Positions 1 to 64,000 of a stretch of DNA of 64,000 nt are shown here, in pieces. A program made the position numbers and the translations under genes. The notes beneath the pieces are model-generated. The model made no database searches and had not been told where the DNA came from. It saw nothing but the letters and a program-made list of their open reading frames with translations. Position 1 is the stretch's first letter. Every line of letters begins with the position of its first letter. Source of the DNA: Mytilus californianus. Lineage: Eukaryota. The stretch covers positions 5,084,001 to 5,148,000 of the forward strand of contig NW_026262712.1 of assembly GCF_021869535.1 (NCBI RefSeq), in the 5' to 3' direction.

Positions 1-659
1 TATATTGTTATCTAAACTTACCAGTGAACTGATCTTAAGGATAACGGAGATGAAAACAGACTTCGACCTATAAAAGGTTTATGTTTCAATATACAAGTAC
101 TATGCATAAATGTGGATTATATTGCAGAGTAAAAATGAACATCCTCACATTATATGCAATTTAAGGTTATTGTGTTTATATCCTTTCTGTCACTAGAAAT
201 GTATCATTTAAATTCAAATTCAATAGTTGATTTTATTTTATAGGACGAATACTTCATTTAATCATTTAAGATTAAGTTTGTCATGCGATTGTTTTACAAA
301 AGTGATATGATGATATAGATACTGTTTCTAATTATTTTTTTACCGATCTCTAAGAAGGAAAAGAAGTGATACCCAACTTGAAATTAAAGATTTGATTCTT
401 TGTTTGCCTTGGGTGATTATTGCTTCACGAATAATTTAAACACGTCATGTCTTATGCTTATTTTCTTATGGGTATGCATTATATTTGTGAATTTCTTTTT
501 ACAGAGTGTCAACGAATTATTTCGATTCTAATACGAGCATTACAAACTTTTGTACTTTAAGGCAGGTCTATAAAACAGGCAGCTATTTTGATATGACGAA
601 GAAAAAAAGTTAAAAAACCCGTCAATATCTGCTACATTAGGGAAACATAGAACTGACTT

Positions 660-1320
660 TGCATTTCCCAACTCATTCGGTAATCAAGAGCTTGCAGCTG
701 CTACTCAGACTTTATAAAATGCCACCAGTGTCTGAGCAGACAGTTGTTGAACTAAGGTTAGAAATATACCGATACCTCACTAATACATGATGGTCTGGAA
801 GTATAGGTTCTAGATACTGACGTTTTTTATCATCTTGATTACGTGTTACAATTTATTTGTATTTGCCCTTACTGTTTAGTCCTTTTTTGATAATATTATT
901 TTGACGTGGCTCGGTATTTATACATCCCGCTATTGTGTTATTGTGCTAAAGTCATTTATAAATTCTTGTATTTTATTGTTTTGAAAGTGATTAAGATTAT
1001 GTTGACAATAATGACTGATGTACCCCAATTGTTGACATTTTTACTTATTACAGCTGTTTGTTTTGCTCATACCTTGTTGTCAATATAATGGAATTCTATG
1101 CGATCGTCATATAAATGAGAGGTTTAGCTAGCTTTAAAACCAGGTTTAATTTACCATTTCTTACATAAGTAAATGCATGTACCAAGTCAGGAATATGACA
1201 GTTGTTTTCCATTCGTTTGAAATCTTTGAGTTTTTTATTTAGCCATTTAATAAAGGACATTTCCTTTTAAATTTTTCTTGTGAGTTCATTTTTTTTAGTT
1301 TTTTACTTTTTTTAGATGTT
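660..1320 (+). mobile_element. 3' end of a Naiad/PLE-type retroelement (RT C-terminus remnant, 3' UTR and terminal repeat module)
   Basis: Colinear with 46240-47000 (e.g. CAAGAGCTTGCAGCTGCTACTCAGACTTT...CACCAGTGTCTGAGCA), which follows a YIDD-type RT fragment; both end in the high-copy GTACCAAGTCAGGAATATGACAGTT module. Confidence 0.6.
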
Positions 1321-2193
1321 AACGGCAATGATGTGAAACATGGTAAACTTATGTTCTATTAGCATGATTAGAAAAAAAGCATTTCTATGTTCACACAGTG
1401 AAACAAAAAAGTCATTTTAGGATTTTATAACGAATAGATATACACTTCAATTTACACTGCCAATGCGTTAGTGATATTTTGGAAATTTTATTTTACCTTC
1501 TCCAGTTATCCTTAGCAAAATTTAAGACGTTTCTGAAAATTCCATGTTTCAATGTCAGCAGTAAGTAGTATGTATTGTCTGTATTGCTTGCTTTCTTTTC
1601 TTTGAATTCAAGTTTTCTGTACGTATATTCTGAAGCAATTATCATTACAGCCTTGTATAAAAGAAAAATATTAAGATATACGAGTTTTATTTCTTAGCAT
1701 TAAAGAATATGTGCAAATTCAAATATCCGGTTTTCGAGTTGTTCGTGATTGTTTGTTAAAAATCTTGGAGAAATAAATAATTTTAAATAAAAAATGTACA
1801 TCTGATTACAATCAAAAAGGTGCACAATAATATAATAAAAAAGAATCGAATAATATTTTTTTGTAAAGTTGTTTCTATAAATTATCAATAAAAAAATATA
1901 CATAAAAAGGACTAATACGGACATATAGGTTAAATTTGAAATTACTTAATATGTAAATTAATTTTCAATAAAATAATCATAAACTGTGGAAATTTCAGAA
2001 ATAAAGCAATCTTCATTTTAATTTATAGTGATGCCGCTGAACGTATGTATGTTGATGTTTTGACCATATAAGGCCAAGTGTAAAATATACACAAATTATA
2101 ACTTCTACAGATACACCAAAACTTGAATGTTGGCGGGAAATCATTGATTATTTGCTAAACAAAACAAAAAAACGAAAGTAAAGATTTTTTTTT

Positions 2194-5100
2194 TCAATAG
2201 TAATAACTTTGTGACAGAAATCTCAAAAATGCATTAACAACTGCAACATTTTTATATTGTATCAAAATCATCATCTATAACAAAATGGAGAGCTGAATAA
2301 GATTTCATATGCCTTGTTCCAAACTTTGAATGACATGATGTTTTATGTATTTCTTTACTTTCATATTTCTTTCATATTGTTTTCATGTTTTTAAAGGATT
2401 TAAAACATGAATAAACGTGTTCACATTAATTGCGATTATATTTTTTCTATAGAGTTATTTAAGGCACTCCACTCTAAGCAGTAAACCCTTTACATTTGTG
2501 TCTGTGTTACCTGGCAAACAATACACGTAACAATCAAACCAAAATATATCTTCAAGTAACTAGTCAGCTGTTCATTAAAGATTTCATAGCAGTAATATAT
2601 ACCAGAATGTCCTCTTTCTTCACATCCCAGCTGTATGAACAAAATGTAAAGGTACTTTTATTACACGAACAATTTGTAATAGTTCAGTATAGGAAGAGAT
2701 ACTTTTGCTTACTTTCTACTTGGTGATATCTAAACGAAAGACTTAGGTATTAAAAAGGAATCAAGGAGTAGTAAAAGTTGTATGTACATGTACGGCCAAT
2801 GCGCCTGATTTTGTGTCACGAACACTTTTTCATATTTTATATACTCAAGATTTTTATATTGATAAAAACCATTGTGATAAAAAGTTAGAAGGATTGCATT
2901 TTCATCAAATGATATCAATCATCAATATGCATTATTGATGATTGACATCATTATTCGTTATTTTATAACAGACAATATACATATGTAGGGTTATAATCTA
3001 TGAACAACAAAATATTTAACGTTTTTATAATCAAATATGTAACTCTTTATCAAGGTTTAAATATGTATCCTTATCTTAGATCTTACATTATGAGTTGTAT
3101 ATGTTCCTATTAGTATATAGTATTTGAAACATTTGGTGTCTATAAATCGGAAGACAGTCTATTGTGCAATATAAGATAGAACACATAAACAATGAAGGAC
3201 AAAGATGTGAATTTAAACATAGAGTTAACACTTACATGTAATTTAAGAAAGCTGATTTGGTTTTATATTATATTCTGCTTCATTTTGCTGATGCAATTTT
3301 GAGTTATCTTTTGTTTCGTACTCATAAATCCAATAAGGATGTTATGTTAGTATAACATCAAAGTACGCACGCGAAGCTATAACACTGTGAACTAGTAAGA
3401 TTGGAGAATGGTTTTAAAAATGAAGACTTCTATGATATTTTGGTTGAATCAATTTATTGAACTTATTGTAGGTTTTCTTGCAAAGTGTATCCATAGAGTA
3501 CATATTCAGTGACATTCGATCTCTCATTTATGAAAAATTACCTGAGATTCACCTTTCTAGAATTATTTCAAGAAAATGACTGATCTCTCATGCAATGACA
3601 ATTTAAGAAACGTACCTTTGACAGAAAATGTGGAAATGTGTCATAGAAGTATGAATATGAAATGTAACTTGAACCGTATTCATAAGCTCTGGTATAGGTG
3701 AATAAGGTATCTCTGAAGCATGACTTCTATATATATAAATAATAAAAACAAACAAATGATAGAAGCAACATCAGTAAGTATACATCTGTGAATCTATTAT
3801 CAATATGCAAACTAAGAAAAAGACGGGGAGAATCAGTTAAGCATGAAACGGGGGTAAATCGGTTTGGTTGATTGAGTAAGCGTCTCCTGATTTGTATACC
3901 CAGTTGTTTATCACTCTATCTTATAAGACATTTGCAAAGCTTTAAGCACCATTTACTTACACTAATTGTCTTTTGATTACACTTTCATATGGTTGCTGTT
4001 TCCATGAAGTACACCGACAACTTTTTGTTTTACAATAAACAGGAGACGAAGACGATCACCTTCTTTTTACAAAAACAGGGATACCATTAGTAAGAGGCAA
4101 TCATTTGTAAATAAAATAGACGACATCATATTGAAAATAAAAAAAAAACACGTAATGAAAACTGTAGATAGAGCAAACTTGGGAATTCCATTGATATACA
4201 AATATTTTCTGCTCCACTAAACGCATTCGTCATTTTACTCATTTGCAAATAACTATATGAAAAGAGGACGGGATTGTGATTAAAACAAATAGAACATGTC
4301 TTCATCATCTATAGCACAGATATTTTACCAGGATCAGATAAATCATGATGACCTTCGTAAATCTTTTGAAGGAAGACTTTGCCTTTACCATTCGGAAATC
4401 TTGTTTCGATAACTTACTTGTTGAGCGGAAACGAGATCAGAATAAACAACATATTCGATCTTTATACTTTCTGAAAATTCTAAACCTAACCTAGTTATGT
4501 ATTTATTTAATATGTCTCCTTATTTTTTATTTAATATGTAATTTTGAGATATTTTGCTATAGTAGTTAATCCAATACTTTGAGGTATTTTCTGAAACAAC
4601 TCAGTACATTGTTTAATTTTACAAGTAAATAACAGTTTGGAAAATACACTAAGCAGACCTTAATATATTACAAGTTATATGTCTAAAAACTAATGCATAT
4701 ACAGAAATGGATAATATTGAACATTGATTGATTGAAAAAACCTATCATTGTTCCAATCGATTATGTCCAACATCGATTTAAAATGACAAGTCACAGAACT
4801 TCGTATCAACAGTAAAATACATACTTCATAATCATACGCTACTGATACGTTGTTACCCAGATATATAAAATTTACATAGGGAAAATAAAAAAACAATCAA
4901 TGGTGTCCTTAAGTGTAGTCCTCCTGCCGAATATCATTCAACTTCAATGTAAAGATGTTTGTGTAGTTATCGAATGAAAATACATCATCGATATATTGGA
5001 AAGTGACGATAATGGTTTGTGTTAGCCTCTTATAATTTTTCCTCTGAAGTGCTAGTTGAAAAAGAAATATTTTGTTTTCTGTTCTTTGGTCGGGCTGTTG

Positions 5101-7987
5101 TCTCTTAGACACATTTCATATTTCCATTCTCAATTTTATAAATGAACGAATAGTCAAAAGGAAGAGGACATTTGGTTTCCCATTGAGAGTCGCTTAGCTG
5201 TTGATATGTTATAATTAAAATAAATCAAACATGTTGATTATGTTTGTTTGAGATAATGTTGTTCATGTTGTTTAAGATAATGTTTTCTTTAACCCGAGTG
5301 GTTTTGACCCTCCTGGAATAAGATTTTTGTATCAGTGTGTTCAACACTGCATGCAAGTATTATGTTAAGGAATCAATAAACTACTTGAAAATCAGTCGTA
5401 AATTCCGAGTTTTCTTTTTTTCTGGTAGTTAATAGGTCAAGAAAACGCAATGTTTAATAGAAGTTTACAAATAGTTAACTGGATGCAGTAAGTTCATGAA
5501 TCGACACCTGATTTACTGTCCAGTATTTTTCAAATTTAACAAAGTTTATTATACATACAACATCAAATTTAATGTAGAGAAAACCTGTAAAACATGATTT
5601 ACTACAAATTAAAGTCAATGATATTCCAAACAGTAAGCTGTTTACCGTGGTTTTAAATCTGATTTAACCTCGAGTTACAAATTTAATACAACGATAAACT
5701 TTCATTTAATGCAAATTGAAATCAGATTCAACTTTAAGTTTAAAGATTTAATGTGTGAAATAACTTGATTTACTTCAAATTTAAACTCATTTTGACTCCT
5801 CTTTTAAACATCACAGTCTGACTATTATTTTTATTTGTCTGTAAGTTATTGATGAATGCAAGTTTATAAGGTAGAGAAGGCATTTTTTTGACTTACTATT
5901 ACACAAAGGGATTGATTCATATTTCTTTTACTCTACGGATTAGGTTTTTTTGTATATCCACAGTTTATTTAGGTCGCCATTTTCCATTCGTTTGATGTGT
6001 TTGAGCTTTCGATTTTGCCATTTGTTAAGGGACTTTCTGTTTTGAATTGTCCTTGGAGATCGGTATTTTTGTTATTTCACTTTTTACCAAAGGTTGTTTT
6101 ACAGTAACTTATGTAAGCCATGTTTTATTTATTTAATTAATTATTTTGAAAGATGCCTCCTGGAGTTTTTGACTAACCCAGGAATATTACGTGGTGTGTA
6201 AGGAAACTTAAGAAATTAGGTATATCGCGAATAATAAAGATAAATCATCCATGAACTTCGTGTTTCGTTGAATTTTGAAAGGTACGAAAAACAGACTAAT
6301 GACTTCTCAGGATTACCAACTCAAAATCAACATGATGGAATGATGATTATATTTTGATAAATCCTGGATATTGGTTTGAATTTTAAACATTTCACGTAAC
6401 ACAATCCTTAATATAATTTCGGTGTTTACAGGTAAGAATTTAGAAACAAAACAGGTAGTCGTAACTGAATCGTTTTTTGATTTTTTTATTGCAAATCTTT
6501 TTGGATTGGTACTTGTGAAATTCTGATTATTTATAGTGAAGTTACTTACCTCTTTGTATAAAATTGAAAGAATGACTAAATATATACTGTATACTATGAT
6601 CATCAATGAACTCATCAATACGGTCTACAATATACGATATGATAATTGATATTTTTGTTGTTAACAGTTTGATTAAATGCATGTTATTCTCAACAGTTTA
6701 AACAACTTTGAAATCTTTTGGAATTCGTTTTGTATAATGAAAGTATTATAAGATGTCAAGAGGACCTTTATATTATTCTTTTTCGTGTATTCATAAAAAC
6801 AGGTGAATTGTTTTGTTAAAGTTTGTGAAAACACGAATAGTTTTATCACTTACATTTTGTTTTGTATTCCTTAGTATACTCCTATGTTCTATCTGGTTTT
6901 AATCAGGTATTCGGTTACCAGTATTTAAAACAAAATAGACACTTGAGTTCATGTTCCTATTCGGTATAATATATGTTCTGCTTCTGTACTAAGAAAGTTA
7001 TATATTTCTGTATATCTAAGAACGTCTCATTTGTCAATTCGTTTTCAATTGAATGCATAAGTTGTACAAGTCGGTTACCGAAGATTCCACTATAAGCTGT
7101 TTTCTATAAGTGTGTTTTATTACATGTTTATGACTATTGTTTTTTCCTCTCTTTTTTAAGCAAATACACTCATTATTGATACTCATCTTTAAATTGAAAA
7201 AAAAAACTAATCATTTAGAGGTGTCAATATTTTATGCATACGATGAATAGGGGATTACTTACTATCAGTAGCATGGGCTTTCTCCGTCCGATAACTCCCC
7301 ATATACCAAATATCCCAGTAAGAAGTTCTAACACAAAAACTCCAATCAGAGATAATATAATTGATTTCACTGTTGTTCCAAGGGGCATGCCGGCTACGTC
7401 TTGCATATCCACAATTTTAATGACATCAGTATCCAAGATGTCGTCGCCAAATTTAATGTAGATTGCCATCAATATAAAACCAAGAGACAGAGTCTGAAAA
7501 AGGCATAAATAAATAAATTGTTAATCATGACATGGCTGCATATGCATATAGTGTGCGTTTAAATAGGTTAAAATGCAAAGAACGTATGCCATATTGTATA
7601 AATAAATATGCAATCTGTTTTTATCAATAATTCTGTAGTGACACGTGTCCAAGAATGACACTGTATGACCATTTTAGCAGTTTTTACCATGGCAAACCAA
7701 TAGTCTAAAACGAAAACACTTACTGTAAATGAAGCAAAACCAAGATAAGTAATTGTTATTTCAAATGAATATATCTTTTAGCGGAAATAAGAGCAAATTG
7801 GCCGTAAGCGTATTCCTAGGCATAACTCTAAAATATTAAATGCATATGAAGTATATATACAGTTATTCAAATGATTTAAATAAAGTATGGTATAAAACAT
7901 ACTTTCTGTTCGATCTACTTCCTATGTACCTATACCTAGTGATAATCGAATTGTTGGCGATCTACTTTTCTGATGGCAATTCCTCAT
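2194..7987 (-). pseudogene. Tetraspanin-like four-TM gene, 8 predicted coding exons, three in-frame stops (probable pseudogene or null allele)
   Basis: AG/GT-bounded, phase-compatible exons: 7987-7936 (MRNCHQKSRSPTIRLSL), 7815-7724 (IRLRPICSYFR*KIYSFEITITYLGFASFT), 7493-7263 (TLSLGFILMAIYIKFG...GIFGIWGVIGRRKPMLLI), 6624-6550 (75 bp, TVLMSSLMIIVYSIYLVILSILYKE), 4470-4418 (KV*RSNMLF..., least certain), 3712-3616 (DTLFTYTRAYEYGSS...FLSK), 2630-2511 (LGCEERGHSGIYYCYE...YFGLIVTCIVCQ), 2292-2194 (LSILL*MMILIQYKN...). TM spacing and exon pattern resemble tetraspanins; N-terminal start uncertain. Confidence 0.6.
4700..5010 (-). mobile_element. Degraded Naiad/PLE reverse transcriptase fragment
   Basis: ORF track shows FQYIDDVFSFDN (RT catalytic motif) followed by AYDYEVCILLLIRSSVTC, matching APAYGAYISQLIRYSRAC in the 54 kb RT. 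Confidence 0.55.
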
Positions 7988-10900
7988 TGTGCAATGGTGA
8001 TTTTTTGCGCAGATCAAATCTATCATCGATATAAATATAATTAGAGTCTCATTCCCTGCATAACATGCGCCTTTTCTGGTGTATCTTTATTATAGTTGTT
8101 CCGATCCACAAAAATAAATGGGATATTAACTGCATCATGTATAGGAGAAAAAACACATTTTTCTTGGGAAGAGATATTGATGAAAAGGATGAAAGGGCAT
8201 TATCAGGCTTTTCATACGGTAAAGGTTTTACTCATTGTTTAAGGTCCTCCGGTGACCTGTAATCTTTAAAATCTTTGTTTTATGGTCTTTAAATTATAAA
8301 ATAAAATTGGGAATGGAAGCCATTTCAACGTGAATAAAAAAAAATCACTTTCTTTTTAAACAGTACAACAGTTTGTTTAGTGCAAACAGTGATAGAAATA
8401 AATATTTCTATTCAACGTTGTCAATAAAAAACAAATTTCACCTAAGGACAATGTATAAACAGTTTCGTACAGAAACATGTAGGATGCACTTCGACATCTG
8501 TATGATCACATTAAAACATTGAATGCACATTTTGACATCAACTGTTTTTTTAGTGATACTCATTTTCCTCTTGACCAATACATTTATTTACTTACCCTGG
8601 TAACTTCGGATGCTGTCAGAACAATATTTGCTGAAATAGTTAAACGACCTCGTCTAATTTTCGCCATTTTGAAACTTACTAAACGTCGCGTTTTATTAAC
8701 GCACTGACGCTTGTAAATTAAAGATTTGTTGATTATATGCCTCGTGTTAATCATATCAATCTACAATGCATTAATACGTTCATAATTAGATGAATGGAAT
8801 CATTCAACAACAGTTAGTTTAAATATCAAAGATTTTAGTTTGATGAACCTTCATTAAATTATATAATTAGGAGACACCGTAACTTATGAATTACTGATAA
8901 TATACACACAGATGCGTGCATACCAACTGCATATTAGCAGATCAGTAATACAGAATTTGAATTGATGTAACCACGTCTAGGTTCTTACAGACTCGGATAG
9001 TTTTGGTAATATGGTCAAGCGTTAATTCTAACACGAAGAATTTATAATAAGCATAAGAAAGTTTAGGCCAAAAAAAAAATGAGCGTTTGCTACGAAGTGT
9101 GCGTGAAACGTAAACGTGTGACATCAAAGCTATACGCCCTTTAATCTCTGACTTGTGGTATTCACATTGAGCGCTCGCTTACCTTTACATATTTACGCCA
9201 GGCCCTAAATATGATAAACACATGTTAAGCAAATAATACCCCAAAAAAATGCAATGAACATAAGTATGCATATGTACACGCTTTAGTGTTTCCCTGTTTA
9301 GCTTGGTTAGTACTAAGTCAGGAATATGACAGTTGTTATCCCTTCGTTTGATGTGTTTGAGCCTTAAATTGTTTTTCATTGGATTAGGGACTAATTTATT
9401 TATTTTACTCATCATTGTATGGATTTTTCTTTAATCACATTTATAAGCCATATTGTAAGGATCTCTAGAAATAATTCTTGTTGTGATTTCCTGTCTAGTA
9501 ATAATACAAACGCTACATCTGTATTGAAAACTGTCCGTTGTAAAGCACCTTAGATCAGCGCCCTTTGGTCATGGTGTTTGTGCTGCACACTGAACAGTTT
9601 TCTGTGCATTGTGTTGTTGATTTGCTAGTTTTGTCGACGTTGTTGTTTGCAATTGGAAATTGTCAGTTTATATCCAAACCAACCAAAAAGGAAATCAGTC
9701 CCATTTAACAAATCACCAAATACAAATCGATCTAACGGTATAATTACCAATACTCTTTTCACAAATGTTATATAAATTTAATTAACAGTCGTTTATCTCA
9801 AAGAAAATCCTAACCAAGTTAACAAAATGTACTTGCGGGAACTGCATGAACCCCAAAATGGTCGATAGGGTAACTTAAATTAACACTGTCTTAATCAAGT
9901 ATTGTCGATTTCGGTCATTCCTCATTATAAATCGATGCAAGCGGTTTTTGTGTGGAAAGCACATACACACTATCAACCTGATTTTCATCTGGTGACACAT
10001 TAAGTCACTATGAATATCAATACAATGATATGAATCTCAGACATATGTCTTTCCTTACTCCTAAAAATATAAATGAGACTGCTCAGATTATATGCGAGAC
10101 TGCCACTTTCATTCCAATATAAGTAATTACGAAACTTAACAATTCGATGTTGACTTTGATTTGTTCTGATGAACATATTATAACTTTACCCGGGACGCTT
10201 GTGTTACAATCAGGAATGGAGCTTCTTATTTTCATAAAACTCTGTTTAGCTGAACATAAAATGCCAACGTCTCTCAATGAATGACATCAAAGAACAGTCA
10301 CGGAGATATGATATAATTGCCAATGACTTCCGCAAGACAACCAAAAATACGATTGGGTTATCCAGGCAAAAGTAACCATTATGACCACATTCAAATTACC
10401 ATTTACAAAAAAGTTGAAAAAGAAGACTGGAAGAGAGCTTGCGACTTTCACAAACAAGTTAAAAACGGTTGGCGTTGTCGTAGAAGTAGAAAATTTAACT
10501 GGAAATGATTCTATTGTGCAGGGCACGAATATGGAATATACTACTGAAACGACAAAGAATCTACAACGACTAGATAACTTATTTACCCGTTCTTTATTAA
10601 TGAAATGTGTTTCTTCAAATTTCTTCCAAATGCTTCAGATGAACCAAATTTTGCATTGTTTTATTTTATTAATTGTTCCATACAAAGAAAGATTGGTATC
10701 AAAAGGACTCTTTAGGTCATAATAGCGCTTCAGTCATTCAATCAGTTTCGGTCTTCCACTTTTTTTTTTCTCTTTCGTGCTCTTAACGATGTTTCCCAAT
10801 AAATAATTTTCGACGTTTCGAATCGATTGTGTTCTATGTTTGTTTACTAGAAGTTGTAATTTAAAATCCCAGTGCTTCGTAACTGACACGGTTTTTTTTT

Positions 10901-12974
10901 ACATTTATTTCCTAATGTGGCATTAGCATTATCATCATAATGGGAAGTTAAAATTAAAAGTATTTTTTTGAATTTTGAACGTTTACAAGGCAAGCAATGT
11001 CAAGAAGAAAAATAAAACAACGATAAAACGGCAAACAATAGTCTACAATACACAACATGGAAAGATATGAAAGAAAACGGAGCAAAAAGAACCATAAAAA
11101 CACACCAAAATCCGAATCATTTTAGGTGTTCTAGAAGGTTAAACAGATCTTGTTCCACATGTCGTATCCGCAGTGTTGCTCATATATGTACAAACCCGGT
11201 AATAAGTATAATTCGGCTGGTCATCTTCGAAGAAAAAAGGGGGGAATTTTGGTATATGATAATTGTAACATACATTTTGTCATCAGTAAAACAGATATAT
11301 CATAAAGGTCAACTAACTCGTTCTTTATAATGTCAGTGAATGGGTAGAAAATATAGAAAAAACACCAGTTCTTATAATTTTGTTTACATTTATTTTATAT
11401 TTGATCATTACATGTTTTTCAATATGATCCATTTAGTATTTCATGATGATTTAGATGTGTAAAATATCATTAACAAAATATGTTTTTCTATAAACCTTGA
11501 TAGCAACTCTCAACCAATCATGGACAAAAATGAATAATTGTACTATAACCTGACAATTTAAAAATATGATGGATTATTGTTAATTAGTTTTTACAATCTG
11601 TTTGGTTTTCAGGCATGAAGTTGCTAGTTTCAATATTCTAAGATTTCATAACATTAAAAAGTCTAGATGATGTTGCTGCATCAAGCGTTCTTTGTCTAGA
11701 AAGTACCCAGGCGAACTCGACATGCGTTAGTGAAAATAAATCGGTGCAGGATTAAACCAAGGAGTATGATGTGTAGTCGGTATCCAGTACCCAGTATTTA
11801 CCATATGGAGCAACTGTAATTATAGAAAACAACAATGTAAGAAAATGTTTAGAGGACAGGAATCGAGGGCACAATCTAATTTCACCATTTTTTTTTTCTC
11901 ATATGAGTGTTTATATAGGCTACTGTTAAACAAAGCGGAAAAAACTAATAGAAAACAAAGAAAAGCTTATTTTGACTTAACATTTAAATTAATGACAATG
12001 ACCAAAAGAAAATACTAACAACAGTTTATCAAATCCAATCTGCAAAACAACTTTCATGCTACTTATAATGTATAGTTGATTTAAAAATTGATATGAATAA
12101 AAATAAGAGTGCGGTATAAGTGAATATATAGTGACTGCAAAGCTGATTGACAATCATTACAATTTGATTTGCCGAATATCTCGTGTAATATGGCATCATG
12201 TTTTTGAACGCTCGTAGGACATAAATGAAAGTGCCCCTAAACGTGCGAATAACGTCCACTAAAATTGATGTTATTGATGGATTAGCAACGGACAAAATGA
12301 CGTTTTTCTATCTGTTACACATTATCTTAATAATTACCCAAACATCTGTTGGATTACAAAGAACGGTGTGATATTTTGCATTCATGAAAATTCAAAAAAA
12401 TTATTGCGAACAATGCACATTGTAACTTTATTTCCTTCTGTCTTATATATCTTAATAAAAAGCCAAATCAAAATGAAAAATAGCTTAATAAGTACCTGGA
12501 GAAAACTTAATGGCAAGCTTTGCTGGTTCTTTTGGGTCTGGGTTGTATCCGTCACAAATCGCAGTTGTTATTTTTCCATCTCTGAGGAGAGAAGAGAAAA
12601 GAAAACACCAATGATCGCTGTTAATGATGATACGGTGGTACCGTTTATTGGGTTTTTGTTTTTTCGGTAAACGTGTTTTTTCTGTCCGATTTTTTTTTTT
12701 TTTAAATTCAAATATTCCGTGTCATTTAATTAAGCTTTTTTTTTGTGTTTTAAGAAGTGAAAAAACTTGCATGCATGCAATTTTGTTATGCAAGACTTTT
12801 TTAGAAGGCTTTTTTTTCTGTCATCAAATTGACTTTCTTTAATTTTTTCTAAAATCTCTAATAAAACAGTTCGATTGAACCTTGTTGTTTATTGTTTAAT
12901 ACAGGATATTCCAATATTTATATAGCTGAAGAATTACTTGAATTATGTCGTGTAAACGAAAAGAAAGAATTACT

Positions 12975-13170
12975 GCAATCAATTACGATGTGTGACCCAA
13001 AACGTGGCAGGTGCATTCAATTCCAATCCCAATTGACTAAGATGGTCAGTGCTACTGCTCAAAATTCAGAGGTTCTCTCCGGAAAATGCGGCTTCATGTA
13101 CTAATAAAAGTTGAAACCTACGATATAACGAAAATTGCTGACAGTTGCCCTAAACACCAACAATCAATTG
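12975..13170 (+). mobile_element. Degraded SINE copy (central domain and 3' tail)
   Basis: GGTTCTCTCCGGAAAATGCGGCTTC resembles the central domain of the SINE at 15067-15270; 5' tRNA boxes not recognisable. Confidence 0.4.
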
Positions 13171-13379
13171 TTTTTTTTTTCATTTATTTTTGGAGTTTTC
13201 CTTATTTTGTCTTACTTTTATAATGTCCCTTTGTTCGTGTAACTCTTTGGGTAGCTATGTATATGTTCATCCACCTTTTTGTATAGGTCATTATGTTCTA
13301 CTATACCATTCTAGATATAATTGTCTGTTATATTAGATAATCTAATTAAGTTGTGTTGTGTATATATAATAAAATTGAT

Positions 13380-13520
13380 AATGAAAAGGGGAACTTGTCG
13401 AAGAAACAACAACACGACCAAAGAGCAGAAAACAGCCGATGGCCACCAATGGGTTTCAACACAGTGAAAAAACCCGCACCCGGAGATGGGCTTTAGCTGG
13501 CCCCTATAAAAAATTGTGTA
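13380..13520 (+). repeat. High-copy dispersed non-autonomous repeat (GGAATGTGTCAAAGAGACAACAACCCGACC family)
   Basis: Related copies at about 5075-5140 (-), 16490-16590 (+), 31735-31880 (-), 39717-39865 (+), 56330-56470 (-); these generate the recurring MSKRQQP/PPMGLQHSEK spurious ORFs. Confidence 0.75.
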
Positions 13521-13810
13521 CTATACAGTCCGCCAAAAGTTAAGCACCACCTAAATATAACTGTCAATATTTTTTTAACTATTGCGAAAAAAATATTTAT
13601 CATGTTTATGTTTGGTGTAATGAATTGCCTATAGCATACACTAAGAAAATTCATTACGACCAAAAAAATTAAACTCCGATATACCCGCCAAACAACCATT
13701 TATTAAAGGTCATCTGCACTCTACAAATACACTGTTTTGATGCCTTAAAATCATTTTCCTACTGTCCCGCGTACAGGTGAAATTTGACCTTCACCAAGTC
13801 ACTGTGAAAT

Positions 13811-14809
13811 ATGGCAAGCGGTAAGTTATCTGTGACTGAACGTTGACAAGCAATTGACATGTCAAATGCCGGTAAGAGCACTAGGAGCATTGGCAACCAT
13901 TTCAATGTTAATCGCACCGTCATTATCAGATTTTTACAACGTCATATTGACACAGGAACTGTAAATGATAGACCAAGGTCCGGGTTTAACTACCCATCGT
14001 GATGACAGACTACTTATTGGTCATGCTAAAGCCAAACCATTTACCCCTACCCCATAGCTTAGACACCACTGGCCTCCAGGTGGTCGTGTTAGTGTTCGAA
14101 CATTGGTCTGTCGACTTCATAGAGGCTACCTAAGAGCACGTCGTGTTGTCAAAAGACGTGCCCTAACAGCCAGGCACCGTATAATCAGGTTTCAAAGGGC
14201 AAATGACCATGGACGATGGAACATGAGAACCTGGCAAAATATGCAGTGGTCAGATGAGAGTTGGTTTCTGTCACGACCAATAGACGGCAGAATACGAGTT
14301 TGGTGGGGAAATAAAACTGCTTATCCTCAAAACAACAATTGCCCAACGACAGCAATCTAAGAGGTTTCTTCTCATACTGTTGTAAGCTGGGTATGCATAT
14401 TTTGCAGGGTAACATGAACAGACAGACATACAGGGTTTTGGTGCTTAGAAACATTGTAGTCCCTCATTTTGAGAATCCCCAACTTGCGTCAAGACCCTCG
14501 TACATGGACAACAACACTAGACCACACAGGGCAAGGATTGTAACCGATTACAAAGATCAAGAAGCCATTGACACTATCTTTTGGCCTTCCATGTCTTCAG
14601 ACCTGAACCTTATCGAACATGTCTGGGAAGCCATTGGCAGAAATCTCAATCGCAGAGATCCACCTTTGCAAAATCTTGGCGATTTAAGAGGAGCAATTGT
14701 TGATGAATGGAATAAATTTGCTCAACTAAAGTTCAGAAGGCTTGTACAGAGTATGAGACGCCGTGTTATGGAACTGTATCGGAGGAGAGGTGGTTACATA
14801 TTCTATTGA
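13811..14809 (+). mobile_element. Tc1/mariner-family transposase relic (frameshifted, stops)
   Basis: N-terminal HTH-like region ending DRPRSG; catalytic motifs WSDES, MDNNTRPH (second D decayed) and WPSMSSDLNLIEHVW across ORFs 14103-14360 and 14339-14809. TIRs not resolved. Confidence 0.9.
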
Positions 14810-15066
14810 CTTAAATATTGACATTAAATTTGCCGAACATACCTAAGATTATTTGTAGAGATTTTTAATGATTTTGGGTGATTAATTGTTGTAAAAAAAT
14901 TAATTCAAAGTAAACTTAAATTCCGTTTCTGATATGTGTAACTTTCGCTATTTCCAAGAACGCAAAATTCAAATGCATAGAACCTGCATCAATGACCAAA
15001 TTTAAGTTTATGGTTTGTTTATGGCATATGTTAGCAAAATTGCTACATGAATATTTTCTCTTTTTC

Positions 15067-15270
15067 GAGGATTAACTGTTTTTTTTTGGTGGAGGAAGCC
15101 GGAGTGCCCGGAGAAAACAACCGACCTTCGATAGGAAAACTGACAATCCTAGCCAATTAAGATTGGAGTCGAGTGCACCCGCACGAGCGGGGTTAGAACT
15201 CACAACCTCAGTGTTGACTGGCTAGTGACTACAGCAGTAACTACTTAGACCACTCGGCCACCGAGGCCCC
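15067..15270 (-). mobile_element. tRNA-derived SINE with conserved central domain (V/Meta/MESC-like)
   Basis: Reverse strand starts GGGGCCTCGGTGGCCGAGTGGTCTAAG (A box), has GAGTTCTAACCCC (B-box-like), core TTTTCTCCGGGCACTCCGGCTTCCTCCACC and an A-rich tail; short AACTG flanking duplication. Confidence 0.85.
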
Positions 15271-15504
15271 AACTGGTTTTAGAATAAATGTGTTTATTTC
15301 CAATAAAAAGACCCTATGAGTGAATCAATATTAATACCAAAATATGCCATCTTTAGTGACCTGACAACGGTATCGTAACTATATCTCTTCTGAATAAGCC
15401 TGTTTAAAGGTTTGGTTATCTTTTGAGGTGAATGCCGACATTTGTGTGCTTTGCAAAAAATATTACCATAAAAGATGTGAAATACCTGAACGTATTAGAT
15501 ATAA

Positions 15505-15820
15505 AAAAGAAGATGTGATATGATTGCCACTGAGACAACTCTTCACAAGGGACCAAATGACACAAAACTTAACAACTATAGGTCACCATACGACCCTCAC
15601 AAATGAGCAAAGTCCATACCACATAGTCAGACACAATTGCCCCGAAATGACAAATGTAAAACAATTCAAACGAGAAAACTAACGGCATAATTGCAATACC
15701 AAAAATGAACGAAAAACAAATATGTAACACAGCAACAAATGACATTCTTTGACTTACAGGCTCCTGACTTAAGACAGGCACGTACATACAGAATGTGGGA
15801 GGGTTAAACATGTAGAAATA
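15505..15820 (+). repeat. High-copy dispersed repeat (GAAGATGTGGTATGATTGCCAATGAGACAA family)
   Basis: Related copies at about 19320-19680 (-), 23220-23300 (-), 30230-30500 (+), 32170-32380 (-), 47270-47404 (-, with a 52-bp tandem duplication of its end). Confidence 0.7.
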
Positions 15821-18800
15821 TATCTAACAAAAGCACAGCGTGGAAATGGCCGGGTACTTGTATGTCTGCATCTTGATTTATATTTACGAATAATGTCCTT
15901 TAACGGTATAATGTATGTTTACACAATTTAGGGTGCTAGATGCAAATAATTGTCAACTTAACCAATTGTGTCTGTTCGGGTTGCGCACACAGTTTTGTCG
16001 ATATAACAGAACTATATATAACTGTAATACAGATTGGATGTTTAGCTAGGTATCCATACAAGTACAACGCCCAATTGTCTTCGGAAAATGACTGTTCCTA
16101 GTCAGACAAAACAGACATGATAGGTAAAAACGTCAAAAATAGTTTATTTTAAAGTAATTTTGTTATGACGTTTTTATAATATAAGGTTGGACTTACCCTG
16201 TTTGCCCTCTATTATATACTTGTATATGACCATTTGCCTTCTTTTTGGTAATTAGCATGGATACATCTTTGACCATTTTCAAAATCAGCTTTAAACTTGA
16301 ATATCTCGTACCAGTCTCCAAGATACTATAATAATATACACATATATCATACATAGATAAGAAAAAACCCTGTTTAACATGATATTTGTACCCCAAAGTC
16401 AGTTTGAAAGGGTATGTCTGGATTAAGGGAGACTATTCGTTAAAGCAGTAACGTGCTTGAAATAATAGACTTCATCAATGCGTTTCAATAAAATTGAGAA
16501 TGGAAATGGGGAATGTGTCAAAGAGACAACAACCCGACCAAACAGCAGAAAACAGCCGACGGCCACTAATGGGTCTTCAACACATCATTCATGTGTGACA
16601 GAATAAGAATAATCTGTGTGACGTAAAGCTTAAAACATAAGAATGAAGATGAGGGATACAAACTTAGCAGTGATGAATAACTGTATCAAAGTCTTTCTCT
16701 TTAAAAAGAAAGAAATCAGGGTTGAAACAACTACAACGAAAAATAAAATATTCCCAGATTCTCATCCTACATATCTACTCCAACATATAAATGGATCTTA
16801 GAATTGACCATTTGTTGCTGTTAACAATGAATGACAAATGTTTTACAAAGAAGCAGAACATATTAGTTGTAAAGTCCTCGGTTTCACCCAACCTGTGTAC
16901 AAATCAACGATCTCTCACATAAGAACGTACATCATATAATTATATTAACGAAGAGGTTTTTAAATAATAATAAATAGAAGAATATTATTAAGTAATGACA
17001 CCAGTAGCTTATTAATGTTTAAATCTTATTATTCAATTAAGAAGTAACAACTCAAGTTATAAAAAAAGCACTGAGGAAAGAACAAGCACTCCAACAGGAG
17101 CAACATCTGGTATGTCGACAGCGTGAGCGGCTTTTTCAATACAAATCAATCATCAAAATCTCCTAAAAATACCAGAAATATTAAGATAGAAACATAGGAA
17201 TATACCGAAGAGCCTCAGGACTTTGAACAATCACATTAAAGGGGGGGGGGGGCTCATTAAATTGCTTCAGAGTTAAACATTTGTTTTAGATCCAAATCAT
17301 TGACTGTTTTACCTCGCACTTATAAACGGGAAAGAGATAAAAACAACATCCAATACACCATTGTTCAATCAGTATATACAAACGTTTTCACTTTAAAATA
17401 AGAATATAACAGATAACAATGAGCATTTACAAAATACTTTTAAATAATATACGATGCCTTTTTCAACTTACCGATGAAAGCTTAAAGTCGGATACCACTT
17501 AAACGTCTGGACATTTTCCTTTAGAAATAACTTGTGAATAAGAACTTCCAATTAAAGATAAAATACAGAATAAAGAATACATATTGAAATACACCATTGT
17601 TCAGTCTTTCTGTCGACTCAACTTATACTATAGATACCTGTATTTGTGATACTATCAAGTTAAAACTATAAGCTTTTCTGTTTATAGCTGGTACCATCTT
17701 ACCTTCATTTTGTCACGTTTATGGATAAAGACTACTTATGTAACTGGTCTTAATACATGAACTTATAGTCAAAGGGACGTTTGTGTCCTTGAAAGTTCAT
17801 GGAAATTACCAAAATGTGTTTGCATTGAGTAGTGGGATTGTGTAGAATTGTTTTGACATCGGCAAGTATAGTAAAATAAAATGTATAAATAAATAGTTAA
17901 ACAAAATTTATAAAACAGCTCATTACGAAATAAAGATAAAAGCAGAAAGCAACACTACGAAATATAAAAGAGTGTTGAAACACACTTGAAACAAGTGATA
18001 ATGTTCGATAATTTGCAAAGTAAATCTTTACAACATGCATGAAGGAATATATATGAAGAATATTTAAGTGAAAGCCCATATATACACAATAAACTTGCAT
18101 TTTGCCATTTTCTTTTATATTTTTTGTTGGTGAGCTTTATTGCAAGATAGGTCAAAAGTTATGTTTTGTGCATAATGACATAAAAGTGATATATACTTTG
18201 AGTAATTGAGATGCGACCAAGGATGTATTTATAAACCGGTAACGAGTACTACTCAAAGTTTTGTCAATGTTATACCTGTACTTAAAAAAACAGTGTACTC
18301 TCTCAAAATTCATTTATCGTTTACGTCTGCTCATCAAGGGCATACTGCTCATACCGTTTCAACCAAATTCTTTGTCAAACATATTGTATATAAACATGAT
18401 CAAAGCATTACTCAATTTTTAAAGTTTTTATATTAACATGTTCAGAAATTGTTTTGGGCATAGGTGATTTTTACAGGATTTAACTGTTTTCCCACTCGTA
18501 CTACTGGCGATTGTGAATTAAAGAATCGCATGCGATGTAGTTAATATATGTATAAGATCGAATTCATCACACTAAATGAACCGTCGAATTAAGTAATGAA
18601 AGACGTCACCTTTCGAGTTGATTTTAACTCTTATATATATTTAAGAAGATGTGGTGTGAGTGAAAGGTTGTAAAGAAAATACCAAGTAAGTGTTTGAATG
18701 ACTAAACACACTAATTATCAGTAAAACATAAAGTTGATTATATTATCAACTGTAAACGAGGTTCCCCTGCCTTATTATTAGACTGTTTCAAGCTGACCCC

Positions 18801-21800
18801 GTACTATATCGTATTCATATATATCTTAAGCCAAGAGTCGAATAAAGTAGACTACAGAATGACAAAGACAACAGAGAAAGAAACAAACCAAAACATGATT
18901 AAACACGACACGACACTAAAGATTCAAACCAAAGCACTGTGGTTAAATTATATTACACGAACCAAAGAAAAGTGCAGTGCAACTTCAATTTGCAGTGAAT
19001 GGTTCGATCCAGAACCTTTAAGGGAACTGATCGATATAAATCAAAAACTAAGTAAATAAATATTGTTGGTCTTTATATTAGATATGTCCTTAATGAATAC
19101 TGCTTAGTCCATGCTTATTCTATTTGGCGGCATTTTGTTCAATTTTCTTTTTCTGAAATTGTTTAAAATATAACCCCTTAGTCTAATGATTTTATATTTA
19201 CATTATGTCATAGATCACATTCATTCGTTCAGTATATGTTCACTTGTATTAATATGTCTTTAGATTGATTTAAGCCATGTCAATTGATATTTTATAGTGT
19301 GTCTTTTTATATTGTGATGTTACACTATTGTTTCAGATAAGGGCTAAGGTTGGTACCTATTAAAACGTTTAAACCCGCTGCATTTGTTTGCACCTGTCCT
19401 AAGTCAGGGATCTGAAGTTCAGTAGTTGTCGTTTGTTGATGTGGTTCATAAATGTTTCTTTTCTCGTTTTTTATTTAGATTAGACCGTTTTTTTTCCAGG
19501 TTTGAATGGTTTCACACATGTCATTTTTGGGGCCCTTTATAGCTTGCTGTTCGGTGTGAGCCAAGGCTCCGTGTTGAAGACCGTATTTTGACCTATAATG
19601 GTTTACTTTTGCAAATTGTGACTTGGATAAGAGAGTTGTCTCATAAGTACTCATACCACATCTTCTTATATCTATTTCAATAAACAAGGATCAGTAAATC
19701 GTGTACTTCAGATTATTACATACAGTGTGTTTTGAGTATGCCTTATCATTTGTCTCAACATTTCTCGTGCTTTTTGTCCTGTTTCTATATTGTTTACTAT
19801 TTCTATTTTCATCCTCTTTTAAAAAAAAAGGTATTTAGTTTATTCTACCTTTAAATTTAGACTGAGCGTACTGGTTTAGAAATCTATGTTTATATAACAT
19901 GTTGAAGGCAATTAATTCATTGTGATTAACATCTAAGAATATGTTTTTTTAAATGTACTTAAAATATGCCTGATAAATATTGTTATGTTTAGGTGTTATA
20001 TACAAAGTCATACTATATGTCTAGCATTTCAACTGTTCCGTTTCTCATATATCCTTGCTTTTCAAGTATCCAGCTTTAGGCAATTCTGATGGAGGTAAAT
20101 CAAGGAAAGCACGTCGAACGTTAGCAAATTATAAATATGATAAAGTGTTGTCTTCCTTATTTCGAAAAACTAGAATATCATCTATTGGACAATATCCATT
20201 AAAACTTATGTTTGACATCTTGAAATACAGTGTCTTTTAAGACAACACGATTTATCGGAAATAACAGCAAAATATTTTATTATTTTATAACGTCAAGACT
20301 TTTCAAGTTGCAAACATCTATCACTCTATTTCATATTTGAAGAAAGTCGTATTTCATCATAATAAAGTGTGTCGTAATGAATATGTCTTAAAGCTCGGTA
20401 TTTTTGTTATTTTATTTTTCATTTCTGTGATTTTTATACTTATTGCCTCAAAATATGCTGATAGCGAAAATGTTTTTACAAACAATGTAAACCCTTTAAT
20501 ACTTTGAAGATACTTTAATTTATCTTAGTTGGTTTCATTCATACTAACATGACGATCTTACATTTATTTCAGTGTTTGTCGTTTGGTTGCTATCTATCAC
20601 ATTGTTTACAATAAATTGTGTGAAAAAGATCAGACCGCGTGTTTCCCAGTTTGAATTGTTTATTTTTGCTCATGTCGGTGTCTGTTATAGATGACAATTA
20701 GTCACCGTGTCTATGAGAAGTAGTTACTAGGTTGAAAAACTTGGGTCTAATCCATTTGTCCCTTTGGAACAATAAAATATGTTTAAACTGAACTAAACTA
20801 GAAGAACACGAATATAGGCGTTCTTTCGTGTTTTTTGTTTGTTTTTTGCTCTGCATGTACTGATTTTGTGTCATGGATTGATACTTCAATGCCCTTGTTT
20901 AATATTACTCACTGTTGAATACCGTTTGCTGCTTACACCTACGTCATAACGACTGAGGTGGAAAGTTGTGGCAATCATATAATTTCTTAATATTTTCATA
21001 CTTGTTTCAAATATATTATGTGTTAATTTGCTATTGCATAGATTGTCGTATTTTAGTCATCTTCTTATAATGTTTTATGGCCTAGAGAATGAAACCAAAC
21101 GCCCGAACATTTTAAAACCTTTTTTTAATATCTTCCATACAGTTGTAGTTTAAAGACAGCAAATGTGCAAAAGTGCGAATTGTGATCAGAGGTTTCATTG
21201 TTACATCCATTTTGTTAGTTTTGTTATTGAATAGGTATAATGTTTCGATTTTGATTATGCAACAATAACAGCATTCTTTAAAGAAAAACACCTGTTCATT
21301 TTTCATTGATTCAAAACTATTATACTCCAAATCTCTATGGCCAGTGACATGCGTAGTCCCCCAGTAGCTTTCATATGCGATAGCTGACGTGTTCTGTGTT
21401 ATCTATGTGTCATATTGCCAGGAGTTATATTCAAAATGTATTTAGTCTCAAATATTTTCGGGCATTGCAATTTTAAACTTAATTATAACGATGTTGTAGA
21501 TTTTGGTTAGATCATTTTAGTAATATTAAGAATTATTTAACACAATGTAAGGCCAAGATAAGAACTGATCTTTATAGTAAATACGTTGATCAAATTTTAT
21601 TTTTTGATAAACTTCATCTGAAAAGGTTCAAATTATTAGTTTTCTAATTTTTGTGGGCACCAGAAAAACAACATCAAATATAGCAGTCCGAGCAGAACTA
21701 GCAGGAACCTCCCTTGAACAATTCATTGTTGCAAAGTCTTTATCATACATGACAAGAATGAACTCTGGAAATATCAGTCCTTTATTTAAAAGCATTTATA

Positions 21801-24394
21801 TTGTCAAAATTGCTGAACTCTCATGGTACTTATTCATGGTATAAATATGCAAAGATTACATCATCCATCCCAGATATTTTAAGATAAAGTCGATAAGTAT
21901 TAGGACATGAATACAATAAAGTCTTTAAAGTCCTTGACTTCAGATAAAAAAAAATGGAAATATAATAAATCATTATGATGAAAATAGTAAATGTTACTTT
22001 ATAAAAATTTAAAACTTAATTGGATACGAAATTTGATTAGCTTCCAATGACTTTTTTTTTACAAAAACAATGCTTCAGTAAGTTGATAATTAGAGACCAT
22101 AACTTATAGAAATAGAAAATGGTCACCATCATAAAATTCATAGAATATGTAGACTGTTCCACTTACTGGACGCTTCCTCCTTGAATACACATGTACAGGA
22201 ACAAAAGCTTAATAGATAATGTAATTGAAAGGTGTTTATCTTCTCCATGTTCTCATAAGCGTATGTCTCTTACCCCAAAACAAAAAGTAAAAGAAATGCT
22301 TAACCCCTATATTATGGAACAAAAAAAGGTTTAAAATATTGGCACCTTCATAAATTAGTCATTTAAGCTGAGGGAAGCACTCTTATATTTTATTTTCCGT
22401 GTGTTCATTTCTTCAAGAATTGTTTTGTCTTTCCTATATTATGTTTCATTTCTGATTTTGTTTTTGTCACACAATAATTTTGCTTATATGAACACAAAGT
22501 TTATTATTTCTATCGAAGCTTATATAGTTTGATTTCCGATCCGAAAAACTTGTGTTTGTATTTTTGCAAATCTACTTTCAAAGTAAATCCACATTTATCG
22601 AACATTTCATTTTATTTCACAGTTTTACAAATTGCTCATTTTAAGGGAGAAATACGCTTGCACAAAACAAACCATCCATTTGAACTAAACTTACTTCCGC
22701 AAACAAAACATTTCGACAATGTGTAAACTGAAAAGTATATTTTTGAACAAAAAAAATCGAGAGAAATAAACAATTCCGCTAATTCTTATTCATTCTAAGT
22801 AGTAAGATATATTATTAAAAAATGCCTTTTAGACTTACACTAATAAGTCTAAGGACATGATAAGACCAAACTTAATCGTTTTAAAAAAAATCATATGGAA
22901 TCAACGGCTTGCAAAATGTAATGATTTGGTAAACAAGAGATGTTAAAGATACCAGAAGGACGTCCAAACTCATCGGTTGATAATAAAATGACAACGTCAT
23001 GGCTAAAAAAGAATCAGACAAATTACCAAACAATACCATCAAAAACATAAGAAAAAACAAAAGGAGGAGCAACACGAATCCCACCAAAAACTGTTGACAA
23101 TTGACAATGAGACAAATACCCATCAGATATCAAATGACTATGCTTGTATCAGCCACATAATACACCATGTAATAGTAATGAATTTAAATTTATCATATAA
23201 TGGAATGGCTTTGCTCATTTTTAAATGCCATACGGTGACCTATAGCTATTAATTTATGTGACATTTGATCTCATTGGCAATCAAACCACATCTTCTTTTT
23301 TAACCAACAGGTCAAAATAAAGAAAAAAAAACAAAACAGGAATTGTTTCACTCTTCATTCTGCTGTGGATATGTCTGCTTCTTATTACTGTTCCGTATGA
23401 TACAGATTTAATAGAACGAATTATGCACTGATTCATGATATAAAGTCGATTGTCTGTTGTTTTGCAACGTAGTTTGATTGTCCGTGTGTTCATATTGTTA
23501 AATGAATAGTATCAACGATATCCGTTGTATGTGATAATAAATATATTGACATTAAACTGCTGAGATGTCTAACGGAAAGTATAATTGGAGGAAAGAGCAT
23601 TTCAGCCTAGAACATTTTTAAAAAAAGTTGTAATTCAGGGTAGGACGTAAGACTTGATCACAAAACAAATTGGATTTCCTTTTCCCTTCGTTGCCGTTAT
23701 CATGCTCTTCTCGGCACAAACACATTAGTTTGGTTATATTAAATGGCGTCATGACCAATATAGGTATTAGGTATTACCGCAGTGTAACAAAATACATATA
23801 TTCCTATGATAATTCTATGTTGTCCTCATTCTGTGAAATCGTTAAAACATGTAATTTTATCGCATGCAAAAAAGAGATACGTGTGGCAAAGTCATCAAAA
23901 TGTTGTTTTTAAGACCAATATTTCTATCTGACATGTCAGACAGATTTCATGTTGAAACTTTGTTATATTTTTTTAAAATACATAACTAAAACAAAAGATC
24001 CGGTATTAGGACAATGCTATAAATCTACATAATTAGTTTTTAATTTTACGACATTATGTTTACAAGCTATTAAGTTGATATTATAAGCACGCAATTTGCT
24101 ACACATATTATTGATACACAACATGTTTTTATGCATTTTTATATATAATACATTGTACATTGATATGTTTGTACTGAATGACTCCTTAGATTGATATGTC
24201 AATTAAATAAGTGACATTGTTAAATTTCACTTCTTAATATGTGTTCGAACTGTTTTATTATATAATCTTTAAATTTGCGGATTTGTTTTTTTTTTGTTAT
24301 CTAGGTATAATGTTATTAACCATATGGAAAGTTTGACCGCAAAAATATGTTTTTCAAAGCTGCAGAATCAGGGCGTATTTTCCAATACGTATAC

Positions 24395-24430
24395 TATATA
24401 ACAAGATAGATTAAAATCAAATTGTCAGTT
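24395..24430 (+). promoter_or_regulatory. Core promoter of peptide gene A: TATA box and initiator
   Basis: TATATAA at 24395-24401 and TCAGTT Inr at 24425-24430 (30-bp spacing), 30 bp upstream of ATG|GTAGGT. Confidence 0.7.
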
Positions 24431-24459
24431 CAACTTTCTAGCAAAAACTACACAGTAAA

Positions 24460-24462
24460 ATG
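24460..24462 (+). CDS. Peptide gene A coding exon 1 (ATG only)
   Basis: CAGTAAAATG|GTAGGT; phase 0 matches exon 2, which lacks its own ATG; same design seen in gene B. Confidence 0.7.
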
Positions 24463-25180
24463 GTAGGTATACATTGTTACACATTGCCATGGAGTTGTCA
24501 GTTATTTTTAAATTAATTTCGACAGACGAGTCTGAATTTCATTTTCTGTATCTGTCATCGTTTTTTGTACATTGTCGATTGTTTTTGGTTAGTATATGTA
24601 AGTTAATTTTGACAAAAGAAATAGTTTGACACATTAATTATGAAGTAAAATACAGAAAACCGGCTACAAACGCACCAATAAGAAGGTTGGAACAAACCAT
24701 AAGTTTTTGTTTTAAAGAATATATTTAGTAATGTCCTCCGGAGTTAAGCATTTTTCATACAGTTATTAATGTCTTTAAACATGTTAAAGCAATATGAAAG
24801 TTCAAATTCAATAAAATTTTGGTACATATACATTTTTATTCTGAAAAGAAATCTTTAATTTGTCCTCCAAATTTAGAAGAAATTTACTTATTTTAATTAT
24901 TGGCTTCCCAGACAAAAATTCACCGACATGTTTTTGTATGCAGTGACTGCAACTTTTCTTTCTCGTAAAAATCCGGTGATCGCAATACGCAGGTGCGAAG
25001 GGGAAAACCAAAATGCCAGACAAAAGTCAAACGTAAAGACTGCTGCGTCATCGGAATAAACTGCATCTTAATGTACATGGTTTACATGTGCATACTTCAA
25101 TATCCATGCGTTTTTGTTGATTGTTTAAAAAGGGGACAAAAGGTAAACTTCTGCTTCAAAACATGACAAAAAAAAAAAAA

Positions 25181-25546
25181 TGAAAACAACACGTTTGATA
25201 ATTTCATGCGTCCGAAGCGCTTTTCTGGATTTACCTTCATCAGGAACGCTCAAAGCCAAACATTTGAAATCCAAGGGATGTATAAGTACCACCGAAACAG
25301 TTAAAGAGCTATATGACAAAAATACATAAAACAAGTAGCCAAATTCATCTAAGGTCAACTTTGCCTGAAGGAGTTGAAACCTTAGTTTCTATATAATTTC
25401 AAAATTTATAAACGGACAATTTTAGAGAGGGTTGTTATAAATCATGTCAGTACCGAAGTTCTGACTACTGAGCTGATAATACCCTCGGGGACTGAAAGTC
25501 CACCAGCAGAGGTATCGACCCAGTGATGTAAAAAAGTGAAAACAAC
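25181..25546 (-). mobile_element. Retrozyme-like monomer (356-bp period) in intron 1 of gene A
   Basis: Bounded by TGAAAACAAC direct repeats; near-identical to the 59541-59985 tandem; contains a hammerhead motif. Confidence 0.75.
25206..25251 (-). ncRNA. Minimal type I hammerhead ribozyme
   Basis: Minus strand GAGCGTTC-CTGATGA-AGGTAAATCCA-GAAA-AGCGCT-TC-GGACGCAT: stem I pairing, conserved core, palindromic stem III, UC cleavage site. Confidence 0.85.
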
Positions 25547-27418
25547 AATTTATTGGCTGCCATATTTTCATATCCACACTAAGCGAGTGAAATATTTTAT
25601 TGACGATTATACGATATGGTTACGTACAAAATGATAAAAGTGTGCACAGAAAACTAAGTTTATGATATATGCATGCATTGGTTCAATGATTGGATTATCA
25701 TTTTTGTCACCTTTCAATCGTTTCATATGTCTTAAAGATTTGTTTCAAGTATTTATTTTAAAGCTTCAATTTTTAAGCAATTCTCAAAAAGTGCGTAAAC
25801 CGAATACATAATTTTGCGATCATTTTATTCATATCTAAATATGAACTTAAGACCTAATTAAAAAATAAATTGTTTATTTCCAACTTTTCAAAAGTCTGTT
25901 AGTAAAATATCTGTTTTTAGGTATAAGTTGCAATTTTCTAATATACCGATACCTGTTTGTCAATTTGTCAAATTGGTTGCTAAAATAGTTCCGAAAGTAT
26001 GAAACATGTATTATTAGTTTTAAAGTGTCCAAGAGACATTATACAATATATATTGGGTTAGTAAATTCAATATGGGGTGAGATCAATTGCGATGGCTCGC
26101 TGGGGGGTTATTAAACTTAATGAACTCAACAACAAACATAGTCATAGAAAAGAAACAGCATATTAACACTGGTCACCAGAGTTGATGGTCATTTTGTAAT
26201 TCGGATTGAATTCATATTTTTTAATCAGTTTGTTCCTTTTTTCTATTTTTGACGTTTTTGTGTATTTGTTTTTCTATTTCATGTTTCTCTTTAAACTTGT
26301 ATCTAACTTTTTGAGAAGAATGTATCTATATATCTAAATAAAGCCTACAACATTACACCGGTGTTCATATGTCATAAATCGATAGAGAAAAAAAAACAAA
26401 TCCGGGTTACAAACCAAAACCGAGGGAAATACATCAACTATCAGAGGAAAACAAAGAACAACAGGAAAACCATAGTGCCAAAAAAAAAAAAAAAACGCTA
26501 ATACACATAGAAACGAAGTATGTGATAACAACTGCCATATTTCTGACTCGGTACAGGACATTTTAAAAACAAATGGTGTGATGGACCTGGTTTATAGGCA
26601 TACCAAACCTCCCGCTTTATGAGAATGTTAAAAATATATCGATAACACACAACATGACAGACAAATAATATAATAGTCTTCACAACATGCAAACCGTAGA
26701 ACAACAACGAACATATTCCATCAACGAAAAACAGAACGAGATATTGTTTGTCTTTTAGTTACATGAGTTATGAACAAAATGAATTTAGGATTTTCTTATA
26801 TTGGGTCCATATTTGGCTGGCAAATAGTAAATTACTCAAGCAGAAGCAGTACGATCTTTAAGAACGGACTGTAGCAGCAACATGACTTTTTATTTAAAAT
26901 GATAACTTGTAAACGCTAATACGTTCTGCATGATTTAACGTGAAGTTTATTGAACAATTAATTGCTAGTTTAAAGTCAATATCTAGAAATAATGCGAAAG
27001 AAAGGAAAAATTAATTTAACAATACATATTTTAGGTATATATCTGTTTATTTAGTTAAACCTACTGTAAGTGTATGTGTAATTGTTAGGATCAGCAATTA
27101 TAAGGTCTACAATGAAATTCATATTTTAATGATGTAATGTTGTGGGTGTTTGTCTATCATATTACACCCATGTTAACCTTATATTAACAGACAAAGATGT
27201 ATGATGAGTGTCAACAAGAAAAGTCATTGGATTTATCACGTGAAACCTTACTGTCTGTAGAGTGAATTGACGCCATTATATTATTTGAAATATTTATTTG
27301 ATTAAATTTCAAAAATTTCACTGAGTTTATTATTAAAAAGAAAATGGAGAAAACACAACTTATCTTGTTTTTGTTTCTAGGTAATCAAACATTGATTATG
27401 AGTATTTAATATTTTTAG

Positions 27419-27661
27419 GACTTAAAACTGAGTTGCTTCCTAGTAGTTTTAGCTGTTTGTGCAAGTCTTACTATCGCTCAAAAAAAGACCACCATTACTG
27501 GGGATTTAACCAAGAACAAAGACTCAACAAGAATAGATCTAGGAATATTACACAAACGTAAAAACTTTGAAATTGGAGGATCAGTTTTTGGAGACAATCG
27601 GGGAAATCGAGGTGCAAAAGTAGGCTTTAAATGGAAGTTTGGAAAGAGATCTACAGCATGG
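27419..27661 (+). CDS. Peptide gene A exon 2: signal peptide, 54-aa cationic Gly-rich mature peptide, GKR site
   Basis: TTTTTAG|GAC...TGG|GTATAT; open 81 codons DLKLSCFLVVLAVCASLTIA-QKKTTITGDLTKNKDSTRIDLGILHKRKNFEIGGSVFGDNRGNRGAKVGFKWKF-GKR-STAW; clear homology to 37012-37356. Confidence 0.9.
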
Positions 27662-28289
27662 GTATATATATATATATATTTAGATAACCAATATTTAATT
27701 ATTATTTTTTAATTGGACACTAGATGAAGATGGTTTGCTTAATTAGCTTTGTTTTTAAACCGCCCAAAATACAACACACAAAAAAACTCAAATTTCAAAG
27801 TGAAATTGAGTCCATCCGTCAAAAGAATAAATAAAAAAAAAATTGCAATTTGCCTAAACTATTACTCTTTATGACCTTCTGTTTTGCAGTATTTATGTCT
27901 AGGAATTTTGCGTTTGCTATATTTTCTTTAAAATCAATACGCTTTGGTATAAATGCAAGTCATTGGTAAACACTTAAGATTCACATATCTCATGTTAATG
28001 GATGATTTACCTGTATGCTCATCTGAGATATGTTCAAATAAACATGTAAGACACCACATTTGTAATGTGTCATGTAATACCAAGTGAAGTAAACCTAACA
28101 ATAACTTCCTTCATTATTAACTAACATTATAATTTTACAGTACATGCACTGTAACATGTGTAATGTAGATGTTTAACACAAACATCAGATTCAATTTAAA
28201 CAGATACATGTATATATATCTAAGTCTTATATAAATATACTAAAAAGATTACTTGGCTAACTATTTTTTTTTAATTTACTTTTTCTTAG

Positions 28290-28449
28290 AACGGTGAACA
28301 TTTTGAAGTTCGAGTTATCATAAACCATTGTGACTTCAATGTTTATGATATAAATGAAGACAGTGTTATCACAGTTGATGAGATTTATGAAATATTTCCT
28401 CAAAGAACTGATGCACATAGGTTGTTCAAGGCGCTTGATTCTACATCAG
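28290..28449 (+). CDS. Peptide gene A exon 3: C-terminal extension, EF-hand 1
   Basis: TTCTTAG|AAC...G|GTTAGT, 160 bp phase 0 to 1; NGEHFEVRVIINHCDFNVYDINEDSVITVDEIYEIFPQRTDAHRLFKALDSTS with EF loop DINEDSVITVDE. Confidence 0.88.
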
Positions 28450-29058
28450 GTTAGTATAGTTCTATAATGATTTTGTAGGGGTGATGTTTCTTGAAATTAC
28501 TATTTTTGTTTGGTCAACGACATTATCAAAGAATGTATATTTCAATACCATTTTCTCTATATTTCTCAAACCAAGCAATTCACATTATCATATATAGTAA
28601 GTTATATTGAACAACTGCATGTATATTCAAGAAATGAGAGTACATGTGTTCCATCATGATACTGTTTTTACTAGTCTAATATAGTTTTGTTGTGTCTGTT
28701 TCGTGTGCTGCCTCGTAAGATATTTGTCTTCCGCTAGACATCTTAAACAATACCATTATACATATGGACATTCCGAGGACAATTTTCTTATCTGTAACAT
28801 TAGAAAGCAACATGGGTACTTTTGTTATTGAAATTTGCAACCGTTTCAGATTATTATCAGTTTAGACATATTTTCTGTTTTCAACATAACAATTATGAGC
28901 AGTTTTGTTATCTTCGCTTTTATTTTTATTTTCAAAAAAATTAGGCATGGTTGATTACAACGTTTTATGAAATCATGTTTATGTTTAAATGGTATGAATG
29001 CATATTATACCACAATAAAACAGGTATTAAGATTTTAAGAATGTTTCTTAATTTTCAG

Positions 29059-29144
29059 TTGATGGTAAAGTGACCATTGACGAATTCAAGATGATGGCTC
29101 CACAAGTTATAAAGAAATGTGGATATAGCAAATATTCGTATTAA
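29059..29144 (+). CDS. Peptide gene A exon 4: EF-hand 2 and stop
   Basis: TTTTCAG|TT GAT GGT AAA..., phase 1; (V)DGKVTIDEFKMMAPQVIKKCGYSKYSY*, TAA at 29142-29144. Confidence 0.88.
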
Positions 29145-31011
29145 TGTTGTTTTTTGGTTAATATACACCAGTCAACAAAAGAAACGATACACAAGTTTGA
29201 ACTCTTATTTATCATAAATATAATATATAAGAAAAACTGTTAAACTATCCGATTAAAAACATTCATTTACAAAGCAAATACATATGATTAAAACAATCTG
29301 ACCAAATTGGAAAGTTAGAAAATACCAACTTATTGAACACAGGGGTCAAATTTATTTTGCGGAAAATAATGACAAAAGTCGGCACTCAAGATCGAAGATG
29401 AGAATTAAGTATTCAAATATCTGCACAGACATTCAACATTTTACAAAAAAATGTTTTAAGCAGACCATGTTTAATTTTCATATTTTAAATTCTAATATTG
29501 ATGTTTTAATTGTTTGGGAAAAAAACGATTTTTTAATTAACAAAAATTAAAAAAAAAAGTAAATGGAGTTTTTGCCTGAAATCAATGATTTTGATAAGAA
29601 AATAACACTCTGTAAAAATTAGACCAATTGGCTATTATCTACCTTGGTACAGTGTATCCAATTTCATTATACATGGAAAATACATTGCCTTGTCGCGGAA
29701 TAGAAGTTCCTTCATAATATAAGTTCCAAATGGAAACAATATTCTGGAATATTATTTCCACTGGAATAAATATTACAGTAAATGTTCCTAACGGAATAAA
29801 TGGTATAGAATATTTGTTCCAACAGGAACAAATATTATGATATTGTTTATAACAAAGTTTCCAGTGGAACTTCTGTTAGGCGGAACAAATATACGTTGAC
29901 AGCCTTGTATCGTTTCTTTTGTTGACTAGTATACATCAATGAAGCAATAGTAATAGTCATACAAAAGTCATGTAGATACAAGATCAATAATTGTATATTG
30001 TCATCTATAATATATGTCGGACAGGCATTTTATTCTTGTTTATCACCGATATTAATAAAGTAAAAAGATACTTATATCCTAAGATTTATTTGTTTATTTG
30101 TGTATAAATGTATTGGAATGGATCATTTGTTAATAAAGTTTCTACTACATCAACCTACCAGTTATTTATTTTGAGATGTATGTATTTTGCCCGTTTTTAT
30201 TGTTTGTTTTTTTTACTGTATGTCATATACAAATAAGGAGATGTGGTATGATTGCCAATGAGACAAATATCGACCAAAGTTGGAAATGAAGGGAATGTAG
30301 GCAACCATACGGCCTTCAATAATGACCTGAGTGAGAAAAGCCGATACAATATAGTCGGCAATAAAAGGTCTGTACATGAAAAATTTGATACAATAGAGAA
30401 AACTAGCGGCATAATTAGTACCTAAATATGACAGACATAAATCAAAAGCAACAATTAAACAGCAGGCTCCTAACTTTTGACAGGCACATAAGGACTATTA
30501 CGGGATTACACACGTCTGTGAGCGCTTGACACTACCTCAACTTTGCTAAATATTGTGTTACAGCACAACATTTGACTAAACTATCAAAATAAGTTTAAAT
30601 GAGTTAAGTCATCAGATCGATACAACGCAGAGAAAACATCTCACACAAAAAAAAACATACAGGACTTGTCTTGATTGTGAAGACAGATTTGACTGCGATA
30701 TTCAAAGCGATAATTTGGAACATTTTACAGTTGAGTACTTCGTGTAACATGTCTTTACATTAAGATGAATTATATACTATACCAAGATCTCATGATGTGA
30801 CACGTGGTCATCACGCGTTATAACCTTTTCTGATTTCGAAAGATTTTTTGAAATAACCTTCATATGGGAAACCATGCATCAAAATAAGTGCATATCATGG
30901 GTGTATTTAAGAATCATTGTTTTTATAATAACAAATTCTGCTGACAGGGACACATTATTATTGATGAGTAAAAGTGTGGCTGTTAGGTCATAAATTGCAT
31001 ATATATAAATA

Positions 31012-32170
31012 TTCAAGTGAAGATACAATCGAACATAGAACTGGTCTATAAATAATTGGAGATGTAAATCACACATACTGTTAAAATTTTATGAAATTTC
31101 AGCACCTGACACTGAAATCTGTTCATAGACATTATTAAGGATGAACTTAGGTAAAATTAAAAAAAAAAACAAGACATTAAAATTGATACAATTAGTCGAA
31201 AAAGTATTAGTTAAGGAACAATAAAAGCTAAAATATTAATAAGTTATGGAGCTCCTTTTCGAGATATTTAAGTTTTATCCTTTTCGATATATTTGAGTTT
31301 TCACAAATGGCGGGAAAAGGCAGTCAAAACTTTGACTTGAAACTTATATTTGCATTGGTAATATTTTGGTCTCAAATCGATAGAAAAGAAATCAAAAAGC
31401 TGCTTAAATATTGGTGAATGACCTTTTATAAGCTATTAAAATCTTATTTAAAAAGGAAAATGGGTGTTATGGGGCAAAATTGTTTACCCTGAACCGTAGG
31501 AAAAAACTTAAGCAGTCCGAACATTTGGCACACATTCCTTAACCTCATCTAAGTGCATCCTTAAGTAGAATCTCACAAAATATTTGAATATCACTCTAAA
31601 ATCTAAATGCTAAATTGTTGTCATATCATTTAAGCAAAGCGTGGACACGTGATATGTATTCTTACCAGATAAGGTATCTTCTCCAGAAATGTTTAGGCCT
31701 ATAGTAGTTTACGATATTTAAAACTGTTCATATTTTTCAGGGCCAGCTGAACCCAGCCTCTGGGTGCCGGGTTTTCTCGCTGTGTTGAAGACCCATTGGT
31801 GGCCTTCGTCTGATTTTATCTGCTTTTTGTTCGGGTTGTTGTCTCTTTGACAGATTCCCCATTTCCATTCTCAATGTTATGGTTATGTGTACAATAAAAA
31901 AGGCAGAACGGTTCTGCATGAGTTACGGCGATTGTAATATATTGTATATTGATATTTTTGTTCAGCGAACGTGTGTGGTTTAAAACATACAATCGAATGA
32001 GTTATTTGAGTCATTAAGTAAATTATTTATTATCACATTTAATAATTGGATTACATGCGGTCATCCACGATTAACATCCTGTATAAATATACATACAAAA
32101 TTTGTAGCAAAGGGTTGTACAATAAAGGTTCAACATCCTCTTGGAAGATCAAATAAATGTACAGATACAC
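31012..32170. repeat. Segment duplicated in inverted orientation at about 39420-40563
   Basis: Long colinear reverse-complement match (paired ORFs 30879-31076/40499-40696 and 31737-31919/39681-39863), including a shared MITE. Confidence 0.9.
31135..31564. mobile_element. MITE with AAGGATG(A/C)ACTTAG termini in TTAA context; duplicate at about 40037-40437
   Basis: TTAAGGATGAACTTAG ... CTAAGTGCATCCTTAA; presence in both arms indicates insertion before the duplication. Confidence 0.75.
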
Positions 32171-33369
32171 GTTTTTTTCTATAGATTGGACCGTTGGTTT
32201 TCCCGTTTGAATGATTTTACACTAGTCATTTTTTGGGCCCTTTATAGCTTGTTGTTCGGTGTGAGCCAATGCTCCGTGTTGAAGACCTTTCTGTGACATA
32301 TAATGGTTTACTTTTACAAATTATGACTTGGATGGAGAGTTGTCTCGTTGGCACTCATACCACATCTTCCTATATATATATGCATACTACTGGACATCAG
32401 GTTCCTAACTTAGGACATATGCAAAACAAATGCAGCGGGATGAAACGTATTAATAGATACAAACTACACCCTTACCTAAAACAAAAGTGTAACATCAATT
32501 GGAATGTCTTAAAGCAATCAAAAGACATATTAACACAAACAAGTGAATTTAAACTGAATGCAATGCAAATACAAAATCAATAAAATAAGGAGTGAGATGT
32601 TAAACAATTTCAGAAAGACAACCATAACATTGAAAAAAATGCCTCAAAATAGAATAATGTACACAAATAAATGAAAAAATAAATTTGTTGTATACAGAAG
32701 TGAACATTTATAGTCATACTAAACACTTATCAAAGCTAGTATATATTAAAAATAGAGAGATGAGATATACCACTAAATAAAAAAACAATCAATAACAAAA
32801 AAGCATAAAATTGTATCAACAGGTCAAATTAACACGAAAGTAAGATTTGAGAGTACTCATATTACTGAAAGCTAGTTAAAAGCCATAAACAATTATAATA
32901 AAAAATCATGCATAAGAGACTAAAATCAACTTAAACACATCCCAGAAGTTTAGAACGTTAACGTCGTTAGACAACCATCTGTAATAAAAAAAATACCGTT
33001 ACAGTGGGCTGAAAAACGAAATTGCGCAACATGCCTTGAAACTATTTTCTGATTTACCAATAGGTGTTTGACAAAGTTTACACAGATGTCTTACATTGTT
33101 TGTAAATATAGAACAGAGACCGTCTAGTGAATACTATGCAGTGTTTAATTCGTTGATTTCGATTGATGCGTTTGTCATGACATTTACTATTCTGTAGGTT
33201 TTTTTTCATTTATTAACAGTATCTGAGACATCAGAAGAGCAAGTTTAAGATATCTTTCCTTGCCACATTGTCATTTAGACAAAGGGTATATGCCATGTGC
33301 AGCATTTAGTAAATAGACAAAGACAGTTAGCTTATATCTGTTTCTGGATAGTTTACAGTTGAAATATTG

Positions 33370-36300
33370 GTCAATGTACGGCCAGATTGAAAACAGTATT
33401 CACCGCATTTCAAATCACATCAATAAATTAAGAAGTCATATTCATGTAACAAACAAAGCTTAATGAATGGCATGGAATCCTAAAAAGGGCAAGGCCGGGT
33501 GGCAATGCTGCTGCAGCCAGATTATTCAATAAAAATGCACGTGGATATCCACAAATATTTTCGTGCAATGCGAGAAATTGACTAACCTGATCTAGATTAT
33601 CTTCTGGTAATACTGTAAGGTCAACAGTGAACGTGAGAGCATTTTCGCTTTCCTTTTCCTGTGACATTACATGAAAAACCCAAAGCCTCATTTATCTGGT
33701 TACATTAACAAAGACAAAGTGTGGTATACCATTTGTAGGACAAACAGGACGGGAGTTTTGTAAACGAACACAGGAACATCTAGACCGCTTCCGAAAACCT
33801 AAGAAATTCAAAAGTATAATTTATCAACATTTAGGTAAACACAACCACAATATTACATTTATTAGATTTCAACCGCTCGAACCGATACAAAAACAACAAG
33901 GGCAATCGCATAAACAATTTGAAGATTCCCGTTAAATTATCGAACTGTCTTGGATTAAACGACTTCAAACAGCTTATCCCCTGGGTCTAAATGACTATAT
34001 ACTTGGACAGGGGAACATATGTACAACTTCTTCTATTGATAATTTGAATAGTATGGATAAAAGACAACGAAATAATAGGTCTCATGGCAAACGTATCAAT
34101 CGAAATCAACGAATTAAACATCGTATAAATTATACACTTGGTAATCTCCTATCTATATTTAAAAACAAAGGTAGGCATCAATTATTATGTAAACTTGGTC
34201 AAATACCAATTAGTAAATTACATGATATTTTCAAGGAGTGTGACACAATCTCTCTCTTCAACCCACTGTATGAATATTCGCATATAATTACAACTTTTTG
34301 CCACCATAGGCTGTTCCAGCATATTGACAAACCTGAAGATCATAAACTTCATTTTCTGAAAATTGAATATATCAGCAGAGGTATTGATTTTATCAACTTA
34401 TCTAGTATATTTAATGACTCTGCCGTTGAAAACTTTATAACTCCCTATTTTGATAACACAGAACCACCTATTATTTCATACACATACAAAAACCCAGCAG
34501 AAGTTTAATTTTTAGTTATACGTCGGTAACATCAGACGTCAATGTAACTTGAAACTGTCAATGGTCGAAGTTTAGATATGTTCCATATGGCCATGTTATT
34601 ACGGGGGACCTCAATATCGCCCAGGACAGAGAGGTTAAAAACTTTTTGAAAAAAGGACCAAAACATCGTCCTTCATCTAAAATAGATTGGAAACAGTGTC
34701 GTCAGGTCATCAAAGATGCTCTTTCCTCAGTTTGTAAAAATTGGTGTAAACGGGAAAAATCTGATAAAAATTTCTTGATTCTTATTTAAATAAATGTATG
34801 AATGTTGTAGATAATAGAATATCACATTTTGAAAATAATTTAGACGTAAATAATAGGTTACATAATACGCTTATTTCCAGAATAAGAAATAAACTTCAAG
34901 AACCTTCAAAGCGGTTTATGTTTGTACCGGCCCGCGCGGCCGATAAAGCAGCCAACAATGTGATGGTGGTATGCCGTAAGTACTACACGGACGTTCATAA
35001 GAATGAAATTTTAAATTCATCTACATTCAAGTCCATGCGCTCCACAGAGAGTCATACAGTTAACAAACATATCATCACCATATCACAGCTTAAGGCTTCT
35101 TCTGGACATTTGAAGGTCCCTTCTATGTTTTGGTTACCTAAATTTCACAAAAAAACAGTAAACTATCGTTTCATCTCGGCCTCTAGTAAGTGTTCTACAA
35201 CTAATCTTTCAGTGCTTTTAACAAGTTCCTTAACTACTATCAAAGAGCTTATCATAAACTTTTGTAATAAAATATATAAAAATAGTGGAATTAACTATTT
35301 TTGGAGTGTAAAAAATTCTTTGGATGTTTTAGGTATATTACGTGCTTGTGATGGTCCTTTTGATTCTGCTGAATGTTTTGACTTTTCTACTCTTTACGCT
35401 ACACTTGCACACAATCTTATCAAACAAAAGTTTTCCTATTTAATTAAATGGTCGTTTGGTAAATCTGAATGCAAATATATTTGCTGCAACTTATTTAAAG
35501 CCTTCTTCTCTAATGAGAAAGGTAGATATGCTAAATATACCTGCTGGAGGTGTGATGAGATGATTGAAGCTGCTAATTGTCTCCTTGATAATATTTATGT
35601 ACGTTTCGGCAACAAAGTTTATATAATTGCGCCCCTTTAATAACAGACTTTTTTTGTACTGTTATTAATCACAGTTTATTTCCATGCTCATTAAAGACCC
35701 GTCTAAATTGCATTTAATTGATAAATTCAACAACACTTACTGTTTTCGTTAAATAATCAAGAATTTTCTCAATATACTGCCGAAATTTACCCAAAGGAGC
35801 TTACTTTAAATAAATCAAAATTAAACGATAACAACTGTCCTTTCCCAGATTTAGATATTTTGGTTTTGAACGGGAAACTCCACACTAAAATTTACGACAA
35901 AAGGGATAATTTTTCGTTCCCTATCAGTAATTTTTCCTTTTTGGATGATGATGTTCCTTTGGCACCATCTTACGGTGTTTATATTTCACAACTCGTTCGC
36001 TATGCCCGTGTCTGTTGTGACGTTTTTGATTTTAACGAACGTAATCTTTGTATTACTGGTAAATTATTAAGCCAGGGATTTCGTTACCACAAATGACTTA
36101 AAACCTTTACTAAACTCTTCCGTAAATATATAGATTTGATTTTAAAGTTTGGTTGTACCTGTAGAAAACGTAATTCAAACGGAATAGTACATCCTCATTT
36201 TTACGGAAATGTTGTTTACCGTGCCCGGAAATTTAGAAACGATCCTGGTAAACTTATCGATTCTTTAAATACACTTATTCTAAAAGGTTACCAATTCAAC

Positions 36301-36680
36301 ACTGTTATTAGATCATTGAATATTGTTTTTATTGGTATTAATATTGATTTTGTTATCAGTGAATTAAACGCAAACTAAATATTAATGCTATATACATATA
36401 CACATTCATGGATCTACAATCTGTCGATACCTGTTTCTTGGCATTGCTCAAGGTCATGTTTTTCTCTGACTGTTTATGACGTTTTTACACTTAATCCATT
36501 GGATGTTGGATGTGTACTGATTGATAATTTAGTCTTAGATGCATGATTTTTTTATTAGTTGTTAGTGGCTTTGAACTAGCTGCCAGTAACTGCGAGTACT
36601 CTCAGATCTGTACTTAGTGTCTTTTTGTTGTTGGGATGTACAAGTACCCGTCCACGTCCACTTGTATTTGTATTTATTTA
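33370..36680 (+). mobile_element. Naiad-clade Penelope-like retroelement (N-terminal GIY-YIG, CxC linker, C-terminal RT), decayed, with Sec-type TGA codons
   Basis: One frame 33450-34508 gives SCNARN*LT*SRL...CDIT*KTQSLIYLVTLTKTKCGIPFVGQTGR...QEH...QH...WIKRLQTAYPLGLN; then T*NC...GHVITGDL, ADKAANN, FWLPKFHK, FDFSTLY, YDKRDNFSFPI. Boundaries approximate. Confidence 0.9.
36465..36539 (+). promoter_or_regulatory. SECIS-like element in the Naiad 3' UTR
   Basis: ATGAC (36476) / TGAT (36522) core, about 10-bp helix II with TACAC/GTGTA (two mismatches), unpaired AA at 36493 then TCCA/TGGA mini-stem, helix I TCT-GACT/AGTC-TT-AGA. Folded by eye. Confidence 0.65.
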
Positions 36681-37011
36681 CAGACGTATGCAAACAGTTG
36701 TGCAAAATTAAAAGGTAAACTGTACATGTTTAATACTCTATCCTGCAACTAGGTTTGGTCAATTTTTTTTTATCATAATATTTCAAACGAATAGCATATC
36801 TATATATTTGTATTCATCTATCAACTCCGATATTTTCAAGCAAAATACTTATAACATATAAATAAAACAGAACTGTGCTTCTTCACAAAACTCATAATAT
36901 CAATGTAGAGAATTGATTGGCCTATCAATGCGAATGAAACATACATATTGACAGTAAAAACATCTTTGTTATGTGTTTTCAAATGTCAAGTAAATTACTA
37001 AAAACATAACA

Positions 37012-37356
37012 TTAAAATAGCAGAGCAGTGGGTGTTTTCTTTCTTCCAAAGTCCCACTTAAAACCCGCAAGCGCACCTCGATCTCCCCGGTTGTCCCCAA
37101 AAATTGATAAACCTAATTGAAGGTTTTTACGTTTGTGTGATACACCAAGACTTCCCCCTCGATGTCCTTTTGATGTACCAAATCCTCCTGCGTTGAACCC
37201 CCAATTCCTATGTCGATGAGAAAGGCTGAGATCTGCTCGTGTTCCAATATCTTCACTACGAGTCAACTTTCCTCTAAAGATTGGTTTATGTTTCTGAGCA
37301 ACAAGATAATGTGTGCAAAGAGCTATAACCACAAGTAAATAACTTGATTTTATATC
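37012..37356 (-). CDS. Peptide gene B exon 2: signal peptide, 83-aa cationic Gly-rich peptide, GRKK, short tail (no EF-hand)
   Basis: CTTTTTAG|GAT ATA AAA...; DIKSSYLLVVIALCTHYLVA-QKHKPIFRGKLTRSEDIGTRADLSLSHRHRNWGFNAGGFGTSKGHRGGSLGVSHKRKNLQLGLSIFGDNRGDRGALAGFKWDF-GRKK-TPTALLF*; overlaps track ORF 37012-37332. Confidence 0.9.
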   Translation of the reverse strand, partial: DIKSSYLLVVIALCTHYLVAQKHKPIFRGKLTRSEDIGTRADLSLSHRHRNWGFNAGGFGTSKGHRGGSLGVSHKRKNLQLGLSIFGDNRGDRGALAGFKWDFGRKKTPTALLF

Positions 37357-37972
37357 CTAAAAAGAAAAGACAAACAATATGTAACTAAGAATATTCTACC
37401 GAGAAGAGAAATACAATTTGAGGTTAAATCCGTTAAAAAAAACCTACTCCTACATGTATTACTGACAATTCAATAATATAGCTTTTAAAATGGTTTACCA
37501 AAATCAGCTGATTTCATTGTTTTAAAATTTTCATGTGTCATGAAACCATATATCCAAAAACAGTATTTACAAAAGTACCGAACATTAAAGTAAAAAGGGA
37601 CGTGCATAAAAACGGAAAATATCAAACAATCATCTGAATTTATCAACCAACGAAACTAATGAAAACAACTGTCATATTCCCGACTAGTTACACAAAGTTT
37701 GAACAAGTGTCCACGAGTTTATGTTTTCTGAATTATAAAGTCAGTTTAGAAAATTATGCAAACAATATGAAATCATGTAAAATTATAAATATTTAGCCAT
37801 ATTTGTGTGTGTTGACTACATAATTTACATAAAAAAATACATCAATATTACATATTTTTAGTTGCTTACAACGTTATTTTAGATAAGATTTTGTCAAATC
37901 GAACAAATGTTGATACAGAAATAGTAAAGGTCAAAAGACACTCAGAAGTCAAACAAACAAAAAGACGAATTT

Positions 37973-38030
37973 CACCAGGCAACATCATCTACAGTAGAAA
38001 CCACCAGGCAACATCATCTACAGTAGAAAC
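37973..38030. repeat. Perfect 29-bp tandem duplication in intron 1 of gene B
   Basis: CACCAGGCAACATCATCTACAGTAGAAAC x2. Confidence 0.95.
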
Positions 38031-38728
38031 ACAGCAGTCTCTGAACTATACACACATGCACACTTCATAAATTCCAACCACAATCACTAAGAAAGATAAA
38101 GGTGTTGATTACAGGGAAATAACTCTTCTATATTATTGACTCTTGTTATTCAAGTTTGAATCAAGATAAAGCCTACGCCATCTTTAGACTGGTTCTATAC
38201 CGACGCGCAGGTACATATGTAATTGGTTTTTGTTCATGCAAAGTGCTGAAAGATATTTATAGTCGTTTTTACAAATTTCTAATGAAAGATAACGATTGAT
38301 ATCATAATATAACTTAAAAATTATGTAAACTAAACTGATATAAAAGATTTTAAAAACTGAAAATTACACATATTAAGCACAGATATATTTGGAATTGCAA
38401 CGAGCTCTTAATTGTCATTAAATGTTTGTCCGTAATATGTGAATCAAATAAAAGGACGGATCTGTATTTGAAACGTCAAATAGACTTGTAGTCATGTCAT
38501 CAACAAAGAATGAGCGATATGGTGATGGTGGCTACATACAGTTATAAAAAAATTATAATGAATGAAAGGTGATTCAAGGTATCTGGATTGAGACAGCAAT
38601 CCAACGAAATAAATCCAAAAAAGACATTTATCAATGAAAAATCTTATTCATTAAACATGTATATTTTGATATGATTTTGCTGAACCATCTTCCGGTAAAA
38701 GATATAAAGTAATGAAGAAATTACCTAC

Positions 38729-38802
38729 CATGTTGGCGTGCCTTTTCAACTTGAAGATTCATATAGAATACATATTTTCCCTAAAACAAGTCTACTTATA
38801 TA
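38729..38802 (-). promoter_or_regulatory. Gene B TATA box and ATG-only coding exon 1
   Basis: Minus strand TATATAA at 38802-38796; CGCCAACATG|GTAGGT with ATG at 38731-38729, phase 0 to the acceptor at 37356. Confidence 0.7.
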
Positions 38803-40554
38803 GTGTTGGCATTTAAAAAGTCTTCCTTGTTGTGAGTCTTAGTATTAAACAATTGTGGTCAAAGTTTTCGTTTATAAAAATGATTAATTCTACACAATAA
38901 AAACTATAATTAAAATTATGGTACATTCCATAATACGTTTCACCGCATTTAGTTTGTTTACGATGTCAATGTGTAATATAACCTTTTAATGAAAATATGA
39001 TGTCTTTATTCAGTACACCATTTGAAGGTTTTTCATATAATAAATGCATAACAACATGTTGATTATCAATAATGTAAGATTACATTTACGTGCGATGAAT
39101 ATTTCTCTCGGCTTTGTAAGTATTATATTATAAAAACCACAGTATTTTTGTCATTTTGTAGTTTATCAAATTTTAAATAGAACGACTCTTTTCCTTTAAC
39201 AACAGTATACACTCTTTAAAAGTTTGAATGTCCTTTTGGTATTATTCGCCTCTCTTTTGAAATTAACTTCTAAACAAAAGGGTCCAAAATGTACTCTATT
39301 AGTGCAATTCCTTCATCGAAAACCACATCATAAATGACATTTTACGTTTTCTGTCACATGCATTACTTATTATGTGCGATACGCCGCACGACATACTTTA
39401 AAAAGACGCTAATATTACGGTTCAAAATGATGTATCTATAAATTTATTTGATCTTCCAAGAGGATGTTGAACCTTTATTGTACAATCCTTTGCTTCAAAT
39501 TCTGTATGCATATTTATGCAGGATGTCAACCGTGGATGACCGCATGTAATCCAATTATTAAATGTTATAATAAATCATTTACTTAATAACTAAAATAACT
39601 CCTTCGATTATATGTTTTAAACCACACATGGTCGCTGAACAAAAATATCAATATACAATATATCACAATCGCCGTAACTCATGCACAACCGTTCTGCCTT
39701 TTGTATTGTTCACATAACAATAAAATTGAGAATGGAAATGGGGAATGTGCCAAAGAGTCAACAACCCGAGCAAAAAGCAGATAAAACAAGACGAAGGCCA
39801 CCAATGGGTCTTCAACACAGCGAGAAAACCCGGCACCCAGAGGTGGGGTTTAGCTGGCCCTGAAAAAATATGAACAGTTTTAAATATCGTAAACAACTAT
39901 AGGCCTAAACATTTGTGGATAATTTACCTTATCTGGTAAGAATATATATCAGGTGTCCACACTTCGCTAAAATAATATGACAACAATTTGGCATTTAGAT
40001 TTTAGGGTGATATTCAAATATTTTGTGAGATTCTACTTAAGGATGCACTTCTATGAGGTTTAGGAGTGTGTGTCAAATGTTCGGACTGCTTAGATATTTT
40101 TCTACGATTCAGGGAAAACTAGTTTGCCCCATAACACCCATTTTCCTTTGTATATAAGACTTCAATAGCTTATAAAAGGTCATTTACCAAAATTTAAGCA
40201 GATTCTTGATTTCTTTTCTATCGATTTGAGACCAAAATAATACTAATGCAAATATAAGTTTAAAGTCAGAGTCAGCCTTTTCCCGCCATTTTTTAAAATC
40301 TAATATCTCGAAAAGGAGCTCCATAACCTATTAATATTGTTAGCTTATATTGTTCCTTAACTAATAATTTTTCGACTTATTGAATCAATTTTTATTTCTT
40401 GATTTTTTTTTAATTTCACCTAAGTTCATCCTTTAGTTAATAATGTCTTTGAACAGATTCCAGTGTCAGGTGCTGAAATTCTATAAAATGTTAACCGTAT
40501 GTGTGATTTACATCTACAATTATGTATAGACCAGTTCTTTATTCGTTTGTATCT

Positions 40555-40683
40555 TCACTTGAAGCCTAGTTTGGCACCTCGATTTCTCCGATTGTCTCCG
40601 AAAACTTATCCTCCAAATTCAAAGTTTTTACGTTGGTGTGATATACTCAAACTCCATCCTCGGTGTCATCTTGAAGTACCGAA
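40555..40683 (-). pseudogene. Third peptide paralog, internal exon-2 fragment only
   Basis: FGTSR*HRGWSLSISHQRKNFEFGG*VFGDNRRNRGAKLGFK*; aligns to gene B module 1/2 and gene A C-terminus; flanked by sequence homologous to gene A intron 1 (27095) and to 31012. Confidence 0.85.
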
Positions 40684-41134
40684 GCTGATCCTATAAATCC
40701 TATATATGCTTACAGTTGGCAAAACTCAATTATACCGAAAGTATTGTTAAATTAATGTTCCTTTCTCTCGCATTAATGCTAGATAGTTGCTCAAACATAG
40801 CAAACGTATGTTTTCTAAACTTAAATCATACAGAATGTATTGTCGTTAAAAAGTTATCATTTTGAATTAAAATGCATGTAGCTGCTACAGTACGTTCATA
40901 AAGATCGTACTGCTTCAGATAACTTACTATTTACCAGCCGAATATACACCCACTATAAGAAAATTCATTTTTTGTTCATAACTAGAAGACAAACAATATC
41001 ACAACAAATAGACAAAAGCCACAAAACAATACAAAATACAAATTCAAACCGAATACAAAAATAAACATCAACTTAGGTGACCAGTGTTGATATACTGTTT
41101 CTTTTCTACGACTTTGTTTGCTGTTGAGTTCATT

Positions 41135-41718
41135 AAAGGAGTAGGTCCGGTAAGGGCCGATTTTGGCCTCAAAATTCAGGTTCATCTGATGAATTATTTT
41201 GGACACTTTTTAAACACTTCAGTGTCTACTTCAATCGATTCAATTAGTTTATGTGAAAGGTTTGAACTGATTTAGTCATTAAAGACGCTCAAATACAAGC
41301 TTAAATATGAAAAATCTATAAAATATGCCATAATATGTCACTTTTCAGGTGGTTTTTGTCAAAAATAAAAGTGGCCGCATCCGTGTTCATTCACAACCTT
41401 TATATATGTAATGTATTATCATCAAATACAACTTACATTTAAATATTAAGAATGAACACAAATGCGTCCTCTTCCATTTCAGACTGAAACCGTCTAAAAA
41501 TTAATCAAAATGCTAAAATTTCGAAGATTTCAGTAATTCAACATGACTTAATGACGCTAGTACCCGATACATGTGCATTGTATTGTCAAAAACAGCCCAT
41601 ATTTATGTAACAGAAGTATTCTTCTTTCCAATTAATAGCTAAAAATTTACATTTTAACAATTTTGTAAAACTGCTATATTTTGGGGCCAAAAAGGGGTCT
41701 TACTGGGCCTACTCCTTT
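41135..41718. mobile_element. MITE with about 40-bp imperfect TIRs (AAAGGAGTAGG...CCTACTCCTTT)
   Basis: Terminal inverted repeats visible; the homologous site in gene A intron (about 26100-26130) is empty. Confidence 0.8.
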
Positions 41719-42400
41719 GTTAACGCCCCGGTGATCCGTCGCATTCGATCTCACCCCATATGGAATTTACTGACCCCATATATATATCGTATTAGGTCAC
41801 TAGAACACTATTTAACTAATAAAACAGGTTCATACTTTAGAACTATTTTACCTAACAATCAATTTGACAAATTGACAAACAGGTATCGGTAAATTTAAAA
41901 CGAATACACCACAAAGATATTTTACCAACAGATTTTTGAAAAGTTGGAAAAAATCAATATATTTTTAAGTTAGATCTTAGGTTGATATTTAAATATGAAT
42001 GACATGATCGTAAACTGAGGTCTGTATGTATTCATTTTATGCACTTTTGGGGAAATTGCCCTAAAAAAGATGCTGTTAAATAGGTACGTGAGAAAAAACT
42101 TTAACACATACATACATGTATGAAAAATGCAGTACTCTGGAGAACATTACTCAACATATTCTTTTTAAATTCTAATGGTTTTTCCAACCTTCTTATTGGT
42201 GCATTTGTAATAAATGTGTCAAACTATTTATTTTGTCAAAATGAACTTACATAGAATAACCAAAATCCATCGACCACCGTGTACAGAAAATGACGAAAAA
42301 TACCGAAAAGGACATTCAGACACATCAGTCGAAATAACTGAGAACCCCATGGCAATGTGTAAAAATGTATAAATTTCAATATATGAACAACAATACCTAC

Positions 42401-42468
42401 CATTTTACTGTGTAGTTTTCTCTAGAAAGTTGAATTTACAGTTTGATTCGAATCTATCTTATTATATA
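42401..42468 (-). promoter_or_regulatory. Duplicate of gene A promoter and ATG exon (belongs to the pseudogene)
   Basis: Minus strand TATATAA 42468-42462 and ACACAGTAAAATG|GTAGGT (ATG 42403-42401); reverse-complement match to 24330-24470; Inr altered. Confidence 0.75.
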
Positions 42469-43779
42469 GCGTAATGATTAGAATATCCGTCCTGATTCTG
42501 CAGCTTTGAATACAATATTTTTGCGGTCATACTTTCATATGATTAATAAGCGTCATACTTAGAAAAATAACAAAAAAATCAAATCCGCAACTTGAAAGAT
42601 TATATGATAAAACAGTTCGACCACATACGATGGAGAGAAATTTCACAATGTCAATGTTTAATATGACATATCAGTCTGAAAGAGTCATTAAGTACAAAAC
42701 ATCAATTAATTGTATATCAAAAATGCATAAAAAACATGGTGTGTATCAATAATATGTGTAGCAAATTACGTGATTAGAATATCACCATAAACGTTTGTAA
42801 ACACTATGTTGTAAAATAAAAACTAATTATGTAAATTTATAACATTGTCATCACACCGGATCTTTTCTTTTAATTATGTATTTCACAAATATAACAAAGC
42901 TTTAACATGGAATCTGACATGTCAGATAAATATATTGGTCTAAGAAACAACATTTTAATGACTTTTGCCGCATGTATTTCGTTTTTGCATGTATTATATA
43001 TATATATAGATAAGAATTTATGCCTTTAATGATTAAACAAAATAAGAAAGAACACGGAAATGTATGTATCTTCCAAACACTGGCGTTATCCCTAAATTGA
43101 CCATGACGCCATTGAAAACGATCTAACGAAATATTCTTTTTTGTGTCGCGAAAAACACGATGACTGCCACTAAGAAAAAAGAAAATTAAGGCTTTTTACT
43201 GCGCATATATTTATTTGCTCCATTAATAACTTTTATTACTTCTAGACTAAAATGTAAGATATGTAATTTTCTTTCATTTCTAGTTTCCATTATTCCTCTT
43301 ATCAATTTGATATCCAAATGTTCAACATTCTGATATGCACAAAGTGGAGAGTTGATTCCAAGTGTGCAATTTCAAATCATAAATTCAATAAAAAAAAAAG
43401 ACGACATAGTCAAAAAGAAAAAAGACAAACAGGAAAACAATAATAACAGAATGTTACACAATAAACTATTGATTATTAACACGAACCACTGACAATAAAG
43501 CGGCGTGGCACAACAAAAGACAAAAAACTATATACAATGGACCAGTGTAGACTTGGTTCAACTAAATTTTTATCATACGTAACAGTGGTAAGAATCGGAC
43601 ATGACTCAAAAAGAATTCAAAGAAAATAGCAAAAATACCCAACTCCAAGGAAAATTCTAAACCGCAAAGTCCATTTTAAAATAGAAAAACAAAAGCCCAA
43701 ACATAGATTCAAAGGATAGATTCAAATAGTTGACAGTTAAACAAATTCTGTTTTATGTTTAACATAACCACGCTGTTAG

Positions 43780-44450
43780 ATTTCTGGTTCTCTGGTTTTA
43801 AGTGTTTTATCATTTTTATTGAAATATTAAACACTGAAGGCATTAATGTGTTAAAAAATCTTGTATTCTCTATATCGTTAATTATCGAATCCACAACAAT
43901 AAAAACCGGAACAAATATATTTGTTTAATTTGATCTCGTTTCAATCTTTACGGAAAACTGCATATGAATAAGTTCTATTGATCAGGCGTCATTTCAAAAA
44001 ATTTAAATTAAATCTTATTTACGTTCTTATTCACAGTTACTAACATTTATTCAACATAAAAATGTAGAGCATTACATAAAACATATATTTAACATTTTGG
44101 ACAGTATAGGTGAAAAATAATCAATTACGGTGCAATATGGACATTTCCATATTTATACATGAACCGAGAGTACAAATTTTGAATGATTGACAAACTTGTT
44201 TTTAAATCTTGTTGAGTAAAGGTAGCTCAAGATGATAGGTGAGATTAAACATATTGTTTAAAACCTGTTCTCCTTATATGATTATTGTTAAGTGTGTACA
44301 TTTCAGTCTCAGATTACATGGTCAACTTTTTTGGGGTTAAAATTGGACTTTGAAATAATGTTTTTTATTACTTTGAGTACTCCGAGTAAATCGGTATTAT
44401 ATGTCGTTTGTCATTTTGTTATATGTACTAAAGTATTTGCTTTAGTTTCT
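43780..44450 (+). repeat. Triplicated module (other copies about 60580-61160 and 63000-63600) containing a candidate first exon ATG ATA G|GT(A/G)AG
   Basis: Shared blocks ...TCAG(G/A)CGT...AAAGGT(C/A)GCTCAA.ATGATAG|GT.AGATT...GAGTACTC.GAGTA; ATG at 44232 and 63436, ATA at 60992. Confidence 0.7.
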
Positions 44451-45789
44451 TTCTGCTAATCTTCACAATTTGTTCTATGTTTGCACTGTTCAAGTTAAGG
44501 AGAATGTTAAATGCACAAAGCTACTTTTTTACCTATTATGTCTCGTTGTCTGTTCACACATCGTTGTCAATATAATGGAATTTGATGCAACTGTCATACA
44601 AGTGAGAGGTTTAGCTAGCTATAAAGCAAGGTTCAATCCATCATTTTCTACATAAGAAAGTACTTGTACCAAGTCAGGAATATGACAGTTGGTATCTATT
44701 CGTTTGATGTGTTTTAGCTTTTGTTTTTTGCCATTTGATTAGGAACTTTCCGTTTTAAATTTTCCTTGGAGTTTAGTATTTTTTCTAATTTTACTTACGA
44801 GGGTTGTCGTTGGTTGCTGTCTGTCATTATAGTTTTGGTTAATTTGTATCAATAGAATCTTACAACGGAGCATTAACTTTCTCCTTTGGTTGGTTTCAAA
44901 ATTGGTTAACACCGTTATAGTGCTTACTATACGGCATTGAAGTTACACATTGTTGAAAGCCGTACTTTAAAAAAGAAAGCCGAAACATATCAAAGGGATA
45001 TTCAAACTCATACGTGAAAAATAAACCGACAACACCATGGTTAAAAAAAGAAAAAGACCCATAAACAAACAATTGTACACAAAACATACCATAGAAAACA
45101 AACATCTGAGTAACACGAACCTCATTCAAAGAGTAAGAAGTTTTAACCTATGTGTCCCCCTCTCTGTCGTTTTGTCCTTAATGATTAGTTGTTCTATAGC
45201 CAATTACTTCAAATCTTTTTACTTTTATTTCAATCCTGATTGTTTTCTTGTAAATCTAGGTGTTTTACAAGATCATGTAGATACCATTCGTTGCAACGAT
45301 TGCCTCTTGTGTTTTGAATAGAGATTATGCTAAGAACGAATCCAGCTAAAATGTTAACAACACCACAACTATACTCGGGTACGTAACATTATCAATCTTC
45401 GGTTTTACAATTCTATTAACATATAAGAGACAATAAAATAGTGGACATTACCAAAGTTTCTTAAAGCAGATACACTAGTCTCGTAATGTCAAGAACATAC
45501 ATTCATCCTACTGTCTTTGCTTCCTCGTGTTAACATCTAGTTTACATGTGAATGACCCAAATAGTAATTTTTGTCAACTTCAAGAAAGCACTGAATGTTT
45601 TATGACATTTAAAGGACGATCCCTAACCGTATATTTCAACTAAAATCGATGCTTTGCATGTTACGAAATTGAAAAATTGTTTAAAAGAAATAACCCACAA
45701 TGCTTTTTAACATAAAAATGGTAGCATACGCTACAATCTATTACTTTGGGATACCATGCGGCATTTTGTTAATAGTGAAGGAAAAGGTA

Positions 45790-47000
45790 CAACACAGAAG
45801 AGCAAGTGATCAGTATGCCGGAGTTTCTTATTGACAACATAAGTGATGAATTTGGAGGTAGAATTTTTCAACAAATTGTCCGTATTCCTATGAGACCTAA
45901 CTGTGCGCCTGTCCTTGTCGACCTCTTCTTATTTTCATATGAGTCGGAGTTCCTTCAGACACTTATCAGAAACAAGAAGATCAGAGAGGCCAGACCATTT
46001 AATTGCACATTCAGATATATAGATGATGTTCTTTTCTATTAACAAACTTTTCTAATTAGGTTCCATTAATATACGCTACAAAACTAGAAATATTAAAGAA
46101 ACAACAGTTACGGCTTCCTCCTTCTCATCTCACTACCATAATCTATGACAAAGGAGACGATTTTAATTTTAAAATTATCAAATTCCCCCACCTTAATAGC
46201 AGTATACCAACTTCACGAGTATATGGGATATACTTTTCCCCGACTTATTCGGTATTCAAGAGCTTGCAGCTGCTACTCAGACTTTGTAAAACATCACCAG
46301 TGTCTGAGCACACAGTTGATGCACTAGGAGTATATTGAAGGAAGTCTCGTCCTATTTTCTAAAAAAAAGTTCATCGGAAGATACCAAGACCTTTTTGATA
46401 AATATTCCGTATCAACTTCACGAATTATACACAATGGTCTTGAAGTATAGATTATGGGTACTGACGTTGTTTAGCATTTTCATAATCTGTTATAGTATTA
46501 TCTTATTTGTCTTTGTGGATATTGCTTTTATTGGTTAGTATATGTTCGGTGATATCGATTTGACGTGGCTACTTATATACATCCCGTCAATGTGTTATTG
46601 TGCTATAGTACATTTAGTATTCTTGTCTTTTATTTCTGCTAATTTGATTTGTCTATATGCCTTTTGGTGTTTCTTTGTTAACATATTTTTTTGTTTTCAT
46701 AGTTATTAAGATTATAACACAGTGTTGACTAATGTACCCTTCTTTTTGACATTTTTACCTATTATGTCTCTTTGTTTTGTTCACACATCGTTGTCAATAT
46801 AATGTCATTTTATGCAACTTTCATATACCTGAGAGGGTTAGCTAGCTATAAAGCAAGGTTTAATCCACCATGTTCTACATAAGGAAGTGCCTGTACCAAG
46901 TCAGGAATATGACAGTTGTTATTTATTTGTTTGATGTGTTTGAGATCTTGAGTTTGCCATTTGATTAGGGACTTTCCGTTTTAAACTTTCCTCGGAGTTC
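45790..47000 (+). mobile_element. 5'-truncated Naiad/PLE RT fragment with 3' UTR
   Basis: FLIDNI...QQIVRIPMRPNCAPVLVDLFL...FRYIDDV and LIRYSRACSCYSDF in ORFs 45806-46042 and 46145-46327. Confidence 0.85.
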
Positions 47001-47639
47001 GGTAGGCTGATGGCCTTTTGATTATACATGTTTTATTTCGCCATTCGTCGTCCGTTAGTTAACCATTCACAATTTATTCTACTTCCGAACTTCTGAACAA
47101 AATGAAATACATTAGACAGGACCGTTCGTTTCATGACCCTTGTAGACTCCTTTTAGTTTGTTACAAATTTGACAACAAACGCTAATATCTAAAATTAACA
47201 CGGAAACCCTATTGGAAATTACATTTTGTTGATCGTTAAATGAACATATGAACCGATAATTGTTTACTTTTTACACATTGTGACTTGGATGGATAGTTGT
47301 CTCATTAGCACTCATACCACATCTTCTTATTTTTATTCATGGCCTAAATTGTCTCATTGGCACTCATACCACATCTTCTTATTTTTATTCATGGCCTAAA
47401 TTGTAAATTAATCATTCAACTTAAATTGTCGACAGGTCTTTTCAGGAACCTTTTTTTTGTTCATATTCATCCTATAGCGAAAAGTGTTTTCAATTTCCGA
47501 ACAATCTCTTGCTAAATTTATCCAAAGTACGTTACACCGGATCCACCGATAGGAAATTTATAAGATAATAAAAAAAGACAAATGTATTGGATTATTCAAC
47601 TTGGTCTTTGAAATTTGTTTAATGATAGTTACTTCATAT

Positions 47640-49375
47640 GGGATAATTTTGCTTTGATAAGCTATGTATCTGCGAAACAAAACAAATATTTCTTTGGAGT
47701 CCTGTCGAAAACAAACTTACTAACAATAAAATGATACTGTTGATGGTGAGCTTACCTCTTAAAAATCAATTTATAAAGCCTTTAAATAGATGGCGAATAA
47801 CATTATACATGTTACACGCGTATATTGTGAAATCTGTCTTCGGAGAACAATATCTGGATTATCCTGAGCAGATTGGAGGCGGGATATCGAATATTATTCA
47901 CAATGCCACAGGAAACATCACTTATGGTATTATACTACCAACTAGGAGTTACTTTCTTAATCATTGCTATTTGCCTACGGTTGATACGATTGTGCATGTA
48001 TTTTCCCCAAAGACTAATAAATTTTGGAACTGCTTTTCTTATTGTTGTGAATGCATTGGCTGGCATACTTGCATCGGTGTTTCAGAATCATGTTTGGTTT
48101 AATTTGTATCATTTTCCACTTACAATTATAACTTATTACTTATTCCGCACAGACCTGTTTTTATATCTTACCTCACTGAAAATATACTTCAATCTATATT
48201 GCCAGAGTATATCATTAAATGTAATTAACAGCATAATTATATATACTTTGGATGCATCAGAGAAACGCGAGGTCCATTGTTTAATAGAAAATACAATAAA
48301 TGATATTCGACAAGGTTATGGAAGCATAATGAACACAGAAATTGTTTTCGTTTTACTTCTTTATGCAATTGTGTTGGCAATTTCTATCCCATTATTTTTT
48401 ATACAGCAGAAACATTTTCCAAGCTGGAACAATTTTTATGAAAACTATCACCATAATGTGTATGACTTGTATAGGCACAATAGCCTTTATAACAATGATT
48501 TCTCACATAGGTTCTATTTTTCCGAAAGCAATGTTATGGTTTTTACGTGGGCGAAACTACAAAATCAATACCTCAGAGCTCTTAATGCCTGCCAATGTCT
48601 TGGGTATCTTAGCAATCCAGTCATTTGATAGTGATGTAAAATTCAATGGTATGATGATGTGTTTTGGAATTTTTCTTGTTGCTAGTTCTGTTCTAGAACA
48701 AGTACACACGTTTGCTAATTTGTTTTTACTGGAACTTGGAGCATCGGGAGCTGTAAGTTTAAAAACAGGCAAAGCTGTTACAATTACCATTTTATTAATT
48801 CCCTATTTGGGTGGTTGTGAAATTTTATTAATTTGACTTTGATTAAGCCATAATATGGTTTCTTGTAGCGACTTCAGCTTGGATATCTGTGCGCATTGAA
48901 TCAGTAGGGTCTCTGTCAGTTTACCTTTTGTTGGTATTGGATAGCTTTAAATCTGAATCCATTGAAAAAATTAGATGAAATTATGTATGGCGTTGGTGCG
49001 GCCATCGGAATAGTTCATATAACGTTTGTACTTCTTCAAATATGCTGTCTCACTTGGAAAATAACCACGGTTCAATGGAGCTGGATTAATTGTATTATAT
49101 TATCAATACTCATTTACCATACTTATGAGCGGGTAACTTATTAATGGAACGAGTTTCAAAGGCGTCGAACGGCGGATCAAAGACTGTCATTCTTACCAAA
49201 TGCAACACAAGAACAATTACATGTTTTCAACGATGTTTGTGCCATCTGTCTTCGCAATATGACGTCCGCTAAGATTACTCCTTGTAATCATTATGCCCAC
49301 GGATTATGTTTAAAAAAGTGGTCGTACATAAAAGAAACGTGTCCAAAGTGCAATGTTATAATTAAAACTTATTGA
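47640..49375 (+). pseudogene. Intronless RNF145/RNF139(TRC8)-like multi-TM RING-H2 E3 ligase, frameshifted
   Basis: Hydrophobic ORFs 47731-48102, 47873-48628, 48342-48836, 48962-49144 tile by frameshifts; C-terminus ATQEQLHVFNDVCAICLRNMTSAKITPCNHYAHGLCLKKWSYIKETCPKC (intact C3H2C3), stop at 49373-49375. Confidence 0.8.
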
Positions 49376-50163
49376 TTTCTTCAAATGTTGTTCAGAACTT
49401 TGTTAAATGTACGATATAAAAATCGTGGACCTATGGATTCTGGAAGACGAAACCAATCAATTTGGATTGTAAAAACTGTTTTTATTACAATGTATGTAAA
49501 TTTGAGCTATAAATTAAGGTAACATCTCATTATTCTTGACCACTACCAAAATCATTCATAGCTTAACATTTGATATATATATTAAATATATCTATTTGTT
49601 GAAAATTTACGTATAAAGGCTCTTTTCATGACGTCATAAATATCAATTTTCTCTTTTATTTATGAAAACTGGTTTATTTCTATTGCTTTTAAGGCTGGAA
49701 ACATAGAGCGCGAGTGTCGACAAACATCTTTTTTCAACATAATGTGTGTTCTGACATTTTACCTTTCTGTTTTAAATATTTATTTTGTCGAAGCCTGTGT
49801 TATTTGTTCATAGGTCTAAATGTGGTTGAATTTAATCAAATGTTAAAGAATCTTAAGCCTTTTTTGTTTGTAATTGTTTACGCTTAATAAGAATACGTGT
49901 ACAAAAAAAATTGTATTTTCACTAACTTGAAAATTTTTTATTCTTAAAACATTAATGGATTTAATTTACGTGGCAAAATATTATGCGTTGCTTACTTGAC
50001 TCCTTGTATTGTCGAATTGCCCCCTGTTTTTCGTGATAATGTTACATATTCAAATCATTTAATAAAGTGTAATAGAAGGACCTAATAGACATTGTTAATA
50101 CTGAAAGAATTTTAAAAATTAACTACATACACCCTTTTCCTCAATCAAACACAATTATGTTAC

Positions 50164-50446
50164 TTAAGGTGGTACCTAACACTACAGGGAGATAACTCTG
50201 TAAAAATCAGCTAAACGTTTTAATAACGTTGTATTGTAAAGGAAATATTAAGCTTCTCAATGATCAAAATTAGTGTTTGTCAAACTGCTATATAACCAAT
50301 GAAATTTTTCTGATAAAGTGGTTGGTTCAAATTTTTTCAAATTTTTATATTTTTTGTCAAAGGGTCAAAGTAAACATTTTGTCAAAATTTTATGAAAATT
50401 AAACGAGCCAAATTAATATTAGTCAAGGAGTTGGGTACCACCTTAA
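50164..50446. mobile_element. MITE (TTAAGGTGGTACC...GGTACCACCTTAA); partial inverted copy at about 62415-62629
   Basis: TIRs visible with TTA/TAA flanks, compatible with PIF/Harbinger-type targets. Confidence 0.8.
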
Positions 50447-51519
50447 GCACAAACCTATTGATGTTTATTGTCACGTTTTTTAAATTGCAAAAAATGCTGA
50501 TAAAGTAGAATTAATAAACAAGTATTTAAAACTATAATTTATAGAAATATTCAAAAAGCATGCAAATATAAAAGGTCTTTGTCAATTTAAAATACCTAAC
50601 CGTGTAAGAATCTGTCAATAGCTATAATAAGAAAATGCTTTTTCCTATTTAATTTTTCTCAAGTTACAAATGTAAAATTTGTTGTGTCATTCTGATTTGT
50701 AACAAATACCGCGGTTTTTTTTATGTTCACTGATATATATTATAGTATTACTAATAACCTTTTGTAACCCATTGTGTGTGATATTTTATGAATCTTTGAA
50801 GACTTGAACATGTTGAAATGGCATTAACGTCTCAAGTAACGTTCGAGCGAGAAATATTTACTCGAAACACAGGTTATGCGGAAATATTGCTATATGTTGA
50901 TTCACAGTTGTAATCAGTTCAGTAAAGAATAATCGCAACAATATAAATGGTTCCAGGCAACTAAATAGTCCCAATCAACTAAAAATAGTAATGCAATCTC
51001 GTTCTTTGACATTAAAAATTAATATGGGTTCGTTAAATCGGATATGTACATAAGTGTGGTGAGATTTGGTTGAACAAATTCTAGACTGCATTTTAACAAT
51101 TGTGTTACCGACGGACTAACAGACCCGTCACATTATCCCCTCTGAAATCTATCTGAAAGGGGATAATGAAATGTAGGAACATAACAGACAATCGAAAATT
51201 AATGTAATCGCCGTTGCCGGGCAGTGATGACTTTAATAAAAGACTCACACAAATGCTTAAAAATGTTAAAATCAAATAAAGACAAACAAAACAAATCTTA
51301 TCTAGATCGATTACAGGCTATTATATTTGAATGTTAAAATATCATATAAATGCGTATTTGTAATAGGTATTATATGAGAGAGAAGGAAAACATAATACAA
51401 TCCGCAAATAGACTTTACAAACAAAAGAACTATGTCAATTGGACCTGCTTTGATACTATAACTTTTTTAATTTTTACTAGATTACATTTGTGTTTGCTAT
51501 GGAGATTTCATATATCGTC

Positions 51520-51760
51520 AGGTTATCGGAATTCCCATGGGGACTAACTGTGCACCACTTATTGTGGACCTGTTTCTGTATGGTTATGAGTTACAATTTA
51601 TGACTAAAATCAGCAAAGACCCACCGAAACAACATCTGATTCAAAAATTTATTAACACTTTTTTATATTTAGATGATATATTGGCTCTCAATAATGACGA
51701 CTTCAGTATGTACACTAAAGAGGTTGCTCCTGCCGAACTGACTTTAAATAAGATTTGTAT
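51520..51760 (+). mobile_element. Naiad RT internal fragment
   Basis: GIPMGTNCAPLIVDLFL...FINTFLYLDDILALNN in ORF 51537-51782. Confidence 0.8.
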
Positions 51761-52127
51761 TCAGTGTATTTATCTTTTTTGAGAAATTGCCTAACAAATG
51801 ATGATGTTTATAAGGTACGTGATACAAAACTTAAACACATAAATACCCGGATGAAAAATCATTTAAACCGAAGGACATTACTCGAAAGTTTTTATTAAAA
51901 ATTCGAAAATTTGTTTCCAGCTTTCTTATTGATGCATTTATCTGGATTTTACTTTTATCAAAATGAACTTAAATAGAACAAGCAAGACCCATCGACAGTG
52001 TTACAAATAATTGACGAATGAAACCAAAGGAACATTCAAACACATATGTCGACATTTAACTACAAATAAACTGAAAAACGCAAGGGCAATATGTAAAAAT
52101 GCGTAAACTTAATCATGTGAAAAAATA

Positions 52128-52140
52128 CCTTCCATTTTAC
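52128..52140 (-). pseudogene. Dead copy of the peptide-gene ATG exon
   Basis: Minus strand GTAAAATG|GAAGGT (ATG 52135-52133): donor GT changed to GA; TATA box not retained. Confidence 0.6.
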
Positions 52141-52694
52141 GTATTGTTTTCGCTTGAAATGTACACTGATAATTTTATTCGAATTTATCTTGTAAAATTT
52201 TGTTAAGATTCGCAAATCGGTATTAATTTAAGTTTTACATAAAATATGTGTGCGGTCAAGCTTCCCATCTCGTTTATAAACGTCAGACCTAGATTACAAA
52301 AAATAAAATCATCCGCAAACTAGAAGATTATATGATAAAACAGTTTGACCACATAATTTTAAAGGAAATTTCACATTATCAATATGTTATATGACATATA
52401 CAAGACTGAATGAGTCATTCAGTACATAACCTCAATGTATTTCATATAAAAAAATGCATAAAAAAGATACTGTATATACATAGTATGTGTAGCTAATTTC
52501 GTGCTTAGAATATCATCGTAAAAGATTGTAAACATAATGTCGTAAAATCAAAACTAATTATGTAAATTTATAGTTGTATGTTCGTCCTCACACCGGATCT
52601 TTTCTTTTAATTACGTATTTCAAAGGAATAACAAAATTTTAACATGGAATCTGACATTTCTGATAAATATATTGTTCTAAGAAACAACATTTTA

Positions 52695-55185
52695 TGGTCA
52701 TCGTCATTATACATCACCTACTTTGCATGATGTCTCTATTAATGACTTGCTGCCATTTATACAAAAGCCGTTAGGTATTCATCACATTCGCACGAAACTG
52801 TATTCATTACCCCTTTCAAAACTCTATTTTCTGTTCAATTTATGTTTGGAAACCACTGTTACAAACCCTCATTCAAACCAATACAAACTAACAGCTATCA
52901 TTTCAGATATTGCAAGTCACAGATTTTTCATGTTTGCATTGGAAAAGATGAAAAAGAGAAAAGATCTTTTCTTAAACTTTCCTTTGCCAAAAAAGGTCTC
53001 GATGGCGTCAACTTAGGCAATATCCTTCATCATAAATTAGTTCAGTCGAAAATACCTCCTTATTTTAAAAATCAGTCTGTACCAATAATTTCTCATGCTT
53101 ATACCAAACCAATTGCAACTAAAATTTTCAATTACAAACACGTTTTGCAGGATCTCAACATTGACGACTTCAAGTTTAAACCTCCTGATTGCACCTGTGC
53201 TAGTTCCCAATTCACATATAATCCGGCTGGCCACGTTATTACCGGAGACCTCAACATTGTCAATAACACGTCCCTGCGAAATTCGTTATCCAAAGGTCCG
53301 AAATATCGTGAGCCTAAATCCATCAATTGGAAATACAACTTCAAAATACTGATGGATTCAGTCGAGGATTATGCCAGACAATGGGCTAAACGCGAAAAGA
53401 AGACGTAGATACTCTATCCGAATGGATTAAGGCTGTGAGGTCGTTGATACAAATCCGAATTAAGAAACTAAATGGGCCTATCAATACACAAGCTACGTCA
53501 ATTTTTAAAGACCCAAATGTTGCAAAACACTTGTCCTACCTCCATGACCAATATGTTGTTGTCCCCGCAGATAAAGCCCCAAACAACATCGTTTTTGTGT
53601 GTAAATATCATTACATAAACTGATTGATAAATGAATTAGGTATTGACAATTCACTTGGAAACTCAACATATACCCTCACGACACTAACCAAAGAGGAAAT
53701 CCTGGATAATCATAGGTCTGTTCTATGTTCCTTTGGCATGTCAACCAAAGATGAAGAACTGGATCTTCCATCACTGTATTGTATACCTAAATTACATAAG
53801 TGTCATAACACACAACGGCATATTGCTGGATCTTCCAAGTGCTCCACGAAACCTCTTTCTAAATTATTAACATCTATTTTACCAGCAATCAAAGCCGGGC
53901 TCCAAAGCTATTGTGAAACTGCCTATTCTAAGGGTGGCGTGAATCAGATGTGGATACTAAAAAATTCCAAAGATCTTTTAGAGTACATACAATCTAAGAC
54001 TCTCTCATCTTGAGATTTGACTTTTCTTCACTTTACACAAGTATTCCCCATTCCAAACTTAAAGACAAACTGAAAGAGTTGGTATTACTTTGTTTCATTA
54101 AAAAGAATGGCGAACGTAGATACAAGTATCTTGTCCTGGGGAGGGATAAATCCTACTTTGTAAAGAATCATTATGATTCAAACAAAAAATTCTCTGAAAC
54201 TGACATTATCAAGATGCTTGATTTCTTGATTGACAACATATTTGTTACGTTTGGAGGACGTGTTTTTCAAAAGACTGTCGGAATTCCAATGGGAACCAAT
54301 TGTGCCCTTCTTCTTGCCAACTTGTTTCTTTATTATTATGAGGCTGACTTCATACAGGAACTTCTTAGGAAGAAAGATAAGAAGTTAGCAATATCCTTTA
54401 ACTTTACTTTCCGCTATATAGATGATGTTCTCTCACTAAATAATACAAAATTTGGTGACTATGTTGAATGAATCTATCCAATCCAACTAAAGATAAAGGA
54501 TACTACAGATACAGTTAAGTCTGCCTCGTATCTTGACTTACATCTAGAAAATGACAGTGAGGGTCGGTTGAAAACAAAACTTTACGACAAACGAGATGAT
54601 TTCAGCTTCCCAATTGTGAACTTTCCATTTCTATGTAGCAACATTCCAGCAGCGCCTGCATACGGAGCATATATCTCCCAATTGATACGATATTCCCGGG
54701 CTTGTATTTCCTATCATGATATCCTTGATAGAGGGTTGCTGCTCACAAGGAAGCTATTAAACCAAGAGTTCCAAATGGTGAAGTTGAAATCATCCCTTCG
54801 TAAATTTTACGGACGCCATCACGAGTTGGTTGACCGTTATGGAATAACCGTTTCACAGATGATATCGGATATGTTCCTTATGTCGTAACTATAATACCCT
54901 TCCCTTTTCACGAATGTGACCTACAGAATTAGACTATTTACCGGATTTGTAATAACATAAACAACACGACGGGTGCCACATGTGGAGCAGGATCTGCTTA
55001 CCCTTCCGGAGCACCTGATATCACCCCCAGTTTTTGGTGGGGTTCGTGTTGCTTAGTCTTTAGTTTTCTATGTTGTGTCATCTGTACTATCATTTGTCTG
55101 TTTGTCTTTTTATTTTTGGCCATGGCGTTGTCAGTTTGTTTTCGATCTATGAGTTTGACTGTCCTTCTGGTATCTGTCGTCCCTC
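52695..55185 (+). mobile_element. 5'-truncated Naiad retroelement (CxC linker and RT) with 5-bp TSD
   Basis: PPDCTCASS, GHVITGDL, VPADKAPNN, FDFSSLY, GIPMGTNCA, FRYIDDVL, YDKRDDF; TTTTA duplicated at 52690-52694 and 55186-55190; empty sites at about 42950 and 23890. Confidence 0.92.
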
Positions 55186-58100
55186 TTTTAATGACGTTGC
55201 CACATGCATATTGTTTTGTTTGCATGGAATAAAAATACATGTTTTAAAGATAACACAGAATGAAGACACCAGAGGATGATCATAGGAGTATACGTATATT
55301 GTTAAATTGACCATGACGCCTTTTAATACGACCAAACGAATTTGCATGTGCCGCGAAGAGCACAATAACGGCTACGAATAGAAAAGGAAATCCAATTTGT
55401 TTTGTTATCAAGTATTTTTCTTATGCATACGAATAACCCTGAATTACAACTTTTTTTTTTTTTTTTTCTGATCTGAAATGTAAATAGATATCAAAGGTAC
55501 CAGGCTTATAATAAGATATGTTACTTTCTTCCAATTATACTTTCCATTAGACATCTCAGCAGTTTTATGTCAATACAGTGTATATTTATTATCCTAACAT
55601 ACAACAGAGAGCGTTAATACTATTTATTCAGTAACATGAACACACGGACAATTAAACTGCGTTGCAAAACAAAACAAAAATTACTTTATATAATGAATCA
55701 GTGCATAATTCGTTCTATCAAATTTGTATCATACGGAACAGTGATAAGAATCAGACATAACCACAGTAGAATGAAGAGTGAAAAAAACTCCTGTTTTGTT
55801 TTAACAAAACAAAGGCTATTGGTTTTTCTAGTTAAAAGTACGTTTTCATTATTTTGACCTATCAGAACCATTCCATTATATGGGAAATTTAAGTACTTGA
55901 CAGTCACATTGTATAACTTTAGTAGCTGATATCAACATCATATGATGAAGACATAATTTTTCAATCAGGTAAATTGAGGTCTGGAGCTGGCATGTCAGTA
56001 ACTGCTAGTAGTCTGTTGTTATTTATGTATTATTGTCATTTTGTTTATTTTCTTTTGTTTCCTTTTCTGACATCGGACTCGGACTTCTCTTAAACTGAGT
56101 TTTACTGTGCGTACTGTTGTACGTTTGTTTTTTTCTACACTGGCTAGAGGTAAAGGGAAGGGTTGAAATCTCAAAAAACATGTTTAACCCCGCCGCATTT
56201 TTGCGCCTGTCCCAAGTCAGGAGCCTCTGGCCTTTGTTAGTCTTGTATCATTTTTAATTTTAGTTTCTTGTGTATAATTTGGAGTTTAGTATGACGTCCA
56301 TTTTCACTGAACTAGTATACATATTTGTTTAGGGGCCAGCTGAAGGACGCCTCCGGGTGCGGGAGTTTCTCGCTGCATTAAAGACACATTGGTGGCCTTC
56401 TGCTGTTGTCTGCTCTATGGTAGGGTTGTTGTCTCTTTGACACATTCCCCATTTCCATTCTCAATTTTATCGTTATGTGATCTCTGATGGGTATTTGTCG
56501 CATTTTCAATTGTCACCAGTTTTTGGTATTGCTCATCCTTTTGTTTTCTGTCTCATGTTTTGTGTAGTATTGTTTGCCTGTTTGTCTGTTTCCTTTTTAG
56601 CCTTGGCGTTGTCAGTTTTATTTTTCAACTGATGAGTTTGAACGTCCCGCTGGTATCTTTTGCATCTCTTTTATACCAAATCGTCGAAATTTATAAGCCG
56701 TTGATCCGATATGTGTTTTTACAACAACACAGTTTGGTCTTATCATGTCCTGATAATTATTTGCGTATGTCTAAACTGTATTTTTTTTAACTATGATATC
56801 TTACGACTTAGAATGAATAATAATTGTCGGAATTGCTTTTTATTTTCTCTAATGTTTAGTACAAAATGATACTTTTTAGTTAACACATTGAGGAAACGTA
56901 TTGTTTGCGAAAGTAAGTTTTAGCTCCAATGGATGTTGTTTTTTTTCTGTTTTTTTTTTTTGTGCAAACGTACTTCTCCTTTTTGATGAGCATTTGATAA
57001 TCTGTGAAATAAAATTGAATGTTCGTAAAATGTGAATTTACTTTGAAAATAGAACTGCAGCAATTCTAACAAAAGTTTTTCGGATGGGCAATCAAACTAT
57101 GGAAGCTTCGACAGTAATACTTATCATAATTGTCATATAAACATAATTAGTGTGTTACAAATACAAAAAAAAAAACCGAACAAACATAGAAAGAAATGAA
57201 CACTTCAAAAAAATTCTGCCCTCAGTTCTAGTGACTGATTTATAAAGGAGCCAATATTTCTAACATGTTCCATGATAGAGGGGTTAGCATTTCTTTTACT
57301 TTTTAATCTTTGGTCAGAGACATACAATTATTAGAAGGTAATCAATTTTCAAATAAATTATCCCATTTTGTTAATTTTACATTCAAGGCAGAAGTGTTTT
57401 TCATCTCCAGCAAGTGGCACATTTTACACACTCTATCCTCTTGATGAATTTTATAATAGCAACCCATTTCTCGTTCTAAGTTATGGTCACTAAAGTTAAA
57501 CTAAGTGAAAAATTTTCTCAAAGAAAAGTAAGTGGAGGCTAAATAAGATTATCTATCCAAGTTAAGTTTTTTAAAAATTTTCATAGAGAAACAGTTTACC
57601 TTTTTCATCATAACTATTTATTCTATTTTCAAAAATATTTAAAAACTTTTTTTTAAAGTTCATTTTAAATTAAGGACTTTAAAAACTTTATTTCATTCAA
57701 ATCCCTACAATTATTAACTTTATCAAAATAATCAGGGTTGCTAGATTGGGTGGCATATTCTGTGCATATGTATACCAAGAATAAGTACAATGGGAGTCCA
57801 GCAGTTTTGACAATATAAATGCTTTTTTAAGTGAAATATTTGTATTTTCATAATTCAGTATTGCTAGGTTAGAAAACAATGTAAGATAGAGATTGTGCAC
57901 AAATAAAATGTTCAAATTGGAGTCTGTCTAGTTCTGTTCGGGTTGTTATATTTGATGTGGTTTTCTGGAGCCCAGCAAAAAAGTAAATAGTTATTGTGAA
58001 CCTTTTAAATGTATTTTTATCAATAAAATAAATTTGATCAAAGTTTTTATTACTACGATCAGCTCTTATCTTAGCTCTGTATCGTGTTAACTAACTTTCC

Positions 58101-59540
58101 ATAGAGGGTATCTTAGAATTATAAGTTTAAACTGTTTGAACCCTTTGATCAAAACGATTACTAGAAATTTCTATTGGGAGATTTTCCAATGAAGCTACCT
58201 TGGCTTTAACCGAAAACATGACTTTTCTTGCTTTTTTTCGCTAGGACTCCTAAACATGAAATCAGGTTACCATTGCTCTGAATAAGAATTCCTATCACTC
58301 GCATGTCTTTTTCATAGTTGTTTGAAGATTATTTTAGACATATTTACGAGGTTTTATATGCTGAAAACTCAACAAACATTTAATTGAGAGAAAAATTGTT
58401 AAAAGTAGAAATGCACGACCAAAACGTGCAATTCGATTTTTTTATTCAGTAATATAGGTTATATGGAAGTGCAGGGATATACTTAGATACCGGTGTACAA
58501 TTTTACTTCCAGTCAATTAATAGTTTGGTGGAAAACTCTTGTTGAATTTATCTGCACAAAACAAAACATGCAAAAAAAAGCTATGGTGGACCTTTATACC
58601 ATAGAATTATTAACTTACCTATTTCGAATCTATCTTCACTTTTATTTATTATAAATCCGGAAAAAAATAGTTCGTAGTATTTTTGAACGAAAAACCTCGT
58701 GAATAAAGTAATGACCGTCATATCTTAATGCTTTAATTAGAGGTGAACGTAATTTTTCCTGTTTCACTCACAGGATTGAAATTTAAACGTTAACAAATCT
58801 TACGGGAAATTAATAATTTAAGGAGGAAGTCAGGTAAAATTTTGTAAATCCGGAATTTAAAATTGAAATTACAAATGAGAAGTTCAAAAACTTTTACACT
58901 ATAAAATTTTAACACTATTCAATTTGCTTAATTTGTTGATTTAGTATAATTAAGATCTCATAAACATAGCTTATCAACTTGTTATTTTAATGATATGAAA
59001 GTTATTTGCCATTTGACGTTAAAGAAAATCTATTCATTTATTCGTTAATTTGAAAGGAGTATTTCATTTTACCCGTCTCTATAACTCATCAAAAGGATGC
59101 TTCTAGTTATGCCAAACCTTGCTTTTAAACTTACCTAAAAATCAGATCAGAAAATTGAAACATTCCATGTTTTTTTTTTTTTATGATTCCACGACCTTAC
59201 CTCCCTATACAAATAAATATGAAATATGTACAGCATGCAGAAACATGTACAGGCAGTTCAAAATAAAGTATTATTACGTTGAACATTACAAAAAGTAATA
59301 GTGTTGTAGTATAGTATTTCAAAATGCAAAATGAACAACACTTTTTTTCTAAATGAAGGCACTGCTTCGTGAAAAAAATTTAAATCAAAATCAAAACATT
59401 ATACCTATTCTATGACAAAACTAACAAACTAACAAAGTTGATATAACAATACTATCGCTGTTCAATATTAGCACTTTTGCACATTTGCTGTCTTTAAACT
59501 ACAACTGCATTGAAGATATTAAACAAAGTTTTTAAAAAAT

Positions 59541-59985
59541 TGGAAACAACACGTTTTATAATTTCATGCGTCCGAAGCGCTTTTCTGGATTTACCTTCAT
59601 CAGGAACGCTCAAAGCCAAACATTTGAAATCCGAGGGATGTATAAGTACCGAAACAGTTGAAGAGCTATATAACAAAAATACCTAAAACAAATAGCCAAA
59701 TTCATCTAAGGTCAACTTTGCCTGAGGGAGTTGAAACCTTAGTTTCTTTATAATTTCAAAATTTAACAACGGACAATTTTAGAAAGGTTTGTTATAAATC
59801 ATGTCAGTACCGAAGTACTGACTACTGAGCTGATGATACCCTCGGGGACTGATATTCCACCAGCAGAGGTATCGACCCAATGATGTAAAAAATTGGAAAA
59901 AACACGTTTAATAATTTCATGCGTCCGAAGCGCTTTTCTGGATTTACCTTCATCAGGAACGCTCAAAGCCAAACATTTGAAATTT
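59541..59985 (-). mobile_element. Tandem retrozyme-like repeat (353-bp period) with two hammerhead ribozymes
   Basis: Hammerhead motifs at 59566-59611 and 59919-59964, same sequence as 25206-25251. Confidence 0.85.
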
Positions 59986-60796
59986 AAAAGCTTTCTGGTG
60001 TTCTGGTTCATTCTCTAGAACATAAAACATTATAAGAAGATGACTGAAATACGACAATCTATGTAATAGCAATTAACACATAAGCAATGTTCAAACAGTT
60101 TAAGCGCTAAACATATTATATGTATATAAGACATAAAAATAGCCATATTAACAGGCATATTTCAAATACATTTAAAACAAATATTCTTAGATGTTTATCA
60201 CAGTGAATTACCTTTAATTAACATAGATGACTAATCAAGTACGTTAAGTCTAAATTTAAAGGTTGAATATACTAAATACATTATTCAAAGGAGGATGAAG
60301 ACTGTAATAGTAAACAATATAGAATCAGGAAAACAAAAAGCACGAGAAATTTTGAGACAAAGGATAGAGCATACTCAAAACAAAAGGAATGGACATAAGT
60401 GACTGTGACGAAAACCCCCTGAATATGAATCAAATATGAAGAAATGGCATGCAAATTCCGTATAACACGCAACTTTAACAACTTTTTATCTATTCTGTGG
60501 ACATTGGCATATTTGAGAGCATCGTACACTGGGTTTTTTTAAGTGATAGGTAAGGAATCCTAGCGGTATTAAAATCTCAAACACGCAAAGCATTAATGTG
60601 TTAAAATCTTTTATCGAATCCACAACACATAAATACTCAAACAAATATATCCTTTTAATTTGTATCTCGTTTTAATCTGTACGGTAAACAACAAAAATAA
60701 TTATGAATTACTTCTATCTATCAGGCGTCGTATGAAGACATTTAAATTAAACTTATTTTAATATCTTATTCACATTACTATAAGTTTACTAAACAC

Positions 60797-60798
<2 letters not shown>

Positions 60799-60829
<31 letters not shown>
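60799..60829. repeat. (AT)n microsatellite
   Basis: About 15 AT units. Confidence 0.95.
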
Positions 60830-60833
<4 letters not shown>

Positions 60834-63800
60834 ATTACGCTAAGCCTATATTTAACCTTTTGAACAACGTTGTTTGACAATAAGCAACAGCACAGTATGG
60901 AAATTTCCGTGTTTATACCTAAACCGAAACTATAAATGTTGAAAAATTGACAAACTTGTTTTTAGCTTTTGTCGAGTAAAGGTCGCTCAACATAATAGGT
61001 AAGATTGCACATGCTGTTCAAAACATGTTTTCATTATTAGATTATTGTTTAATGTATACCTCAGTCTGAGAGTGAATAGTCATTTTTTAGTTCAAATTGG
61101 ACTTTGGAATTTTGAGTACTCTGAGTAGATCGGTAATATATGTCGTTTGTGATTTTGTTATATGTAGTTGCTTGTTGTGCCTTTCATGACAGTCAAATGT
61201 TACAGTGTGTACCTATAATGGATTACATACATGTCATGGATATTTGTCTCATTGGCAATTGTTCTCGTTTATTAAGCAGTAGATACCATATGTGAATCAC
61301 CGTATTTAAATCTATAATCTGTTTCGTCTGATGTTCTTTTAAAATATAGATTTCAAAGACAACTTAACTACGAATTTTCGTAATCGTTTTTCTAATGCTT
61401 TGCTTAAACGAAACTTTGTATTTAAAACAGTGGAGAAAATGTGTTGTTAGCGTACATTTGTTTTTGTTTAACAACTTTTTTTTATACAAGTGGATTTCTC
61501 CCTACAAAACATTCCTTATTACAACGGTACAGATTGAGGGATTTTGTTAATTTGTTAACCATCCATGACCACATCAACCTGAAATGGCAACGCCACGCGA
61601 AGAAAAGGCGAAGGATACCAAAAGGACATTCAAACTAATAAGTCGAAAATAAACTGACATCGCCATGGCTGAAAAAGTAAAAATACAAACAAAGAACAGT
61701 ACACAAAAAACATAGAAAACCAAAGACCACAAAAAACTGGGGTGATTGCAGGTGTTGCGTAAGGGTAGGCAAATTCTGTTTCAAATGTGGCAACCGTCGT
61801 ACTACTCATGTAAGTACAAACCTGGTGATAATTTTAATTCGGTAAAGTCATTAAACAACTCCATTAGCGAGACAGTGTCCCGACATTAACCTCAACTGAT
61901 TACCAAGATTTCGAATGTCATGGCATACAGATTAAACATAACACTGTAAATGCTATACAATCGACTGCACCTAAACAAATTTAAAACCTTCTTTTTAACT
62001 GAACTAGTGCAATAAAAAAGCTGTTATGGTCAAAGTCAGGGGCCAAGTCCGTAGGAACAAAACAGAACTCAATACATGTGCAAACAAACTGGTTGTGTTT
62101 TCTGTCAATCATTTATGTGTTGGTAACAAGCAGTCACTACCTTAACCGGTAACACATCCTTTGATCAGCTGATATCAAGGGTTTGAGTGCATTTCACATG
62201 ATTTTAACATGACACGTTATTTGGTACACATAGACAGTGTTATGAATGTAATTCATATCAATATATTTATTTTAGAAATAATATACCTGAAAATAAAATA
62301 GGAATGATTTAGCATTGAGTTTTCATAGTCCGTCAGTAAAAATATCTTGTTCCCTTTCGTTTTCTTTCAAGTGGTACAATGAACCAAACATATTGACTAT
62401 AATTAAATTTTTAATTTGGCTCGTTTAGTTTTCATAACATTTGGACCAAATATTTACTTTGACAAACAAATTAAAATTTAAATAAACTTGAACCGCACAC
62501 TTCATCGGAACAATTTCATTGGATAAATAGAATTTTGACAAATCATATTTTTTTATCATTGAGAAGCTTAATATTTCCATTACAATTTTTTTTACAGAGT
62601 TATCTCCTAAGGTGTTATGTACCACCTTATTTTATACGTATCCGAAATTTAAATGCTATTAACAATGATAAAAAAAAATTTGAGGTTCACCGAACATTTC
62701 TTTCCAGTCTGTCACCCATACAAAAATTGCATTCAGAATTAAAACCATAGGGGTAAATGAGAAAATATCTGAATAGCGCTATTTTGTGAGAAACACAATT
62801 TACATTTTGGAAATTTCTACATAGTTAAACATGAAGGAAAAACATGAATATTCCAGATTTTACACCTATATATAAAACATTTTATTTTTGATTCTGCAAA
62901 AGTTGACATATAGAAATGATTTCGGAACATAATATTCTTTTGTTAATAACTTAATACATCATGCCAATAAGAAATGACGGTTTGATGTTGTTACGGTGTT
63001 AAATCCCGTACCCTCTATATACTTAATGTGTTAAATCCTCGACAACTCTATATCATTAATGTTTTTAAATCTCGTTGACTCTATATAATTAGTAACAAAT
63101 TTACAACACAGAAAAACTTAAGCAAATATAACCCTTCAACGTTCTTATATTGTTTAAATCTTTACTGTAAATAAGTTATTTTTATCAGACGTAGTTTAGG
63201 TACATTTAAATACAAATTCTATTTTTAGATTTTATTCACAGTAAATAACCTTTATTAAACATAGATATATGGACCATTACGTTAACCTAAATTTAAAGTG
63301 TTTGACACGGTTTTTTAAAAATCAGCAATGACGAAGTATATAAATTTCCATTTCCATGCTTAAACCGAAACTAAAAATATTGAAAGAATGCCACATTAAT
63401 GTTTTGGTTTTTAAGAGTAGCAAAGGTCGCTCAAAATGATAGGTAAGATTGCAACATGTTTTCATTATTTGATTATAAATGTATACCTTTCAGTTTGAGA
63501 GTAAATGGACAACTTTTAAGTTCAAATTAGAAGTTTGCTGTCAGTTACTTCCAGTACTCCGAGTAGATTGGTACTATATGTCATTTGTCATTTTGATATT
63601 TGAAATTCTTTTTTCATTTATTTTTGCTCAGTTTGACTTAAGGGGAAGATTAAACGTTAAAAACCACGTTATATGTGTGCAAGTCCAAAGCTATGATTAT
63701 TTTGTCACGGTGTTGTCTTTGATTGCTGTCTGTCATGTTTTGGTTTATTTGTATTATTCGAAGTGTCTTCTCCTTTGGTTCTTTTCTCCTGGTTAGGCAC

Positions 63801-63962
63801 ATTAAGTTTACTATTCGGTATTGAATATGCTCATGGTTGAAAGCTGCACGTTACCCTGGGGTTTCCCCTCTCTATCTAAAGTTCTTTAATGACTTGATTG
63901 TCTTTTTCAAATCTCATCTTCTAACGCTTATTTCAATACTTATCTCTTTTTAATAAATTTAG

Positions 63963-64000
63963 GTATAATGAGAGATCACGGAATTACCATTGTTGGAACG
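63963..64000 (+). CDS. Possible start of exon 2 of an unidentified gene running off the window
   Basis: Pyrimidine-rich tract and TTTAG acceptor, phase 1 compatible with ATG ATA G at 63436-63442, open frame (G)IMRDHGITIVGT; too short to identify. Confidence 0.3.

What the first reader, a model, noticed from the sequence alone, without database searches (positions are those of the whole stretch)
24460..29144. Candidate new antimicrobial peptide family: Cys-free Gly-rich cationic peptide on an EF-hand propeptide
Seen: spliced 163-aa precursor = 21-aa signal peptide, 54-aa peptide (13 K/R vs 5 D/E, starts with Q, no Cys, alternating polar/hydrophobic segments joined by Gly turns), GKR, and an 85-aa net-acidic extension with two EF-hand-like loops and two Cys. 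Established: GKR signals convertase cleavage plus amidation, N-terminal Q can cyclise, mussel mytimycin precursors carry an EF-hand extension, and myticalins have a signal/cationic/propeptide layout. The mature peptide matches neither (not Cys-rich, not Pro/Arg-rich) and looks more like insect attacin/diptericin Gly-rich domains. Inference: an undescribed effector family using a modular EF-hand carrier; I cannot confirm novelty without a search.
Basis: partly seen in the sequence, partly recalled or inferred. Interest (0 to 1): 0.92.

Follow-up and report, generated by a model that had tools for sequence, protein, structure and literature searches.

The report
Undescribed mussel glycine-rich secreted peptide family
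A real four-exon California mussel gene encodes a secreted precursor with a cationic, cysteine-free, glycine-rich beta-sheet peptide and a calcium-binding-type (EF-hand) tail; it belongs to an uncharacterised mussel-only family that looks like insect attacin/gloverin immune peptides, but no antimicrobial function has been shown.

Summary
The four GT-AG exons splice to a 163-aa protein that is letter-identical to RefSeq "uncharacterized protein LOC127705592" of Mytilus californianus.

It is one member of a small family found only in mussel-like sequences. Members have:
- an N-terminal strand, then 1-3 copies of a 27-residue Gly-rich hairpin module, then a terminal G-F-K-W-K-F-type strand;
- a conserved dibasic cut site;
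- an acidic, two-Cys EF-hand pair encoded by two further exons.

The window also holds a two-module paralog that lacks the EF-hand tail, a dead copy, and two extra copies of the promoter/ATG-only exon 1. A second intact paralog lies on another chromosome. dN/dS between the two intact paralogs is 0.12 (peptide) and 0.21 (tail). A divergent relative is represented by an intron-less, cDNA-like contig with the same splice pattern.

No sequence method links the peptide to any described family, and Pfam Attacin_C gives no hit. Predicted-fold and language-model searches place it weakly next to insect attacin, gloverin, sarcotoxin II and hymenoptaecin, and next to bacterial outer-membrane beta-barrels. 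No paper I could search describes it, and a 2025 paper states that no Gly-rich AMP is known in bivalves.

Antimicrobial function is plausible but untested. The scan also flagged this family on another piece of the same genome (s1-312156).

The parts
24395..24401 (+). TATA-like box (TATATAA) about 60 nt upstream of the ATG. It lies in a promoter/5'UTR block that is conserved in three paralog copies.
   Evidence: Sequence read. The block aligns with the 42-kb copy and with the promoter of LOC127723525.
24460..24462 (+). End of exon 1: start codon only, followed by the donor GTAGGT. The 5'UTR start was not mapped.
   Evidence: The RefSeq CDS starts at the same base. The same ...CAGTAAAATG|GTAGGT design is present in L010 and at window 42403.
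27419..27478 (+). Remainder of the signal peptide (residues 2-21; hydrophobic core, T-I-A at positions -3 to -1).
   Evidence: The cleavage site follows the -3/-1 rule only; no SignalP run was possible.
27479..27640 (+). Predicted mature peptide of 54 aa (residues 22-75): an N-terminal strand/hairpin, one 27-aa Gly-rich module and a terminal V-G-F-K-W-K-F strand.
   Evidence: AF2 predicts four beta-strands here, at low confidence.
27641..27649 (+). G-K-R: a dibasic processing site with a possible amidation Gly.
   Evidence: The dibasic site is conserved across the family (GKR, RR-S, KKR-S). The Gly is present only in Mytilus members.
27650..27661 (+). First four residues of the tail (STAW), up to the exon 2 donor.
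   Evidence: The splice point is conserved in L001 and L005-L008 and is confirmed by the intron-less contig L004.
28290..28449 (+). Exon 3: Cys96 (28329-28331), EF-hand 1 (loop at 28347-28382) and the start of EF-hand 2.
29059..29144 (+). Exon 4: the rest of EF-hand loop 2 (to 29084), the exiting helix, Cys156 (29118-29120) and the stop codon.
37012..37356 (-). Paralog 'gene B' peptide exon. It has two modules, and reads on past the site where gene A has its splice donor to a stop seven residues after G-R-K-K, so there is no EF-hand tail.
   Evidence: M. galloprovincialis VDI05149 (P0025) ends the same way.
40528..40691 (-). Dead copy of the peptide exon, with in-frame stops.
42100..42859 (-). 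Duplicate of the promoter, ATG-only exon 1 and start of intron 1 (ATG at 42403-42401, donor intact). It is the probable first exon of gene B.
51949..52573 (-). Third, degenerate copy of the promoter/exon-1 block; the donor is lost (ATGGAA).

Best explanation
This is a functional gene (M. californianus LOC127705592) of a mussel-restricted, tandemly duplicating family. The product enters the secretory pathway. It is most likely cut at the conserved dibasic site, which would release two pieces.

(a) A cationic (pI about 10.5), Cys-free, Gly-rich polypeptide. It is built from an N-terminal strand, n copies of a 27-residue beta-hairpin module (n = 1 here, up to 3 in relatives) and a terminal amphipathic strand ending in Phe. 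The Phe is probably amidated in Mytilus.

(b) An acidic EF-hand pair with two Cys.

I take the beta-meander polypeptide to be the effector. I read it as a host-defence protein that works like insect attacin/gloverin-class Gly-rich proteins, binding and perturbing the bacterial, especially Gram-negative, envelope. I read the EF-hand piece as a charge-neutralising, Ca2+-responsive pro-region for folding, sorting or storage, as proposed for mytimycin.

Shown: gene model, family, modular repeat, conserved cut site, purifying selection, and splicing/transcription in a relative. Inferred: processing, amidation, pyroglutamate, beta-sheet fold, and all function.
For: Gene model:
- It is identical to the RefSeq protein and CDS span.

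Family:
- phmmer over 1.84 billion representatives gave 19 hits, of which I read 17 as true; all are mussel-like.
- The same three coding exons occur in two divergent lineages.
- An intron-less cDNA-like contig L004 joins those exons.

Constraint:
- dN/dS is 0.12 for the peptide and 0.21 for the tail, at dS 0.3-0.6, against the paralog on another chromosome.

Peptide features:
- The 27-aa module number varies from 1 to 3. S, D and three G are invariant, and the terminal F is present in 16 of 17 sequences.
- The dibasic site is conserved, whereas the internal HKRK is not.
- Gene B keeps the peptide but has no EF-hand tail, and this state is shared with M. galloprovincialis. The peptide is therefore the part that is always retained.

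Structure and resemblance:
- The AF2 model of a 3-module relative is an 8-strand antiparallel meander (pLDDT 68.6, pTM 0.54).
- Foldseek on Swiss-Prot models places acaloleptin A (TM 0.73), gloverin (0.57/0.52), sarcotoxin II-1 and II-2, hymenoptaecin and attacin-B in the top 22.
- The ESM Atlas shape search finds an Attacin_C cluster at TM 0.79.
- The nearest named clusters by language-model features are gloverin/attacin, attacin, hymenoptaecin and diptericin.

Context:
- The layout parallels mytimycin, including a G-K-R-S junction in some isoforms.
- Tandem copies plus pseudogene debris fit birth-and-death evolution.
Against: - There are no expression, tissue, induction, peptide or activity data for this species.
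- No sequence method links the peptide to attacins. Pfam Attacin_C and Gloverin give nothing at E<=10 for 19 members, and phmmer finds no arthropod protein.
- The fold matches have weak E-values (0.03-0.2), both sides are predictions, and generic beta-meanders (porins, VDAC, BamA) score equally well.
- Language-model scores of 0.84-0.89 are below the tool's 0.9 'lead only' line.
- The AF2 model of this very protein is poor (pLDDT 52.5).
- Strong purifying selection on the peptide is less typical of fast-evolving AMPs.
- pGlu and amidation are also hallmarks of regulatory peptides.
Confidence: 0.5

Rival explanations
1. It is a secreted regulatory peptide or hormone-like precursor. Dibasic cleavage, C-terminal amidation and N-terminal pyroglutamate would yield a signalling peptide, and the EF-hand piece would be a co-released or sorting domain.
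For: G-K-R and an N-terminal Gln are classic neuropeptide marks. The peptide is under strong purifying selection.
Against: - The products are long (54-110 aa), with a variable number of 27-aa modules within and between species.
- The amidation Gly and the N-terminal Gln are not conserved outside Mytilus.
- The family is restricted to mussels and is tandemly duplicated with pseudogenes. Bilaterian neuropeptide families are usually broadly conserved single genes.
Confidence: 0.15
2. The EF-hand pair is the working part, acting as a secreted Ca2+-binding protein of the shell matrix, byssus or extrapallial fluid. The Gly-rich region would then be a structural or targeting segment, and the protein need not be cleaved.
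For: The tail is also under purifying selection (omega 0.21). Two conserved Cys suggest a disulfide-stabilised extracellular EF-hand. There is a weak SPARC_Ca_bdg hit in P0028. Gly-rich regions are common in matrix proteins.
Against: - Gene B and its M. galloprovincialis counterpart have lost the EF-hand exons yet keep an intact, conserved peptide exon.
- The dibasic site between the two parts is conserved in all lineages.
- EF-hand loop 2 is degenerate in Mytilus.
Confidence: 0.15
3. It is a gene-prediction artefact or a decaying pseudogene with no product.
For: Exon 1 carries only the ATG, and there is no transcript evidence from this species in my tools. One M. coruscus model (P0020) is clearly mis-fused.
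Against: - The independent RefSeq model is identical.
- The ATG|GTAGGT exon with its TATA block is conserved in three copies on two chromosomes.
- Exon structure is conserved across lineages and is confirmed by a spliced contig.
- dN/dS is 0.15.
Confidence: 0.02

Closest known systems
Insect Gly-rich antibacterial proteins: attacin / sarcotoxin II / diptericin (Pfam Attacin_C), gloverin, hymenoptaecin, coleoptericin-type acaloleptin
   Same: Both are secreted, cationic, Cys-free and contain 15-22% Gly. Both are built of repeated Gly-rich units. The predicted antiparallel beta-meander superposes on AFDB/Atlas models of these proteins (TM 0.54-0.79). They are also the nearest named clusters by language-model features.
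   Different: There is no detectable sequence homology. The host is a mollusc rather than an arthropod. The module is 27 aa with its own motif (..G.SHKR.N.E.GGS.FGDNRG.RG..). There is no attacin N-domain. The precursor carries an EF-hand tail that insect proteins lack. Activity is untested.
Mytimycin precursors (mytilid antifungal peptides)
   Same: The order of parts is the same: signal, cationic mature peptide of about 54 aa, dibasic site (G-K-R-S in some isoforms), then an acidic C-terminal extension with an EF-hand pair. Both occur in the same animal family.
   Different: The mytimycin mature peptide has 12 Cys, whereas this one has none. The tails share only 31% identity over 52 aa, which is generic EF-hand level, and share too few words to be retrieved. 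This tail has two Cys and a shorter inter-loop linker. Mytimycin exon 1 is non-coding, whereas this one ends with the ATG.
Myticalins (gill-expressed linear Cys-free mussel AMPs)
   Same: They are Cys-free, cationic mussel peptides with a signal / mature / dibasic (often Gly-preceded) / anionic pro-region layout.
   Different: Myticalins are short, Pro/Arg(/Tyr/Trp)-rich linear peptides. This peptide has no Pro, is Gly-rich, is predicted to be beta-sheet, and carries a folded EF-hand tail.
Bacterial and organellar outer-membrane beta-barrel strands (porins, autotransporter and YadA-type anchors, VDAC)
   Same: The strands show alternating hydrophobic/polar residues with Gly turns and a C-terminal aromatic residue. 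The best shape matches overall are a porin cluster (TM 0.87) and an autotransporter cluster (0.80). Seven of 19 members give weak YadA_anchor hits.
   Different: All matches are below curated thresholds (best E 0.0045, 17.5 bits against a cutoff of 22.7). This is a secreted animal protein with a signal peptide and a propeptide. The resemblance is probably convergent amphipathic beta-strand chemistry.

Membership tests
Attacin/diptericin superfamily (Pfam Attacin_C PF03769) and Gloverin (PF10793) | Significant match to the family profile | tested here: not met
   hmmscan at E<=10 on 19 aligned members, plus extra proteins scanned singly, gave no Attacin_C or Gloverin hit. The UniRef auto-name 'Attacin C-terminal domain-containing' for P0025 could not be reproduced.
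Attacin/diptericin superfamily and Gloverin | Cationic, Cys-free, Gly-rich secreted polypeptide | tested here: met
   Gly is 14.8-21.7%, pI is 10-11, and Cys count is 0 in all mature regions measured except one Cys in P0001.
Attacin/diptericin superfamily and Gloverin | Shared fold | tested here: inconclusive
   Predicted-model matches give TM 0.54-0.79 to sarcotoxin II, gloverin, acaloleptin and an Attacin_C cluster. However, E-values are 0.03-0.2, both sides are predictions, and porins score as well.
Attacin/diptericin superfamily and Gloverin | Infection-linked expression and activity on Gram-negative bacteria | not testable with these tools
   No expression or assay data are available.
Mytimycin | Mature peptide with a conserved 10-12 Cys array | tested here: not met
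   The mature peptide has 0 Cys, against the arrays in the mytimycin alignment.
Mytimycin | C-terminal EF-hand extension after a dibasic site | tested here: met
   Pfam EF-hand hits lie on the tail, and G-K-R precedes it.
Mytimycin | Tail specifically related to the mytimycin tail | tested here: inconclusive
   BLASTP gives 31% identity over 52 aa, pairwise E 0.001. A tail-only search retrieved no mytimycin.
Myticalin | Short linear Pro/Arg-rich mature peptide | tested here: not met
   The mature peptide has 0 Pro, 8 Gly and is 54 aa long.
EF-hand pair | Two helix-loop-helix motifs with 12-residue Ca2+ loops; profile match | tested here: met
   Loop 1 is canonical. Loop 2 has a one-residue insertion in Mytilus and canonical length in P0028. 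Pfam scores are above cutoff in P0028 and P0020 and just below in this protein. Ca2+ binding itself is untested.
YadA-like anchor / OMP beta-barrel | Profile match above the curated cutoff | tested here: not met
   The best score is 17.5 bits against a cutoff of 22.7. Weak hits occur in 7 of 19 members.

The most novel reading that the evidence does not exclude
Mussels have evolved, or anciently share, a counterpart of the arthropod attacin/gloverin class. It would be a modular beta-hairpin polypeptide whose conserved last strand mimics the C-terminal targeting signal of bacterial outer-membrane proteins. That strand has the pattern polar-x-G-x-x-aromatic-x-Phe, with an invariant G and a near-invariant terminal F. 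The peptide would then engage the outer membrane or its beta-barrel assembly machinery rather than simply lysing membranes. In this reading, the same kind of EF-hand exon pair has been recruited as a pro-region by two unrelated mussel effector families (this one and mytimycin).
Probability: 0.12. Interest if true: 0.85.

Novelty: new variant of a known kind. Interest (0 to 1): 0.62.

Why it matters
Bivalve antimicrobial peptides described so far are almost all Cys-rich. The specialists' own 2025 statement is that no Gly-rich AMP is known in any bivalve (PMC12294457).

If this family is a defence effector, three things follow:
- It fills that gap.
- It extends the attacin/gloverin-like structural class outside arthropods, whether by convergence or deep homology.
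- It gives a second, independent case of an EF-hand pro-region, which makes the unexplained role of that domain in mytimycin testable by comparison. Gene B, the natural tail-less paralog, serves as a built-in control.

The variable number of 27-residue hairpin modules also offers a simple natural series for structure-activity work.

Tried and rejected
- Pfam Attacin_C / Gloverin membership: no hit.
- Profile of the mature region against all PDB sequences: only two chance-level hits, E about 0.4-0.5.
- Tail-only homology search aimed at reaching mytimycin: it returned only family members.
- AF2 on the 163-aa protein itself: pLDDT 52.5, too poor for a fold search. I used a 3-module relative instead.
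- Text searches for peptide motifs, protein and gene accessions, sample accessions, 'attacin' or 'gloverin' with mussel/bivalve, and Gly-rich mussel AMPs: no description of the family.
- kappaB-like motif scan of three paralog promoters: nothing consistent.
- An alternative first exon at 27344 (MEKTQ...) is out of frame with exon 2, although one M. coruscus model (P0065) uses it.
- The first dN/dS run had an off-by-one error in exon 4 of the paralog. Its tail and whole-CDS values are void and are replaced.
- I could not fetch attacin sequences by any tool, so no profile-profile test against attacin was run.
- The species behind the metagenome and Logan homologs could not be identified. DNA similarity to the window is confined to exons or absent.
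Full report
**1. Observation**

Reading 24200-29400 and splicing four segments gives a 492-nt CDS of 163 codons with AG/GT at every boundary. The segments are 24460-24462, 27419-27661, 28290-28449 and 29059-29144.

The product is letter-identical to P0064, RefSeq 'uncharacterized protein LOC127705592 [Mytilus californianus]'. The annotated gene span in assembly GCA_021869535.1 (JAKFGE010000006.1) equals window 24460-29144.

- Signal peptide: 21 aa.
- Peptide: 54 aa, 13 K/R against 5 D/E, 8 Gly, no Cys, no Pro, pI 10.5.
- Junction: G-K-R.
- Tail: 85 aa, 14 D/E against 9 K/R, 2 Cys, pI 5.0.

The tail gives EF-hand Pfam hits that are just sub-threshold here and above threshold in homologs.

**2. 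A gene family, not a singleton**

tblastn of the precursor on the window finds two more peptide exons on the minus strand:
- Gene B (37356-37012) is intact and has two modules. Its reading frame runs straight to a stop seven residues after G-R-K-K, so it has no EF-hand tail.
- A dead copy with in-frame stops lies at about 40691-40528.

The promoter, 5'UTR and ATG|GTAGGT block of exon 1 is duplicated at 42859-42100 (intact, ATG at 42403). A further degenerate copy lies at 52573-51949. The same block heads the paralog LOC127723525 on another chromosome (L010). This validates the unusual ATG-only first coding exon.

An exhaustive phmmer search of 1.84 billion cluster representatives with exon 2 returned 19 hits. 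The bottom two hits that are much longer proteins are bacterial repeat proteins. I read the other 17 as mussel or mussel-like. They comprise:
- M. coruscus 'EF-hand domain-containing' models;
- M. galloprovincialis VDI05149, which UniRef auto-names 'Attacin C-terminal domain-containing' and which is a counterpart of gene B;
- many unspliced ORF calls from metagenome and Logan assemblies.

Loci from two more divergent lineages (L001; L005-L008) carry the same three coding exons, sometimes in tandem. Contig L004 is intron-less across both junctions, so it is mRNA-derived. DNA similarity of these loci to the window is limited to exons or absent, so they come from other genera that I could not identify.

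**3. Anatomy of the peptide**

The alignments show a common plan:
- an N-terminal strand (..KKTT.TGD.TK....R.D);
- n copies of a 27-residue module (.G.SHKR.N.E.GGS.FGDNRG.RG..), with n = 1 in this gene, 2 in LOC127723525 and gene B, and 3 in P0001, P0016 and P0017;
- a terminal strand .[VIL]G[FVL][KR][WF][KR]F.

One Ser, one Asp and three Gly are invariant, and the final Phe is present in 16 of 17 sequences.

The dibasic site that follows (GKR, RR-S or KKR-S) is conserved in every lineage. The Gly before it occurs only in Mytilus, so amidation is lineage-specific at best. The internal HKRK is replaced by NKQE, HTTD or YTQE in divergent members. This argues that the whole meander is the product, not a shorter fragment.

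**4. Constraint**

I compared gene A with LOC127723525 using Nei-Gojobori dN/dS (which corrects an indexing slip):

| Region | dN/dS | dS |
|---|---|---|
| Signal peptide | 0.14 | not stated |
| Mature peptide | 0.12 | 0.61 |
| Tail | 0.21 | 0.30 |
| Overall | 0.15 | 0.43 |

Intron 2 is about 73% identical. Both halves of the protein are therefore maintained by selection.

Gene B's loss of the tail is shared with M. galloprovincialis. The peptide is the indispensable half.

**5. What it resembles**

*Sequence methods find nothing outside the family.*
- Pfam gives no Attacin_C or Gloverin hit, only recurrent sub-threshold YadA_anchor hits in 7 of 19 members.
- A PDB sequence profile search gives chance-level hits only.

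*Structure prediction.*
- The 163-aa protein models poorly (pLDDT 52.5) but shows four strands in the peptide.
- A 3-module relative gives an 8-strand antiparallel meander at pLDDT 68.6 and pTM 0.54.

*Fold searches with that model.*
- Swiss-Prot AlphaFold models put six insect Gly-rich immune proteins in the top 22. These are sarcotoxin II-1 and II-2, acaloleptin A (TM 0.73), hymenoptaecin, attacin-B and gloverin (TM 0.57/0.52). BamA, porins and VDAC rank alongside them, and all E-values are 0.03-0.2.
- The PDB search gives porins (TM 0.63), VDAC and BamA.
- AFDB clusters give the M. coruscus homolog first, then bacterial OMP beta-barrel domains.
- The ESM Atlas gives a porin cluster (0.87), an autotransporter cluster (0.80) and an Attacin_C/Gloverin cluster (0.79).

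*Language-model features.* The nearest named clusters for the mature region are gloverin/attacin, attacin, hymenoptaecin-like and diptericin, then phage and bacterial OMP-like barrels. Scores are 0.84-0.89, below the tool's 0.9 line.

The peptide looks like the attacin/gloverin class and like outer-membrane beta-strands. Homology is not shown.

**6. The tail and mytimycin**

The literature confirms that mytimycin precursors have a signal peptide, a 54-aa 12-Cys peptide, a dibasic site and a 75-aa EF-hand extension of unknown role (PMC8004829). In the paper's alignment some isoforms have the same G-K-R-S junction.

A direct BLASTP of this tail against a M. californianus mytimycin tail gives 31% identity over 52 aa, with a pairwise E of 0.001. 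A tail-only database search did not retrieve mytimycins. The architectures are parallel, but a shared exon origin is neither shown nor excluded.

This tail differs in three ways: it has two conserved Cys (possibly one disulfide), a shorter linker between the loops, and a one-residue insertion in loop 2.

**7. Novelty**

No paper in the searchable library contains the motifs, the accessions, or a description of such a family.

Kireta et al. [quoted passage not shown]

The proteins themselves are public but uncharacterised predictions. The scan's notes show the same family flagged on another piece of this genome (s1-312156). Notes on this window about the 27-residue module and the tail-less gene B agree with what I tested here.

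**8. Verdict**

The feature is real and the family is undescribed.

My best reading, at about 0.5, is a host-defence pro-protein. It would release an attacin/gloverin-like cationic beta-meander polypeptide from an EF-hand pro-region.

The rivals are a regulatory peptide precursor (0.15), a secreted Ca2+-binding or matrix protein (0.15), and an annotation artefact (0.02).

Function, processing and expression in this species remain untested.

Noticed in passing
window 37012-37356 (-), with probable exon 1 at 42401-42403: Gene B is a two-module paralog whose reading frame runs past the former splice point to a stop, giving a 7-residue tail instead of the EF-hand exons. The same ending occurs in M. 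galloprovincialis VDI05149 (P0025), so the tail loss is old and tolerated.
   Followed up: partly
window 40528-40691 (-): This is a pseudogenised copy of the peptide exon with in-frame stops. It lies between gene B's peptide exon and the 42-kb exon-1 copy.
   Followed up: partly
window 24340-24400; 42460-42520 (-); L010 1390-1450: A block of about 40 nt just upstream of the TATA box (GCTGCAG.ATCAGG....ATTTTCCAAT-like) is conserved among three paralog promoters. It is a candidate shared regulatory element. No clean kappaB site was found.
   Followed up: partly
window 25174-25547 and 59534-59904 (59514-59630 / 59867-59983 tandem): A repeat of about 370 bp inside intron 1 is 93% identical to a copy 34 kb away that is itself partly tandem. 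It is probably a short mobile element.
   Followed up: no
   Followed up: partly
window 48342-48836 (+): This ORF matches the TRC8 N-terminal domain (E 5e-7, above cutoff). It may be an exon of an RNF139/TRC8-like membrane E3 ligase gene.
   Followed up: no
L004 1-754: The cDNA-like contig of the divergent homolog is a hairpin chimera. Bases 1-245 are the reverse complement of the transcript's 5' part, and they supply the missing signal peptide and N-terminal strand.
   Followed up: partly
P0020 and P0065 (M. coruscus models): P0020 fuses two tandem family genes and skips the terminal strand and G-K-R. P0065 starts from an out-of-frame upstream ATG equivalent to window 27344. Both look like annotation errors.
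   Followed up: partly
P0025 (UniRef A0A8B6CIN9): UniRef's automatic name is 'Attacin C-terminal domain-containing protein'. The current Pfam copy gives no Attacin_C hit for this protein, even at E<=10.
   Followed up: yes

What the first reader, a model, noticed from the sequence alone, without database searches (positions are those of the whole stretch)
27590..27643. Peptide C-termini resemble the outer-membrane-protein beta-signal (BAM substrate mimic hypothesis)
Seen: mature peptides end GAKVGFKWKF (gene A) and GALAGFKWDF (gene B): terminal Phe, aromatic at -3, alternating hydrophobics; this is among the most conserved parts of the paralogs. Established: Gram-negative beta-barrel proteins end in such a motif recognised by BamA, darobactin inhibits BamA by mimicking it, and attacins were reported to block OMP synthesis. 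Inference (speculative): these peptides may engage the BamA lateral gate or insert as beta-hairpins rather than lyse membranes non-specifically.
Basis: inference. Interest (0 to 1): 0.72.

Follow-up and report, generated by a model that had tools for sequence, protein, structure and literature searches.

The report
Mussel peptides shaped like bacterial barrel strands
Two mussel genes encode secreted, glycine-rich, strongly positive peptides that are predicted to fold like a piece of a bacterial outer-membrane barrel, ending in the same kind of last strand; they are probably attacin-like defence peptides, and whether they jam the bacterial barrel-assembly machine is untested.

Summary
Window 27590-27643 encodes GDNRGNRGAKVGFKWKFG in gene A, which is Mytilus californianus LOC127705592 and is spliced and transcribed. 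Gene B (minus strand, 37.3 kb) ends GALAGFKWDF. In every family member a basic cleavage site, sometimes preceded by Gly, follows the terminal Phe.

Across 17 family clusters the Gly five residues before the end is invariant and the last Phe is kept in 16 of 17. The end fits the published beta-signal consensus, and F-x-W-x-F fits the motif that lectin-like bacteriocins use on BamA strand 1.

The resemblance covers the whole peptide, not just the end:
- AlphaFold2 gives a 4-strand (A) or 6-strand (B) meander.
- The nearest folds are trimeric-autotransporter anchors, gasdermin and MAC hairpins, and outer-membrane barrels.
- Pfam gives only sub-threshold YadA_anchor hits.

All these matches are weak, and nothing shows homology to bacterial proteins.

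The closest published analogue is an insect attacin modelled as an outer-membrane beta-barrel former. The likeliest reading is therefore a new bivalve family of attacin-like beta-sheet defence peptides. The beta-signal-like end may simply be the terminal strand of a membrane-inserting sheet.

BamA mimicry remains possible (about 15%) but is untested. The scan noted a related gene elsewhere in this genome (s1-312156).

The parts
24461..24463 (+). Gene A exon 1, coding part (the ATG only). The donor GT follows it.
   Evidence: Sequence. The contig X11 record 13 carries 35 letters upstream of 27418, which fits an exon 1/2 junction there. The NCBI protein P0025 starts M-D-L-K.
27419..27661 (+). 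Gene A exon 2: the rest of the signal peptide, the whole mature peptide, the G-K-R site, and S-T-A-W.
   Evidence: An AG acceptor lies before 27419. Spliced contigs join it to exon 3. It is identical to P0025.
27479..27640 (+). Predicted mature peptide A: 54 aa, net charge +8, pI 10.5, no Cys, 15% Gly. It is predicted as four antiparallel strands.
   Evidence: Properties. AlphaFold2 gives pLDDT 85.1, with all five models at 79-85 and strands at 2-13, 16-27, 30-39 and 44-52.
27611..27640 (+). The beta-signal-like last strand G-A-K-V-G-F-K-W-K-F, the core of the finding.
   Evidence: It superposes on the last strand of the Hia, AtaA and YadA anchors.
27641..27649 (+). G-K-R: an inferred amidation donor plus a dibasic cleavage site.
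   Evidence: Read from the sequence. A basic site follows the terminal Phe in every member (GKR, GRKK, RR, KKR, QKR), while the Gly is present in only some.
28290..28449 (+). Gene A exon 3: start of the acidic EF-hand extension.
   Evidence: Spliced contigs. Pfam EF-hand_6 and EF-hand_1 hit P0025 just below their cut-offs. The extension has net charge -5 and pI 5.0.
29059..29144 (+). Gene A exon 4: the second EF-hand loop and the stop codon (29142-29144).
   Evidence: The intron 28450-29058 has GT..AG ends and is skipped in a contig of X11.
37012..37356 (-). Gene B last exon: signal-peptide remainder, an 83-aa mature peptide, G-R-K-K, a 7-residue tail, and the stop. There is no EF-hand extension.
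   Evidence: The M. galloprovincialis orthologue P0009 has the same architecture.
37048..37296 (-). Predicted mature peptide B: 83 aa, net charge +10. It carries one more 27-aa two-strand module than A and is predicted as six strands.
   Evidence: AlphaFold2 best model has pLDDT 80.8, but the other four models are lower.
37048..37077 (-). The beta-signal-like last strand of gene B, G-A-L-A-G-F-K-W-D-F.
40540..40683 (-). A decayed third copy: a pseudogene fragment of the mature-peptide exon with three in-frame stops.
   Evidence: tblastn and translation.
42393..42469 (-). A copy of gene A's exon 1 and 5'UTR region, 90% identical. It could be the first exon of gene B or of the pseudogene.
   Evidence: blastn. 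Which gene it belongs to was not resolved.

Best explanation
Genes A and B encode secreted precursors of a bivalve family of cysteine-free, glycine-rich, strongly cationic peptides. Each precursor has a signal peptide, then a mature peptide on a single exon, then a basic cleavage site. In A-type genes an acidic EF-hand extension follows, as in mytimycin precursors.

The mature peptide is built from 27-residue two-strand modules, giving 4, 6 or 8 strands in different members. It is predicted to form an antiparallel meander with 9-12-residue strands, one hydrophobic/aromatic face and one small/polar/cationic face. That is the pattern of a transmembrane beta-barrel wall.

I infer that these peptides act like insect attacins. 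They would bind the anionic Gram-negative outer membrane, insert as an amphipathic sheet, and probably oligomerise into barrel-like pores. Three 4-strand or two 6-strand units would give 12 strands.

On this reading the conserved end (hydrophobic-G-hydrophobic-basic-W-x-F) is the last, barrel-closing, interface-anchoring strand. It looks like a beta-signal because it answers the same physical constraints.

What is shown: the sequence, the gene models, transcription and splicing, conservation, and family range. What is predicted: the fold. What is inferred: processing, antimicrobial function, insertion and oligomerisation.
For: Gene models and expression:
- Models.
- Spliced contigs.

AMP-type precursor:
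- The mature peptide is cationic (+8 in A, +10 in B) and the extension is acidic (-5).
- The signal / dibasic site / EF-hand layout matches what is described for mytimycins (PMC8004829).

Family range:
- There are 17 real clusters among 1.84 billion representatives. None looks bacterial by sequence; only the Mytilus members carry a taxon name.
- No paper contains its motifs.

Fold of peptide A:
- pLDDT is 85, with all five models at 79-85 and four strands.
- The best Foldseek hits are the Hia and AtaA anchors, at TM 0.78-0.80 and rmsd 1.7-1.9 A over all 54 residues.

Fold of peptide B:
- Six strands.

Other lines:
- Language-model neighbours are gloverin, attacin, hymenoptaecin and diptericin clusters, plus small OMP barrels.
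- UniRef names the gene B orthologue 'Attacin C-terminal domain-containing protein'.
Against: - No activity data exist for any family member.
- The alignments behind the models are shallow (6 and 17 close relatives, Neff 1.9). Four of the five gene B models are poor.
- AlphaFold may render any Gly-rich alternating sequence as OMP-like hairpins, so the fold evidence and the Pfam hint are not fully independent.
- The current Pfam Attacin_C model does not hit any member.
- A net charge of +8 to +10 per unit would make a small closed barrel electrostatically costly.
- The one raw RNA-seq run showed almost no reads on the exons, so tissue and inducibility are unknown.
- Internal K-R-K sites could cut the peptide into smaller products.
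Confidence: 0.5

Rival explanations
1. BAM mimicry. After reaching the outer membrane, the free C-terminal strand pairs by beta-augmentation with strand 1 of BamA at the lateral gate, or is taken as a pseudo-substrate. This blocks outer-membrane-protein assembly, as darobactin and the C-terminal peptides of lectin-like bacteriocins do.
For: - Gene A fits the beta-signal consensus exactly, and 16 of 17 members fit its relaxed form (PMC10945584).
- F-K-W-K-F fits [aromatic/hydrophobic]-x-[aromatic/hydrophobic]-x-[aromatic/His] with Trp at the centre. That is the motif bacteriocin C-terminal peptides use on BamA strand 1.
- Isolated beta-signal peptides inhibit assembly in vitro.
- The last strand superposes on the BAM-recognised last strand of trimeric autotransporter anchors.
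- The motif Gly is invariant and the terminal Phe is near-invariant.
Against: - No binding test was possible with these tools.
- The bacteriocins need a lectin domain that docks on BamA loop 6. These peptides have none.
- In the models the last strand is already paired inside the peptide's own sheet.
- The Trp is replaced by F, V, L or G, and the first Phe of the motif by V, L or I, in divergent members. That suits a generic amphipathic strand.
- The end chemistry varies between members (amide donor present or absent).
- The same features follow from barrel-wall physics alone.
Confidence: 0.15
2. The precursor is also cut at the conserved internal H-K-R-K site or sites. This would release about 27-residue two-strand hairpins. 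The C-terminal one would run from K-N-F-E to K-W-K-F, amidated in gene A. Such products would act as ordinary cationic membrane-active hairpin peptides, not as a 4-6-strand sheet.
For: - K-R-K lies exactly at the module boundary and is conserved (H 12/16, K 14/16, R 12/16, K 12/16).
- The module length of 27 residues equals the insertion/deletion unit between members.
- Multi-copy peptide precursors cut at dibasic sites are common (general knowledge).
Against: - The site is not basic in the divergent members P0016 and P0018.
- The equivalent boundary of the first module is often not dibasic, reading H-Q-R-G or H-K-W-G.
- The models place it in a tight turn within a continuous sheet.
Confidence: 0.1
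3. Attacin-type indirect action. The peptide stays at the surface, binds LPS through its basic residues, and lowers outer-membrane-protein synthesis or perturbs the outer membrane without forming a defined pore and without touching BAM.
For: - It has high positive charge, with basic clusters at the strand ends.
- It has attacin- and gloverin-like features.
- Carlsson et al. 1998, as cited in PMC7924397, reported LPS binding and inhibition of OMP synthesis by attacin.
Against: - The predicted strands are long enough to span a membrane, and one face is consistently hydrophobic.
- No homology to Attacin_C could be shown.
Confidence: 0.1
4. It is not a defence peptide. It is instead a secreted signalling peptide (the G-K-R amidation signature is typical of neuropeptides) or a structural, matrix-type glycine-rich protein.
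For: - It has an amidation/dibasic signature.
- There are no functional or tissue data.
- There were almost no reads in the one raw RNA-seq run.
- The EF-hand tail has no known role.
Against: - The size, charge, acidic propiece and copy-number dynamics (paralogues, a pseudogene, module gain and loss) are typical of mussel AMP families.
- The amidating Gly is absent in many members.
- The language-model neighbours are insect AMP families.
Confidence: 0.15

Closest known systems
Insect attacin, gloverin and diptericin glycine-rich peptides (Pfam Attacin_C PF03769, Gloverin PF10793), in particular the Hermetia illucens attacin Hill_BB_C10074 (PMC10690985)
   Same: - Both are secreted, cysteine-free and Gly-rich (15-18% here against 14-22%), and cationic.
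- Both give an AlphaFold amphipathic antiparallel sheet whose structural neighbours are transmembrane beta-barrels.
- The attacin has a proposed 12-strand oligomeric pore and shown outer-membrane action.
- These families are the language-model neighbours of the mussel peptides.
- UniRef labels the gene B orthologue as an Attacin_C protein.
   Different: - The current Pfam model gives no Attacin_C or Gloverin hit.
- The host is a mollusc, not an insect.
- The peptides are much shorter (54-109 aa).
- They have a regular 27-residue module architecture.
- A-type genes carry an EF-hand propiece.
- The conserved G-F-K-W-x-F end is followed directly by a cleavage site.
Membrane anchor of trimeric autotransporter adhesins (Pfam YadA_anchor PF03895; Hia 2gr7/2gr8/3emo, AtaA 9vnj, YadA 2lme)
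   Same: - Both are four antiparallel strands of about 54 residues.
- The superposition runs C-terminus to C-terminus: model residues 1-54 on Hia 1043-1098, rmsd 1.7-1.9 A.
- Both end in an aromatic residue on a beta-signal-type strand.
- It is the only Pfam family that hits the mature peptide: 6 members in all, 13.6-17.5 bits where listed, best E 0.0045.
   Different: - All hits are below the 22.7-bit gathering score.
- hhalign of the family profile against the YadA anchor gives probability 0.1%.
- The exhaustive profile search found no bacterial protein.
- There is no pore-plugging helix and no passenger domain.
- It is a eukaryotic, intron-containing gene.
- I read this as analogy, not homology.
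Bacterial OMP beta-signal and its mimics (darobactin; C-terminal peptides of lectin-like bacteriocins LlpA/B and pyocin L)
   Same: - The terminal strand fits the consensus (polar)-x-G-x-x-[aromatic/hydrophobic]-x-[aromatic/hydrophobic].
- It also fits the aromatic-x-aromatic-x-aromatic arrangement with a central Trp.
   Different: - Recognition by BamA or BamD is untested.
- There is no receptor-binding domain.
- In the bacteriocins the dyad is never at the extreme C-terminus and the Gly is usually absent. Here both canonical features are present, so the end is closer to a substrate signal than to those inhibitors.
Mytimycin precursors of mussels
   Same: Gene A has the same layout: signal peptide, cationic mature peptide, dibasic site and an acidic C-terminal extension with EF-hands.
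   Different: - The mature peptide has no cysteines, against 12 in mytimycin, and is predicted all-beta and glycine-rich.
- The word-based search with the EF-hand part found only members of this family, not mytimycins.
- Gene B lacks the extension.
Membrane-inserting hairpins of gasdermins and MACPF proteins

Membership tests
OMP beta-signal (motif class) | An aromatic residue at the extreme C-terminus of the finished chain | tested here: inconclusive
   Phe is followed directly by (G)-K/R-K/R in every member, and is kept in 16 of 17. That cleavage makes it the true end is inferred, not shown.
OMP beta-signal (motif class) | The consensus (polar)-x-G-x-x-[aromatic/hydrophobic]-x-[aromatic/hydrophobic], with hydrophobic residues at positions 3, 5, 7 and 9 from the end | tested here: met
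   Gene A fits fully. Gene B fits except for the first polar position. The relaxed form is met in 16 of 17 members. Shuffles reach it in 0.6% (8-mer) and 0.02-0.05% (1/3/5/7/9 rule) of trials. The consensus is from PMC10945584.
OMP beta-signal (motif class) | It lies on the last strand of a membrane beta-barrel domain | tested here: inconclusive
   This is met only at the level of predicted models: the last strand of an OMP-like meander, superposed on the last strand of the Hia, AtaA and YadA anchors.
OMP beta-signal (motif class) | It is recognised by BamA strand 1 or by BamD | not testable with these tools
   No complex modelling and no assay were available.
YadA_anchor (PF03895) | A Pfam score above the gathering threshold of 22.7 bits | tested here: not met
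   Listed scores are 13.6-17.5 bits and the best E-value is 0.0045. Six members hit in all: four of the six mature peptides scanned, plus P0009 and P0001.
YadA_anchor (PF03895) | Detectable profile similarity to a bona fide anchor | tested here: not met
   hhalign of A3 against the last 70 residues of Y. pseudotuberculosis YadA gives probability 0.1%. There were no PDB sequence hits and no bacterial hits in the search of 1.84 billion proteins.
YadA_anchor (PF03895) | Four strands preceded by a helix that fills the pore, plus a passenger domain | tested here: not met
Attacin_C (PF03769) | A Pfam match | tested here: not met
   No hit at E up to 10 for any of 14 family sequences scanned, allowing for HMMER's filters. 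Against this, UniRef names the orthologue P0009 'Attacin C-terminal domain-containing protein'. Language-model neighbours include Attacin_C clusters at 0.83-0.92.
Attacin_C (PF03769) | A secreted, Cys-free, Gly-rich peptide with an amphipathic beta-sheet that resembles barrel walls | tested here: met
   compared with PMC10690985. This shows that it works alike, not that it is related.
Attacin_C (PF03769) | Activity against Gram-negative bacteria through the outer membrane | not testable with these tools
   This needs the peptide and assays.
Mytimycin-type precursor | Signal peptide, cationic peptide, dibasic site and an EF-hand C-terminal extension | tested here: met
   Met for gene A (described in PMC8004829). 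Gene B lacks the extension.
Mytimycin-type precursor | A cysteine-rich mature peptide with 12 Cys | tested here: not met
   The mature peptide has no Cys.
BamA-binding C-terminal peptides of lectin-like bacteriocins | The core motif [aromatic/hydrophobic]-x-[aromatic/hydrophobic]-x-[aromatic/His] | tested here: met
   The ends read F-K-W-K-F, F-K-W-D-F or F-K-W-R-F.
BamA-binding C-terminal peptides of lectin-like bacteriocins | A lectin domain that docks on BamA loop 6 and delivers the peptide | tested here: not met
   The mature peptide consists only of the beta-meander.

The most novel reading that the evidence does not exclude
An animal has evolved, independently of bacteria, a plug-less copy of a bacterial outer-membrane barrel module, complete with a working beta-signal. 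The peptide would then be taken up or held by the target's own BamA lateral gate, either blocking outer-membrane-protein assembly or being assembled into an open pore. That would be the first metazoan host-defence peptide aimed at the BAM machine.
Probability: 0.12. Interest if true: 0.9.

Novelty: new variant of a known kind. Interest (0 to 1): 0.55.

Why it matters
If these are defence peptides, mussels have a second cysteine-free AMP family besides the myticalins. A 2025 paper calls myticalins 'one of the very few' such molluscan AMPs (PMC12294457). The new family would parallel insect attacins in design without detectable sequence relationship.

The regular two-strand module, with natural 4-, 6- and 8-strand versions, makes the family a convenient natural series. 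It could be used to ask how many strands a membrane-inserting sheet needs.

The precise beta-signal-like end gives a sharp and cheap experiment: point mutants, amide against acid, bamA alleles and a sigma-E reporter. That experiment asks whether host peptides can exploit BAM, which is a validated antibiotic target. The finding also bears on the old, unresolved report that attacins lower outer-membrane-protein synthesis.

Tried and rejected
- **Horizontal transfer or homology with bacterial trimeric autotransporter anchors: rejected.** Pfam hits are below threshold. hhalign against YadA gives 0.1%. The exhaustive profile search found no bacterial protein. The PDB sequence searches found nothing relevant. 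The genes have introns and a eukaryotic signal peptide.
- **Two long hits in the profile search (P0014, P0021): rejected as chance.** They are unrelated repeat proteins.
- **Sequence link between the EF-hand extension and mytimycins: not found.** The word-based search returned only members of this family. This is not evidence of absence.
- **Already published under a name: no sign of it.** No paper contains the motifs G-F-K-W-K-F, F-G-D-N-R-G and related strings. The single hit is a chemistry paper, by chance.
- **Expression level and strand from raw RNA reads: uninformative.** The one raw RNA run had almost no reads on the exons. Only assembled contigs of other runs show the spliced transcript.
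- **Taxa of the divergent members (P0015, P0016, P0018, P0020): undetermined.** The records give sample numbers only.
- **A position-specific beta-signal matrix built from real porins: considered and dropped.** It would cost many calls and would not be decisive beyond the published consensus.

Full report
**What is there**

The window is AT-rich (31.6% GC) and comes from Mytilus californianus. My hand-built model of gene A is identical to NCBI protein P0025 (LOC127705592, 'uncharacterized protein', 163 aa).

Gene A has four coding exons:
- The ATG alone, at 24461-24463.
- Exon 2, 27419-27661.
- Exon 3, 28290-28449.
- Exon 4, 29059-29144.

Assembled contigs from public runs carry these exons spliced together. 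One contig matches exon 2 without a mismatch and continues upstream into non-adjacent sequence exactly at 27418/27419. Others join exon 2 to exon 3, and exon 3 to exon 4 across a GT..AG intron. The one raw RNA-seq run had almost no reads on the exons.

Exon 2 holds the rest of the signal peptide, the whole mature peptide, G-K-R, and four more residues. The stretch in the finding, 27590-27643, reads G-D-N-R-G-N-R-G-A-K-V-G-F-K-W-K-F-G.

Gene B lies on the minus strand, with its last exon at 37356..37012. Its peptide ends G-A-L-A-G-F-K-W-D-F, followed by G-R-K-K, seven more residues and a stop. It has no EF-hand exons.

A third copy at 40540-40683 (minus strand) is a pseudogene fragment with three in-frame stops.

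**The observation**

It is confirmed. Both ends have a terminal Phe, Trp two residues before it, and hydrophobic residues at every second position back to the ninth.

Gene A fits the published 8-residue beta-signal consensus exactly. Gene B misses only the polar first position (consensus from PMC10945584).

Shuffles of the same peptides reach these patterns in 0.02-0.05% of trials (alternation rule) and about 0.6% (8-mer). That excludes chance given composition. It does not exclude the fact that any amphipathic last strand would do the same.

The two paralogues are 40% identical, with the last 34 residues as the conserved block. dN/dS there is about 0.35 (few codons).

**The family**

The word-based search found six relatives. 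An exhaustive profile search of 1.84 billion representatives found 19 hits. Seventeen are real members and two are unrelated repeat proteins.

The named members are from M. californianus, M. coruscus and M. galloprovincialis. The taxa of the more divergent members could not be read from the records. I did not verify that.

No bacterial protein and no attacin appeared in the profile search. No paper in the library contains the family's motifs.

In a 17-member alignment:
- The Gly of the terminal motif is invariant.
- The last Phe is kept in 16 of 17 members (Ile once).
- The Lys is kept in 14 of 17 and the Trp in 12 of 17 (otherwise F, V, L or G).
- The first Phe of the motif is always hydrophobic.
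- The preceding strand and turn (S, D, G, G invariant) are at least as conserved.

Directly after the terminal Phe every member has a basic site: GKR, GRKK, RR, KKR or QKR. The Phe is therefore very probably the mature end. Amidation can apply only to the members that have the Gly.

**Architecture**

Members differ by whole 27-residue units. When the units are written in register, the terminal L-G-F-K-W-K-F lines up with the L-G-I-S-H-K-R that opens each unit. The end is thus a specialised half-unit in which polar residues have become aromatic.

The gene A mature peptide is 54 aa, net charge +8, pI 10.5, with no Cys. The part after G-K-R is 85 aa, net charge -5, pI 5.0, with EF-hand hits just under the Pfam cut-offs.

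This cationic-peptide, dibasic-site, acidic EF-hand layout is what has been described for mussel mytimycins (PMC8004829). The mature part, however, is unrelated to them.

**Predicted fold**

With the 17-sequence alignment, AlphaFold2 gives the gene A peptide a mean pLDDT of 85.1. All five models score 79-85. The model has four antiparallel strands at 2-13, 16-27, 30-39 and 44-52.

Gene B gives six strands at pLDDT 80.8 in the best model, but the other four models are poorer.

Along the strands one face is hydrophobic or aromatic, and the other is small, polar or basic. I read this from the sequence against the strand limits.

Structural neighbours of the gene A model:
- The four best Foldseek matches are trimeric-autotransporter anchors (Hia three times, AtaA), at TM 0.78-0.80, rmsd 1.7-1.9 A over all 54 residues and E about 7e-3. 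YadA ranks 13th.

Structural neighbours of the gene B model:
- The ESM-atlas matches are porin, usher, Omp85 and LptD fragments at TM 0.80-0.85.

**Sequence-level hints**

The only Pfam family hitting the mature peptide is YadA_anchor. It hits six members in all. In most of them the match runs to the last profile position. Listed scores are 13.6-17.5 bits against a cut-off of 22.7.

A direct profile comparison with the YadA anchor of Y. pseudotuberculosis gave probability 0.1%. PDB sequence searches gave nothing relevant. I therefore treat the likeness as analogy, not descent.

Language-model neighbours fall into two groups:
- Arthropod glycine-rich AMPs: gloverin/attacin, hymenoptaecin-like and diptericin.
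- Small OMP barrels: Phage_OMP, OMP_b-brl, KdgM and YadA_anchor.

Scores are 0.76-0.94 with low recognition, so these are leads only.

UniRef names the M. galloprovincialis orthologue of gene B 'Attacin C-terminal domain-containing protein'. The current Pfam model gives no such hit.

**Comparison with what is known**

The closest published case is the Hermetia illucens attacin Hill_BB_C10074. It is Cys-free and Gly-rich, and AlphaFold gives it an amphipathic five-strand sheet. [quoted passage not shown]

For the BAM idea there is now a precedent among protein antibiotics. Lectin-like bacteriocins place a C-terminal peptide with the motif [aromatic/hydrophobic]-x-[aromatic/hydrophobic]-x-[aromatic/His], usually with Trp in the centre, on BamA strand 1 (bioRxiv 10.64898/2026.09.25.754295). 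F-K-W-K-F fits that motif. But those proteins rely on a lectin domain to dock on BamA loop 6. Isolated beta-signal peptides of OmpC inhibit assembly in vitro.

**Reading**

The most economical explanation is a new bivalve family of attacin-like, outer-membrane-directed beta-sheet peptides. They would insert and probably oligomerise. The beta-signal-like end would be the last, barrel-closing and interface-anchoring strand (confidence about 0.5).

The rivals are:
- Further cutting at the internal K-R-K into 27-residue hairpins (about 0.1).
- A surface, LPS-binding attacin-type action (about 0.1).
- A non-defence role (about 0.15).

**Limits**
- There are no activity, tissue or processing data.
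- The models rest on shallow alignments (Neff 1.9).
- AlphaFold and profile methods may both be responding to the same glycine-rich alternating pattern, so the lines of evidence are not fully independent.

Noticed in passing
window 40540-40683 (-), and 42393-42469 (-): A decayed third copy of the peptide exon has three in-frame stops. Upstream of it lies intron-1-like sequence that resembles gene A's intron. A 90%-identical copy of gene A's exon 1 and 5'UTR sits 1.7 kb further on. It is unclear whether that exon 1 now serves gene B.
   Followed up: partly
window 25200-25540 and 26330-26700 (intron 1 of gene A): Two stretches have very high read and contig depth, many variants and many loose ends in all runs. 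They are probably high-copy transposable-element fragments that are transcribed somewhere in the genome.
   Followed up: no
P0009 (M. galloprovincialis VDI05149.1), orthologue of gene B: UniRef names it 'Attacin C-terminal domain-containing protein', yet the 2025 Pfam Attacin_C model gives no hit at E up to 10. Either an older or looser model matched, or the name is a weak automatic call.
   Followed up: partly
P0007 (M. coruscus, 301 aa): This annotated protein looks like two neighbouring family genes fused by gene prediction. The first lacks the terminal strand and the second runs straight into the EF-hand exon. P0002 to P0005 and P0003 read through into intron sequence after the cleavage site.
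   Followed up: no
window 27554-27565 (gene A) and 37134-37123 (gene B, minus strand): The conserved H-K-R-K at the module boundary is a potential convertase site inside the 'mature' peptide. If used, the product carrying the finding's motif would be a 27-residue hairpin.
   Followed up: partly
family members P0002 (3 modules), gene B and P0001 (2 modules), gene A and P0013 (1 module): The number of 27-residue modules gives predicted 8-, 6- and 4-strand versions. Three 4-strand or two 6-strand units, or one 8-strand unit, would give the strand counts of known small barrels (12 and 8). This is arithmetic only and was not modelled.
   Followed up: no
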